Positions 1-64,000 of a stretch of DNA of 64,000 nucleotides are shown piece by piece. The notes below the pieces were generated by a model. The model was not told where the DNA came from, ran no database searches, and saw nothing but the letters and a program-made list of their open reading frames with translations. This DNA comes from Octopus vulgaris (Eukaryota): the NCBI GenBank assembly GCA_951406725.2, contig OX597823.1, forward strand, positions 104,656,001 through 104,720,000, in the 5' to 3' direction. The translations under genes and the position numbers were made by a program. Position 1 is the first letter of the stretch, and each line of letters opens with the position of its first letter.

Positions 1-475
1 ACTAGATTATAGTTACATTATTTCATGTTTCATATTTGGAAATTAAATTTTCTAGAGATTTGAGAACAAATTTTCTTGATAATCATACATCTGAAAATAC
101 CCAAATGAATGCTCTCAAACATAAGCTATTAGCTATTATATCATGGAGATATTTTGACATTCACATTCCTCTATGTGGGAATGGGTTTGATACATCTGCT
201 ATATTTTTATCTTTTTTTATCTAATTTTTATCTTTTGTCATCATGTGTGGAAGGCCCAACATCTTAAGATCTAGCCTTGGCACCTTCAAACATCTTTCTC
301 AGTTTTCCTCTGCTACAGATAAACTCCACTTGAAGTAGACAGAGCCTCTTCAAACCAGTACCTAATGCCAATTCCTATCACATATGTATACCAACGGTCA
401 TCTCTCTTGCACAAGCCAATGCAGTTAATATCTACCCGGTCTTTCAGCTCATTTGTGTTCAGCATTTATTCAGAA

Positions 476-620
476 TTGGTTGGCGTTAGGAAGGGCATCC
501 AGCTGTAGAAACACTGCCAGATCAGACTGGAGCCTGGTGCAGCCTCCTGGCTTCCCAGACCTCGGTTGAACCATCCAACCCATGCTAGCATGGAAAACGG
601 ACGTTAAATGATGATGATGA
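476..620 (+). mobile_element. 5'-truncated 3' end of RTE-clade LINE
   Basis: ggttggcgttaggaagggcatccagc...catgctagcatggaaaacggacgttaa followed by a (tga)n tail; same sequence as the 3' end of the LINE at 8578-9832. Confidence 0.85.
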
Positions 621-1250
621 GATATAACACATCATGCTTACTTCATTTCTCTCTACCAGTCACGAAAACTTTTATTGTCAACGGAGATAAGAGTGCTCTG
701 AAATTTTCCCAACTCTTATTCATTCGAGTAGCTATGTTTTTCTTATAGCCAGCTTCCAGCAATTTTGTTCAGCTCTAGACTAGCCCTTATTCAGCAGACA
801 TATGATCGAAGATATCTAAGGTATGTGCATGAACCCACCTGCTTTTTTCCCTTTTTTTTGTAAGATACAGGGTATGATTTGAGGATTTGGCTGCTATTTC
901 TAGCAGGATGAGCAATAACATAGAGGCCCTTATGTTGGCTCATCTAGCACTAATTAGATTACATAGATAATGACCTCATACCCTAAACGTAGTTCTCATG
1001 GAGATTCAGCATGACACAATGTGATAAGGCTGGTCCTTGGAATTATACAGGTACAACTCCTTTTTTCCCAGCTGAGTGAACTGGATCAATGTGAAATAAA
1101 AGCGTCTTGCTGAATGACACAACAGCGCCACCAGCAGGAATTGAATTCCAGACCTTATCATTGTGACCCTAATCCCTGATGCACCTTCACAATAATACAA
1201 AAGTCAAGAATGCTTTACTACATGGCCTTTCTATTCTTTGACTTATCTTA

Positions 1251-1531
1251 CAAAGCCTTGTGAGTGGATTTGGTAGACGGAAACTGAAAGAAGCCCGTCA
1301 TAAATATATATATATATATGTATGTGTGTCTGTGTTTGTCTCCCCAACATCGCTTGACAACCGATGCTGGTGTGTTTACATCCCCGTAACTTAGTGGTTC
1401 GGCAAAAGGGACTGATAGAATAAGTACTAGGCTTACAAAGAATAAGTCCTGGGGCCGATTTCTTCAACTAAAGGCGGTGCTCCAGCATGGCCACAGTCAA
1501 ATGACTGAAACAAGTAAAAGAGTAAAGAGAG
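1251..1531 (+). mobile_element. tRNA-derived SINE (5'-truncated) with internal TA/TG microsatellite
   Basis: gtagacggaaactgaaagaagcccgtc-(TA)n-...gctccagcatggccacagtcaaatgactgaaacaagtaaaag; similar copies at 1568-1918, 5800-6172 and 41930-42270. Confidence 0.75.
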
Positions 1532-1567
1532 AGTTTTATATATTTTTACCGTTTCCATTGTCATTTG

Positions 1568-1918
1568 CATGGCTTTGTGGTTCAGAAGCTCACTTTACAA
1601 CGACATGGTTTCAGCTTCAGTCTTACCGTGCAGCACCTTCTACTATAGCCATGGGTCAACCAATGTCTTGTGAATGAATCTGATCGACAGAAACTGTGTG
1701 TCTTTATGTTTGTCTGCTGCCTACCACTTGACAACTGGCATTGGCTTATGTATGTTCCTGTTACTTAGAGGTTCAGCAAAAGAGACCAATAGAATAAATA
1801 CCAGATTCAGAAAAAAAAAAAAAGTACTGGGATTGATTTGTCTGAATAAATCGTTCAAGGCTGTGCCCAAGCATGACTGTGGTCCAATGAATGAAACAAG
1901 TAAAAAGGTAAAAAGATA
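1568..1918 (+). mobile_element. tRNA-derived SINE, diverged copy
   Basis: tRNA-like head (catggctttgtggttcagaagc...) plus the same body and tail as 1251-1531. Confidence 0.65.
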
Positions 1919-2738
1919 ATACATATCGTTTTCAATCTGTGATTCTTAAAACTGTATAATTACAAAAATCAGATTACAGTACTCTGTTCCAAAATGCAGT
2001 CTGCACCAATTGCAGAAAATATATGAAGCTAAGCAAAACTGAAGCTAGTTGATTATTTCTAATACATAATCAACTCCCATTTCAGAGCCTAAGGTCATAA
2101 CTTGTAGCAGTCTCTTATTTGGCTACCTTCACTTTCTTTCTACTGCTCTTTATCAATGTCACTCATGGACTAACAAGGTAAGACATCCATTTAATTAGAA
2201 AAAGGCAAGGTGTATCTTGATTTCTCAACGAAACTTCTTTTAATTAAAATTAAAATAACTAGACATGGCTGTGTAGTTAAGAAGTTTGCATCTAAATCAC
2301 GTGGCTTTGGGATCAATCTCACTACACCCCACTTTGGGCAAGTGTCTTCTATAATAGCCCCAGGCGAACTAATATAATGCCTTGTGAAGGAATTTATTAC
2401 ATTGAAACTGAAAGAAGCCCTTCATGCATATATGTGTGTGTGTGTGTGTGTGTGTAGGCAAATGATCACATTGTTTGTGGTTAGGTGCATTCCCTCTCAA
2501 CATACTGTCTATTAACTTTGCGCTTTTGAATCACTCTGGAATAAAAAATTCCCTAACTTGAAAAACAGGTAAGGGTTAGCGACAGGAAGCTTATCTGATT
2601 GAAAAAAATCTTGTCTTGATTACCTTGCACCTAAGCCATGCAACATCAAATGAAATGAAGAAATAAGAATTTTTGAAAGAGAAACATGCTAATAATCTCC
2701 AGTAAAAGAATAATTTAAAAGCTGCTTTTTTCTTTTAC

Positions 2739-2886
2739 CTTTTTTAAGGGCTTATATGGTATGAACCACCACCACTGTAGATTGTAGACATAAACTGGAA
2801 GAAATCCTGTGTTCTCATCAGTGTCAACTTGGAGGGAATAAGAAATGACAAACTGACCATCTTTGGTAAATCCAAGAAACACATAC
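2739..2886 (-). CDS. DCAF15: DCAF15 coding exon 3 (YVFLGFTKDGQFVISYSLQVDTDENTGFLPVYVYNLQWWWFIPYKPLKK); gene continues beyond the left edge
   Basis: Polypyrimidine acceptor ttttttcag| and donor AAG|gtaaaa. 148 nt, phase 2 to phase 0, in frame with exon 2. The FLGFTKDGQFVISY...Y.L.WW.F motif matches DCAF15 (human HIFLGFSKCGRYVLSY...YHLYWWEF, recalled). Confidence 0.9.
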
Positions 2887-4133
2887 CTGAAAAAAGAAAA
2901 GGAAAGTGGAATTTTTTTAATGATCACAGTAAATAAATTGTAAACAAAACTAATTTCTGTGAGGAGAGAGAATACTATCAAGAACTTAATATTAACCTTT
3001 TTATACTGGTAGTGGAGCACATATTTATATCAGAAGCAGGGTAGGTGACCAATGTCCAGTATGTCTATATAACTTGTGCTTGTTTTACTGATTCCAAAGG
3101 GGAGAAGGCAAAGTTATTCTAGCAGGATGAGAACTCAGAACATAAGAAATGCAACTAAATACCACAAGGCATTTTGTCTGCAGCATGCCCGTTCCTGTCA
3201 TAGGTCACTTTCAGCTGATGATAAAAACATAATGCTATCGATATGCATCAACCTTAGTTGATGATGTGTTTGTAACACAAATGTCAAATAGCAAAATCTT
3301 TGCTTTTACTATGGTCAATAAGTGGAATCAGATAGCAATGAGCTGATAGAACTAACATTATTAACAATATTATAATATAGCAAGAGGTGAGAGGTGCAAT
3401 GTCAAGTGGACAGCTGCTTATTGGACATTCATGGCACATTAAAAGCTTTAATCTTGTCATAGGAATGTGTATTTGAGCAAGACAATTTTAGCTATTATAT
3501 ATAGCTGTTGATAAGCTGATGGTGGTGATTTGTGTAACTGACTAGGTCAACAGTGCTTCTCCAATATGAACCATGTCAAGATTGATATTACTTTCAGCTG
3601 TGATGTATAATATAAAATATCTGATTTTATCAGAATCAACTGACAGTAAATATCCAAAGTTTACTGTATTCATGAGGAAATATTTGAAAAACTTGTCAGT
3701 CATGGTTCAACATATATAGGTGTATTTTTATTTCTTATTCATATTTATACTAATTAAAAGTGTGTTATTTGCAGCACTACAAAATTACAAACTGTGTGGG
3801 TGTGTTGAATGTAGTTTGGCCAAATGGTTAAGTTCATGTAGTAACCATAAGATCTTGGGTCCAAATCAACTGCATACCATTTTGGGCAAGTGTTAATTAA
3901 CATAGCCCAAAGTGTTGAGGGTGGAATTGGGTATATGAAAACTGCATGGAATACTGTCACATGGACTATACCTATAATTCAAAGGCTATCCTTGGTTATA
4001 TATACTGCTGTTCCTATTCTCCATGAGAATTACCTTCAGGGTATACATGTTTTTGGAATACTCAGCCACCTACACATTAAGTTAAGGAGCTGGTAGTTCA
4101 GTTGACTGAATAACACAGTATCTGTTGTTAAAA

Positions 4134-4171
<38 letters not shown>

Positions 4172-4352
4172 ATAAGGGTAGAAATTGATATAAATCAATT
4201 AAAACCAGTGGCCTAGCATATTTCTTAAAAAATCCAAAGATTAAAAATTTTATACATACAAAAGTGGTCATTCCTCTAAATTTTGTATGTATATATATAA
4301 AATTATAAATGAAAGAGAAGTAGTTTGATAAAATTTTATTTAACAAGCCTTA

Positions 4353-4612
4353 CTGACACCTGTGCCGTGGCATGTGTAAAAAGATTCGAGCGAGGTCATT
4401 GCTAGTACCGTCTGACTGGCCCCCATGCCGGTGGCACGTAAAAAGCATCCACTACACTCTCAGAGTGGTTGGCTTTAGGAAGGGCATCCAGCTGTAGAAA
4501 CTCTGCCAGATCAAGATTGAAGCCTGGTGCAGCCATCTGGTTCGCCAGACCTCAGTCATTCGTCCAACCCATGCTAGCATGGAAAGCGGACGTAAAACGA
4601 TGATGATGATGA
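4353..4612 (+). mobile_element. RTE LINE 3' end with long flanking direct duplication
   Basis: LINE 3' UTR with (gat)n tail, flanked by ~50-bp near-identical direct repeats at ~4295-4346 and ~4613-4665. Confidence 0.85.
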
Positions 4613-5153
4613 TATAAAAAATCATAAATGAAAGAGAAATAGTTTGATAAAATTTTATTCAACAATAAGAAAATACTAAATATCATGACAAATTGTTTTG
4701 TAACTTAGAAACATGTAAATAATTTTTATTATATAATAATAAATTATTACATTCAACTATTTCTGTTATTTATGACTTTATACGCTCCTTTTCGTTTTCT
4801 CTTGTATTGTACTGTATATTCTATGTTTTGTAGAATGATTTATTAAGGAGCTTTTATTTAGGAGTACTATCGAATTACTTGAATCCATATATTGTGACTT
4901 CTATCTATATAAAGAAAACAGGCCCATTGTCGTTGTATAGCATTAAATATGTGTTGTGTACACTGACCACACTTCATACAATTTGTCCACCATAGAGGCA
5001 TTTCAACAGTATTTTGTTTATTTTATTTATATTGAAATACAGCATTTTTTTCCTGTTTTGCATATATCTTGGCAAAAATTGACAATGCTTTGACTCATAT
5101 AAATAGACCCAAGCACTTGACTGGTCATTCCATATCTTATACTGTCTTACACC

Positions 5154-5207
<54 letters not shown>

Positions 5208-5799
5208 TACATATATATATCATGCTAGTTACTCATTCTGTTGGCACACAGTGTTTCTCACAAATAGCAAGAAACCCAGAGTAGCAATGAAGTAAATAAC
5301 TAGTGTTAAATGAATATACTCTGTACATGTATTGAGCATTCTTTATCTTTTTATACCTCTTGTCGCATGAGAGAGAGAGAGTTGCAACCTAATAGTCATT
5401 GATAAATCTGAAAAGTTGTAAGAGACATGAAATATGTATGTACAGATAAAAATAGACTATTGGTACACGAGGAAAGCTAGGTGGTATCTGATCAATGTTG
5501 CCTGGCTTAACCTTTCTGCACATATGCTTTGGGACAAACCAGATGTTTAAAAGTTATCTCATAATAAAGATTAGTCAAAATATTTGCAGTATTTTTTAAT
5601 TAGTATTGTCATCCAATCAATTGTGTGTGTGTGTGTAAATAAATAAGGTTTCTCAATTTCTTGTAGGTTAATATGAATTTGAATGCAGAGCTAAATAATG
5701 TTTAACTCTTTAGCATTCATTTTACTGTCAAATGTAATGCTCTATTTTGTATTTTACTTGTGTCAGTCATTGGGCCATGCTGGGGCACTGCCACACTGG

Positions 5800-6172
5800 T
5801 TTGAATTAATCGTGCATTATACTGTAGTTCTAGGTTCAGTGCCACTGCATGGCACCTTGGGCAAGTATCTTCTACTATTGCTTTGGGCTAACCAAAGCCT
5901 TGAGTGGATTTGGTAGTCAGAAACTGAAAGAAGTTTACATATATATATATATTTATGTGTGTCTTTGTGTCTGTGTTTGTTTCCCCCCCATCACTGCCTG
6001 ACAACCAGTGTTGGTGTGTTTACGTCCTTGTGAATTAGCAGTTCAGCAAAAGAAACTGATAGAATAAGTACTAGGCTTTAAAAAGATGTCTTGGAGTCAA
6101 TTTGTTTGACTAGAACCACTTCAAGGCAGTGCTCCAGCATGGCTGCAGTCAAATGACAAACAAGTAAAAGAA
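5800..6172 (+). mobile_element. tRNA-derived SINE
   Basis: ggttcagtgccactgcatggcaccttgggcaagtatcttctac head/core and gctccagcatggctgcagtcaaatgac tail shared with 1251-1531. Confidence 0.7.
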
Positions 6173-7087
6173 TATAGACAACAGGATGTGATTTGAGAGA
6201 TATTTGGTTGTTAATTATTTCAGCCATGTTGGATAACTATGTAGAGGTTCCATCGTTAGCTTGTTTTTTTTTATTACAACAGAAAGAGCACCACAACAAG
6301 AAAGCGTGTTTTTAAACAATGGCCTTCTTGATAAATACATCAATTAGTTTAAGTGACATGATGTAGTTGTTTAAAAAAAATCTTAAGACACACTATTTGT
6401 TTACATTCAAGATACTGGCTTTTTCTGAAGATGCTGAGAGCCATCTTATCAAAGAACCATCAGGGAGTCTGTAAAGTGAAAATCTACTGAGACATGCAAG
6501 CATTTCAAAAGGTGATGCAAAACACCTGCTTAATGGTGCCTACACAGCCAAAGACAACATTGAAAACTAACTAACATAGTACCCATATATAATGTCATGG
6601 AGAGTGCATGAAACAACAAGGTGGTGGTATTTGAGTAAAAACTCAAGTAGCATTTATAATAATTTAAAATTATTTTCAGTTGAATTCTTACATTTCTCTG
6701 GTAAAATATGAATTTTAAAAAATTACAATTCTTTTCTCTAATATTGTATACTAGCTGATGTACTCGGTAATTCTTGGGAAAGCGGGGCTTATCCCTTGGT
6801 TCCGTTCTCATAATTGTTTCGCTAATCCAATAACAACATTACAAAGTATATAGCCCTTAAAATGGTTTTTGTGCATTTACAGAGAATACCGAACTGTCTT
6901 ACACAGGATCTTGTTTTTAGGAATTCCCAATAAGTTATGAATACCCAAATTGTGAAGTCTGTTATGTAATAACATGAAATTAGTTACCCGATGGTAAGAA
7001 TTCAATTAAAGTAACCCCAAAAAGGCCTGGAATCTAAGAGGCTTAGCAAAGGTCAAAGAGCTAGTAAGCAGACAAATTACTAATCCT

Positions 7088-7256
7088 TTCAGGGAACTGG
7101 CCTTGTTCAATATGTAGAAAAGGTGTAGGTAGAAATTTCATTTGGTGTACCCAGTGCAAGCTATGGACACATAAGAGGTGCAGTGGAATCACAGGAAGGT
7201 TAACAGAGAAAGCAGTCATGTGTGTGGTAGGTAGATATGCAGGTACAATGAACACT
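7088..7256 (+). pseudogene. RTE LINE internal fragment (Cys-rich PHD-like segment)
   Basis: Translates WPCSICRKGVGRN.IWCTQCKLWTHKRCSGITGRLTEK; homologous to 8578-8730. Confidence 0.7.
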
Positions 7257-7891
7257 ATATCTTTAACTACCAACTTTTTGTTCCTTCTTAGATTTTATTT
7301 TTGCTCACTCAGCCATTTTACCATACCATCTCAAATATTTCAGAGATGACTCAACATCTTAAATTAGTTAAATATTTAAGACTACAGACATAAACATAGT
7401 ACCTAAAATGAATATATTAACTGAAGAGATGTGCAACTAAAAGGTGAAGATATCTATATTTTGTGAAATGTCATTCCAATAATACATCAGCATATCATTT
7501 TTTATTTTAGTTAAAAAACAAAATGATTCTAAAGCCTGCCTTTCATAGCTCTCACTCTGTGATCAAGTAGCAGTAATATAATATTGATACAACTGACCTT
7601 ATACATTCAAACAAAAGTTGGCTTTGTGCCTAAGACAAAGGATTTCAAACTACGAGCTTCACCCTACAATCAGATATTGGAATATAAAGTGTTATTTTCT
7701 CTCTCCATGGATGGGCTTGTGCTATCCCAAAAGTCAGGTTTTAAAACATATGGTACCACTGAGTGGGATTTAATTGCAATTTGGAGCCAATCAACTAACA
7801 GCATAACAATTTATTTTTTTTTAATTAGCTTGTCTGAAAATGATAAATTTCAAGAATACAATAATTTATTAATAACAGTTAATATACTTAC

Positions 7892-8010
7892 CCATCATCT
7901 AGTAAAACTCTTGGTACAAGCGATGTTAATTTAAAACAAAGCCTTCCAGGAATTTTCTTGAAAAATTTTTCTTTCCTTTGATGCCTATGTGTTTGAAGTG
8001 ATCCCCGAAC
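7892..8010 (-). CDS. DCAF15: DCAF15 coding exon 2 (VRGSLQTHRHQRKEKFFKKIPGRLCFKLTSLVPRVLLDDG)
   Basis: Acceptor tttttgatag| and donor GG|gtaagt. 119 nt, phase 0 to phase 2. The translation parallels human DCAF15 [33 protein letters not shown] (recalled). Confidence 0.88.
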
Positions 8011-8577
8011 CTATCAAAAATAAAAGTGTACAAATATTTCATTAGCCTAAGTAAAAATTGACTAAATCTTGAATAAAATATTGCAAATAGTGGCAATTAA
8101 TCTGAAGTTTTTAACTCAAACAAAAATTACAGGTGCACACTATGAAAAAACAAAAAAAAGGACATTTAGTCAGGAAAATCAGACTTCATTTAATTCATAT
8201 ATCTTTTATCACAATTCATATATAGAATATAAAGAAAGCCAGGAGGTATGTGATAAATATATTTATTTCACCATAAGATTATGATGGTTTTACAGCTTGG
8301 TCCACTAAAGAAGCCTTTTTGTGAGTACCACAGGATTAGATAAATTTATATATATATATATATATATATATGAATAAAAAGATTTTTTTCAAAATTTTCA
8401 TACATCAAAAAGATTAATTATATTGTTTTGACTTTTTATTTGCAGTAACACTAAATCCCAAATATTTAGTTACAAATATCTTATGATATTCCAAGCAAAT
8501 ATAATATAAACTGAAGGATACAGAGCAATAACAAGAAGCAAAATGAAGGAAATTGAGTACAACAAAATTTATTTTTA

Positions 8578-9832
8578 GGTAGATGGCTCTGCTCAATCTG
8601 TAGAAAAGGCATAGGTAGGAACTCTGTAAGATGCACCAAGTGTAAGCTATGGACACGTAAGAGGTGCTGCAATGTCAAAGGAAGGCTAACTAGGAAGATA
8701 GTTTTTGTATGTGGCAGATGCTCAGGAGCAATAAACACTGAAAATGTGCAGAGAACAACTTCCATCACATTCCAGGGAGAAAAACTAGAAATATTTGATA
8801 GCTTCTGTTACCTAGGTGACCAAGTCAGTAGCGGGGGTGGGTGTGCTGAAAGTGTAACTGCTAGAGTAAGAATAGCCTGGGCAAAGTTCAGAGAGTTCTT
8901 ACCCCTGCTGGTGTCAAGGCCTCTCGCTCAGAGTAAAAGGTAGACTGTATGATGCATGTGTACGAACAGCTATGCTACATGGTAGTGAAACATGGGCAGT
9001 GACTACTGAGGATATGCGTAAGCTCACAAGAAATGAAGCCAGTATGCTCCGATGGATGTGTAATATCAGTGTTCATACTCGACAGAGTGTAAGTACCTTG
9101 AGAGAAAAGTCAGACCTAAGAAGCATCAGTTGTGGTGTGCAAGAGAGACTTTTGCACTGGTATGGTCATGTGACAAGAATGGATGAAGATAGTTGTGTGA
9201 AAAAGTGCCACACCCTAGCGGTTGAGGGAACCTGTGGAAGAGGTAGACCCAGGAAAACCTGGGACGAGGTGGTGAAGCACGACCTTCGAACTTTAGGTCA
9301 AACCAAGGAAATGACTAGAGACCGAGACCTATGGAAGTATGCTGTGCGTGAGAAGACCCGGCAGGACAAGTGAGACCATAACCCGTGGCCTCTACATGGG
9401 ATGTAGCCAGTCCACTTATGCATACCTTTGCTTCTTGGAACACAAAACTCTACTTGTGAAGACATGTTGAGGCAAGTGAGAATCAGAATCAAAATCGATC
9501 TACATCAATGGAAATTGTACCTGTGATACCAGTGCCGGTGGCACGTAAGCAAACCACCCGAACGTGGCCGTTGCCAGCGCCACCCCGACAGGCCTCCGTG
9601 CCAGTGGCACCTAAAAAGCACCATCCGACCGTGGCCGTTTGCCAGCCTCCCCTGGCACGTAAAAAGTACCCACTACACTCACGGAGTGGTTGGCGTTAGG
9701 AAGGGCATCCAGCCATAGAAACATTACCAAACCAGACTGGAGCCTGGTGCAGCCTCCTGGCTTCCCAGACCCCAGTTGAACCGTCCAACCCATGCTAGCA
9801 TGGAAAGCGGACGCTAAATGATGACGACGATG
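8578..9832 (+). mobile_element. 5'-truncated RTE-clade LINE: C-terminal RT/ORF2 region (frameshifted), 3' UTR with tandem hairpin units, (GAT)n tail
   Basis: ORFs 8746-8943 (FCYLGD...RVRIAWAKFRE) and 8972-9373 (MLHGSETW...WYGHVTRM...GRGRPRKTW) are hallmark RTE C-terminal motifs. The UTR and tail match many short copies in the window. Confidence 0.92.
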
Positions 9833-10140
9833 TAATAAAATAATTATTTTCTCAAATGCTTTTGCACCCTCATCTGATAAATGTCAATACAAAGAAAAGA
9901 TAAAATGGCTTAAGCTACATCAGATAACCATGCAACACAGACGTAAAAAAGATACAATGGAACTAATGTACAAACTAGGTGTCTTGAAGCTATTCCGGAC
10001 CCAATGCCTATAAACGAACTAGCATGTGAAATCAAGGTTTGTATAAATTAAACGTTTGACCTAATCCAATTAGTCTTGACTGCTACAAAACAGGTTAAAA
10101 TCATATTATGATTATAGGTAAAAAGCCATAATTTCTTTTA

Positions 10141-10398
10141 TCATCATCGTTTAACATCCGCTTTCCATGCTAGCATGGGCTGGACGATTTTGACTGAGGT
10201 CTGGCAAACCAGATAGCTGCACCAGGCTCCAATCTTGATCTGGCAGAGTTTCTACAGCTGAATGCCCTTCCTAACACCAACCACTCCGAGAGTGTAGTGG
10301 GTACTGGCAATGACCTTGAATCTCTTTACACATGCCACCAGCACAGGTGCCAGTAAGGCAACGCTGGTAACGATCACGCTCGAATGGTGCCCTTTTAC
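10141..10398 (-). mobile_element. RTE LINE 3' end (antisense copy)
   Basis: Reverse complement of the LINE tail: tcatcatcgtttaacatccgctttccatgctagcatgg... Confidence 0.85.
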
Positions 10399-10500
10399 TA
10401 CCTTGTAGAGAAATAAATTCTCTTTTAAACAACATAAAACATGTTGCCAATGCGTTTTATTATAATACACATTATTTAGAAATGGGATAAGAATAAAGGA

Positions 10501-10819
10501 GTAAAGATGCCCCTTGGTCATGAATGATCATGAGATTGCATTTAGAAAGTTCCCCTCCTAGGCACAAGTCTGGACAAGATTCTTTATGGAAAACCAGCAG
10601 TCCCCCATGCATACCAGCTTCCTCTCTCCATGTCACCAATGTTATCCAAGGGAAAGGCAAAGCTTGATACAGCTTAGCACCAGTGCTGTCACAACTCATT
10701 TCTACAGATGAATGAACTGGAGCAACGTGAAATAAAGTGTCTTGCTCAAGAACACAACACACAGTCCAGTCAGGGAATTGAACTTACAACCTCATGATCA
10801 TAAGCTCGATGCTCTAACC
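10501..10819 (-). mobile_element. tRNA-derived SINE with CORE/Meta-like central domain
   Basis: Minus strand reads ggttagagcatcgagc...gttcaattccc (A/B-box-like) then gttcttgagcaagacactttatttcacgttgctccag. Flanked by gaaatgggataa direct repeats (~10479 and ~10827). Confidence 0.65.
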
Positions 10820-13252
10820 TTCACTTGAAATGGGATAAAAGAGGGAATTTTAAATTAAGAAGCAAAACTTCAACAAATATGAAATCTTAGAATGTCATGA
10901 TTAGACATTCACCTGGATTTATTATTTTTTTTATATATAAAAAACTTACAGAGCAAAAAACTTTCTCGTACTAATTAGAATTGGTAAGTAAGAAATGTAA
11001 CTGAGTCAAAGAGAATTAACCAGTTCAGGAATAGATTTGCCAAATATCAGAATATTTAATGCATTTAAAACAGCATTCTGATATGCTGAAAAAGACTTGT
11101 ATGAAACAATTTGGCATTCAGTCGCTCCCTCTCCATCATAAAAAAAGGTAATAGTTATGCTAAGAAGGAGACAAAAGGTAGTTGATCTTCATTATTTAAT
11201 GTATGACATTGATTTGAGATACAGCAAAAAACAAGCTAACTGCCATTGTTGACAAAAATATTCAAATTACAACAATCTTAAACAGAAACCACAGAGAAAT
11301 AATACGAAAATTACTATCATTATTCTAAGTTTCAGCTTTTAATTATAAACTTCTTGTTTTTATTCTGCTGTTTCTAACGCTGAACAAATATTTTAGATTA
11401 ATCTCTTCCTTTAATATTCTTTGGCTCTTGACAAACTAAAAGAAGACAAACAATGAGAGACAGTTTAATATTGATTTCTTACTAAAGCACAGTCATAAAT
11501 TTATGCAGAGAAGAGAATGAGTTTCTCTGATATTTGTACATTTTTCAACAGAACAACTAGAGTATCTGAATCATCAATCAACAAGAGGGAAAATGACCTG
11601 GTCAGTTGGATTATTAGGATCTTAATTCTTGCTCTGATGCTTAACACAAGCTTAATATCAAAATCAGCATATTCAATGCTGAAAGGAAACTATTCCTCAA
11701 GATATTAAGAGATAATGAAATATGATTTGAAACATTAATTCTACTATTTTTCAAAGAGTAAAATGCCACTTTAGTATTTATGTTGTCATAATTTTCAGAA
11801 GGTAAATTTAAACTCAATGTAAACGGAAAAGAAACTCTTTTGTGAACTGACTTAAGTAAATTGATAAACACTACATTATGAACAGAATGTTTTTAATCCA
11901 GTAACTGCAATACAATTTATGCAGCCAAAACATTTCGGCTTCAATTTTGTTCTGCTTAAGTTAACAATGTTCTGCTTTTAATTTAATATTCACTCATGTG
12001 TTCTAATACACACTTAAATCCATATATATTCATTCATATTAAAATGTCAAGTAAAATGAGTTGTACAGCATTTTCTGTTGAATATATCAGATATCCTGCA
12101 ACTATGAGAAAAATTGTAAAATAAAGCTTCAAATTATTTTATATACTTTTTCCTAGAAGTGTTATGATAAAATTTTTTTACTATATAATGAAGCTAATAG
12201 TTCTTAAATGTAAATGTTCCCGCTGGCTAGAAAACATAATGAAACAGCTTTCCTGTTGCTAATCAGCAGGGATAAAATCTTCCTACACAATCTTACGAGT
12301 AAAGTATGGTATAACACTAACTTATTCTGATATCAGTAACTGTTGTTGCCCTTGACAAAGCTAAATTATTTATCTATCTATCTATTAGAAGTTTCCTGTC
12401 TGATTGCTTCATCAGAGCATATGTTGGTGTGTGTGTGTGTGGGTGTGTTTGGGGGAGGAGCTCTCTTCAACCCGCATTCTAGCAATTCAAGTGTACTCTA
12501 AAGTTTAGTTGACTCTACCACACTCATTTCTGCACGACCTACTTACTGTTACTTATAATCACACACACCTACAAAAAGTCACCCTACACTCCTTCACATT
12601 TCTGCACAACAGACATTGTGCATACACAATCTAGACATATCTTGCCAGTCAGGCATTGTTTCCGTAGAGAGGCTTTAAAAATATCCTTCATTTGAAAATA
12701 TGGCAACCCCAAATACATCTGATACACATTAAGGAAATACTCCCTTTTTACATGAACAGCACACAACAAAAAACCCCTTTAAAGTCACTAAAAATGCTAA
12801 ATCTCACAATCTCTTTCGTACAGTTACGTCATATATGAAGTAACCTTTCCAAAAACTGCATACTAAAGACAAAGTTTTCTCTTCAAAGTCAGAAAACATT
12901 TCACTTGTTGACTTAGATTGAACAAATGCTACTGATACACATTAATATCTTTGGCTGCATCCCTCAAATGACCATTAGTCTTATTGGTAATGCCTGCTAG
13001 CATGCTGTTTCTTTCTAAACTGGCAAGCAACATAATTCATTTTGCATTTCCACCTTATCTCCATTATGTGTCATCTCTGAACCTCACATTTTTACCAATC
13101 ATTTTCTCAGACTATAAAGGTATATGGATTTCATTGCATCAATTCCATTAATGTGAAATCTTGTAAAAATCTTCAGTGCAGTTGTCCTCCTCAATACAAC
13201 AAAAACACTTCTAAAAGCCTTTGCAGTATTAAGCCTATTACATATATCTTAA

Positions 13253-13461
13253 CCCTTTTGTTACTGTATTTATTTTAAGATGCTCTGTATTTCTTTTAAT
13301 TAAATGAAACAAAGAATTTAGTAAAATAACTTAGTTATCATTCAGCTATTGTTAGGAATGCGAATTGTGACTAAGGCTTGGTGGAATATTTTAATCCCAA
13401 ACTTATGAAAACAAGACATTTGTACTCAGAGCCAGTTTCAGATGGGTTGGTAACAAAAGGG
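13253..13461. mobile_element. piggyBac-type MITE (209 bp)
   Basis: TTAA target site on both sides (13249-13252, 13462-13465) and terminal inverted repeats CCCTTTTGTTAC...GTAACAAAAGGG. Confidence 0.85.
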
Positions 13462-16400
13462 TTAAAGCATTGCTAACTCTACTACAACAGTTTCATATCA
13501 CCATGCTTAGTTGGGATGTTGTCCAATCCACAAAACTTGTCACAAGGTTGCATTAGATTTTCCTTATGATCACCCAGATGTTCCCAATATGATTTCTGGG
13601 TTCAAGAATACTGGAATTGCTTCTCTACTTCTCAAAGCAATACTTGCGACTTCCTCATCTGTGCCAATAAAGAAACCTTTATGCAGTCATTTGACTTGCC
13701 AGAAATAGCAGCCAAATCTTTTTGTATTAAACTTGATTGTCTTAAGGAAAGCATGGGATAATGCAGTGCTGGTTACATTATACCAGAACAAAAAAAAAAA
13801 AAAAAGCCAGGGTGGCTATGACTGGAATATTTTTCATCATAGATTTGCTCAGGAACTGAACAACTCCATATCCTCCTCTTCTTAAATAATGGTTCTACTT
13901 TTACTGCCCTCAGCCTGAACATTCTACACATTAACTTTATTTTGTGCAAGAAGATATTTTTACATTAGAGATAGGGTTCCATTTGTACTACATCCATTTT
14001 ACCATGCTAGTGTGAGTTAGAGGAATACATATTGAGATGTTTTAGAGCCAGCTGCTCTTTCAATTGCTAACCCTTACCTGTTTTTCAAATGACTGAGATT
14101 TTATCACACTCACCTTCAAAAGTATGGCATTACTGAATAATTTGCAAAAGGAAACTAACAGCAGACAATGCCATCTGCAGCTCAGCAATATTCACAAAGT
14201 CACACACACATATATGCGTGATGGATTTTGAACAGTTTCTGTCAATAACTTCACAAAAGCATTACATCCTGGGGCTACAGTAGAAGACACTTGGCTAAGG
14301 AGTTGTGCAGTGGAACTAAACCCAAAACCACACGACTGCAAAATAAATTCTTAACTACACAGTCACGACCGTCTATTTTGTGTTCATTACCTGTTTTCTT
14401 ATCAACAACAAGTTGGTTTGACTGAATTTTATGCAACTTGTAAGCAAGAGGTCAAGTTGTTATGAATTCCTTTTGAAGACAGATATCCAAGTGTCCTGTG
14501 TCTTTACTCTTCAGTTTTGTGACCAGGGTATTTATGTACACAAATGTAATATATTCAAATGTCTCTAAAATAGCTTATCAGAATCTCTTGTAATGAATGC
14601 TTACCATCAATCTATCTCAAGGTTGTTCAACCTGATAAAAATAGTAATCAAATCTCCCACAAATAACCACCAACATTCTCAAAATCAGGAGAAATGCAGA
14701 GATGTATGTGTCGGGGGGGGGGGGGGGGAAAAGAATGTAGGCCCTGATATATGCATTAAACAAAGACAAAATGATCACGGCTTCACTACTTTTATTCAGA
14801 TATCTGCTCAATCAGGACTGGCCTGAGGCTAAATAAAATACCACTGACCTACTTCTAGGTCTTCACTTCTGACTGAAAATACTGGTTGTAAAGTGTTATG
14901 GTCTGTATAAACAGTCTGGTCCTTAAATTCTATAGATTACCTTAACCACATCAATTACACTCCCTATAAAAGTAAAGCTGTATGTCCTCACTTCTCTCAA
15001 TGTTCTCAAAGTCAGATAAGTCAAGTTGAGTATTGACATTAACCCCATCTGAGTTGCCAAATATTTTACTTAACACCACACAGTATTCATGTTATGTACA
15101 TTCAATAATGTGCGAGTAGTATAGGGCATATGAATCATTTCATATAATGAATATTTGTTGATTAACAATAATAGTTAAGGCCAGCAAACAGGAACGGAAG
15201 ATAAGCAAAGTCAGAGATGACCAACTCGTACAAATCCTGAAATAGCTCCTCTGGTTAGAATAAATTTGCCAGAATAAGCAGAATGACCATTACTTGGTGG
15301 GAAAGCAACATGATCCAAATAAACCTGGGTTAGCTCTGCTCTATGCTGCATTTTCTTGCCTCTAAATAACTGTTGGCCCAGAAAATTCTAGAATCCATTT
15401 GGCGACAAAACTTGTATGCTTCCTCTGAAGTTACTACCTTTGCCATAAATAAATCAGCCAGTGGCGATAAGTCAAACCCAGATTCATGTAGGTTTTAAGG
15501 CAACTCTTTTCTCTTTATGGATATATATTATGTCCTGATTGTAGATTGGGAAAATCTGAGAACTAAGGTTAAAATCTTAAAAGGAAAACAAAAAATATAT
15601 ATACTTCTTTATAGTAATTCTAGCTGATGTACATATCCACCTTCTTTTCTGCCAATGCATAAGCATTGTTTTAAGGAAACAAGATGTAACTGATCTTTAA
15701 CAATATCAATATTCTATCAAGCTAAGATAGAGCAAAGACAAAAATCAACGGAGATTTGATTTAAAACTAGTTATCAGCTTATTTATCATAAGCATAAAAT
15801 ATCCAGTCAGTATTTTAACAGTCCTAGACACGAACAGTCTAACAGTCAAAAACTATATATAATTAAAGAAAATTAAAATACTCAAGTAAGTACATTTAAT
15901 AAAATATTTCATAATAGGTCTCTAAAAATTGCTTATAAAAAGCTAATATATATTTTACCATTTTACCATTTTGATCTGAGACATTTATGGAGAAGAAAAT
16001 AAAAAAAATAATAAAACACGAAATATATACATATTCATTATTTGATAGAAACCCAAATTTTAATGATTTAATAGAATGAAAATAAACAGTCTATATAAAT
16101 AAAATTAGTAAAAACTAATTAAATAAAAGAAAATTTTTTTTACTAAATTAGCAATAGAAGGGAATATTTAAAAATGTAATACAATAGACATTAATGATTC
16201 AAAACGAGCTCATATATTTGATTTGCTTTTCAGCTTTCACCAATAGCTAAGATAGCAGATTGCAGTTTATGAAAAGTAAGCAAATAAATGAAAATCTACA
16301 ATGAGTTGCAAACAAATTGCTAGTCTACATTAAAACGACAACGATGATAGCAAGCTCCTTCAAGCTAGAAGCCCACATACTGAATTTGTTGACTATAACT

Positions 16401-17805
16401 GAGCATTTGGAGTCATTTTTTTTCCCTCTCTAAATCAATTATTGAATTGCACAATAATATCCTTGATTACATTTACAGAAGACAGTAAAGAATAACAATA
16501 ACATTACTACCACCACCAACAAATACACTTTCAAAATACATGAACAGTATATAAAAGACTGATATGTGCTTTTGGTCGTTTTTTTTTTTTTTTTTTTTAA
16601 ATGGAATCAGGCATCCACTTGGTGTAAACTAGAACTATAAATAGAAAAGAGGTGAACTTGTAATTCGTTTTATATTGATTTTTCTTAGAAAGGCACAAGA
16701 ACATAGATTAACAACATAAAGGATGGAAAATGGGATCATGTGATGTTCATGCTTTTCTCAAGTGCATTTACGAAATGAGTGAAATGACTGCAAATATGAA
16801 TCGGTGCCAAAAATTCATTTTAGATATTAAATAAAACTGATGATGGATATCTTTAGCAAATAGTGAATAACTTAATATTTGCCTTTAAAGAATGAAAAAT
16901 TGAAGGGAAAAATAACGATACTGTATGAATAGAGTATATTTAATATGGCTGGCAGTTCATCCTCATCATCATCAGTTTAATATTTTTGTTTCATACTAGC
17001 AACAACGGCCAAATGACTGTGTTGATATTCCAGCCCACAGAGTTATGTACTTTAACAGTACACCAAGAGGTTGTCATCAAATCATCTTTTCAAATCAATG
17101 AAAAAGTTTCTACACCAGCAATTCTCAAATGTGGCATCCTTCCAGTAGCCCTCAACGGTCTTTCCTCTCTACAAATATAGTAAATTCTTCTTTAACTGAC
17201 TCGTGTTTTACTTTTTTTGGTGTGACCCCCAAAACAGAAATCCAGGTTTTGGATCTGGCTCAGATTTTAAAAAGATTAACACTTGACTTGCTAAAAATAG
17301 CAGTCTAATTTTTTATAAACCAAAACCTATTCTTAATATATACATACACACACATACACAGCAAGCGACACTGTCTGGAGAAAAAAGTTGGGATGGTTAC
17401 CGCTGGTATGCTTTTGATCTACATACCAGCTGTAACCATCTGCTCTAACAGGAAGGAATGGCCAGGGACTAAACCTTATAGCTAAGCCCAGCCTTACAAG
17501 AACCTACAGTCTCTAGAGGCATTCACATATATAATATAGCATAGACAGATAGTACAACAGTGTTTTCATATGGCTTCAATGTGTCTGAATTATCTTACTC
17601 CATCACAAGTCTTCTTTAACTAAAGTCAGTCAGCATGTCTCAGTGCAGCTTATAGCATGTAGCAACCAATGCTCAAGATCCTCGTTCACTTGTTAGACAT
17701 ATTATATTCAGCTTCTCTTTTTATTGTTTCTGAACTATTTTGTTACATATAACCCACGCTAGCATGGAAAGCGGACGTTAAACGATGATGATATATATAT
17801 ACACA

Positions 17806-18071
17806 TACTGTGCTTGAGGAGACCTATTGAGTCAAGTACATCAACATCAAAAAATCAAATGGAAATTGTAGTTGTGATACCTGTGCCGGTGGCACGTAAA
17901 AAGCACCCACTACACTCGCAGAGTGGTTGGTGTTAGGAAGGGCATCCAGCTGTAGAAACACTGCCAGATAAGACTGGAGCCTGGTGCAGCCTCCTGGCTT
18001 CCCAGACCCCGGTCGAACCGTCCAACCCATGCTAGCATGGAAAACGGATGTTAAACAATGATGATGATGAT
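17806..18071 (+). mobile_element. RTE LINE 3' UTR/tail
   Basis: Same UTR and tail as 9480-9832; (gat)n end. Confidence 0.85.
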
Positions 18072-19921
18072 CTTCTAAGATCCACCCTATTTTGAATTTT
18101 ACAAACACAATTAGGTTTTTCTGTATCCAATGATTATTTGTAAGGTGGTTTCTGTTTTTTAAATACATTTGAATTATTTTATCTTCAGTGATCTATGTAA
18201 CTTCCCACTTCAAATTATCTTCACAACCTAATAATACATTTAGCATATCTTCAAGGTGATGAATTAGCAGAATGGTTTTTGTTCCAACTGTCGCCATTAT
18301 GGTCAATGAAAATGTACCAATTCAGGGTAGGAGAAATTTTAGAGCGTTGAGCAAGTTGCCTCATTGCATTTGTCCCAGCTATTTGTGTTCTGACAACAAT
18401 ACCTGTAATAACACTACTCTGGAGTTGTATCAGCCCAAGTTGGTGGCCTTTCCTTGGTTACACATCAGCATCATGGAGAGGAGAGATTTGCATGCCTGAA
18501 TAACTTCTGGTCTTACCATGGCCTACACACATACACACGTGCAGATGCATAGGGCACTTATGGTGTTTGTTGAATGCTTCACTATGCTTGTGTGTACAAC
18601 TTCTAATACAATGAATCAGGACTGGCATCATGTCTAAGAGACAGAATTCTCTGAAGCAACTCATTTTAATGGTCTTAAAATAAACAAGATTTTAAAAATA
18701 GATAAAAATAATTAAAGGCTAACCATTTCTCTTTAATTTTGACATTAGGATATAATGAAAAGGACAAATAAAAGTTGGTATAAAGAATCTAAAGCTACAA
18801 CCAAAAAGAAAAAAAATTGATTTGAATTACAATTCATTTTGAAGGAATGGTACAATTTCCATTGTTAGAATTAAAAACCTTCTAATATTTCTACTACTAA
18901 TTTTTGAAGAAGACAACACTGTCTTAGACCTTAAGACAGACATTATCTTCATGGTTGAATAGTTAACATTAAGAAAGATGTCTAGCTGCAGAATACTATT
19001 TGTATTAAAGCCTAGACTTTCCAACTTAGCCATTCTAGGTAATTCTATAAATAATCTAAATTATTAATACAGTGTCACTTAAAACAGAGATCCATTGATT
19101 TCAAAATGTTTTTATGCTAATTCTTCAAACTATTTTTTTTACTCGATAGCCACACTGATGTAAACTATTTTCACAAATAGCCACATATTTTATCAGGTTT
19201 GGTGTGTATGCAATCGTGTGCATAGGATACTGCACCTCATCATAGAATCACAAATTAGATGTTGAAGGAGCTTATACATGGTTACTTGACTTGCAAGAAA
19301 TAACAGCCACATCTCTATCACAGCAAGCACCATTGCCTTAAACAAGACACACTGACCCTTAGAAATCTCTAATAAGATGGAATTTGTCATTACTGGAATG
19401 CTTTTATTATAAGTTTTTCTCAATCAAGATTGACTGGGGGTAAGCAGCAATAACAAATTAACTATAAAAGAGACATTCTGTTTATCTCTAAGTCTTAGTT
19501 ATAAGAAGTAAAAAAAAACAAATGAGGAGAAGGCATGTTGTAAAAAAAAAAGAAAGTTTAGACAATCTCAAACCAAAAGCATCAATGCCAAAAATATTGT
19601 GGTTTTTTTGGTACACTCAGTCAATACAAATTTTGGCATTGTTTCAGTCATATGAGTAATACAAGTGATGGCAATAATGGCACACATAGTATCTCAAGAA
19701 ACTATTTCATAGGAAAAATAATTTCTTTCTCTGATCTTGTCTTATGAATTGAAACGAATAAAAAAAAGCATTCTGAGATCTGACAAACAAAAGAACAATT
19801 CCTCATTGTGAAGAATTCTTTGTAGCAGATAATAGATATGGCAGTTTCCATAAGTGACAAGTAGAGTTGATGACTGGAGTGACCCTAGAATATTGTTAGA
19901 ACTTATATCATCATGCTAAAA

Positions 19922-19924
<3 letters not shown>

Positions 19925-20004
<80 letters not shown>
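19925..20004. repeat. Compound (GA)n(GT)n(GA)n microsatellite
   Basis: Directly visible dinucleotide runs. Confidence 0.95.
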
Positions 20005-20769
20005 CTAGCTACAGGTAAAATTGATTCTTGCAAGATCTGAAGTCTGACTATAGGAATTTTATTGAATGCTTCACTTTCTCCAACTCACTGCTTTTGCATC
20101 ATAAAGAGTGTTATAAACAAATTAAAATTAACATTTCTGGACATATTAAATAAATGTAGCAAATCAAACAGTAAAAACATGAAAAATGAGAGAAAAATAG
20201 ATGGAAATTACGTAACAGCAATGTCTAAGAGGGAGAGAAGAGAGAGGAAAAGAAGAAATAGTATGGTGCTTAGACTATTTACAAAAATGAAAAAACAACA
20301 GAAGAAACATTCTTTTTTGAAAGATATTAGAAATTTGATATTAACATCTAAGTAGTGTCAGCAACAACTATCCAAAATAATATATAGTAGCAATATTTCT
20401 GATGTAATGTGTCAGTGGAAGAAATGACTTGATATACTATTTATAAACACTTCCTATTATTTATTTATTTATGGTTAGGTCAGAGGACAGCAGAGATAAG
20501 CTGTTTTGAATTAGAGCAACAGGATAGATAACTGGGATATGGTTGGGATTATAGTTTGTCTTTAATGTTCTCAAGAAAGGCATGAACGGCACAACCTTCC
20601 CTCATTTACTCCTCTTCTAAAATAATGGTTCTTTAAGTGAAGACAGAAAAGAAATGGAAGATTTTTATTAGATACAACTTGTCCAAATGTTGCTGAATTG
20701 TTTATTCTTTATTTTCATATATAACATAAAAAACATTAATTGATTATTCTATATTTTACAGCTTTGATA

Positions 20770-21981
20770 ATGAGTGGTCATAAAATTGCAATTAGAGCCA
20801 TTTACACTATCCATGAAACAAAGGACTGAGTGCAAGGGCAGCAGAAAAAACAAATTAACGATGTTGAAGAAGACTCGGGAACTGTCAGCAAATGTGCGGA
20901 ACAAAACTGGTTCAGATGTTTCAAGGAAGGCGACACCAGCCTCAAAGACAAACCAAACTCAAGGAGACCTGTTGTAGCAGATGAGGTCCTGTTTGAAATG
21001 GTTGATCAACAGCCAAGCATAGGCACTCATACATTGTTGTCAGAATCTGGTCCTTCACAAAGCACCATCAATTGACACCTCCATAAGCTCAGCCTTGCAA
21101 ACAGATGCTTTTGAGAAGCTTCTCATGAACTAACCAATGACCAGGCACAACAACTGCTGGCAAATCCTTGAGATGCTTGCTCTTGGTATCAAATTGCAAA
21201 TGGGCATGAAAAAATGGATCTACTTTAGTAATCCTAAGAAAAATCAGTGGCTTCAGAACTTTTTGTCAAACAAGGATGGTTTGAACAGAAGGTCAGGTTG
21301 AGTTTGGTGATATGTTGAGAAGATGGTGCACTTTGAGTTCGTCCTCGATGGTCAAGCTGTGATTGCGAACCTTTACATGCTCAACAGCTGCTGTGAGTAA
21401 ATGATAAGCAAGAAAGGTGAATGACCATTATTTGGTTGGAAAGCAACATGATCCAAATAAACCTGGGTTAGCTCTGCTCTATGCTGCATTTTCTTGCCTC
21501 TAATGCTCAATGCTCAAGTCTACTGTCAGCAATTAGAGCGTTTGAACCAAGCTTTAAAGAAAAAAAAAGACCCACTTTAGTGAATCGATAAGTAGTGATG
21601 TTTCATTAGGACAATGTGCGACCCCACACTTCAAAGATCACATCACAGAAGATTGAAGAGCTTGGTTGGGAAAAAATTCCTCATCCACCTTATTCTCCCG
21701 ACCTTGCTCCTTCAGACTACCATTTGTTTCATAGTTTACAGAATCATTTGGGGGACATAACTTTCGCAAGCCAGGAGGAGGTTGAAACTGACATTTCAGA
21801 GTTCATTGCTTTGAAACCGAAAGAGTTTTACATTGATGGGATTAAAAAGCTTGTAAATAGATGGAAGGAAGTCATAGATAATCAGGGAAAGTACATTGAT
21901 GATTAAATTTCAATTAAATAACATTTGATCTCTTGTTTTCTTTATTCAAAATTCGGACAGAACTTATGGGATGACCTGATA
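20770..21981 (+). mobile_element. Degenerate, chimeric mariner (DD34D) transposon
   Basis: HTH-region ORF 20830-21075 (NWFRCFKEGDTSLKDKPNSRRP) and catalytic region DNVRPH...PHPPYSPDLAPSDYHLF (21611-21906). Right TIR-like end ...gaacttatgggatgacctga followed by TA. Multiple stops and frameshifts. Confidence 0.9.
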
Positions 21982-23993
21982 TTTGAAACTTGCTATAATT
22001 GAAGACCTAGTCTTAAATTGCTAATAAGAGAATATAATGAAAACTGCTTAAAACTGAAATTATACAGGTTAAAGTATCTATATAAAAAAAAACAAAAAAA
22101 CAGAAAGCCAAGGTTTTTGACACCATTAATACAAACTAAATACAGGAAAAATATTTTCCTTAAGAATGTGTGTAACAGTTTCAGTAGATGTAAAAACATA
22201 AGTTCCCTCCAACTTTCATTGCTAAATTGATATTTCAAGACTTGACTATCCCATATTTACTGAGAAATTTAAAATTTGAAAACATGTGGTCCCCATCTAA
22301 AATCTTAGCAAGGAAGTTTGTTGGGTAGGCTGTCTGAAAGCCTGGATACTGAGTAAAGAGTGACTAGCAGTATATCATTAAACTCCACGACCAGAATCAT
22401 GAATTGGTTCACAAAGAAACGAGCCAATCACGAAACAGAAATGCTGCTTTATGTTGCTGATGATTCCATAATGAACCCAATCCTATTAAGGATGCAACGC
22501 AATTGTTTTGATGCAATCAAGCTGCACTTACTGCCTTGACTGTATTCTTTCCTCTCAACAGCAACATTTGTATTCCCCATCATCGCAATTGATGTTTACC
22601 ACTGTTCACACTATTGATCATGTTCAGTCAGTCATGGAAAAAAAAAAATCAATTTTTTTTTTCCCCGATAATCATTTCCTATTTTTCTTGTTCCAAATAC
22701 ACTACAGTTCATTTCACCAGTGTTTACTGAAGTAGAGCAAAGAAAGATACACTTGACTGCTCAACTTTTAAGTTCTTGAAGAGACAAACAGCTTTAAGCT
22801 GTGCTCTTCAACAGTTTTCACATTAAGATAAAAGAAACAAATATTTTTAAAGCATTAATAATATTTATCTAAGCTAATTATTGAGAATACAGGTTCTAAA
22901 CTACTGCTTGCAAGGTGTCATCAATTCAAGTCATTGAGTTACCTCACTGAGTTGGTCACATTATTTGCCACAATATGAATGGCTCTCAATATGCACCACT
23001 CCTATATTCCACAACTGGTTAAGGATATCACCATTGTTTTCATGTCTACTTTTCCATGTTGGGCAAGCAATGGTTCATGGCTGGATGCCTTTCCTGATGC
23101 CAGCCCTTTTAGTAATCACTTATGACATGCAGGGATACAGCATACCTATTTCAAAAACCAAAACACACTGGATACACAAAGAGAATTAAAAATACTTAGT
23201 AACCATATCAACATGAATCTAAAAAAATATTTTAACTCTTAATATCCTGCTAAAAAATTTCTAAGAAGCTCAGTAACGACAGAGCAGAAAAATATATTCA
23301 CAAACGAAAAAGTTAGTATATTCAAATGTTTATAATGTATTTATTAGTGGTTAGATTATGATGGAAATTGATAGTATTGCAGAAAGGTCTTAAGTTTTTC
23401 AATGTAAACAATCATTTTTGCTAAAAATAAATGCTGCACATATATGATAGTTCATTTATAACTTTGAATTAAATATATATACACTCAAGAAAGGTGATAA
23501 AAAAAGAAAAGTTGTTAGTAAATAAATTAAATGCAATTATTAACAGACATGGGCACATAGGCCTCACAATAATATATATAAACAAAACACCAATATTTTT
23601 TTCTTGACATTTTTTCATTATGAAATTTACAGATAAGCTGAGTTACACCTTTCAGATACAACTTACTTGTGTGTATGAAAGTTTTGTTTAAAAAAAAAAA
23701 ATCCAAAAATAAATTGTAAAAGTCCCATAACATGTGGATTTTGATAGAAAACATTACTAAGTGTGTATTTAAAATAGTAGGAAGGGATTCAAGTTTTCTC
23801 CCTTAGTTTAGGGAGAGTTCATAATTTCCTTTAAAACAATTACAAAGAAGATTCAAGTAGTTTCATGGGTTCAGAACAGAGATTCGTGTCCTGTTGGACA
23901 GATACATGGCATACAAGATGTTAAGGGTTAATCTATGTTAGAAAAGCCAATAAAAATAACTAAAAATGTTCTTTGAATTACAATAATTTGTAA

Positions 23994-24329
23994 GTGACAG
24001 TCCCGTAAAGGGAATCACACCACCGCTATTTAGCCCTAGGAAGCATCGACGCTTCCTGACAGCTTTGACACATTTCTTGTGCCCTTATATTTGCGAAGGG
24101 GAGACAAGCACCCCCACCAGCTAGGCCTAGCAGGCCTTGCTACCCTAAACTGATGACGAGCAAGACCCAGAAACATGCATGTTTTCAGGTGTGAATCCTA
24201 GCTGGTGGGGGTGCTTGTCTCCCCCTTCGCAAATATAAGGGCACAGGAAATGTGTCAAAGCCGACAGGAAGTGTCGATGCTTCCTAGGGCTAAATAGTGG
24301 TGGTGTGATTCCCTTTATGGGACTGTCAC
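23994..24329. mobile_element. Foldback element with ~132-bp inverted arms (probably an inverted Penelope-like pseudo-LTR)
   Basis: 23994-24125 is the reverse complement of 24197-24329 with about six substitutions (three at CpG) and one 1-nt indel. The 71-nt spacer contains a hammerhead motif. Confidence 0.8.
24144..24189 (+). ncRNA. Minimal type I hammerhead ribozyme motif (degenerate)
   Basis: Stem I cctaaa/ttcagg (5 of 6 pairs); core CTGATGA at 24150-24156; stem II cgag-caaga-ccca (2 of 4 pairs, two C/A mismatches); GAAA at 24170-24173; palindromic CATGCATG stem III; GUU cleavage triplet. Confidence 0.6.
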
Positions 24330-24785
24330 GTTAAGTTGACAGTATACAACTGCTCTATCGTTCCACCACCGCTCATATCTCTGAGATATTTAGAAATTTA
24401 ATATTTCTAAATTTGTAAGTATTTTCTCAGTACTGGAAGAAGTTCTAATAGAGGCCTAAAGACTGAAATTTAGGGAGACTCCAGTATACTTTAAGAATGT
24501 GAAAATAAAAACTTGTGAATATTTTAAATCAGTTTCTTTTGCAGCACTTCATGCATTTTTTCTTGAATTTCTTTTTCTATCTAAATATTGACATTATATA
24601 ATGCTTGAAATGAATATCTTAATATATATAACCTATACAGTACTGCACTAATTCAGCTGTTTCTTTGTAGATTGAAAAAAGAAATGACAAACAACTAACC
24701 AATTTTTGAATCTTATTGGGTTCTCATCATAGGCATCTACATTGGTTTGACCAATACCAGAGAAACAAGCAACCAATTTGTTTAA

Positions 24786-25005
24786 CCCTTTAGCATTGAA
24801 ACCGGCCATATCCGGCCTAAATATTTTACCCCCTATTTGTTCAAAACCAGTCAGATCCAGCCTCTTACCCTATCCTAAAATATTATTCCCAAAGTAAAGA
24901 GTCACATCGCAGAAATCTCACAGCTATGAGATAATGCAGGATTAATTCAATGCAATGTGAATAAACAAGCATCACATTTAGTAGAATAATGTGAATACTA
25001 AAGGG
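24786..25005. mobile_element. piggyBac-type MITE (second family, ~220 bp)
   Basis: TTAA-CCCTTTAGCATT ... AATACTAAAGGG-TTGA: TIRs with one mismatch and a degenerate right TTAA. Confidence 0.7.
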
Positions 25006-26094
25006 TTGAATACTCAAAAATTACAGTAGGTACAGAAAACTGAAGGAAACACTTGCATAAAACGGTTCTGCCTTCAACAGAGATGTCACAAGCCAGGAGA
25101 GTACATCTTGTGGATTTATCTTAACTTGCTAGTCATATAGTAAGATCAGTGGGAGGCTGACCTTACAGGCTTCATCAAACATATTTGATTAAATTAAATG
25201 CCAAAACGAAATTAAAAGTGGAGGAAAAGGAAGATTGTACATCACTTTATACATCTCTATTTCTTTCATTTTTGGAAAACAAGCAGATTAAAGAAACTTC
25301 ATAGAATTACTTTAGAGAAAGAAATTTATTTATTATAACAATGTTTTCATCTTTTTCTTTTGAAAACTTATTCATTATCTTAAATGTCTAATAAGAAAAA
25401 TTTTCAACAGTTCAAATGTTTCTGACTGGCAGACTAACCAAAGTCCAATTCCAAAAATAAATCTGTTAATGTTAGCTGGAAGATCCAAATAACATAAAGC
25501 AATTAAATACAAACATAACAAACAAGAACTATTTTGTAAAACCAATTACAATTAGAAAATTCTTGTGAAAAAACAAAACAAAAACAGATTCACTTTAATT
25601 TTAGTATACTCTGAGAATGATTTTCAAAGAAAAATATGGGTGAGAAGAAGGAATTTCAGAGGATGGCAGTTATGGAGAAAAATGAATTGTATGGGGAACA
25701 AAAAACAGTAGGGACAGTGAGAGGAGAGGCAAATGTGAGAGATGTGTTACATAGCTTTTTCATTCAGTGAAACATGATCCAGAAACAAAACAACATACCT
25801 ATGGGCTAGTGATTGTCGAAAAGTAAATGTAAATGGCCTTTAGGGTGTGGCCTATGAGACATACATGTATAAGTAGCAGCACCATCCTAGACATGTGAGA
25901 TGTCAAGTAGAGTTAGCAACTCACCAGAAGTTAAATATTTCTGCCTCTAGTCATAGAAAATCTACCTCAGTAAACTCTGCCCAGCCCATGCAAGCATGGA
26001 AAAGTAAATGTTAAACAATGATGATCAAGTATGGTAAGGTATATTGGGAGTGGAGTATCCAACATTTCAGACAGTCCTTTTTAAACTATCCAAA

Positions 26095-26302
26095 TGATGT
26101 ATGCAGCACAAAGTTTTGTCAGTGAACAGGTCGCAGTCTCAAAGCGATGAAAATATTCTGACAAATTAAATTTAAATGTTGAAGTGAATCTAACGGTTTT
26201 TGTGTATTTCTTAAGTGGCTTATAAACACCTTCCACGCTGCAATTGTTTTCGTTCCAGCACACGATCTCAGATCAAGTCACTCGCTATGCAAGTACATCT
26301 CC
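26095..26302 (+). mobile_element. Short non-autonomous repeat (probable Penelope-like pseudo-LTR) carrying a variant hammerhead
   Basis: Shares about 150 bp with the rearranged copy at 58699-58879 and contains the hammerhead fold at 26115-26165. Confidence 0.65.
26115..26165 (+). ncRNA. Minimal hammerhead ribozyme variant with G3-C8 core
   Basis: Stem I TTTGTCA/TGACAAA (7 bp); core GTGAACA plus one extra G; stem II GTCGC/GCGAT; GAAA; palindromic A-ATAT-T stem III; UUC cleavage triplet (C at 26158). Confidence 0.65.
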
Positions 26303-29300
26303 AAACTAAACCTGTGCCAATATCTTGCAATATTTGAAGAAATTATCAATTCATCTAAACTTGGATATTTTGACCAAATTGCTATATCACACACACATAT
26401 GTATGTACGTATACATGTTTATGTGTACATATACACACAAACGCACACATAAATGATCAAAATTGCTAAATCAGGCAGTAAAGTGAAAGAGAAAAAAAAA
26501 AAAGATCACTGTCCAATTTTCTACTGAGATATTTAATACTGTCTTTGAGTATATCACCAGAGTTGATTCCAAGGATGTAAGAGAGAGGTGGGGAGCTGTT
26601 AAAAAATTGATTGCAATACCTGATAAGTGTTAATGTTTTGTAAGGTGTTTTTCTTTGTACTACATTGTCATCCTAATTTGAATTTACAATTGTTTTACCG
26701 CTTTGTTAAAGTTGCAGACAGGTGTTAGATAATAATGGTTTGATATCGCTACCTTCTTTTATTCCCTTCTCAACGATTTTCACTCACCCCTTTAAAAGGT
26801 GGGGTAGCAATGTACCTTCTCTACAGCAAGACAGCTCTGCTTGTACCTGTATTAAACTTTAGCCTTTCAACACTTGCTATGAAGCTGCCTTCACCTCTCA
26901 AATACTTTATGCTCTCCATCACTTAGAAGCAAGAGCTTTTTCCTCTGGCCCATTCTTTTTTCTTTTCTGTGTAGCCAAGTTACTCAACAACCACACTAGT
27001 GCCAGTAGCATGAAAAAAAGCACTCAGTAGACAATGTAATGTGGTCTGCATTAGAAAGGGGATCCAGCTATAGAAACTATGCCAAAGCCAACACAGGAAG
27101 TTGGCACGGCCGTGTAGCTTACTTGATCTTGTCAAACCATCCAACCCATGCCAATATGGAAAACAGACATTAAATGATGATAATCTAGCTAACCGGTTCT
27201 GACACCTTTCTGCTTACTCAGTATTAGGTATCTTGCCAGCAAGTATCACATACTACTACCCATTCCTAAATCACAACAGTCTTCCCTGGACAGACCATTC
27301 TGTCCATGTATTCAAAATAGTATGGGCCATTTCTGATACATAGACTTTTTGCGAGTTTTATTTGCCTTCCATAATACCTCCAGTGTATATATATGTCTCT
27401 TCAGAACATACAATACAATGTGGAAGACAGAGAGCTTTTGGCCAGAGTGTCCTCACTTCTTCAAAGTCTGTCATGTTTCCCTTATTGCAAACATCCTGTA
27501 ATGGTTGCAGCATTTCTCAAGTTAATTCTAACAAATTAATCATGTCTTGACACTGTCCTAATCCTATCTTTGTTCACAATTAGAATGGCGAGATGATCTG
27601 ATGATAATGAGATATCACATTGAAAGAAAATGCACTATGAGAGACAATCACAAAATGTCTTGTGATTCTAACTTTTCTTGAAATACTTTGTTTTATTGGT
27701 TCATACATTGTCGCCATGGAAATTTTTGATACACACCATGAATGAAACATATGTAGTTGTCTGCCCTTAGGTAGATCCTATGCATGTGAACCTTCCCCAG
27801 CACTCTATACAACTTGGGAGGACCAGTACTCCTACCTGCCATTGCTATGTAGACTACTAGAACTTTGTCTACCATGACTAGACTTGGGATCAACACTAGA
27901 GTGGTTTCCTGTTACCTTCTCCAGGCAGGTGAGATTCAAACTCAGAACTTAGAGAGCTGGTAGCTATACATTAAAGCATTTCTGCTGACATGCCAACAAT
28001 TCTGCCTCTCTCTCTGACCAGCAGAATAATGATGCTCAACAAAACACACTGCCTGGTCCAAGAATTGAACCTAAGATTTAGCAACCATGAGTGCAGCACC
28101 ATAACCACTCAGTCACACACTTTCACAATACACACATATTTATATACAGTGGGACTGAACATGGTTTGAGGTTCAATCCCACTGTGTGGCACATTGGGCA
28201 AATGTCTTCTACTATAACTAGAAATGGATTTAATAGATGGAAATTGAAAGAAGCCTGTTGTAAATAACCATATGTAGCTTTGTGTTTGTCCCCCACCACT
28301 ACTTGACAACCAGTGTTGGTTTGATTATATCCCCATAACTTAGCACATAAGCAAATGAGATTGATACAATAAGCATCAGGTTTAAAAAATAAGCATTGGA
28401 GTTGATATTGTTCAATTAACCCACTGAAGGTGGAGCCCCAGAAATGGCAGCAGTCCAACAATTGAAACAAGTAAAAAACAAAAAACGACATCCATTACAC
28501 TCTTGGAGTGGTTGGCATTAGGAAGGGCATCTAGCCATAGAAACCATGCCAGCATGGAAAGCAGATGCTAAATGATGATTGCTCTACCTTAATGCTTGTT
28601 GTCCTCTTTAGTAATCGTGTGTATGTATGTATATATATATATATATATATGTACTTCTCGAGAAGTGGACTACATGATGTGATACATCATCAGGCAAACC
28701 ACACAACTAAAGAAAAAATTTCAAGGTACTTTTTCATTGGCACTCTATTCAAGAAGTCCCATGGGCCAGTTTAATCATGACCGATATAAACCTTGTTCCC
28801 CACCCACACAATAGGCATCATGCAGTTTCAAACCAAATTCTCTCACATGGTATTGATTAATCCAGTGATACAGTAGCAGACACTCAAAGCCAAACATATT
28901 AACCACACAGCCATGCCATTATATATATATATATTGTTAGTCAGTTTCCTAATCAACGGACTAACAATAGAGGAATGAAACTGAACCAGTGCACGTGTTT
29001 ATTATTATTGGTGTAATGACCTTCCCTATGCATAAGCACATATTTAGCCTAGTTCAAGCCTATATGTTTGAAGTTTTACAAACTGATTTCTTTTAGAAAT
29101 AAAATTATCAAAAAGTATTCAGTCCATATTTATTTCACTAAATTACCAGTTTATTACTAAAATTTCTTCAAAAACAGACATGAAGACGTTTATCAAAAAA
29201 ATTGTGACAAAAGAAAATTGAAAGAGAATAAACATATTCAAGATAAGTTAGTGACAAAAACACAGGAACATATATGAACTTTGGCAGCCAGTTTTAACAA

Positions 29301-29749
29301 GAATTTGAAATGGAAAATGAAATGATATAGTGCTTTAGCATTATAATTTACTATTAATGAAATAACCAGAAAGATAGGAAGTTGATACAGAATAGAATAG
29401 CATGGTAGGTAGTCTTAAAAGTTAAAAGAAAGGCCTAAAGACAGGCCTGGAAAGAATATAAATGGAGATCATGGAATAATGTCAGGTAGCTAATACTTAG
29501 GACAAAAGAGAAAATGGAAATTAAGAGGTTTAACAATGTTCAGTGATATTAGAATCAGAAACAAGAGGTGTTTTGGATTGCAGAACAATTTATCACCATG
29601 AATTAGGATATCACTGATGAAAAAAAATATATATATAATGACTGCAGTGTACTTGCCCTCCTAAGCCAAAAGAAACAAAACATGGAAATGCTGTCACTGA
29701 ATGAGAAAGAATAGGGAAGATAGACTGCCTGAAGACCAGCTAATTGGAT

Positions 29750-30800
29750 CAATAGTTACATAACCAATATAACTTTTAGGACATACAGTTAAGAAATAAG
29801 AAAAGCATCTGGACCATCATGGGCAGATGATGAGATGCTGAAAATACCAGACTACATTGGACACACTTGCATAGCAGTTTTATTGCTAAGTACCACAAGA
29901 CCAAAGAAAATTAACTAGAACAAAGCATATAAAGAGGCATCAAACTGACGGAACAACTTAAGTAACAGCAAGTGTTACAGCACAACTAGTTAAGAAAATG
30001 AACCTAGATGAGGCAGTTTGGGTTTGTGTCAGGATGAAGTACCACAGATGCACCTTTCCTAGTGAGACAAGACATTCTTAACAAACATGCAAGCCACTAT
30101 ACCTTTTTAACAAGGTACAACACTATAGTTTGATGGTTGTAATGCAAAGAGACACTGCCAGTAAGGTGAAAGTAACAGAAACTTCAGTGAGGAATTTAGC
30201 ATGAAGATAGTTATCCATCAAGGTTTTAGCTTCCAGCCTGTTCCTGTTTATTATATATCTCTAAGCTACAACAGAAGCTTAAGACCAGGTGTCCATGAGA
30301 TCTTCAATATCTTGATGACTTATTGAACCTTTTGAACAAAACCAATTATGGAAGCAAAACCAGAATCAAGCATTCTGAAATAAACCTAGCAAAGAGAAAA
30401 TATCTAGCTGCATGCAAAAAAGGTAGGTCTTCTCTCTAATTAGTTGTAGAAGAGAATGTTCCAAAAACATTGTAGCCAGAGCAAGAATCTAGTAGAAAAA
30501 GATTAGGAGATTATTACTTCAGCTTGCAACAATGGAATTTACTCTCTGAAGTAAAAGGCTGTGTAATGCATGTGTACAAAGTATAATGTTGTATGGTAGT
30601 GAAACAGGATTAATGAATGCAGAGAAATGAAGCAAGCATGATCTGCTAGAAGTGAATATTAGTGTGATACTCTCTTGTAGTATGAAAAAGATGGTTCTGC
30701 AATTTCTTGCTGAACCACCTGTACAAGTGATTTGTATGTACCTGATATCAAAGAACTGAGGTGGGAAACAAGACAAAGGACTGTAGTGGATGAGACATTG
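29750..30800 (+). pseudogene. Highly decayed RTE LINE RT region
   Basis: Interrupted motifs such as aaagcatctggaccatca (KA.GPS), cagtttgggtttgtgtcagg (QFGF..G), catcaaggt...agcctgttcctgtttatt (HQGS.LSP.LF) and atgttgtatggtagtgaaaca (MLYGSET). Confidence 0.6.
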
Positions 30801-33800
30801 AGACCTAGCAAACCTGTGCCAATGGGGATTATAAAAATAATGGTAATGATGTTATGTGTGTGAGAGTAATAAAGAACAAGCTGCTATAGGCTGCATTGCA
30901 GACTTCCCATTGAGTTAGGCAGTGACACTAAAATGAGAATTGATACAGAGTAGAGAGGAATCCAAAGTTTTTTTTGCTATAGGTAACATCACAAATGCTG
31001 GTGACAATATAATATATTGCAAGACATGCACAACAAAAATTGACAGGTTTTCTTTGTTGATGAATGTGTTATAGGACATAGCAACAAATAACTGGAAATA
31101 AATGATGATGACCAATTGAAATAAAAAACAATTTATAATTGTTATCAATAACTTTTGGCATGTAATATTAGTATAACAGCTAAGTTCAGTAAATCTTTTA
31201 ACATCTAAGTTCAGTAATTTTTTTTTCAAGTACATATTTTGAAAAATGACACTTCAAGTTACAAGAAACAAAGTTGAAAGTTTTTTTTCCGAATCTTGAA
31301 AATATTGAGAGAAAACTGTTTCACTTTTAACCTAATTGACAAATATTAGTCAACAAAAGTGACTACAAGACTGAAGACAACAGAGAAAGTAAACAAAAGA
31401 AATTTACAACATACTGAAAATATCTGAGTTTTCAGGATCAAAATTATGACCTACACAAAATCTAGATGGAGATAAGATAGAGATAACTTTTTTTAAATGT
31501 ACTTTACCCTATTAATTTGTGTAAGATTATATTTTCATCTTATAAATACATCAGCATATCCCACAAGAATGATCCTGGATATGACAATCATAGATACATT
31601 GCTAGACATTTTAAGTAACCAACATATGGAAGTTTCCTTTGTTTGGAGTTATCATTGGTGGTTGTAATTTAAACAGTACACATCACTAAAATTAGGAAGA
31701 TGAAAATATTCTTTAAGTGTATTTAAAAATTTGTCATAATTTTACATAAATTTTGAGGAAAGAGTATATTAAAAAAAAAAGATTAAATGGTCTTATTTCA
31801 TTTCAAATTTTGTATGAATCCTAGTATTGGTCCTAGAAATTCAGAGATATTTTCAACATAGTGTAAATCTCTCCGTTTGTTTACATCTATGCAATTTTCT
31901 TTGTTGCCTTTAATAAGGCATCAGAAGTACCAATAATGCCAGCATTATCTGCGCTAAAATTGAAGCAATTTTTCTTTCAATATTTTCAAAATCCTCTGTG
32001 TGTGTGTGTGTGTGTGAGAGAGTGAGAGAGAGAGAGACCCATCAAATTTTCTTTTCTAACTAGTAGAGAGATATGAAAGCTTGGGGCAATGTTGATTCCC
32101 ACAAAAACTGACTTGGGAGTCTAATACATTTCTGAAGTAAACTTCAACAACATGGTCATAACTGACAATATATTTAAACTATGTTCATTTTTCTCTTCTC
32201 TGAACCTATTCTTAAAATTTAGGAAAAAGGAACAATATGGGCCAATAGACAGAACCTCTGATTGCTACATTATAGCCTTAGTTATGTTAATGATTGTCAA
32301 CTTTCAGAAAAGAAGGTCCTATTCTAATCAACAAATCAATCAACGATAATCTTACTTTTCACTTGGAGCATTCTTATTCCAATAGAATCATAACAAGAAC
32401 CATTGTTTATAGTTTATCATCATTATGATAAGTAATGTTTGTTACTTAAATCTCCCTTGCCCTTCTTTCCTTCTTCATATGTTGTGCCTACAGACACTCA
32501 AAGGACCTCCATGCCAAATTCTGAAGATTCAGAAATTTTCGTGGGTAAGATACGGCAAAGGTTTCTTGTAACCCTCTGCTCGTTTATTTACAGTTTCTGC
32601 TAACAGACAGTAGCTTTCTCAAGATTAATGATGAGGCATAGGACCTATTAAACATTAAGGCAAGAGAACTGGTTTTCAATACATTAGAACATGTTTATGC
32701 ACTAAGCCTACATGACATGTCTAAGGAATCAACCGTCCTCCAAGCTCTGTATAGCAGAGCCACAGGACCATCTCCTGCTATTTGACCCATAACAGGTACA
32801 ACTGTGGGAAAGTAGATCTGGGAAGAGTTATGACTGAAGGGTAAGCCCATGCTTGCTAAAGCACTTGAATGCCTGAGATGGAGCTTCACCACTGGATGCA
32901 GTTTGTCTTGACCAAGACTACTTGCCAAAGTAGCTCCCTTAAAACACAAGAAATCCCTCCACACATACACAGTACTGTCAGACATGTTCACCAACAATAA
33001 GTAGCTACATAAAACCTAAATGTAGTACTGTACTGAGTGAATAAAAAGAATCTGCAGCAATTGTCGTGGAATAGTCTTTGTGGATGTGTCATTAACATAT
33101 TGTGAAAAAAGAGGAGTACAAATGAACTAGTTCTCAGTGAACATAGTTTGATATAGACAAAGTGGGGAACTTGGGAAGTTAGTAGTTGAGTCAACCCTCA
33201 CAAATGACCGAGATTTATAGAGGAATGCTTTTATTGCAGACCCATTCAATCCATATCAACAGGAAAATGTTAAAATATGATAAATGACTGTGTTCAGATT
33301 GTATGTAAGGAATGTAAAAGGATTCCCATCAGTTTCAACAAGGTGTATATGAGTTATTCAGTCAACAGAACCTGTTGGATTAACAAGAAGTGCTTAGTAT
33401 GCCACAGACATGTGTGCCAATGATGTCTCTGGCAGAACCAACTTGAGAAGGCTGGATATTTGAATAACAGGTACAATTCATTGTATGGGCTTCCACATGT
33501 GTTTGTGTCTATTCAATTTCACACTGAGGGTTGAGCTGACCAGCAGCTTTAGTAAAAGACACCATAAGGTGCCATGCAGTGAGATTGCACCCGCAACTCC
33601 ATGATAGTGAAACAAACTCATAAATCACTCCACCATGCCTGTGTGCATTGGGGAATGCAACACCCACACACATATGCTATTGTGGTTGGTACAAGAATGC
33701 AAATTCCTGGTAAATACTTAAGAATTCTTATTCAGAAGTAATAGTTGTTAAAATAAAAACAAATTCAAATATCTGACATGGTTCCACAGTATTACAGCAA

Positions 33801-34499
33801 GCAAAAGAAAGAATATTGGTGAATGGTTTATGAAAGGTCTTCACAGAATGTATCAAAAGACTAAAAGAATAATCATATTAACACTAAGCAATCCAGTAGA
33901 TATTCTCCAAGTTTTTGTGGATGTGTCATATTTATGATGAAAAGAAGATGAGTAGAAATGAACTAGGTGTCAGTGAATACTGACACCAAGTTCAATGATA
34001 GTATAATGACTATAAGATGTAAATAGTAAAGAAGCACTTCAAGAAATGATGCTATAAGTGCTTATGGAGAAGAAGGAAAAAGAAACCATGGGTCTTGAGG
34101 AAGATCATGCTAATGAGTCAAGTGGTAAGTCAGTAATGCAATGCTGTGAATAGGAAGGTTAGGAAGAAAGTGAGGGAAGCCAAAGAGGAATGGGTAGCAG
34201 CCCAGTCCCAAATCATCAAAGCTGGGATAAAGAATAAATGAGGCTGCGTATGAAACCCTCAAAATTTTAAAAACCTAAGAAACACACCACCACTACCATT
34301 GAGGACAAAACAGGCTGGTTCCTCATGGATGAGAACGATGTCATCAAAAGATGGTCCAAGTAATGCAAAGACCTTCACAATCACTAAGACATGATAGCAA
34401 CGTCCTAGACAATTCCAACAACAATAGAAAACTGAGTAATACTCCAATTTTCCAGGCTCATAGATAAGAAACCCCTAGGAGTGGTCAACATCTCATTAA

Positions 34500-35565
34500 C
34501 CCTTTCGTTACTATATTTCTGACCAAAATACACCCCTTATGTGTTTCAATTAATTTCTAACATAATCATAAATTTAGTCTGGTTTCATTAAACAACTATA
34601 ACTTTTTTATTTATCAATATATTAACGTGAATTTTGGAAGATAATTTTATGAAATGTTCTCAACCAATTCTATACTATAATTTTTGTCACAAAGTGACTC
34701 TAATTGCAGGTAGATACAGGTAAATTCAACAAAATATAAAATTATTAAAATTTTGTTCAAACATCGCTATAGAAAATGGGTTATTAGCTAATATTCAATT
34801 GGGTATACAACAAAATTTTACGATAAGAATTTGTTATTCTGGGTAACTTTCTGATACCCATAATAATATTTATGGCAAAATAGTCTTAATTTCATTTAAG
34901 GTTATGGGAAACCACTAACTATCCTTTCTTTCGTTTTGTTTACATTTAGCGTAACGGTTTGTTTCCGCCATAATGATTTCAAATAGGTTCATTCGAAAAA
35001 GTAAAAAGAAATAGTCTAAGGCTTTACTCTTCTGGGAAAGTCTGTGGCTTGGTCCAGTTTCTTCAGAAAAACCACCGAAAGAAACAGTTTTTAAATTTTC
35101 ACTCCATTCAGGTGCCAATTCATTTTCTTTATCGCTGTCGGAGCTCTCGGATTCACTGTTTTCACTTTCGGAAAATGAAACATCGGATTCATTATCAAAT
35201 ACCACGTGCTTTTTTTTTCAGTCATAGAGTTAGATTTATGAAGGTCTTCAGTAGAAAATCCTTTGAATTCTGACTCGCTGCTTGATATAATGAAATTCGT
35301 ATCCATTTTTTGTCAGAATTACAAATTTTGAAAACACAATAGGAACAAATTTTGGAAAAAAATCTCCCAAAATTCACGGAATTAAAATTACACTTCGATT
35401 TTTGTACAAAACTGTAGTTGAACTCTTTACGAAGTATAATACGTATTTTCACGAATGTACTAAAGAGATTTGCTTTGATATTCTCATTTAAATATGAATA
35501 GGTAAATTCGGGCGGCTTGGTCACATTAACCAAAATTTTTTTCAGGCAGTTTGGTAACGAAAGGG
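34500..35565 (-). mobile_element. Internally deleted piggyBac element retaining the transposase N-terminus
   Basis: TTAA on both sides (34496-34499, 35566-35569); TIRs CCCTTTCGTTAC...GTAACGAAAGGG. ORFs 35091-35306 and 34915-35205 encode an acidic/Ser-rich N-terminus and F..ETGP...LDYFFLLF...I.AETNRYA, typical of piggyBac transposases. Confidence 0.88.
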
Positions 35566-36156
35566 TTAAACCTCTTTAAAACAAATAAGCCAAAGCTTAT
35601 CAAGACACTAACAGTTACCTGTCAGAAGATATGGGAGATTAGCTTAAAAGCTAGTATATAGCTTTTAAGCAACTGACCCTGAATGGGAAGATCTGCAAAC
35701 TGATCTCTGACTTGTTTTGGAGAATTTGTTGCAATTGCTTCCTCCAGAGTCATATCCCAATGATGATAATATTCGTCTCAAAAAATCATGTAAAAAAAAT
35801 TGCTGAAAAGAATCACAGTAATGAAAACATAGGATTTCAAGATTGCAGGTCCAGATTCAACCCAGAGTGTTTTTAATTTACTCACGAAGTTAACCTTTGG
35901 ATTATAAAAATTGTTATCATGCAAAAAAATTTGTCTCAAAAAGTCATGTAAAACAATTTGCTGGAAACAATCACAGTAATGAAAACTTGGGGGGAATCCA
36001 AAATTTCAGGATTGTGGGTCTGGATTCAACCCAGCATGTTTTTAATTTACTCATGGAATCAACCCGATTCCAAAATTATATATTTTGGGCTATGGCCTCT
36101 TGGAGTAAAGTGGAAAAAGTGTGACACAGTGACATTCACATTTATTATATCATATT

Positions 36157-36375
36157 AAGGTGGCGAGCTGACAGAATCATTGGCATGCCAGGCAAAATGC
36201 TTAGCGGCATTTCATCTGCTGTTAGGCTTTGAGTTCAAATTCTGCTGAGGTTGACTATGCCTTTCATCCTTTCGGGGTCGATAAAATTAGTACCAGTTAT
36301 ATACTGGGGTCGATTTAACCTACTTAATCCCTTCCCCAAAAAATCTGAGGCCTTTTGCTTCCAGTAGAAAGGATT
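36157..36375 (+). mobile_element. tRNA-derived SINE with Nin-like central domain
   Basis: aaggtggcgagctgacagaa head and gcctttcatcctttcggggtcgataaattagtaccag core; same family as 62631-62870 and 63246-63460. Confidence 0.75.
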
Positions 36376-39300
36376 TATTCAAGTTGAAAAAGTGTGACAC
36401 ACTGACATTCATATTTATTATATTAAATGTTTAATTTTGGGGAAACTTTATCTCAATTATATATGTGTGCGTGTATGTATATGTAAAGAAAGCAAAAAAT
36501 AAAACAAAAATGATAGTGTGCAGTATGTTGGCCACAGGAATTTGTCAAAAAGATATGGTTAAACAAAGTTGTACATCATTGCCCTCTTTCTCTCTTATTC
36601 CCACTGCCACCATCAACTCTCCTTAAATTTCTCTCTTTTTCTCTTTGCCACCACCCTCACCATCTCTATACCTACTATTACTCTCACCACATTATGAGGA
36701 TTAGTAGGAGTGCCATTAAATAGTGTGAGAAAGGGTCGAAGTGAGACACAGAAATTAGTTTTTACATTTATTATATTAGATGAAGCTTATCAAGGCACTA
36801 ACAGAAGATATGGGAGATGAGCCTGTGGCCAAAGGAGTGGACTCAATCGCTGATGATAACCATTCTCAAGAAAGCAACCAAAGACTCTGCTAGGACTTAT
36901 AGAACAATCAGCCTAATTAGCCATCCCAGTAAATTATTGCTAAGGGTTCTGCTAAGCAGACTTAAGAGGAAGGCAGGACACGAAAATGAACAGCTTTCTT
37001 AGGCAGCAAGTCAACAAATAGGCTGGCAGACAGGACCCACACCTTGTGTAAGTAAAAAGACAAAAGCTTGCATGATAGTCACTTATCCTACCACAACTAC
37101 CAGACAATAACCTTTCTTGAGGGCAAAATTGAGAGAGGATGAAAGAAAGGCAGGCAAAAAATTCTGGTTTGACAGCAAAGACTGAACAGTTCACAACACT
37201 GTGAACCTGCTACATTTGACAGAGAACTATGGTGATGGCTGATTGCAAAAGCATCTAGAGTGGCACCCCAATGACTGACTGCATTAGTTAAGGGATCTTG
37301 ATGATGAGGAGGAGTAAAGGCCAGAGGATATGAAGAAAGTAAAGCAGCAATAGTGTTGAGAGATACAATATTGTAAAACTGATAACACTACTTTTCTTGA
37401 GGTTACTGAATTCATTTTGGTATACAATAAAACAAAACACGAAGCAATTTGTTGCATACTTCAAGAAGATCCACCATTCAAACTTTGATTAAAAGTAATC
37501 TGATTTCTGGATTCTCCATCTTCAAAGATAGGTTTACAAAGAATGACTTGGGATTTCATATATTTCATATTTGTTAGCTAATACACGAACTCAATTCTTT
37601 GAGAGGAAAAGAAATAACTGAATACAATTTGGGTTCAATCTTTGAATTTTGACGTCCTTGCCAATTTTACCTTGAAAACTATTCACTGGTAAGTGAAGGA
37701 AAGATGTAGATGGGGGGGGGTCACAATGAGGCCTAATAAGCTCTCAGAATACACATAAAGGTTCTAAAAGTAATGTTAAAATTAGTAGTGAACACAATGA
37801 GGAATTTGAGTATACAGATGATTCCTTTCAACCTAGTCTTTCAGAGGTTACACACTATTTTACAACTACGAGGCACAAGTCAGAACTGAACGCAATACAA
37901 AATAAATGAGATTATCAGAAGGATTGCCATATGCAATTAAGAGACTTCTGCACCAGTATGGACATATCAAGAAAATGGATAAGTTGAAGCACAAGGTGCC
38001 ACAACATGAAGCAGAAATAGTTTAGACAGTGATCAGAATAGAGATGTGTAGAAGTATATTATTTTATAAGAAAGCAGTGAATTAATAATATTAGGCTTTC
38101 TATTTTTGAAGCATCTTTTTTTGCAAAATTTATTGGATTTTACAAGCAAAGTAGTTAGCTGCAAGCTCAGTGATTGGTTGTCGCTATTTTTCTATATATT
38201 GCCAGCTGGAGCAAACTACTGCTATCTCTAGTGGATGGGTGTCCACCACTGAGGTTGAGTGCAAATAGCTTGAAGACAGACCGTCTGGTGGTCCCATTGT
38301 TGTCGCTAGAAGATGGTATGGGTTTGCTCTCCTGCTTGCAATACATATCAGGTGCAGATTGCATTGATAACTGGCTGGAGGAGGCTCTTCCTGAGGTTAA
38401 AAACAGTAGTATCATTGGTTCCTACAAACAGCTATACTGAAGTGGCAATAAACATTACTGGATTTAATTAATATCAAAATTGAAAACTAGTTTTTGTTAT
38501 ACAATTTGCTTCTTAACACTTCAAAACACAATGTACAGTCATGAAATGAGAAAGCCTTTAACACTTCACTAGAATTCAAAATGAAAGTTTTTATCACTAG
38601 ATATTGAGTAATGTTTCATTCCAATTCAAGAATGGCAGCATATTACAACCGAACTGGTTAGAATAAAAAAATAAGTAGAAAATAAAAATACCATATGAAT
38701 AAACTAATACATTCTCCAGGTATGTAGACTAATGGAAATTGTCCTTATCTAATAGAAGATTCTTTTATTGACAAAACCTATACTACTAGTAAGCTGAACT
38801 GGGAGATATATATGCAATTTACAGTTTTGCCTGAATATAGTCTATAGTCTTTCATATTGCTCTATGTTGGGCTGTGCAACTATCCTTTCATCAGAAGGCA
38901 GTATAGCTCTGAAATTCACTTTATCTAAGCAAACCAATATTATCTTAGCTTATTAATTATGTTTTTATAAGCTTCATCAATTCTCTATTCAACAAAATTT
39001 CTTTTCTTTCCCCCCATAATACAAGCAACCAATATTTCTTAACTAATATGTACAATTTAATCCTTGTACTAAGTACATTTTTATGGAAGTATCTACAAAT
39101 TTCTTCAAACTTCATTTTAAAATACAACAGAGAGAAGAGAAAGTCAATGAATTTGGTTTATTGAGTGAATATGAACTAATTGAATTGTTTGCTATACAAT
39201 CTAAAATGAACGACATTGCTTGTCAATCAGTGTTCTTTATGAATAAGTATACTTAAAAATTATACCAGCCACCACATATGTTGACCTGGTTTACCCCCAG

Positions 39301-39457
39301 ATACTTTTAACAGTATGACCAGATAGATAGCAAATAATAAACACTTTCTAGATTTTGATGGTAAACAATCTTAACCAAATTATGTATGCATGTAGATCTA
39401 ATTTCTTAGTGCACACTTATGCCATATTCTCAAAGCATTTTTAGATGCGTTCTTCCT

Positions 39458-39491
<34 letters not shown>

Positions 39492-39494
39492 CAT

Positions 39495-39979
39495 GAGTGT
39501 GATCATTGACAGAGTGGCTAACCGGCTTCCGTGCCAGTGGCACTTAAAAGGCCACCATTCAAGTGTGATCATTACCAGCGTCACCTTACTGGCACTTGAG
39601 CCCCGTGCTAGTAGGGTATTAAGAGCACCATCCGAGCATGATCATTGCCAGAGTGGCTATCTGGCCTCCGTGCCGGTGGCACGTAAAAAACACCATTCGA
39701 GTGTGATTGTTACCAGCATCGCCTTACTGGCACCTGTGCCGGTGGCATGTGTAAAAGATTCGAGTGAGGTCATTGCCAGTACCGCTTGACTGGCCCCGTG
39801 CCGGCGGCATGTAAAAGTACCCACTACACTCTCGGAGTGGTTGGCGTTAGGAAGGGCATCCAGCTGTAGAAACTCTGCCAGATCAAGATTGAAGCCTGGT
39901 GCAGCCATCTGGTTCACCAGTCCTCAGTCAAATCGTCCAACCCATGCTAGCATGGAAAGCGGACGTTAAACGAGGATGA
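39495..39979 (+). mobile_element. RTE LINE 3' UTR with several tandem hairpin units and tail
   Basis: Repeated gtgccggtggcac...caccattcgagtgtgat units followed by the standard tail. Confidence 0.85.
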
Positions 39980-41084
39980 TTTGTTTTTCCACTTTTGTTT
40001 TGGTTGGACTTTTCTTTGTATTACAGTACCACACTACTTGTAATCATTTGTTCCCTTGTGAGGAGCAAATCCCTGAGCTTAGCTCTCACCACTTCTTTCT
40101 CTTCCGCAGGTTCCTTCACATGGCCCACTGGTCACTTCTTTATGCAACTGTCACCCTCATGCCCATATCAGCAAAGTCTTTTCTTAGCACACACCCAATT
40201 TCTCTTTGCTCAGCTCACCTGAGCTCCATGGTTCACATCCAGTGGAAGCATATTCACTTCAAAACTTTCTAGCATTCAATGTCCATATTTTACTGCAAGC
40301 AGAGATAACAACATTCAGAACATTTTCCATCCTGTTCTTACTCTGGATGCTATGCCCTTGGAACACCTTCCCACACAGCTAGTTTAGTTACCTGCATAAC
40401 AGAAGCTGTCACCTACCACTAAGAAGCATTTGATCACAATTCCATCCTTTCCTCATTCACCGCTACACCCATCTCTAATCACTTGTCCTTCCTGATTCTT
40501 TGTCCGTATTCTCTCTTATACTCACCCTATTGCACCTTGAAAATATGCTCACTCTCACCTAACTGACAGCACAGTTCTCACAAGTTATTCATCAACAACT
40601 AGTATCCTTAGTGGCCACCAAATTACACAGCATGATACTCTCATCAAAAGTCTTCTCCACAATGAATGCTAGGAATGGTGTGCTATTTGCCAAGAACTAC
40701 TGTAGTTATCTCACTATGAAAACAGCATCAGAGCTGTTTTCACTCAAAATGCATTTCATCTAAGTTAATTCTCTTCTTAATCAGCTGTGGTCTAACTTTC
40801 TGTAACCTTCATAACTTGGTTCATCAATTTGTAACCACTATAGTTGCTTCTACAGCATCCTCTTTGCCACTGTAGCAGTGATGGTGATACTGCTACATCA
40901 GGTATGGAAAATGATGGCTGACTATGCATACTGTATATTGCTCAATATTTTCAGCATCTCAGAAACTATCAATAATGATCAAACTGCTTCCCTAATACAC
41001 ACATACAAGTGCAGGCTTGGCTGAGAGATAAAGAAGTTTGCTTCTTAACCATATGGTTTTAAGTTCAGTCCTACATGTCCTCTT

Positions 41085-41557
41085 GTGATTTTGATTTCAC
41101 TTACCTCAACAGGCCTTCGCAAGCAGAGCTTAGTGTCCAAAGAAGGAAAAGGTATGCATAAGTGGGCTGGTTAGGCCCCTGGCATAGGCCACGAGGTTAT
41201 GGTCTCATTTGGCTTGCTAGCTCTTATGCACAGCATATTTCCAAAAGTCTTGGTCACTAGTCATTTCCTTGGTGAAGCCTAAAGTTCGAAGGTCGTGCTT
41301 CACCACTTCATCCCAGGTCTACCTCTTTCACAGGTTCCCTCAACCGCTAGGGTGTGGCACTTTTTCACACAGCTATCCTCATCCATTCTTGCCACATGAC
41401 CATACCAGTGCAGTTGTCTCTTGCACACCACATCTGATGCTTCTTAGGTCTAACTTTTCTCTCAAGGTACTTACACTCTGTCGACACTGACATTACACAT
41501 TACACATCCATCAGATCATACTGGCTTCATTCCTTGCGAGCTTACACATGTCCTCAG
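41085..41557 (-). mobile_element. RTE LINE fragment (ORF end and UTR), antisense copy
   Basis: Reverse complement of ~9005-9490 (e.g. gttcgaaggtcgtgcttcaccac, ccctcaaccgctagggtgtggcactttttcacac). Confidence 0.85.
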
Positions 41558-41929
41558 CAAAATGAGTATTAGTCATTTTCAATCTTTTGTGGAAACATGT
41601 CTGCCCATGGGGAAATTACCTTGCTTGGAAATAGTACTACTTAGCTTAAGTGGTCTACCAGGGCACCTGTTCTATCTCTAGCTGGTACTTACAACATCTA
41701 ATTGCAAACATACACACAACACATTATGTAACATCTGCTTCTCCATGCTTCCACAGGTCAGAGTTCACTGAGGTAAATTTTCTACAGCTTGATGCCCTTC
41801 CTGTCAAAATCTCTAGCCTGTTTGCAAGCAAGTTCATATTTCCCCAAGACAGGACAGATTTCTGCAAAAAATGGGAAATAAAGACACTGGTTACAGACAC
41901 AAATGATGGTCTTGCTCCTCAACCTTGTT

Positions 41930-42270
41930 CTGAGTTCAGTCCCACTGCATGTCACTGTGGGAATATGTCTTCTATGGCCTTGGTCTGACCAAAGTCTTGA
42001 GAGTGAATTTCATTGTATTTGTGTGTTTATGTATGTATGTATGTGTGTATATACACACACACACATCTGTCTGTGTCTGACCCCTACCACCACTTGTTAA
42101 CTGGTGCTGGTCTGTTTATGCCCCTCTAAGCAGTTTGATAAAAAGAGGCTGAAAGAATATATACAAGACTTAAAAAAAGAAAAATCTACTGGAGTTGCTT
42201 TGTTCAATTAAACCTTTCAAGGTGATGCCCCAGCATGACCACAGTATAATGACAAAAAAATAAAGGAAAG
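41930..42270 (+). mobile_element. tRNA-derived SINE, diverged
   Basis: gagttcagtcccactgcatgtcactgtgggaa head/core, internal TG/CA run and ccccagcatgaccacagt tail. Confidence 0.6.
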
Positions 42271-44355
42271 ATATGTATGCACATATATACATACAATGGG
42301 CTTCATTAAGTTTCTGCCGACTGAATCCGCTTACAATGTTTTAGTTGGACTGGGGCTGGAGCAGAAGACACTTGCCAAGGTGCCAGACAGTGGAACTGAA
42401 CCCAAAACCATGAGAGTGGGAAACAAACATTTTAAATACATGGCCATGTGAGCACACACATATTTTAACTAGGTTTGTACTCAGCACTTTTATTTGTCAA
42501 AATTTCAAAGCTTTTCCATTCTGCTATGCTATATTTTCCAAAGATGTCAAATTCCATGATTAAATTTTCGACTTTAAACAGATGGTTTCAGACTGGTTGA
42601 AAAAGATGCTGTTTTGTTGATGGTAGAAGGTACTAAAGATAAAGGATCAAAAAGAACATGAGACAAAGGTGTTAGATTAGATATAAAAACACTGAGCCTG
42701 TAAGATAGAAAGATGCAATTTGGAGATGTATGAGAATAAGTACTGTAATACACACCTATTCTATTAATGTCAGTTAAGAAAATGACTTCATATGGTACTG
42801 TTGTTGGTAATTGTGCTAAAAGTATAACAAGCATCTAAAGAACATTAATGTCTCCAATTTGGCTCATTTTAACCATCAAGTTAGCATTTTTCATCATCCC
42901 ATGACTGTTTTAAATGAGCAGCAGCAGTTGGTTCTTTAAAGAATCTAAAATAATATTAAGGCTTTCTAAATAAAAACATTGCATAAACCAAACTCCTCTC
43001 TTCATGTTGTTTAATCAGTGCAATGCACAATTACTTAGAGATAGGTTTAAATAAATTTTAGAATTCTTATGGTACAGAGAATCATCGTCACCATTGTCCA
43101 TACTGGCATGGATTGGACTTCCTTTAAACAGTAATTAATTTCATTTTTATTGCATTATTTTTCAAGAGCTCTAACTCTTAAGTAGATTGTTATAGATGCT
43201 TACTAGACATCTTCATTGTAACAAGCAAATTACAATCTTGTTCCTTGTTTTCCTTGGCTAAACTTTACTCTGGACATCTATTTATTCTTATGTAGCCTAG
43301 AAGCATATCTAAATGCACTAAGAAATACCTAACATTCTCAATCTTTACCAAGATCACAATCAACTTGGAGCTTTTTTAATGTCTGCATTTTATTACAAGT
43401 TTTAGGAAGCTCTTAAAAATTTAATTAAAAGGGTTTTGCAGATACATGATGGAACAGTTAAGGGCTCTTTTAAACTGATATGAAAACAAATAACTAGCAA
43501 ACAAAACAGGAAGTAGAAACGGTTTCTCAATTAGAAATTAACAGATTTATTAATTCTCCATGACTAAATGCATTTGAAATGTATACAGTTGGGTTATGAA
43601 TACTAGTGTGTATAACTAGGCTATAGGAAACAGGACATCACATAGCTATGTTACTGATAAGGATTACAGATGAGGAGCAGAGATAAGTATGGAACAAAAT
43701 ATTGGTTTCGAATTTTGGCATCAGGCCAGCATGACCCCAGTGTTCAACTGGAACTTATTTTATTGACCCTGAAAGAATGACAGGCAAAGCTGATGTAAAG
43801 AGATGAAATCCTGCTAAGCATTTTGTCTGACGTGTTAATAATCCTGTCAGCTCGCTGCCCTCTGTATTAAACAAAATATTACCAACTGAATTACAAAGGT
43901 GACAACAAGAGGAGCAAATGAGTCCTGAAACATAGCTCCAGAAATGCTAAAACATTTGAACAGTATTTGATAATCATTTATTGAATTACTCATCTAATTC
44001 ACAAACAAGGTCGAATACTTGGCAAAATAAAAACATACATGAACATATCCAGCCAAACTGAAACAGTAACAGATAGTCAGTAAAATACTGACAGCAGTTC
44101 ATATTTAATCATCAGTGTAATAAGCTTCTCTAGCTATACTTACCAGGCAGTACAATTGAGAAGAAAACTCTGAAGAGCATGTAGTTATTTGGGCATTTTC
44201 CTATTAAATAGGAATTATCAAATAATTTCAGTGCTGAGTTCATATCCTCTGACGCAAAACCTTAAAGTGCAAGAACTTGTAGAAAAAGCAATACTAAGTC
44301 AAATGAAATAATGAACCTAGTATCACAAGACAATGATGGACAACTTTTAAAAGTC

Positions 44356-44525
44356 TGACTGGCCCCGTGCCGGTGGCATGTAAAAGCACCCACTACACTC
44401 TTGGGAGTGGAAGAGCATCCAGCTGTAGAAACTCTGCCAGATCAAGATTGGAGCCTGATGCAGCCCTCAGTCAAATCGTCCAACCCATGCTAGCATAGAA
44501 AGCGGACGTTAATCGATGATGATGG
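44356..44525 (+). mobile_element. RTE LINE 3' tail with internal deletions
   Basis: Matches the LINE tail sequence and ends in gatgatgat. Confidence 0.8.
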
Positions 44526-46839
44526 TGATCATTAGTAGTCTGCTCAGTATAAAGTTATTAAACTTACTGATCTGTCAAGATGATGAGTTCATGTTCAGTG
44601 TAACCATTGTTCATAAATGAATACAGCATTCTTGCAATCCACTGTTCAGTAGATACCATTTGCCTACTCATGGTCATATCTGCATGCATCTCATAATCAG
44701 ATGGCTTTTACTGCAAGGAATAGCTGCATGGTAAATTTACATCAAGATCCCACAAACTGCAAAATGACTACAATATCTTAAAGCATGTATGAAATCATGA
44801 ACATGTCATCACCATTGGAAATGCCCGATCTCCATGCTGGTGTGGGTCAAACATATATACAAACAGCATCTGTCCATATATTTCGGCCATACATTACTGA
44901 TGATGATTTTATCATCAGTAAAGTCTAGTCTTCTATACATTCCTCCAGATACTGTCTTTCACTTAATATCTTCTCATTACATTCCTAATGACAGTTCTAC
45001 CATTCTCCACACCTACACTTAAATCCCAAAGTTCAAAATGCACATGAAATGAATCCCACTCAATGTGTACCTCTCAGTTCATCAGAAGCATTGATTTTAC
45101 AAACCGTTTGCCACAGGAATCATAATCTACCATATCATTGAAATGGATACCCTTCTGAGTAGGATTGATATTCTACCATCTAGGAAAGAAATACCTAACA
45201 ACTGTGCAGACACAAACTCAAATTAAATGGGTCTTTTAATAGCTACAGTTAGGTCTCACAAAATCTAAAAAAGGAGAGATAATTGTAATAAGATCAGTAG
45301 AGTGAAATAGTTGGATAATAATGCAGGCAAGAGTGGATCTGGCTTTGAAGGCAACCAGTGAAAACAATAGACAGGTTTTAGAGAAATTAACTTCCATAAC
45401 AAAGCACATTCTACTTAGTTGGTAAGATTGGTATTATATATATATCATTTAACATCTAAGTTTTGTGTTTGCTGGTTCAACTAGTCGGAGGGCTATGTTG
45501 GTCTCCAGTGTCTACTTTGGATAAGTTTCTATGACTGGATACCCTTCCGAATGCCAACCACTGGGTTGCTTTTATGTGACATTGGTACCAGCAGGATCGC
45601 CAAATAACTTACAAGATAAAACACCTTGACAGAGTAAGTGTGCAGTATGGAAGGAGCAGCTTTGTGTCAGGTGTAGAGGGGCCAAATTAGGAAAGAACAG
45701 GAATAGGTGTCTTGTAGAGGAGATACACGGGAAAAGGAGAAAGGATAGTGGGGATGATGTAACAGAGCAGACTCTCAAGGTATGAGAAAAGAGATAGAAG
45801 CAGAGTACATACACACACACACACACACATAGAAAGGTAAAAGGGATGGGGGAAATATAATAATGAAGATTATGAATGTCAACAATGCAGCTGAGAGAAA
45901 ATACCAAGAGAACTCGCTATATACTAAGCACATATATGGTTGGGACTTATGCCATGTAAACAGCACCCAGTACACAATGTAAAGTGGTTGAAGTCAGGAA
46001 GGGCATCTAGCCTTAGAAAATACGCCAGAACTCACAATAGAACCTGATGCAGCCCGTCAAACAGTCCAACCTATGCCGGCATGGAAAATGGATGTTCAAG
46101 CAATTACAACCTACAAGAGTATTTCAAATTTAAAATCAGCAAGGGAAATAAATCCAATAAGATCAGATGAATGAAATTTTTGAACAATAGAGATGATGCA
46201 GGTTTGATTAGTTTGTCATTAAAGGAAACGGGTGACAGTGAGGCACATGTTTCAGCTTTATTAGACCTCCTCAATAAAACAAAATACTTGGCAAGATTAA
46301 ACAGTGTGTGTGTGTGTAGTGTGAATGTAGGTGATGTTTACTAACAATATGGCTCAGAGAAAATATCTCTGTATATTCAGTACAAATACAGTATGGCTTC
46401 ACATATGAAACACAGTTAATGAAAAAAGAATTCAGTAAGTGCAATTATCTCAGTAATTACTAGAAAAAGTACCATCAAGGAAGGGGTAATTAAAATCTAA
46501 AACAACTATCAAGACAGATAGCTCCAATGAAATCAACTGATCAAATTTTTTAAACATAAGACACTGGAAATATGAGTGGATCTGCTCATTAAAGGCAATT
46601 AGTGAAAGTGGTCGATGTTTCAGTTTAATTAATCTCTTCAGTGAAGGATTTTCTATTTAATTGGCGAAAACAAGACAAAAAGTAATTAACAACTTGCCAT
46701 TGAATATATGCAACCTTTCATATTTGATCTTAGTGTGCAAAACTGTTCACAAGTATTGTGCTTCAGCTTCATTTTTAATAAATGCATTTAGTGCCATTGC
46801 ATGAATATGCATGCAACTTATTCACACACTCCTTCATTT

Positions 46840-47770
46840 TCTAGACACTGCATGTCTATCATAATCCTACAGGCCATCACAGAGGATTTTTAGATTGGGT
46901 GTCAATGGGAACTATATGCAGAAGACATAGACACCATAACTGAATTAAAGTTGAAATTCTGGGTATGGAAGCTGAACCTAGAATCAAAAGATCTTAAGGT
47001 AAGTTTAGCAAAGATGAAGGTTCCTGTGAGAAGGAAGAAAGACAGTACCTTTAGGGAAATGGCCCCACTTGATATGCAGAGAAGGAGTAGGTATAAACTC
47101 CATATGTTGTACATAATGTAAGCAATGGACACACGAGATGCAATGAAATTGCAGACAGATTAAAAGAAAATATAAGCTTTGTATGTGATAGATGCACAGG
47201 AGCAGTATGAACTATGAACAAACTGGAAATAAATGCACTTGAATTTTCCTGGGTAGCTCGCTAGAAGTAGTTGTTAGCTTTTATCCAAAAGAAGAAATTA
47301 ACAAGGGAGGTGGCTACTCCAAGAGTATAGTAGCCAGAGTAAGAATGGGTTGGAGAAAATTCAAGAAATTATTACCATTGTTGGCAACAAAGGTCTAGGT
47401 TTTTCCCAGAATGAAGGGCAGATTGGATGATGCTTGTGTAAGAATTGCAATACTGCATGACAGACATGGATTTTGAAAGCAGAAGACTTGAGAAGATTGG
47501 AAAAAAAATGAAAATATGTGCTGAGGGAAAACTGGGTATAAGAGGATGCAGTGGGCAAGAAAGAAGACTGTGCTGATAAGGACAAGTAATGCATATGGAT
47601 GAGGACAGCTGTATAAAGAAATGCCAATCACTTGATGTGGTTGGAGCTCGTGGAAAGAGACCCAGGATGACATGGGATGAACTGGTCGAACTTGACATTA
47701 AGACCAAGAACCTCATAGAGATGATAAAGGACTGGGATATCTTGCAATACAAGGCTCTCAAGAAAACCTA
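46840..47770 (+). pseudogene. Decayed RTE LINE RT C-terminal region
   Basis: tgggaactatatgcagaagac (WE(L)LYA.D-like), gccagagtaagaatgggttggagaaaattcaagaaattattacc (ARVR.GW.KF..LLP) and ORF 47589-47903 (MDEDSCIKKC...GKRPRMTWDE). Confidence 0.7.
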
Positions 47771-48904
47771 CCCACATCTACAAAAACTGACTTCTGGAAA
47801 CACTGCATGTGTAGATAAGTGCACAAACAAGCATTTCACCCAATCTCCTATCCTATTCCTCAACACCAGTCCAGTTCACTCGTTAGCATCCATCATCCAG
47901 TAATTATTGCTCTCTTCTACTCATTAGTGATCGTTACCCAACCCCATTGAACCACCAAATTATCTCCCCTCAAGCACCATGTCAGCCTCTCCCTGCTACT
48001 TCTGCATCTTACCCATCTTCATGTCATCTTTCTCATCCTTCTCCTGCTGACTGCATCATTAATTACTATCACTATCTTGCTGTGCTCCTCTGCATCCCAT
48101 CCAGCACTCCCACAGTTACCCTTAAACACTACCTAATCTTTATAGTCGCTGCCAACCTTCCATTCCCCCATTTCTTGCAATACCCCACCCCTTCACCTTA
48201 TACCATGAGGGGCCACCTAAACTTGCAGCTCTTGATCATTTTCACCCTCTGTTCTAAATGTGAGTAGCCATGAAGCTCCCCTACAAGAAAGAACCTGCTC
48301 TCTCATACTTTAAACCCCACTTCGCATTGCATAAAACCTCTCCAAAGGGTTTTGTAGTTTTGTGAGCTGCACGGTGACCTCACTAGTACCAGAGGGATGA
48401 AAAAAGCACCCAGTGCATGCTGTAAGTTGGTTGGTGTTCAGAAGGGCATCCAGAAACCATGCCAAGGCAGATAATGAAGCCTGATGTAGCCCTTGGACAC
48501 ATCAGATCCTGTCAAACCATTCAACACATGCTAGCACAGAACATGGATGTTGAATGAGAGCGACAATGGTTAATTGAAAGGAACCCTTTTAATTAATCCT
48601 ACAATTTTTCAAATAAAGGACTATCATAAAAGAAACAAACTTGGCTTGTTATGATGATCAACTGAGAACAGTGTGATAAATATATACTTCTATAACAGTT
48701 CAAAACTACTTACTTAGATGTGATCAGTTAGTGACCCATGAGAATGCAATCACAGAAGACGTTAACTATGTCAGTTAAGTTGAAAGGACTGTTACCTCTC
48801 ATGATGTCAAAGAGGTTCTTTCAGTCTCTCTCTTGTGTCAGGGCATATTCATGCTGTAGACGAATAATGGCTTGTTCCTCCTCCATTTATTTCTGTCTCT
48901 TGCA

Positions 48905-49235
48905 ACACCACCCAGGACTTTCTCACTTTGCACATTCATTCTCTTCTTCGTCCAGTTGAACATCTTCATTCTCTGCCTTCCTCTCGCTCTCCTTCCCAGC
49001 AGCTCAGTCTCCACTGAGTAACGCTCCGTTCTGTCATCCTCTCTGAGAAAATTACCAACTGTCCCTCTTTCTGATGGTATCCATCAACTGTCTCTTCACT
49101 TTCATCTTCTTCAACACTTCCATATTCGTCACCCTCTCTGCACTCATGAGATTCTAAGCATTTTTCTGTACAACCACATTTCTGCAGCTTTGAGTTTCTT
49201 TTCACTGACTTTGTTTATCGTTCAAGATTCACATC
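48905..49235 (-). pseudogene. RTE/BovB-like LINE C-terminal fragment
   Basis: With frameshifts, the minus strand reads KKLKAAEMWLYRKMLRIS..ERVTNMEVLKKM...LMDTIRKR...GRRARGRQRMKMFNW. Confidence 0.7.
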
Positions 49236-50400
49236 CACTTTCAGTGGAAAGTTTATATTACAATATCTGCCATCACAGGAGCTGAAATTGATATGTAGCA
49301 TAATATGAATTTGAAAAAACAAAGAAAGCAGTCAACTAGCAAAGCCATTTAAGCTTTGGATAAAATGTCTTGTAATATTTGTTCTGACAATGCACTGTGT
49401 TCAAATCCCACTGAGCTCAGCTTTGCTTTTCATCTAGGGTGCTGGATTGGTAGAGCTATTTGAGTATCAGACGAAATGCCTAGGGCTCTCTGTTCCAGCC
49501 CTACTGCCTTCTGACTGCAATACCTGCAATGATACTGCTAAGCTGTATTGACCCTAAAGCAGCAATCTTTCCTTTGGAGGACACGAGTGATGTGGAGACT
49601 TGCATGCATGGGCAACTGCCAGTTTTCCACACACAAAATAAGAGCAGAGAAAAGAAAACTTGCCCAGAACTGAATATACAGATGCAGATACATGGTCAAT
49701 TAACTGACAGAGGTCTCGGGATGAGTTTCAAAGAAAGGTACTGCAAACTGAAAAAAATCATTTGATATCAAATGGAAGGTTTTATGTAAGTCAGAAATGA
49801 CTACTATTATTTTAACATCCATTTTTCTATGCTAGATCGAGTCAATTTTTGCAACTAAATGCTCTTCCTATCAACAGGAAGCTAAAATTTCCTGTAGTCC
49901 TCTGCACTACCACATCATATGTAAGGATGGTGATCTGGCTTTCAGGCAGCATGTAAACAACAGCAAGACAAGCAGAAAACAAACATACACATATTCAGTG
50001 GGCTTCTTACAGTTTCCACCTACCACTTTCACTCACAAGGCATTGGTCAGTTCAAGGCCATAGTAGAAGATACCAGATTGCAATGCTACACATGGGAAAC
50101 AAACCCTAAACCTTGTGGTTATGAAGCAAAGTTTTTCACCACACAGCCAGCTACTAATGAATCAATAAAAACTGGAAAATACTGATATTTGATTTACATG
50201 TAAAAAGATACTTAGAATGAAGTATTAAGTCCTTTTAGAAATGAAAATACCATGCAGTAAAAACTGGATGGTAGTTTATCTAACACATATGAAAGGCAAG
50301 GCCATCAAACAGACCTGTTAACATCAATGTTCATACAAAATTTAATGCCAAGTTGTAAGACAGGTCCTTGATACATTAGCTTTCTACGTGGACTGGACTT

Positions 50401-50750
50401 CATCATCATCACCACTGTTTAACGTCCGCTTTCCATGCTAGCATGAGTTGGACGATTTTGACTGAGGGCTGGCGAACCAGATGGCTGCACCGGGCTTCAA
50501 TCTAGATCTGGCAGAGTTTCTACAGCTGGATGCCCTTCCTAACGCTAACCACTCCGAGTGTAGTGGGTGCTTTTTATTTGCCACCAGCACAGGGCCAGTC
50601 AGGTGGTACTGGTAACAACCTCGCTTGAATTTTTTACATATGCTACCGGCACAGGTGCCAGTAAGGTGACATTGGTAACGATCACGCTCGAATGGTGCCC
50701 TTTTACGTGCCACGGCACGGGGGCCAGTCAGGCAGTACTGGCAATGACCT
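50401..50750 (-). mobile_element. RTE LINE 3' UTR/tail, antisense copy
   Basis: Reverse complement of the LINE tail with tandem UTR units. Confidence 0.85.
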
Positions 50751-51089
50751 GTGTTATCAATTCTTTAAGTTCCAATGTTCTCAAGCCTTATTTGATTGCC
50801 CCTTCCCAGATCTTCTATAAATTCATGCTCATATCCTTTCATAGCACAAACTCAGAACAACTGTCATTTCTCAAATATACACCTGCCCTTACCTCAGATG
50901 TCTTACCACCTTAAGTCACAGCATGCATAGAAAACCTTACAAATACTTCATAAACTTTGCCCCTTGCTCAAAGACCTTACTACTCAACCTCCTTCTTTGG
51001 TTAATTATATCATCAAGACAGGTGATGGTCGTTTAGAGAATGCGCTAGCTAAGACTAAGCGCCTTCACTGGTCAGTTAAGGTGAGACAG

Positions 51090-51483
51090 TGTCACGTGAC
51101 AACTTGCTGGGTCTGCCTGCTGGAGCCTAGTGGCAGGTATTTAAAGGGAAAAAATTTGACAAGTCAGTCAGTCACCGGGTGACGATACATCGAAGAGGCC
51201 AGGGAACAGAAGAAAGAAGACATGCACCCAACACCAGAGCTGCAGACACCTCCGAAAGGGGGGGACCCGCCATGTCAAAACGGTATAGGAGTAGGGGCTG
51301 AAACTGGACGTGGTTCCTCCTGATGATGTCTTGAGCTAACTGGATCCTATAAAGGAGCTGTTGTGGTAGCAGACCACAAAACACGGTTGTAATTCCTCTT
51401 GTCTACAACTGTAAAACTATTTGGATCATTTGAGTGTCCTCAAATACATGCCTACTCATGTTGCCTGTTGTTAACCCAGTGCA
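51090..51483. mobile_element. Candidate solo LTR (394 bp)
   Basis: Begins TG(TCAC) and ends (GTG)CA; flanked by GACAG direct repeats (51085-51089, 51484-51488). GC-richer than its surroundings, with TATA-like gtatttaaag at ~51137. Confidence 0.5.
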
Positions 51484-54400
51484 GACAGTGTGCCCAAAGT
51501 TATGCTCTCCTACTCAACTCACCAAAATTCCTACATTGCATGTAAATCCATTATATGCATTAGTTACATAGTATTAAATTCTTTCTCATACCTTTACAGT
51601 ACAGGACCACTTTCCTGTTGCAACTGGACATTTGCTGACCCTGCCACTAATAAATACTTTTGGCTTGCTTTGTCACTTAACCTTCATTATTTACAAATGC
51701 AAAAAAAAAAAAAAAAAAAAAAGATTAATACATTATTAGCACTATTATACTCATTTTTTCATCTGGTATGCAAGCTGAAAGAGTTACTCACATGGGTAAC
51801 ATAAGAAATGGTTTAGTCAATAAGTGTTTATAGTATCTTTACTACACATAAAGTCAAGCATGATCACATTATCAGGACAATCAATATAGCACATGTTGTA
51901 GACGTGAACTGCCCATCCACTGAACTATTATATTATCAACTAGTCAGCCCCAGCAGCTATATTAAACTGGTGTCTAGGTCACTAGTAATTCACTGCAGAA
52001 AATTGAAATATTTTAGACATGGGCACCAAAAAAAAAAAAAAAAAAAAATGCTATCCGAAATTTAACCAAAAGAACACATAAATGTGAGGTTATTTAACCC
52101 AACCATTTAAAACCATAATCTAAAATTACTAAAATATATCTTCACGTGTCCTTCCCTTTGAGCGTCTAATTTCTGTCTCATGACAGTAATCAGAGGAGAA
52201 ATCTGGTTATTGAGGGATGCCAATCTTTAAGATGGAGATTTTTCTGTTGCAACCAAGTCGTGTAGGCTGGACAGTAAATATCAACGATTTTATTTTAATA
52301 ATAATGTGATAGAAATAGGGAACAACATTTGGGTAGGAAGTGAAACCTAACTTTTTATCAACTCTTTCAAGATAATGGTCGACGACAGAGAAAAGGAAGA
52401 AAAAAAAAAACAGATGAGAAGCTGATGGGAAACAAAGTTTGTAGATGACAGAAAATCTACAAAAAGTTGTGAGAAATGAAAAAGAGGGAGACAGACATTG
52501 TTTGAAACATTTTTGAAAGAAGGAGTAAGAATATTATTATTATAAGAAAATAAATTTGTCGAAGAACAATTTCACTTTATGTTTTCACATCCACATAACG
52601 GAACGAGACAGACAATAAGAGAAATAAGGGCCGTTTACTTTAGACAGGTATCACGAAGAGAGATTTATGGAAGGGAAGCGAAATTATTGAGGCGTTCGTG
52701 TGTCCTCCCCTCCTCCTCCTCAAGGGCCATCATCGAACGTCAAGTGGAATGGAGAGAAGCAAGAATCGAAAGAATGGAGTCGTTGATTCGGCCAACACAC
52801 AAACATAAATCGAGTCACTCTATGGCAATAAGAAAAGAAAAAGGGGAAAAAAAAAGATGAACGACAATGGAATGAGGAGGGGAAGTGTGTCCGTCCGTCC
52901 GTCCCTTTATCCAGAAATTTTGGATTTTGTGTGCGTGTTTTTGTTTGGGGATATTCAACGTGACTGACGGAATGGATTAGCTTTTATCTCGCACAGACTT
53001 GACCAATATTTAATGCCAAAAACAATAAATGTGTGTGTGTGCCAGAGAGAACGCCAAAAACGAAAGGGGAGGACGACGACAGAGGAGCTGCTGGAGTGAT
53101 GAGGATGGAGACATTTATTTTGACTGAGACAGGCACAAAGAAAGCAAAAAGAAAAAAGGGAAAATGTCTATTTCGGCTCTGTAAAGAAAAAAAAACTTAC
53201 AACACTATACTTTCAACAATACAGAGATACAAACACACATTCTATATATATATATATATACTATAAACACTAACAAACATACTGGAGGCACACGAGTCGG
53301 AAGAACATGCGAGAAAGAGGGTAGAAGTAGAGAAAATGGACATTAGGATAGACCCATACACACACAATATTTAAAGACGAGACCACCTCCACCCTGAAGA
53401 TTTATATATATATAAAAAAGGTTACGGCAGTGACAATTTCAAGAGAAGCCAAATACTATATTTTCATGTGTCGGTTTTATTTTATGGTATGCCATAAAGC
53501 GTGTGTGTGTAGAGAGAAAGAGAAGTGTGTGTGTAGAGAGGAAGAGAGAGAGAGGAAGAGAGAGAAAGAAAGAGAGGTGTGTGTGTGAGAGAGAGAGAGA
53601 GAGAGAAAATAAGGAAGATAACATGGATCTTACAACAGAACAATCAAAAAAACTTATTTTTGACAGACAGAAACACAGGGTTGTATGTACTCCGCAAAAT
53701 ATATATTTCCGAAAATTTAGACAAAGAAAAGGCTACTCTAAACATAACATTCAGAAAATAATAAATATTGAATAAAACTGGTTTTTACTTTTTAAAAAAA
53801 AAAAAAAAAAAATGGAATTCTGAAACAAAAGGTTTCAGGTTTTAGGATGAGGAAACATGTTTACAGAATGGAACACATTTGAAATTGCGAAAAGAATTAC
53901 GAATAGGGACAGGTCTCTCAACATACATTAATTTCAAAACAGTTCCTATATATACTCACACACAGTAACGTTTACAAAACACATTTACAACTTTATATAA
54001 CATCAGATTCTATTCTAACACCATCTTCAGAAGAATTAAAGTAATAAATATGCCTAATCTTTCTCCATAGCACTTGGGAAACTTCATAAACAGACGCAGA
54101 CAAAATTGTTCCAAATTCCTTCTAAATAGAAATTTAATTACTTTGACAAAAAAATAATGTTCCGGAGATTAAAAAGAGAGAAACGGGGAAAAAAAATAAA
54201 CACTGAAATATCTTCCTGAATTTTAATAATGTCCGTTGAAATGTAAGGAATGGATTATGCAGGAAAGCATATAATAGACTTTGGAGTATATAGAGGCAGA
54301 GAAACTTGTCGAAGACAATCACCCATTAAATATGAGGAGAAGAGTGAGAGAAGACAACACAAAAGACTGAATTAAACGACTAGAAATCTTCCTATAAAAC

Positions 54401-54833
54401 CCATTTTGATCATTTGTGTGTGTGTGTGTTGTGTGTCTAGTTTTGTTTAGACGATGAGATGTGATTCTGTATAATAAATATCAATAGATTTTGTAATACA
54501 GGAGAGCAAGTGGTTGATTATTATACACAGAATGTGTTATATAGCGGCTTAAGCGTGTGTTTATGCATCTAAGTGTATATATATTGAAACGAGTGCGTGT
54601 GTGCTGTGCAGATATGAGAAACCATGTTGTTGAAAAGAGTTTTTGACAGATGAGAAGTGGAAGAGAAAGATGGATAAAGATTGAGAGAGAGGGGACGGAG
54701 TCTTGAGTCTAACAAAGAGCAAAAGAGATCTCTTCTTTTAATGGCACATCTGCTTTTCAATACTGCACACACATTTAGCGGTTCCATGAATACACATACT
54801 GTGTGCACGCATTATATATTATATGTGTATATG

Positions 54834-54968
54834 TGAAAGGAAAAGGTGTTCAGAATGCTGGATGGTTGGAAAAATATATATTTATTTACACCAAGAAATA
54901 ATATGTGATATGTAAATAAATATATATTTTTACAAACATCCAGCATTCTGAACACTTTTTTTCTTTCA
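54834..54968. repeat. Near-perfect inverted repeat (~55-bp arms, 20-nt loop)
   Basis: ggtgttcagaatgctggatggttggaaaaatatatatttatttaca (to 54890) pairs with tgtaaataaatatatatttttacaaacatccagcattctgaacac (from 54911). Confidence 0.85.
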
Positions 54969-55017
54969 TAGGTATTAAATCTGTACATCACCCCCAACAC
55001 TTCTAACACACACACAC

Positions 55018-55061
<44 letters not shown>

Positions 55062-55524
55062 TACACGCACGTGTACGCATATATGTTAGAGAAAGGAAGC
55101 GAATAAACGATGTTACATAAACACACACACAAAAGACAAATGTAGGTTTATAAGTATTTATGATAACTGAAGAGAGAAACTCTAAATGTAATACGGAAAC
55201 CAATTTGTGTATTAAAATGCGTTTAAAGAGAATAAAAGTGAGAGAAGAGACAAGAAAATGAATGTTACGTTTTCGTATGAATAAAGGAAATGGCTTAAAT
55301 TTGCTTGTTTATTCAGCCAAGCCTCATGTGTCAATTTATATATTAGCGATGACAATGTGGTATTTGGTGGGTTTCATTGTAGAAGAAACAGAATCAGACG
55401 ATGAAGAAAGCTAATTCGGTGGATTGGTTTGGAGAAATAACAAAAACACGGATGAGAGGTTTCAGCGGATATTTGTAGGAGTCATTGGCAGAAGAAATAT
55501 TTTTTCATCGACTTCATTAAATAC

Positions 55525-55617
55525 ATATATATGGTACGCATGTATGTATATATATATATAATAGATATGGTATGTAAGTATATATATATATATAGAGAGA
55601 GAGAAATGGTATGTATG

Positions 55618-55677
<60 letters not shown>

Positions 55678-55695
55678 TGGTATGTATGTATATTT
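55525..55695. repeat. Compound (TA)n / atggtatgta minisatellite
   Basis: Four atggta(t/c)g units, each followed by TA runs. Confidence 0.85.
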
Positions 55696-56051
55696 TTATT
55701 CGAAGCAGAAGATTCACTCCGTGTCATACATAAAAGCTTCGAAAGAATAATCTGTGCTTCCAGTAATTTTTTTTTTCCTACCAGAAAGTCGACCTAAACG
55801 GATAAAGATATATTTTGTGTTTCCTTCTCCCTTCCTTGCCATATTTCTCCTTCTTCTCCTTCTTCGGGGTGGATAGAAAATTGTCGCTCGATTTATAACA
55901 TCTATAATTGCACATCAATGACAGGGTTTATTATTATTATTATTTTTTACGGACAAACAAAAAGCAACAAAGACAAGAACCGGACGACCGAAATCTGGTG
56001 AGAAAAGAGAAAGAAGAAGCGGCAGCAGATACAAATAACAGGTCTCCTTAC

Positions 56052-56114
56052 CTCCCTAAATAACAGTTTAGACATAAGATTCCCGCCATTTATTCGACTG
56101 CATAAAGCCGCCAT
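56052..56114 (-). CDS. DCAF15: DCAF15 coding exon 1 (MAALCSRINGGNLMSKLLFRE)
   Basis: ATG at 56114-56112 in an AAATGGCGGC context. 63 nt open frame ending at the donor GAG|gtaagg (phase 0), matching the phase-0 start of exon 2. NLMSKLLFRE|VRG resembles the N-terminal DDB1-binding helix of DCAFs (human DCAF15 HVLKQLERVK|ISG, from memory). Lies in the CpG-rich promoter-like region. Confidence 0.75.
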
Positions 56115-56260
56115 TTGCTTTGAATGATGATCATGTGACCACCAGATGTCGCTGCTGGCTCAGCGGGCAACAACAACAACAACGGCGACGACGAGGTTAG
56201 CGAAAGGCAAGGAATCGCTGCATGCCGGTACTTAGCAGCGCCGCACTGAATGACATCCTT
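56083..56260 (-). promoter_or_regulatory. DCAF15 promoter/TSS region with two YY1-like sites, an E-box and a CTCF-like site
   Basis: CCGCCATTT at 56083-56091; GCCGCCATTT at 56107-56116 (YY1 consensus overlapping the ATG); TCATGTGA at 56131-56138; TGACCACCAGATGTCGCTG at 56136-56154 (CTCF-like). CpG density is locally high in an otherwise CpG-poor window. Confidence 0.6.
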
Positions 56261-57359
56261 CCACAGACGCAGTTACTGCAGCCTTTTTTTATGTTTTTTT
56301 CTTCTCTTTAGCATATATACATCTGTATCTCCAAATGCAGAAATATAATTTTGGGACTTCTTCGAAAAATATAAATAAATTATTAAGTGTAATTTTATGC
56401 GATGAAAATATTCCTTTCTGAAATTAAATATTAACAAAGCGTTTCTCAATGAATCCCCCTCCTACTCCGTCACTAATCAATATCATTTATTAAATTGATA
56501 TTCTTACTTTTGAAGGCATGAAGATCACAACTTCGTCACATTTCCCTCCAACATAACTCATAATTTCCTGTTTATGCAACAACTGGAGTTTTTTTCTCCT
56601 TTTTCTTTTTGTTCCTGTCAACTAATTGTATGTCTTGGGGTAAAAAAATAAATTAAAATATAACAAAAAGATAAAAACAAACTTTCTTACCTGAATCTCT
56701 GAAATTATTTTCCTTTAGCTTTTAGCATCTGCAGACAATGGCATATTTGCATTATATTGATGCTTGGTTTTATTTATAGATGCTCAAAAATCTTGGGACT
56801 GATAATTTCCCCCTTTTCTTGTACCAATGTCACATTTCTTTTGCCTCCACATTCTTGTTCAAAGCTGCTTATTTAACATCAAGAATTGTTACATGCACTT
56901 TTGGCATTAATACCGGCACCAGTTTTATAATATCACAATGCCAAAGAAACTGCTACATAGACACTTGATCCAGCTGCCAAATTGCCCTCAAATCACAGCC
57001 AAAAAGGACCCGTTAAATATTGTGGTCCTGAATGTGGCTGAGAAGATGGGAAGATCATATTTGGAAGATCTTTCTCCACAATCAGCTCAATTAGAGTTGA
57101 CCTGAAACTAAACAACAACAAGCATAATTTTTTTCCTCTTTTGTTTTTGCTATGAGTACAAGGTATGAAATTTCAGGGGAGGGTGGCTGGTCGATTACAT
57201 TGACTCAGATTCTTGACCGATATTTATTTTATTAACCCTGAAAAGAAAAACTCATAACATAAAGCCAGAAGAAATGTTGCTTGGCATTTTGACCAGCCTC
57301 CAAATGATTCTACTACTTTGCTTCCTTATAACAACTATGATTTCACGTTGAAGCACGTA

Positions 57360-57806
57360 AAATCAAAATCAAACTCAGTGACTGGCATCCGTTGCTAGTG
57401 GAGTGTGAAGAGTACCATATGAGTGAGATCGTTGGCAGAGCAACAAGCTGGCCTTCATGCCGATGGCACGTTAAACACACCATTCAGGTGTGATCGTTAC
57501 CTGCGTCACCTTACTAGCACTTGTGCTGGTAGCACGTGAAAACATTCGAGTGAGGTCGTTGCCAGTGCAGGTGGCACATAAAAAGCACCATTTCAGTGTG
57601 ACCGTTGCCAGTACAACCAAACTGGCCCTTGTGTCAGTGGCATGTAAAAGCACCCACTACACTCTCGGAATGGTTGGTGTTAGGAAGGGCATCCAGCTGT
57701 AGAAACTGTGCCAGATCAGATTGGAGTCTGGTTCGCCAGACCTCAGTCAAATCATCCAACCCATGCTAGCAGGGAAAGCGGACGTTAAACGATGATGATG
57801 ATGATG
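57360..57806 (+). mobile_element. RTE LINE 3' UTR/tail
   Basis: Tandem UTR units plus tail ending in (gat)n. Confidence 0.85.
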
Positions 57807-58698
57807 AATATCAGGTCCTTTATATTCTATAGACATAGCTGTGTGTTGAGAAATCCACTTTGCAACCATAAAAGTTGACTGAAAAGTTCATAAAGTGACC
57901 AAGATACTTTCATGGAATGTGACCGAATGAAGCTTATTTATCAATAGTGCTCTCCACACACTAATTACATCAGTGTTACTGTGCTTAGATCTCATTGGTG
58001 AAGAAGCTTTCATTCTGTTGGTCAAAAAAAGTCATTAACAGTGGATATGACATTATCATCCTTGTGATACTGGTTCCTAGCCAAGTGTTTTTTTTTTTTA
58101 TATGTTGAGGAATAAATGATAGTCAGATAGAACCAGATCAGGAGAATAGGGACAGTGACCAACCAGTTCTAAGCCACAGCCATGCACAGCAGCCAATGAA
58201 AGCAAGGACTTCTGTGCTGGAGAATGGTCCTGATGAAACAAAACACCTTTCATCAGTTTTCCTGGTCATTTGGTCTTGATAGCCTTTCATAATTGCCTCA
58301 GCAAGTTGGCATTATATTCTCCATTGATGGTGCAGCCCTTTTGAAGATAGTCAATAAACACAAGACTTTTTGCCTCCCAAAAAACTGAGGCCATCACCTA
58401 ACCTGCAGATGAAATAATTTTGGCCTTCTTTGGAGCAGGGTGTTTGCTCTGCATGCATTGTCTCTTTGTCACTGGCTCAAAGTGATGGAGCCAACACTCA
58501 TCCTGGTTTAGGAAACACCTGAGGAAACCTACTGGATCTGTCTCAAACAACGTCAGGTCTTCCTGTGATGTAATCAGCTTAGTGCACTTTTGATAAGGTG
58601 TCAGAAGACATGGTGCCCACTGAGCAGAGAGAGGGAATGGCTTGTTCACCAAGCTGAGTTCATTGTGCAGAATATTCTCAACTCTCTTATGAGATGTG

Positions 58699-58879
58699 TT
58701 CAAACATTTAAATTTAATTTGTCAAAATATTTTCGTCGCTTTGAGACCGCGACCTGTTCACTGACAGAATTCCGTGCTGCATCTGACAAATTAAATTTAA
58801 ATGTTGAAGTGAATCTAACGGTTTTTGTGTGTTTCTTAAATGGCTTATAAACAAACACCTTCCATGCTGCAATTGTTTA
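58699..58879. mobile_element. Inverted/rearranged copy of the 26.1-kb repeat inserted in the mariner
   Basis: 58703-58782 is the reverse complement of ~26101-26180; 58784-58878 is a direct copy of ~26159-26249. Confidence 0.8.
58718..58768 (-). ncRNA. Minimal hammerhead ribozyme variant with G3-C8 core (second copy)
   Basis: Minus strand: TCTGTCA GTGAACA G GTCGC ggtctcaaa GCGAC GAAA ATAT T T TGACAAA. Stem II is perfect; the triplet is UUU. Confidence 0.62.
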
Positions 58880-59519
58880 TTAACTATTTGATTTATAGTC
58901 AATTGCCTGTCATCCATCACCCTGTGGTGAACATAATGTTTTCCTCAGTGGTTCCAGGTTGTTCAGACCTTTGGTCACCTTCAAGACTCACTTCCCCTTC
59001 TAAATTCAGCTTCCCACTTTTGCATGGTTGATAGAGCTGGAGTGTCATACCCTAATATAGCAACCATGTCAGCATGAATTTTGTTGGGGGATAAATCCTT
59101 TTTCTGCAGGTACTTGATTACACCATAATGTCAAATGTTGTCCATTTCCAAGAGAAGTCATAAATAGTTACTGACAACTACAGACTGTATTAGTTAGCTC
59201 CAGTTGTGAACCACTTCAGAAATACATAAAAAAATATATCTGAAATTGTGGAAGGGCCAACTTGGATTTTGCCAGTACATTCCAATGTACAAGGTTTGAC
59301 ATCAAAAGTTATGAATTCTGTAAGAGTGGGAATAGGTATGTGTATGCTTTATCATACACATTGGATTCACTACTGAATACGATGTGAATGAAGGTGGCTA
59401 AGGTGAGAAAGTTGCTTATACCTTGATTGAACCATTTTTAGGTAAAAAAAACTAAGTTATTCCTGGCCAGATTTTTCACTACTAGCCTTACCCAGGCCTT
59501 ATCTTTATTAGAAAAGAAA

Positions 59520-59593
59520 ACTTTGGTGGATCAGAGGTAGAATGTTTGCCTACCATAGGGGCAGCCCGGATTCATTTCCCAGCTGATGTACCA
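59520..59593 (+). pseudogene. Retroposed tRNA-Gly(GCC)-derived pseudogene with encoded 3' CCA
   Basis: ggtggatcagaggtagaatgtttgcctaccataggggcagcccggattcatttcccagctgatgta-CCA aligns without gaps over 71 nt to the conserved metazoan tRNA-Gly(GCC) as recalled (roughly three-quarters identical, many CpG transitions). The anticodon position now reads ACC. Confidence 0.75.
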
Positions 59594-59899
59594 CATCTTT
59601 TTAAAGGTAATGTTCCAACATGGCCCTAGTCATTGGCTGAAACCTGTAAAAGACAATAAAAGAATATGTGTATTGGGCACTGTAAATAAATACTGGGTTG
59701 GCAGGCCAAGAGATGCTTCACAAAGTTACTGGGAGGGGGAAAATAACATCAAAGTATATCATTTCAAAGACAAAAGGAATATAACCATGCTAATCACAAT
59801 GTATGGTAACTGCTTTGATTTGGTGGGTGGAGCAGCTGAGGTCACAGGGGAATGCATTAGGAAACTTTGATGCTTTATAATTTATACTTATAATTTGCA

Positions 59900-60407
59900 A
59901 AGAGCACCATACGAGTGTGATTGTTGACAGAGTGGCTAACCGGCTTCTGTGCCAGTGGTACATAAAAGGGCACCATTCAAGTGTGATCGTTACCAGCACC
60001 GCCTAATTGGCACTTGTGCCTGTGCTAGTAGGGTGCCAAGAGCACCATCCGAGCATGATCGTTGCCAGAGCAGCCAACTGGCTTTCATACCAGTGGCACA
60101 TAAAAGGGCACCATTCGAGCGTGATTGTTACTAACATCGCCTTACTGGCACCTGTGCCGGTGGCATGTGTAAAAAGATTCGAGTGAGGTCATTGCCGGTA
60201 CTGCCTGACTGGTCCTCGTGCCAGTGGCATGTAAAAAGCACCCACTACACTCTCGGAGTAGTTGGCGTTAGGAAGGGCATCCAGCTGTAGAAACTGCCAG
60301 ATCACGATTGGAGCCTGGTGCAGCCATCTGGTTTGCCAGCCCCCAGTCAAAATCATCCAACCCATGCTAGCATGGAAAGCAGACGTTAAACGATGATGAT
60401 GATGATG
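59900..60407 (+). mobile_element. RTE LINE 3' UTR/tail
   Basis: Tandem UTR units plus (gat)n tail. Confidence 0.85.
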
Positions 60408-61794
60408 AATAGTTGTATAGTTGGTGTTGCTTTATGTAACAATGTTATTCTTGCATATCCAAGCAAAAAAAACAAACATTTAGAAGGGTTTTTTTTCCAT
60501 ATGCTTGATATCACACTCTGCAGTACTTCTGTTTCTTATATATATATACTTTCCTCTTTGAAATGATTTGCAAAATAACTGAAGAAAATCACAAGCAAAA
60601 TCTGTCTTCCTCCGGAGGTCATCGATCTGTAGAAAACCCCCCTGCATCTGGCAGAGAGGCATTTCCTTTTATCAGTACCTTCAACTGATTAAAAAAAACC
60701 CAAAAACAAAAACAAAAACAAAAAAAAACACGCCTCAACTAAAGGATGTAAAGTGTATTTAAAGAATGTTACATGGAGAGGAAGTTATTATTAATGTGTA
60801 GACTATTATGTGGGATTATATGTCAATCTATGTTTAAAAATATTTCACACACAAGTGTGGCACGTAAAAAGCACTAACTGATCATGGACGATGCTAGTAC
60901 CTGCTGACTGGCTCTTGTGCAGGTAGCACGTAAAAAGCACCATCTGAATGTGATCGATGCGAGACCCACCTGACTGGTTCCCGTGCCAGTGGCACGTAAA
61001 AAGCACCAACTACACTCGTGGCCATTTGCGCTGTTTCGGGGCCTACCTCTCGACGGCATCAATGTGCACTGATATGAGGCCCCACTTGCTAGATCAGCTG
61101 GTTATCGAATAAAGCTCAATATTCTTCTAACCATCGCTCATCGTCTCTTTTTAACCAAATCCAGTGGCTAGCCTTCTCCACTGTAGTTTGCTTTACGATG
61201 AGTTAGGCCTAACGATAACAACAGTTGTCTCATTAACTCTGTTACCTAAATAAACCATTACTTACTTAAGTTCTTCAATCCTTTTAGAGGAAAGTCCATC
61301 AATGACATTTTATCACTGTTCTCAACCTCTGGGCTGTCTTTAATGTATGGTCTTGTTGTTTTTGAATTCTTTGATATTTCTTCTCTAACTTGGATTTTTT
61401 TCTTTTTATGTAGTGCTGTCAACCCTTTTCAAACCCATTTTTATTCCTGGAAAGAAGTGGTTCATATTAGCCTGGCCTCTATCCTTTGACCTGTCCAGCA
61501 TGGTATAGCTCTTGGGGTCGCTGAGGGGTACAAGCTATGCATGCTGCAATAGAGACTTGCCTTTGTGGTGAAAGCACACTATGGCAGGAATTTAAATCAG
61601 AGTTCAAAGAGCAGGAACAGCTATCACAAGAAATCCTGTCTGATATTCTTACTGTTCTGCAAATCCAATATCCTGGATGGATACTTTTTTATTGAACACA
61701 GAAAGGATGAAAGGCAAAGTTGGTCTCAACAGAAATTCACAACAAATGACAAGAAACATTCTGTCTGATGTTCTTATGTATCTGCCAACCTGCT

Positions 61795-62189
61795 GTTCTT
61801 GAGGAGACCTATTGGGTCAAGTACATCAACATCAAAATAAAAATTCAAATAGAAATTGTAGTTAAGACACCTGTACCGGTGACACGTAAAAAGCACCGTC
61901 CGAACATGGCAGATGCCAGCGCCGCCTGACTGGCGTTCGTGTCAGTGACACGTAAAAGCACCAACCGATCGTAGCCTTTTGCCAGCCTGCTCTGGCACCA
62001 GTGCCGGTGGCACGTAAAAAACACACACTACGCTCACGGAGTGGTTGGCGTTAGGAAAGGCATCCAGCTGTAGAAACACTGCCAAATCAGACTAGAGCCT
62101 GGTGCAGCCTCCATGGCTTACCAGACCCCAGTTGAACCGTTCAACCTATGCTAACATGGAAAACGGACGTTAAATGATGATGATGATGA
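61795..62189 (+). mobile_element. RTE LINE 3' UTR/tail
   Basis: Same start (cttgaggagacctattg) as the 17806 copy, with more UTR units; (gat)n tail. Confidence 0.85.
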
Positions 62190-62630
62190 CATTGTGGAAG
62201 CAGCATGTTAGCAATTTAAAACAAACACATACACCCAAGTCACTTTTGTTTTTACATTATGATAGTAATACACACCATAAAGTGTTTAAAAAAATGATGT
62301 CTCTTATATAATTCCACAGCTTTTGGCAGTTTATAATATTACCATGAACTAAAACAAAAGTGAATATCACACTATACATGTGCTTTTGAATGGCTGTCAT
62401 CAATCTTCCATTATAGATAGATATTATTTTTATTAAATATAGGAATCATAAAATCTATATTTTACCATTATGCAATATAAAGATATGTAATTTGTTATAC
62501 ACAATGTTTGTTGCACAATATATTAGAGGATACTGTTTTACAAGCTTCCTTCAGTTGCCATGCTGGAGCTCCACCTTGAATAATTTGGTCAGTCAAATCA
62601 ATACCAATGATTATTTTGTATCAAGTATTT

Positions 62631-62870
62631 ATTCTTATTTCTTTATTGTCCACAAGGGGCTAAACACAGAGAGGACAAACAAGGACAGACAAAGGGATTA
62701 AGTTGATTACATCGACCCCAGTGCATAACTGGTACTTAATTTATCGACTCTGAAAGGATGAAAGGCAAAGTCGACCGTAGCGGAATTTGAACTCAGAACG
62801 TAACGGCAGACGAAATACCGCTAAGCATTTCGCCCGGCATGCTAACGTTTCTGCCAGCTCACCACCTTCA
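62631..62870 (-). mobile_element. tRNA-derived SINE with Nin-like domain
   Basis: Reverse complement of the 63246-63460 family, apparently full length. Confidence 0.8.
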
Positions 62871-63245
62871 TCTGCTACTATTCTTTTACTCCGATGTAAG
62901 TACAATAACTGGACATGCTTCCGTAAAAAATTACAAATTAGTGAGTATAATTTTCTAGGGGTTGTTGATATCAACTGATTCCCTTCCTTACCCCATATTT
63001 TGTACACTTTTGCTTATGATTTTTATTGTTATATTTAGTGTTAGTCCATAGTGAGATAGAATATGTAAGATTCCTAAGAGTTGGTACTTTAGAACAGAGA
63101 AATCCACTCTTTTGTGACAAATCTAGACACTATTTTTCTCAAAGTTATTCCAGACTCATAGAACACATTTTTCTACATATGTATACTTACTTCTTCAACT
63201 TATTTCATTCCTTTAAGTAACTTGATTCATATAAGTCATTCCTCC

Positions 63246-63460
63246 GAAGGCGGTGAGCTGGCAGAAACGTTAGCACGCCGGGCAAAATGCTTAGCCTTTA
63301 CGTTCTGAGTTCAAACTCCACCGAGGTCGACTTTGCCTTTCATCCTTTCAGGGTCGATAAATTAAGTACCAGTTACGCACTGGGGTCGATGTAATCGACT
63401 TAATCCCTTTGTCTGTCCCTGTTTGTCCCCTCTATGTTTAGCCCCTTGTGGGCAGTAAAA
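63246..63460 (+). mobile_element. tRNA-derived SINE with Nin-like domain and 10-bp TSD
   Basis: Flanked by TCATTCCTCC at 63236-63245 and 63461-63470. Confidence 0.85.
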
Positions 63461-63685
63461 TCATTCCTCCACCAAAGTCACCAATCACATGGGTTATTCC
63501 TCTACTGAAGAAATCAATCACAATTTAATTATTTCACCACAAAAGTAACCAATCACAATTCAGTCTTTACTCCACCAATGCAACCAATCAGAATTTAATC
63601 CTTCCTCATTTAAAACAACCAATCACTTCAGCCTTACTCAATCAAGTAATCAATTACAATTCAGTCATTCTCCAACCAATCACAA
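63461..63685. repeat. Degenerate ~34-bp minisatellite, each unit with a CCAATCA-like box
   Basis: (C/T)CAAT(C/T)A cores at 63481, 63514, 63549, 63584, 63619, 63650 and 63676. Confidence 0.75.
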
Positions 63686-64000
63686 CTGCCACGGCTCTCA
63701 TGTTAAACCACCCCAACCCTTATTTCAAATATTTCAAAAGCTGCACTGTTAAAGCTTATTCAGTTCTTCTTGTGTTTTTCTTGTCACTCAAGTCACTCCT
63801 CACTGAACAGAGCTGTGATCAAAATCTTTCCATCCATGGCCACTCATTCCTCTCTAGATACATTGTGTAATATATGCTACCCTCTTGAAAATGACAGAGT
63901 GAAATTTAAATGAGATTTGGCTGCTAATCCTTTTAACAAGTTAACCATACAATAAAGGCTCCTTTGAAATGTTTCTCCCTAGAACAGTACATATCAATTA

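Follow-up and report, generated by a model that had tools for sequence, protein, structure and literature searches.

Penelope-like elements and related systems

The EN+ Penelope-like elements (PLEs) of the Neptune/Nematis type possess, according to their description (PMC8557442), a single ORF in which a reverse transcriptase (RT) is followed by a C-terminal GIY-YIG endonuclease with a CX2-5CxxC linker, together with hammerhead-bearing pseudo-LTRs, an inverted 5'-truncated copy, a tail at one end only and frequent TA-repeat targets. The family of Octopus vulgaris described here resembles them in all these respects, but differs by a tail of about 56 nt instead of 30-40, by a G3-C8 hammerhead core and by the occurrence of thousands of solo pseudo-LTRs. 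In Poseidon_Ac (PAc), from the green anole, two internal RT start sites located in the ORF start bound the tail, both strands are extended and the hammerhead lies near the ORF start, as in the octopus family; unlike in PAc, no part of the octopus hammerhead extends past the ATG, the entire motif being upstream of it, and the octopus evidence is genomic, with one site per arm (PMC11167929). In vitro, both strands are cut and extended by the lizard PLE, starting at two internal sites, and hammerhead cleavage is not needed (PMC11167929).

The minimal type I hammerheads of PLEs described in PMC4209133 share with the octopus motif a bulged base between positions 9 and 10.1, a G10.1-C11.1 pair, a palindromic stem III and dispersed solo copies. 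They differ by their core and by position 17, the octopus motif having G3-C8 and U17 while U3-A8 is the natural covariant there. The non-LTR retrozymes (10.64898/2026.07.22.740005) also consist of short hammerhead-bearing units derived from PLEs, but the octopus units are solo or head-to-head pseudo-LTRs with the exact ends of their parent, and form no tandem arrays. The role of the PLE hammerhead and the origin of the inverted pseudo-LTRs and tails are open questions (PMC8557442, PMC3846280, PMC11167929). In this respect, the octopus family represents a genome-scale test bed, with a natural G3-C8/C3-G8 pair in sister elements, even though the locus presented here offers no proof of cleavage.

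Architecture of the insertion

In the window, i.e., the whole stretch of 64,000 nucleotides that was analysed, a head-to-head insertion of 176 bp (58703..58878) is built from two arms of the ~205-bp pseudo-LTR and tail of a Penelope-like element, whose autonomous RT/GIY-YIG parent is present in the same genome. Element positions are numbered from the A of the 5' motif, position 1 corresponding to 26101 in the other window copy, a solo pseudo-LTR with its tail (26101..26302, plus strand, element 1-202) which carries the minority C17. The inverted arm (58703..58784, minus strand) extends from element 80 back to -1, with a complete 5' end, and spans the predicted hammerhead cut; its outer end, element 80, falls outside the two usual end sites of the family. 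The direct arm (58784..58878, plus strand) covers element 59-149, with its outer end at site A, the site without the tail, and contains at 58840..58878 (plus strand) the first codons of the parent ORF, with the ATG at element 115.

Both arms meet at 58783..58786 with a microhomology of 1-3 nt. With a 1-nt overlap the junction is placed at element 59-60, and it is ambiguous over element 59-62 (3-nt overlap) if the inverted arm is extended into the known upstream sequence of the element. The initial annotation had the direct segment open with a C at 58783/58784, at or near the cut. Its position holds, the direct arm beginning at 58784-58787, at the predicted cut or just past it, but the C at 58783 derives from the inverted arm, since N17 is a U in 84 of the 90 full-length copies. 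The 22-bp inverted repeat (left half 58703-58724, right half 58784..58805, plus strand) is exact and bounded by mismatches on both sides, as first described, and is nothing beyond the overlap of the two arms.

The insertion splits a decayed mariner-like relic (58400..59180, minus strand) recognized by an HTH_48 match with an E-value of 2.8e-4, below Pfam's cut-off. Comparison with 14 uninterrupted mariner-like copies indicates a loss of about 4 bp of the target, and no target-site duplication was seen against these copies. The initial description of an inverted and a direct segment inside a mariner relic, as a Penelope-like insertion with an inverted partial pseudo-LTR, is thus borne out by the mapped arms and by the autonomous parent: the insert is an ordinary PLE inversion, real and correctly described.

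The parent element and its sister family

An upstream extension of the module, seen in a few loci, has 579 exact matches in the genome and led to long RT + GIY-YIG copies that terminate in the same ~205-bp module. At one locus (L358) a module-ORF-module arrangement is accompanied by an inverted module, and the module continues straight into the ORF. The reading frame beginning at the module's ATG shares 39% identity with the N-terminal part of the 1312-aa ORF of a sister family; the predicted cut lies 56 nt upstream of this ATG, and the hammerhead is entirely 5' of it. Because the long copies carry the module and the module runs into the ORF, the ~205-bp unit is identified as the pseudo-LTR and tail, a terminal module belonging to an autonomous element with RT and GIY-YIG.

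In the ORFs of three long loci (L359, L328, L329), GIY-YIG scores above the Pfam cut-off, and a motif scan recognized YVDD and DKS, as well as a CX3CX2C linker and a CCHH-like motif in the endonuclease; the Pfam search of these three ORFs returned no RT family match. The features expected from an EN+ Penelope-like element were all found, namely RT YxDD and DKG-like motifs joined in one ORF by GIY-YIG at the C terminus, a pseudo-LTR overlapping the ORF start in direct and inverted copies (L358), and an optional tail at one end only, as reflected by 154 of 216 arm pairs using both end sites and five a single one. Judged by the definition in PMC8557442, these motifs would fit the Neptune/Nematis type, either clade.

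The sister family, which shows 58% identity over the RT region and contains 1312-aa ORFs, is young, with intact ORFs of this size and near-identical copies (L363-L369, L383, L384; e.g., L363:1772-5701).

Other readings of the short unit were abandoned. A MITE, suggested by a 6-bp terminal inverted match, was dropped after the parent ORF was found. A non-LTR retrozyme implies tandem monomers, but the copies examined are solo, head-to-head or joined to the long element; one direct pair occurred among the 30 loci of one examined set. An HDV-like ribozyme as the maker of the sharp 5' end, judged by eye, was discarded with P1 and P3 unpaired.

Some loci deserve separate mention. In the parent element, the microsatellite-rich 3' UTR is framed by the two halves of an 11-bp inverted repeat (L328:5005-5755), and a Tc1-like transposase ORF, recognized by eye, adjoins a PLE insertion (L328:6237-6956). 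At L295:1-800, the 3' end of a different GIY-YIG PLE is joined to the same UTR and module, as a nested insertion or a chimera. Three pseudo-LTR copies spaced by about 2.6 kb occur within a tandem duplication, without ORF, at L326:1878-7321.

The hammerhead motif and its G3-C8 core

The motif (58718..58768, minus strand) resembles a minimal type I hammerhead, with stems, core, bulged G, GAAA and U17. Stem I is formed by 58768-58762 and 58724-58718, and stem II by 58753-58749 and 58739-58735, with one bulged G between the core and stem II; the GAAA occupies 58734-58731, stem III is palindromic and N17 is a U at 58725. Within core positions 3-9 (G3..A9; 58755..58761, minus strand), G3 and C8 replace C3 and G8. 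The predicted cleavage bond, after U17 (58724..58725, minus strand) and intact in the inverted arm, separates element 58 from element 59, a position assigned by the established hammerhead numbering.

Upon folding, stems I and II form (MFE -12.9 kcal/mol, z -1.7). Among the 90 full-length copies, G3 is found in 85 and C8 in 84, the pair being retained but flipped versus the canonical one, and the cleavage triplet U-U-U, which agrees with NUH, in 84. The canonical C3/G8 core of type I hammerheads is lacking, and an Rfam scan of the window yielded no hammerhead family at E<=1. Four of the 12 pairs are changed on both sides, with 98.6% of the cells paired; none of 500 shuffles reaches four double-changed pairs, and slid controls reach one at most. 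All four double-sided changes stem from the sister family, where one stem I pair is broken. The sister motif lies in an unshifted register and has C3-G8, while each of stems I, II and III shows paired changes, because of which the reality of the hammerhead fold, and of G3-C8 as a natural variant, is well supported. The whole G3-C8 hammerhead announced on the minus strand by the initial annotation is thereby upheld across families. It probably represents a ribozyme of the dimer type, conserved and perhaps slow, and insertion would not depend on its cutting.

A natural U3-A8 covariant has been reported for hammerheads (PMC3088659; PMC4209133), the engineered C3G/G8C exchange restores part of the activity in vitro (PMC11167929), and a G3-C8 variant performs worse with C17 (PMC3884650). 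The U17 of the octopus family may fit this poorer function of G3-C8 with C17. A natural G3-C8 hammerhead in a PLE was not found in the literature searched; Lunse et al. and the supplements of PMC4209133 and PMC8557442 may describe variants.

The sister hammerhead, besides its C3-G8, has core position 9 occupied by a C, and one subfamily carries C17. A third hammerhead family, with U3-A8, a palindromic stem III and C17, was noticed at L372:5139-5186, in three copies within the locus.

End sites of the arms and nature of the template

The arms end at two fixed sites, 149 (site A) and about 205 (site B), both inside the ORF start. Of 216 head-to-head pairs, selected through their inner junctions, 154 combine an arm that terminates within 141-152 with a partner that terminates at 196 or farther on, five have both arms ending at the same site and 57 have an off-site end, a few loci contributing two rows (one-arm-per-site pattern, Fisher P 4e-38). 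The sister family displays 21 A+B pairs out of 33, with one same-site pair, at homologous codon positions. In the twin priming of L1, two primers provided by two DNA ends similarly create a head-to-head junction with microhomology, and the arms abut; unlike in L1, the second priming site of the octopus element is fixed and the arms overlap, mostly by 40-170 nt. Each DNA end seems to use a different start site, which would extend the two-site result obtained in vitro (PMC11167929). This strict rule would tie the two start sites seen in vitro to the two DNA ends; it was found stated nowhere in the literature searched.

The two arms share non-CpG alleles in 18/20, 16/19, 75/91 and 92/104 comparisons versus 11.6, 10.4, 56.6 and 76.9 expected, respectively, with position 97 biased by the choice of the anchor; at CpG sites, sharing shows no excess over chance. 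Many arm pairs, not all, share one template or source: the discordance between arms (16/91 at position 61) exceeds what a single RNA behind each insertion would allow.

In the 5'-complete arms, where neither the partner arm nor the known upstream sequence supplies a G, G represents 33 of the 46 non-C bases at -2, and -3/-4 are unconserved. Read-through copies have a C at -2 in 579 cases and another base in 307, of which the 100 listed comprise 97 T, 2 G and 1 A. A single untemplated G has been taken as a cap signature for L1 (PMC6425141). By analogy, the additional G with which the sense 5' end begins makes it likely that the template is a capped sense RNA starting at -1 and uncut. A splice acceptor is resembled by the -2/-1/0 boundary as well, which means that the cap reading is not unique, and a comparable boundary is known in the Penelope of D. 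virilis (PMC4209133; PMC2377424). Just 5' of the module, a branch-point-like, pyrimidine-rich, YAG-ending tract (L328:5745-5765; 579 + 307 genome matches) may correspond to a splice acceptor or an initiator. In four contig sets presumed to be RNA, the element is covered and several head-to-head joints occur, among them one that shares the type of the window copy, at a resolution below that of RNA ends.

Junctions around the predicted cut

The initial annotation considered the window junction as a fossil of in vivo cleavage, and proposed as a check that breakpoints should peak sharply at UH|UGACAAA across copies. Junctions between a 5'-complete arm and a cut-back arm were counted genome-wide by gapped patterns. 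Their starts number 231 in about 6-36 (30 loci examined in detail), 66 + 53 in a pair of windows that overlap each other and surround the cut (102 unique junctions in 37-84, all rows examined), and 75 in about 78-108 (30 loci examined in detail). Leaving the window copy aside, 6 of the 84 junctions starting in 42-84 are compatible with element 59, and 5 of 83 after removal of one locus (L185) where upstream read-through sequence accounts for the junction.

Measured against microhomology-weighted, detection-matched nulls, position 59 receives 3/22 junctions versus 1.4 expected (P 0.17), 3/30 versus 1.7 (P 0.23) and 5/21 versus 2.4 (P 0.087). A pooled test (5/49 versus 1.6 expected, P 0.023) was set aside, the zone being seen by two anchors and the double detection ignored. 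Under all nulls of the own family, position 59 holds roughly twice the expected number of junctions. Positions 55-57 and 66 reach equal values, and the largest local cluster (17 of 102 junctions) lies at 37-41, on 2-4-nt microhomology. Inner junctions spread along the element and favour short microhomology; the 3-nt overlap of the window junction is reused at 80-83 in another locus (L230).

A second design, accepting any breakpoint, gave 410 matches, of which the best 100 were listed; 14 with visible small indels were skipped and 85 parsed. Among the matches listed, one of the 66 general 5' breakpoints in 44-84 falls at 59, five fall at 58-60 versus 4.8 if uniform, and none of 13 simple truncations is located at 59. 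The sharp peak at the cut is absent in both designs: starts are scattered, and 59 is not singled out. Moreover, the inverted arm of the window copy reads through the cut, so that the template of that arm was uncut.

In the sister family (158 matches, best 100 listed, rows 1-78 examined), 6 of the 37 clean inverted junctions among the matches listed cover the cut versus 3.4 expected (P 0.12), a figure reaching 11/54 versus 5.0 (P 0.009) by a rough null with the inclusion of 17 by-eye junctions, 5 of them covering the cut. All six tool-called cut-covering junctions use T-run microhomology, and six further junctions start 3-5 nt upstream of the cut. Counts are raised over -3 to +5 around the cut, and leftmost starts at -5..-1 amount to 9 versus 4.1 expected (P 0.017, in a bin picked after looking). 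Such a pattern would be expected from cleavage and equally from a pause at the fold. A small, about twofold excess at the cut may exist (P 0.009-0.23, depending on the family and the null).

Origin of the junction

The window junction is best explained by two cDNAs, each primed from a different end of a single DNA break, that were connected through short microhomology, and it likely meets the cut by chance; a probability of about 0.78 is assigned to this reading. Transcription would start at the A at -1, and the capped RNA would be bound uncut. Both DNA ends would prime reverse transcription at internal sites, one of them at 149 and its counterpart at 205. Of the resulting cDNAs, one would often reach the cap and gain the G and the second would halt at a variable position, after which their 3' ends would be joined. 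Internal priming near the 5' end of the transcript could also directly yield the many ~205-bp solo copies. Speaking against this scheme are the about twofold excess at 59 together with the sister figures, the allele discordance between arms, the acceptor-like 5' boundary, and the outer end at element 80, which breaks the two-site rule; in the window copy, the inverted arm probably either underwent a later loss of 81-205 or had an off-site priming point. With breakpoints spread, the inverted arm spanning the cut and microhomology explaining the join, the claim of a cleavage fossil is not sustained, and the coincidence of junction and cut is probably due to chance, aided by the short microhomology. 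The cap-like G argues in addition for an uncut sense template.

A structure-dependent pause, in which the RT stalls upon entering stem I or stem III of the folded, uncut RNA and leaves a broad hump of junctions without any cleavage, is an unlikely alternative. It agrees with the counts raised at 55-59 and 65-71 in the own family and over the cut region of the sister, with the excess of sister starts at -5..-1 in its post hoc bin, and with the paucity of junctions at the 3' strand of stem II and the GAAA; but the region is AT-rich and palindromic, which favours the use of microhomology, and the counts are small.

It is also rather improbable that the hammerhead cuts some templates before or during integration, so that about 5-10% of the truncated arms stop at the cut; the window copy may then be one of these, with its other arm copied beforehand or on another RNA molecule that had stayed uncut. 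The junction interval of the window copy includes 59, the roughly twofold excess occurs in both families and is stronger in the C3-G8 sister, the fold is conserved across families, and both protein-assisted cleavage and the partial C3G/G8C rescue are known in vitro (PMC11167929). These arguments are countered by the lack of any significant single detection-matched test in the own family and of any excess among the general breakpoints in the matches listed. The six tool-called sister junctions rest on T-run microhomology, with six more located 3-5 nt upstream, the P of 0.009 includes 17 by-eye rows under a rough null, and RNA-seq of the lizard element gave no reads ending at the cut (PMC11167929). 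In its general form, this idea would have Penelope hammerheads cut in vivo in the middle of integration, one capped RNA being primed at two fixed sites and about one insertion in ten being cut before the second cDNA passes, leaving a junction excess clearer in the C3-G8 sister than in the G3-C8 family; such a course of events seems doubtful.

Self-priming on an antisense template, according to the model in PMC3846280, would account for the head-to-head geometry and for some fold-back junctions at palindromic tracts, and would leave the sense hammerhead without a role, but it is very improbable, as the extra sense 5' G and the one-arm-per-site pattern are more in line with a sense template that carries a cap and is primed from the two DNA ends.

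Additional features of the window

Besides the two pseudo-LTR copies, an abundant dispersed repeat ending in GAT repeats is represented by more than 10 copies, at 57393-57810, 59896-60416, 39495-39980 and other positions. A long imperfect palindrome with an 83% self-match extends over 23994-24329.
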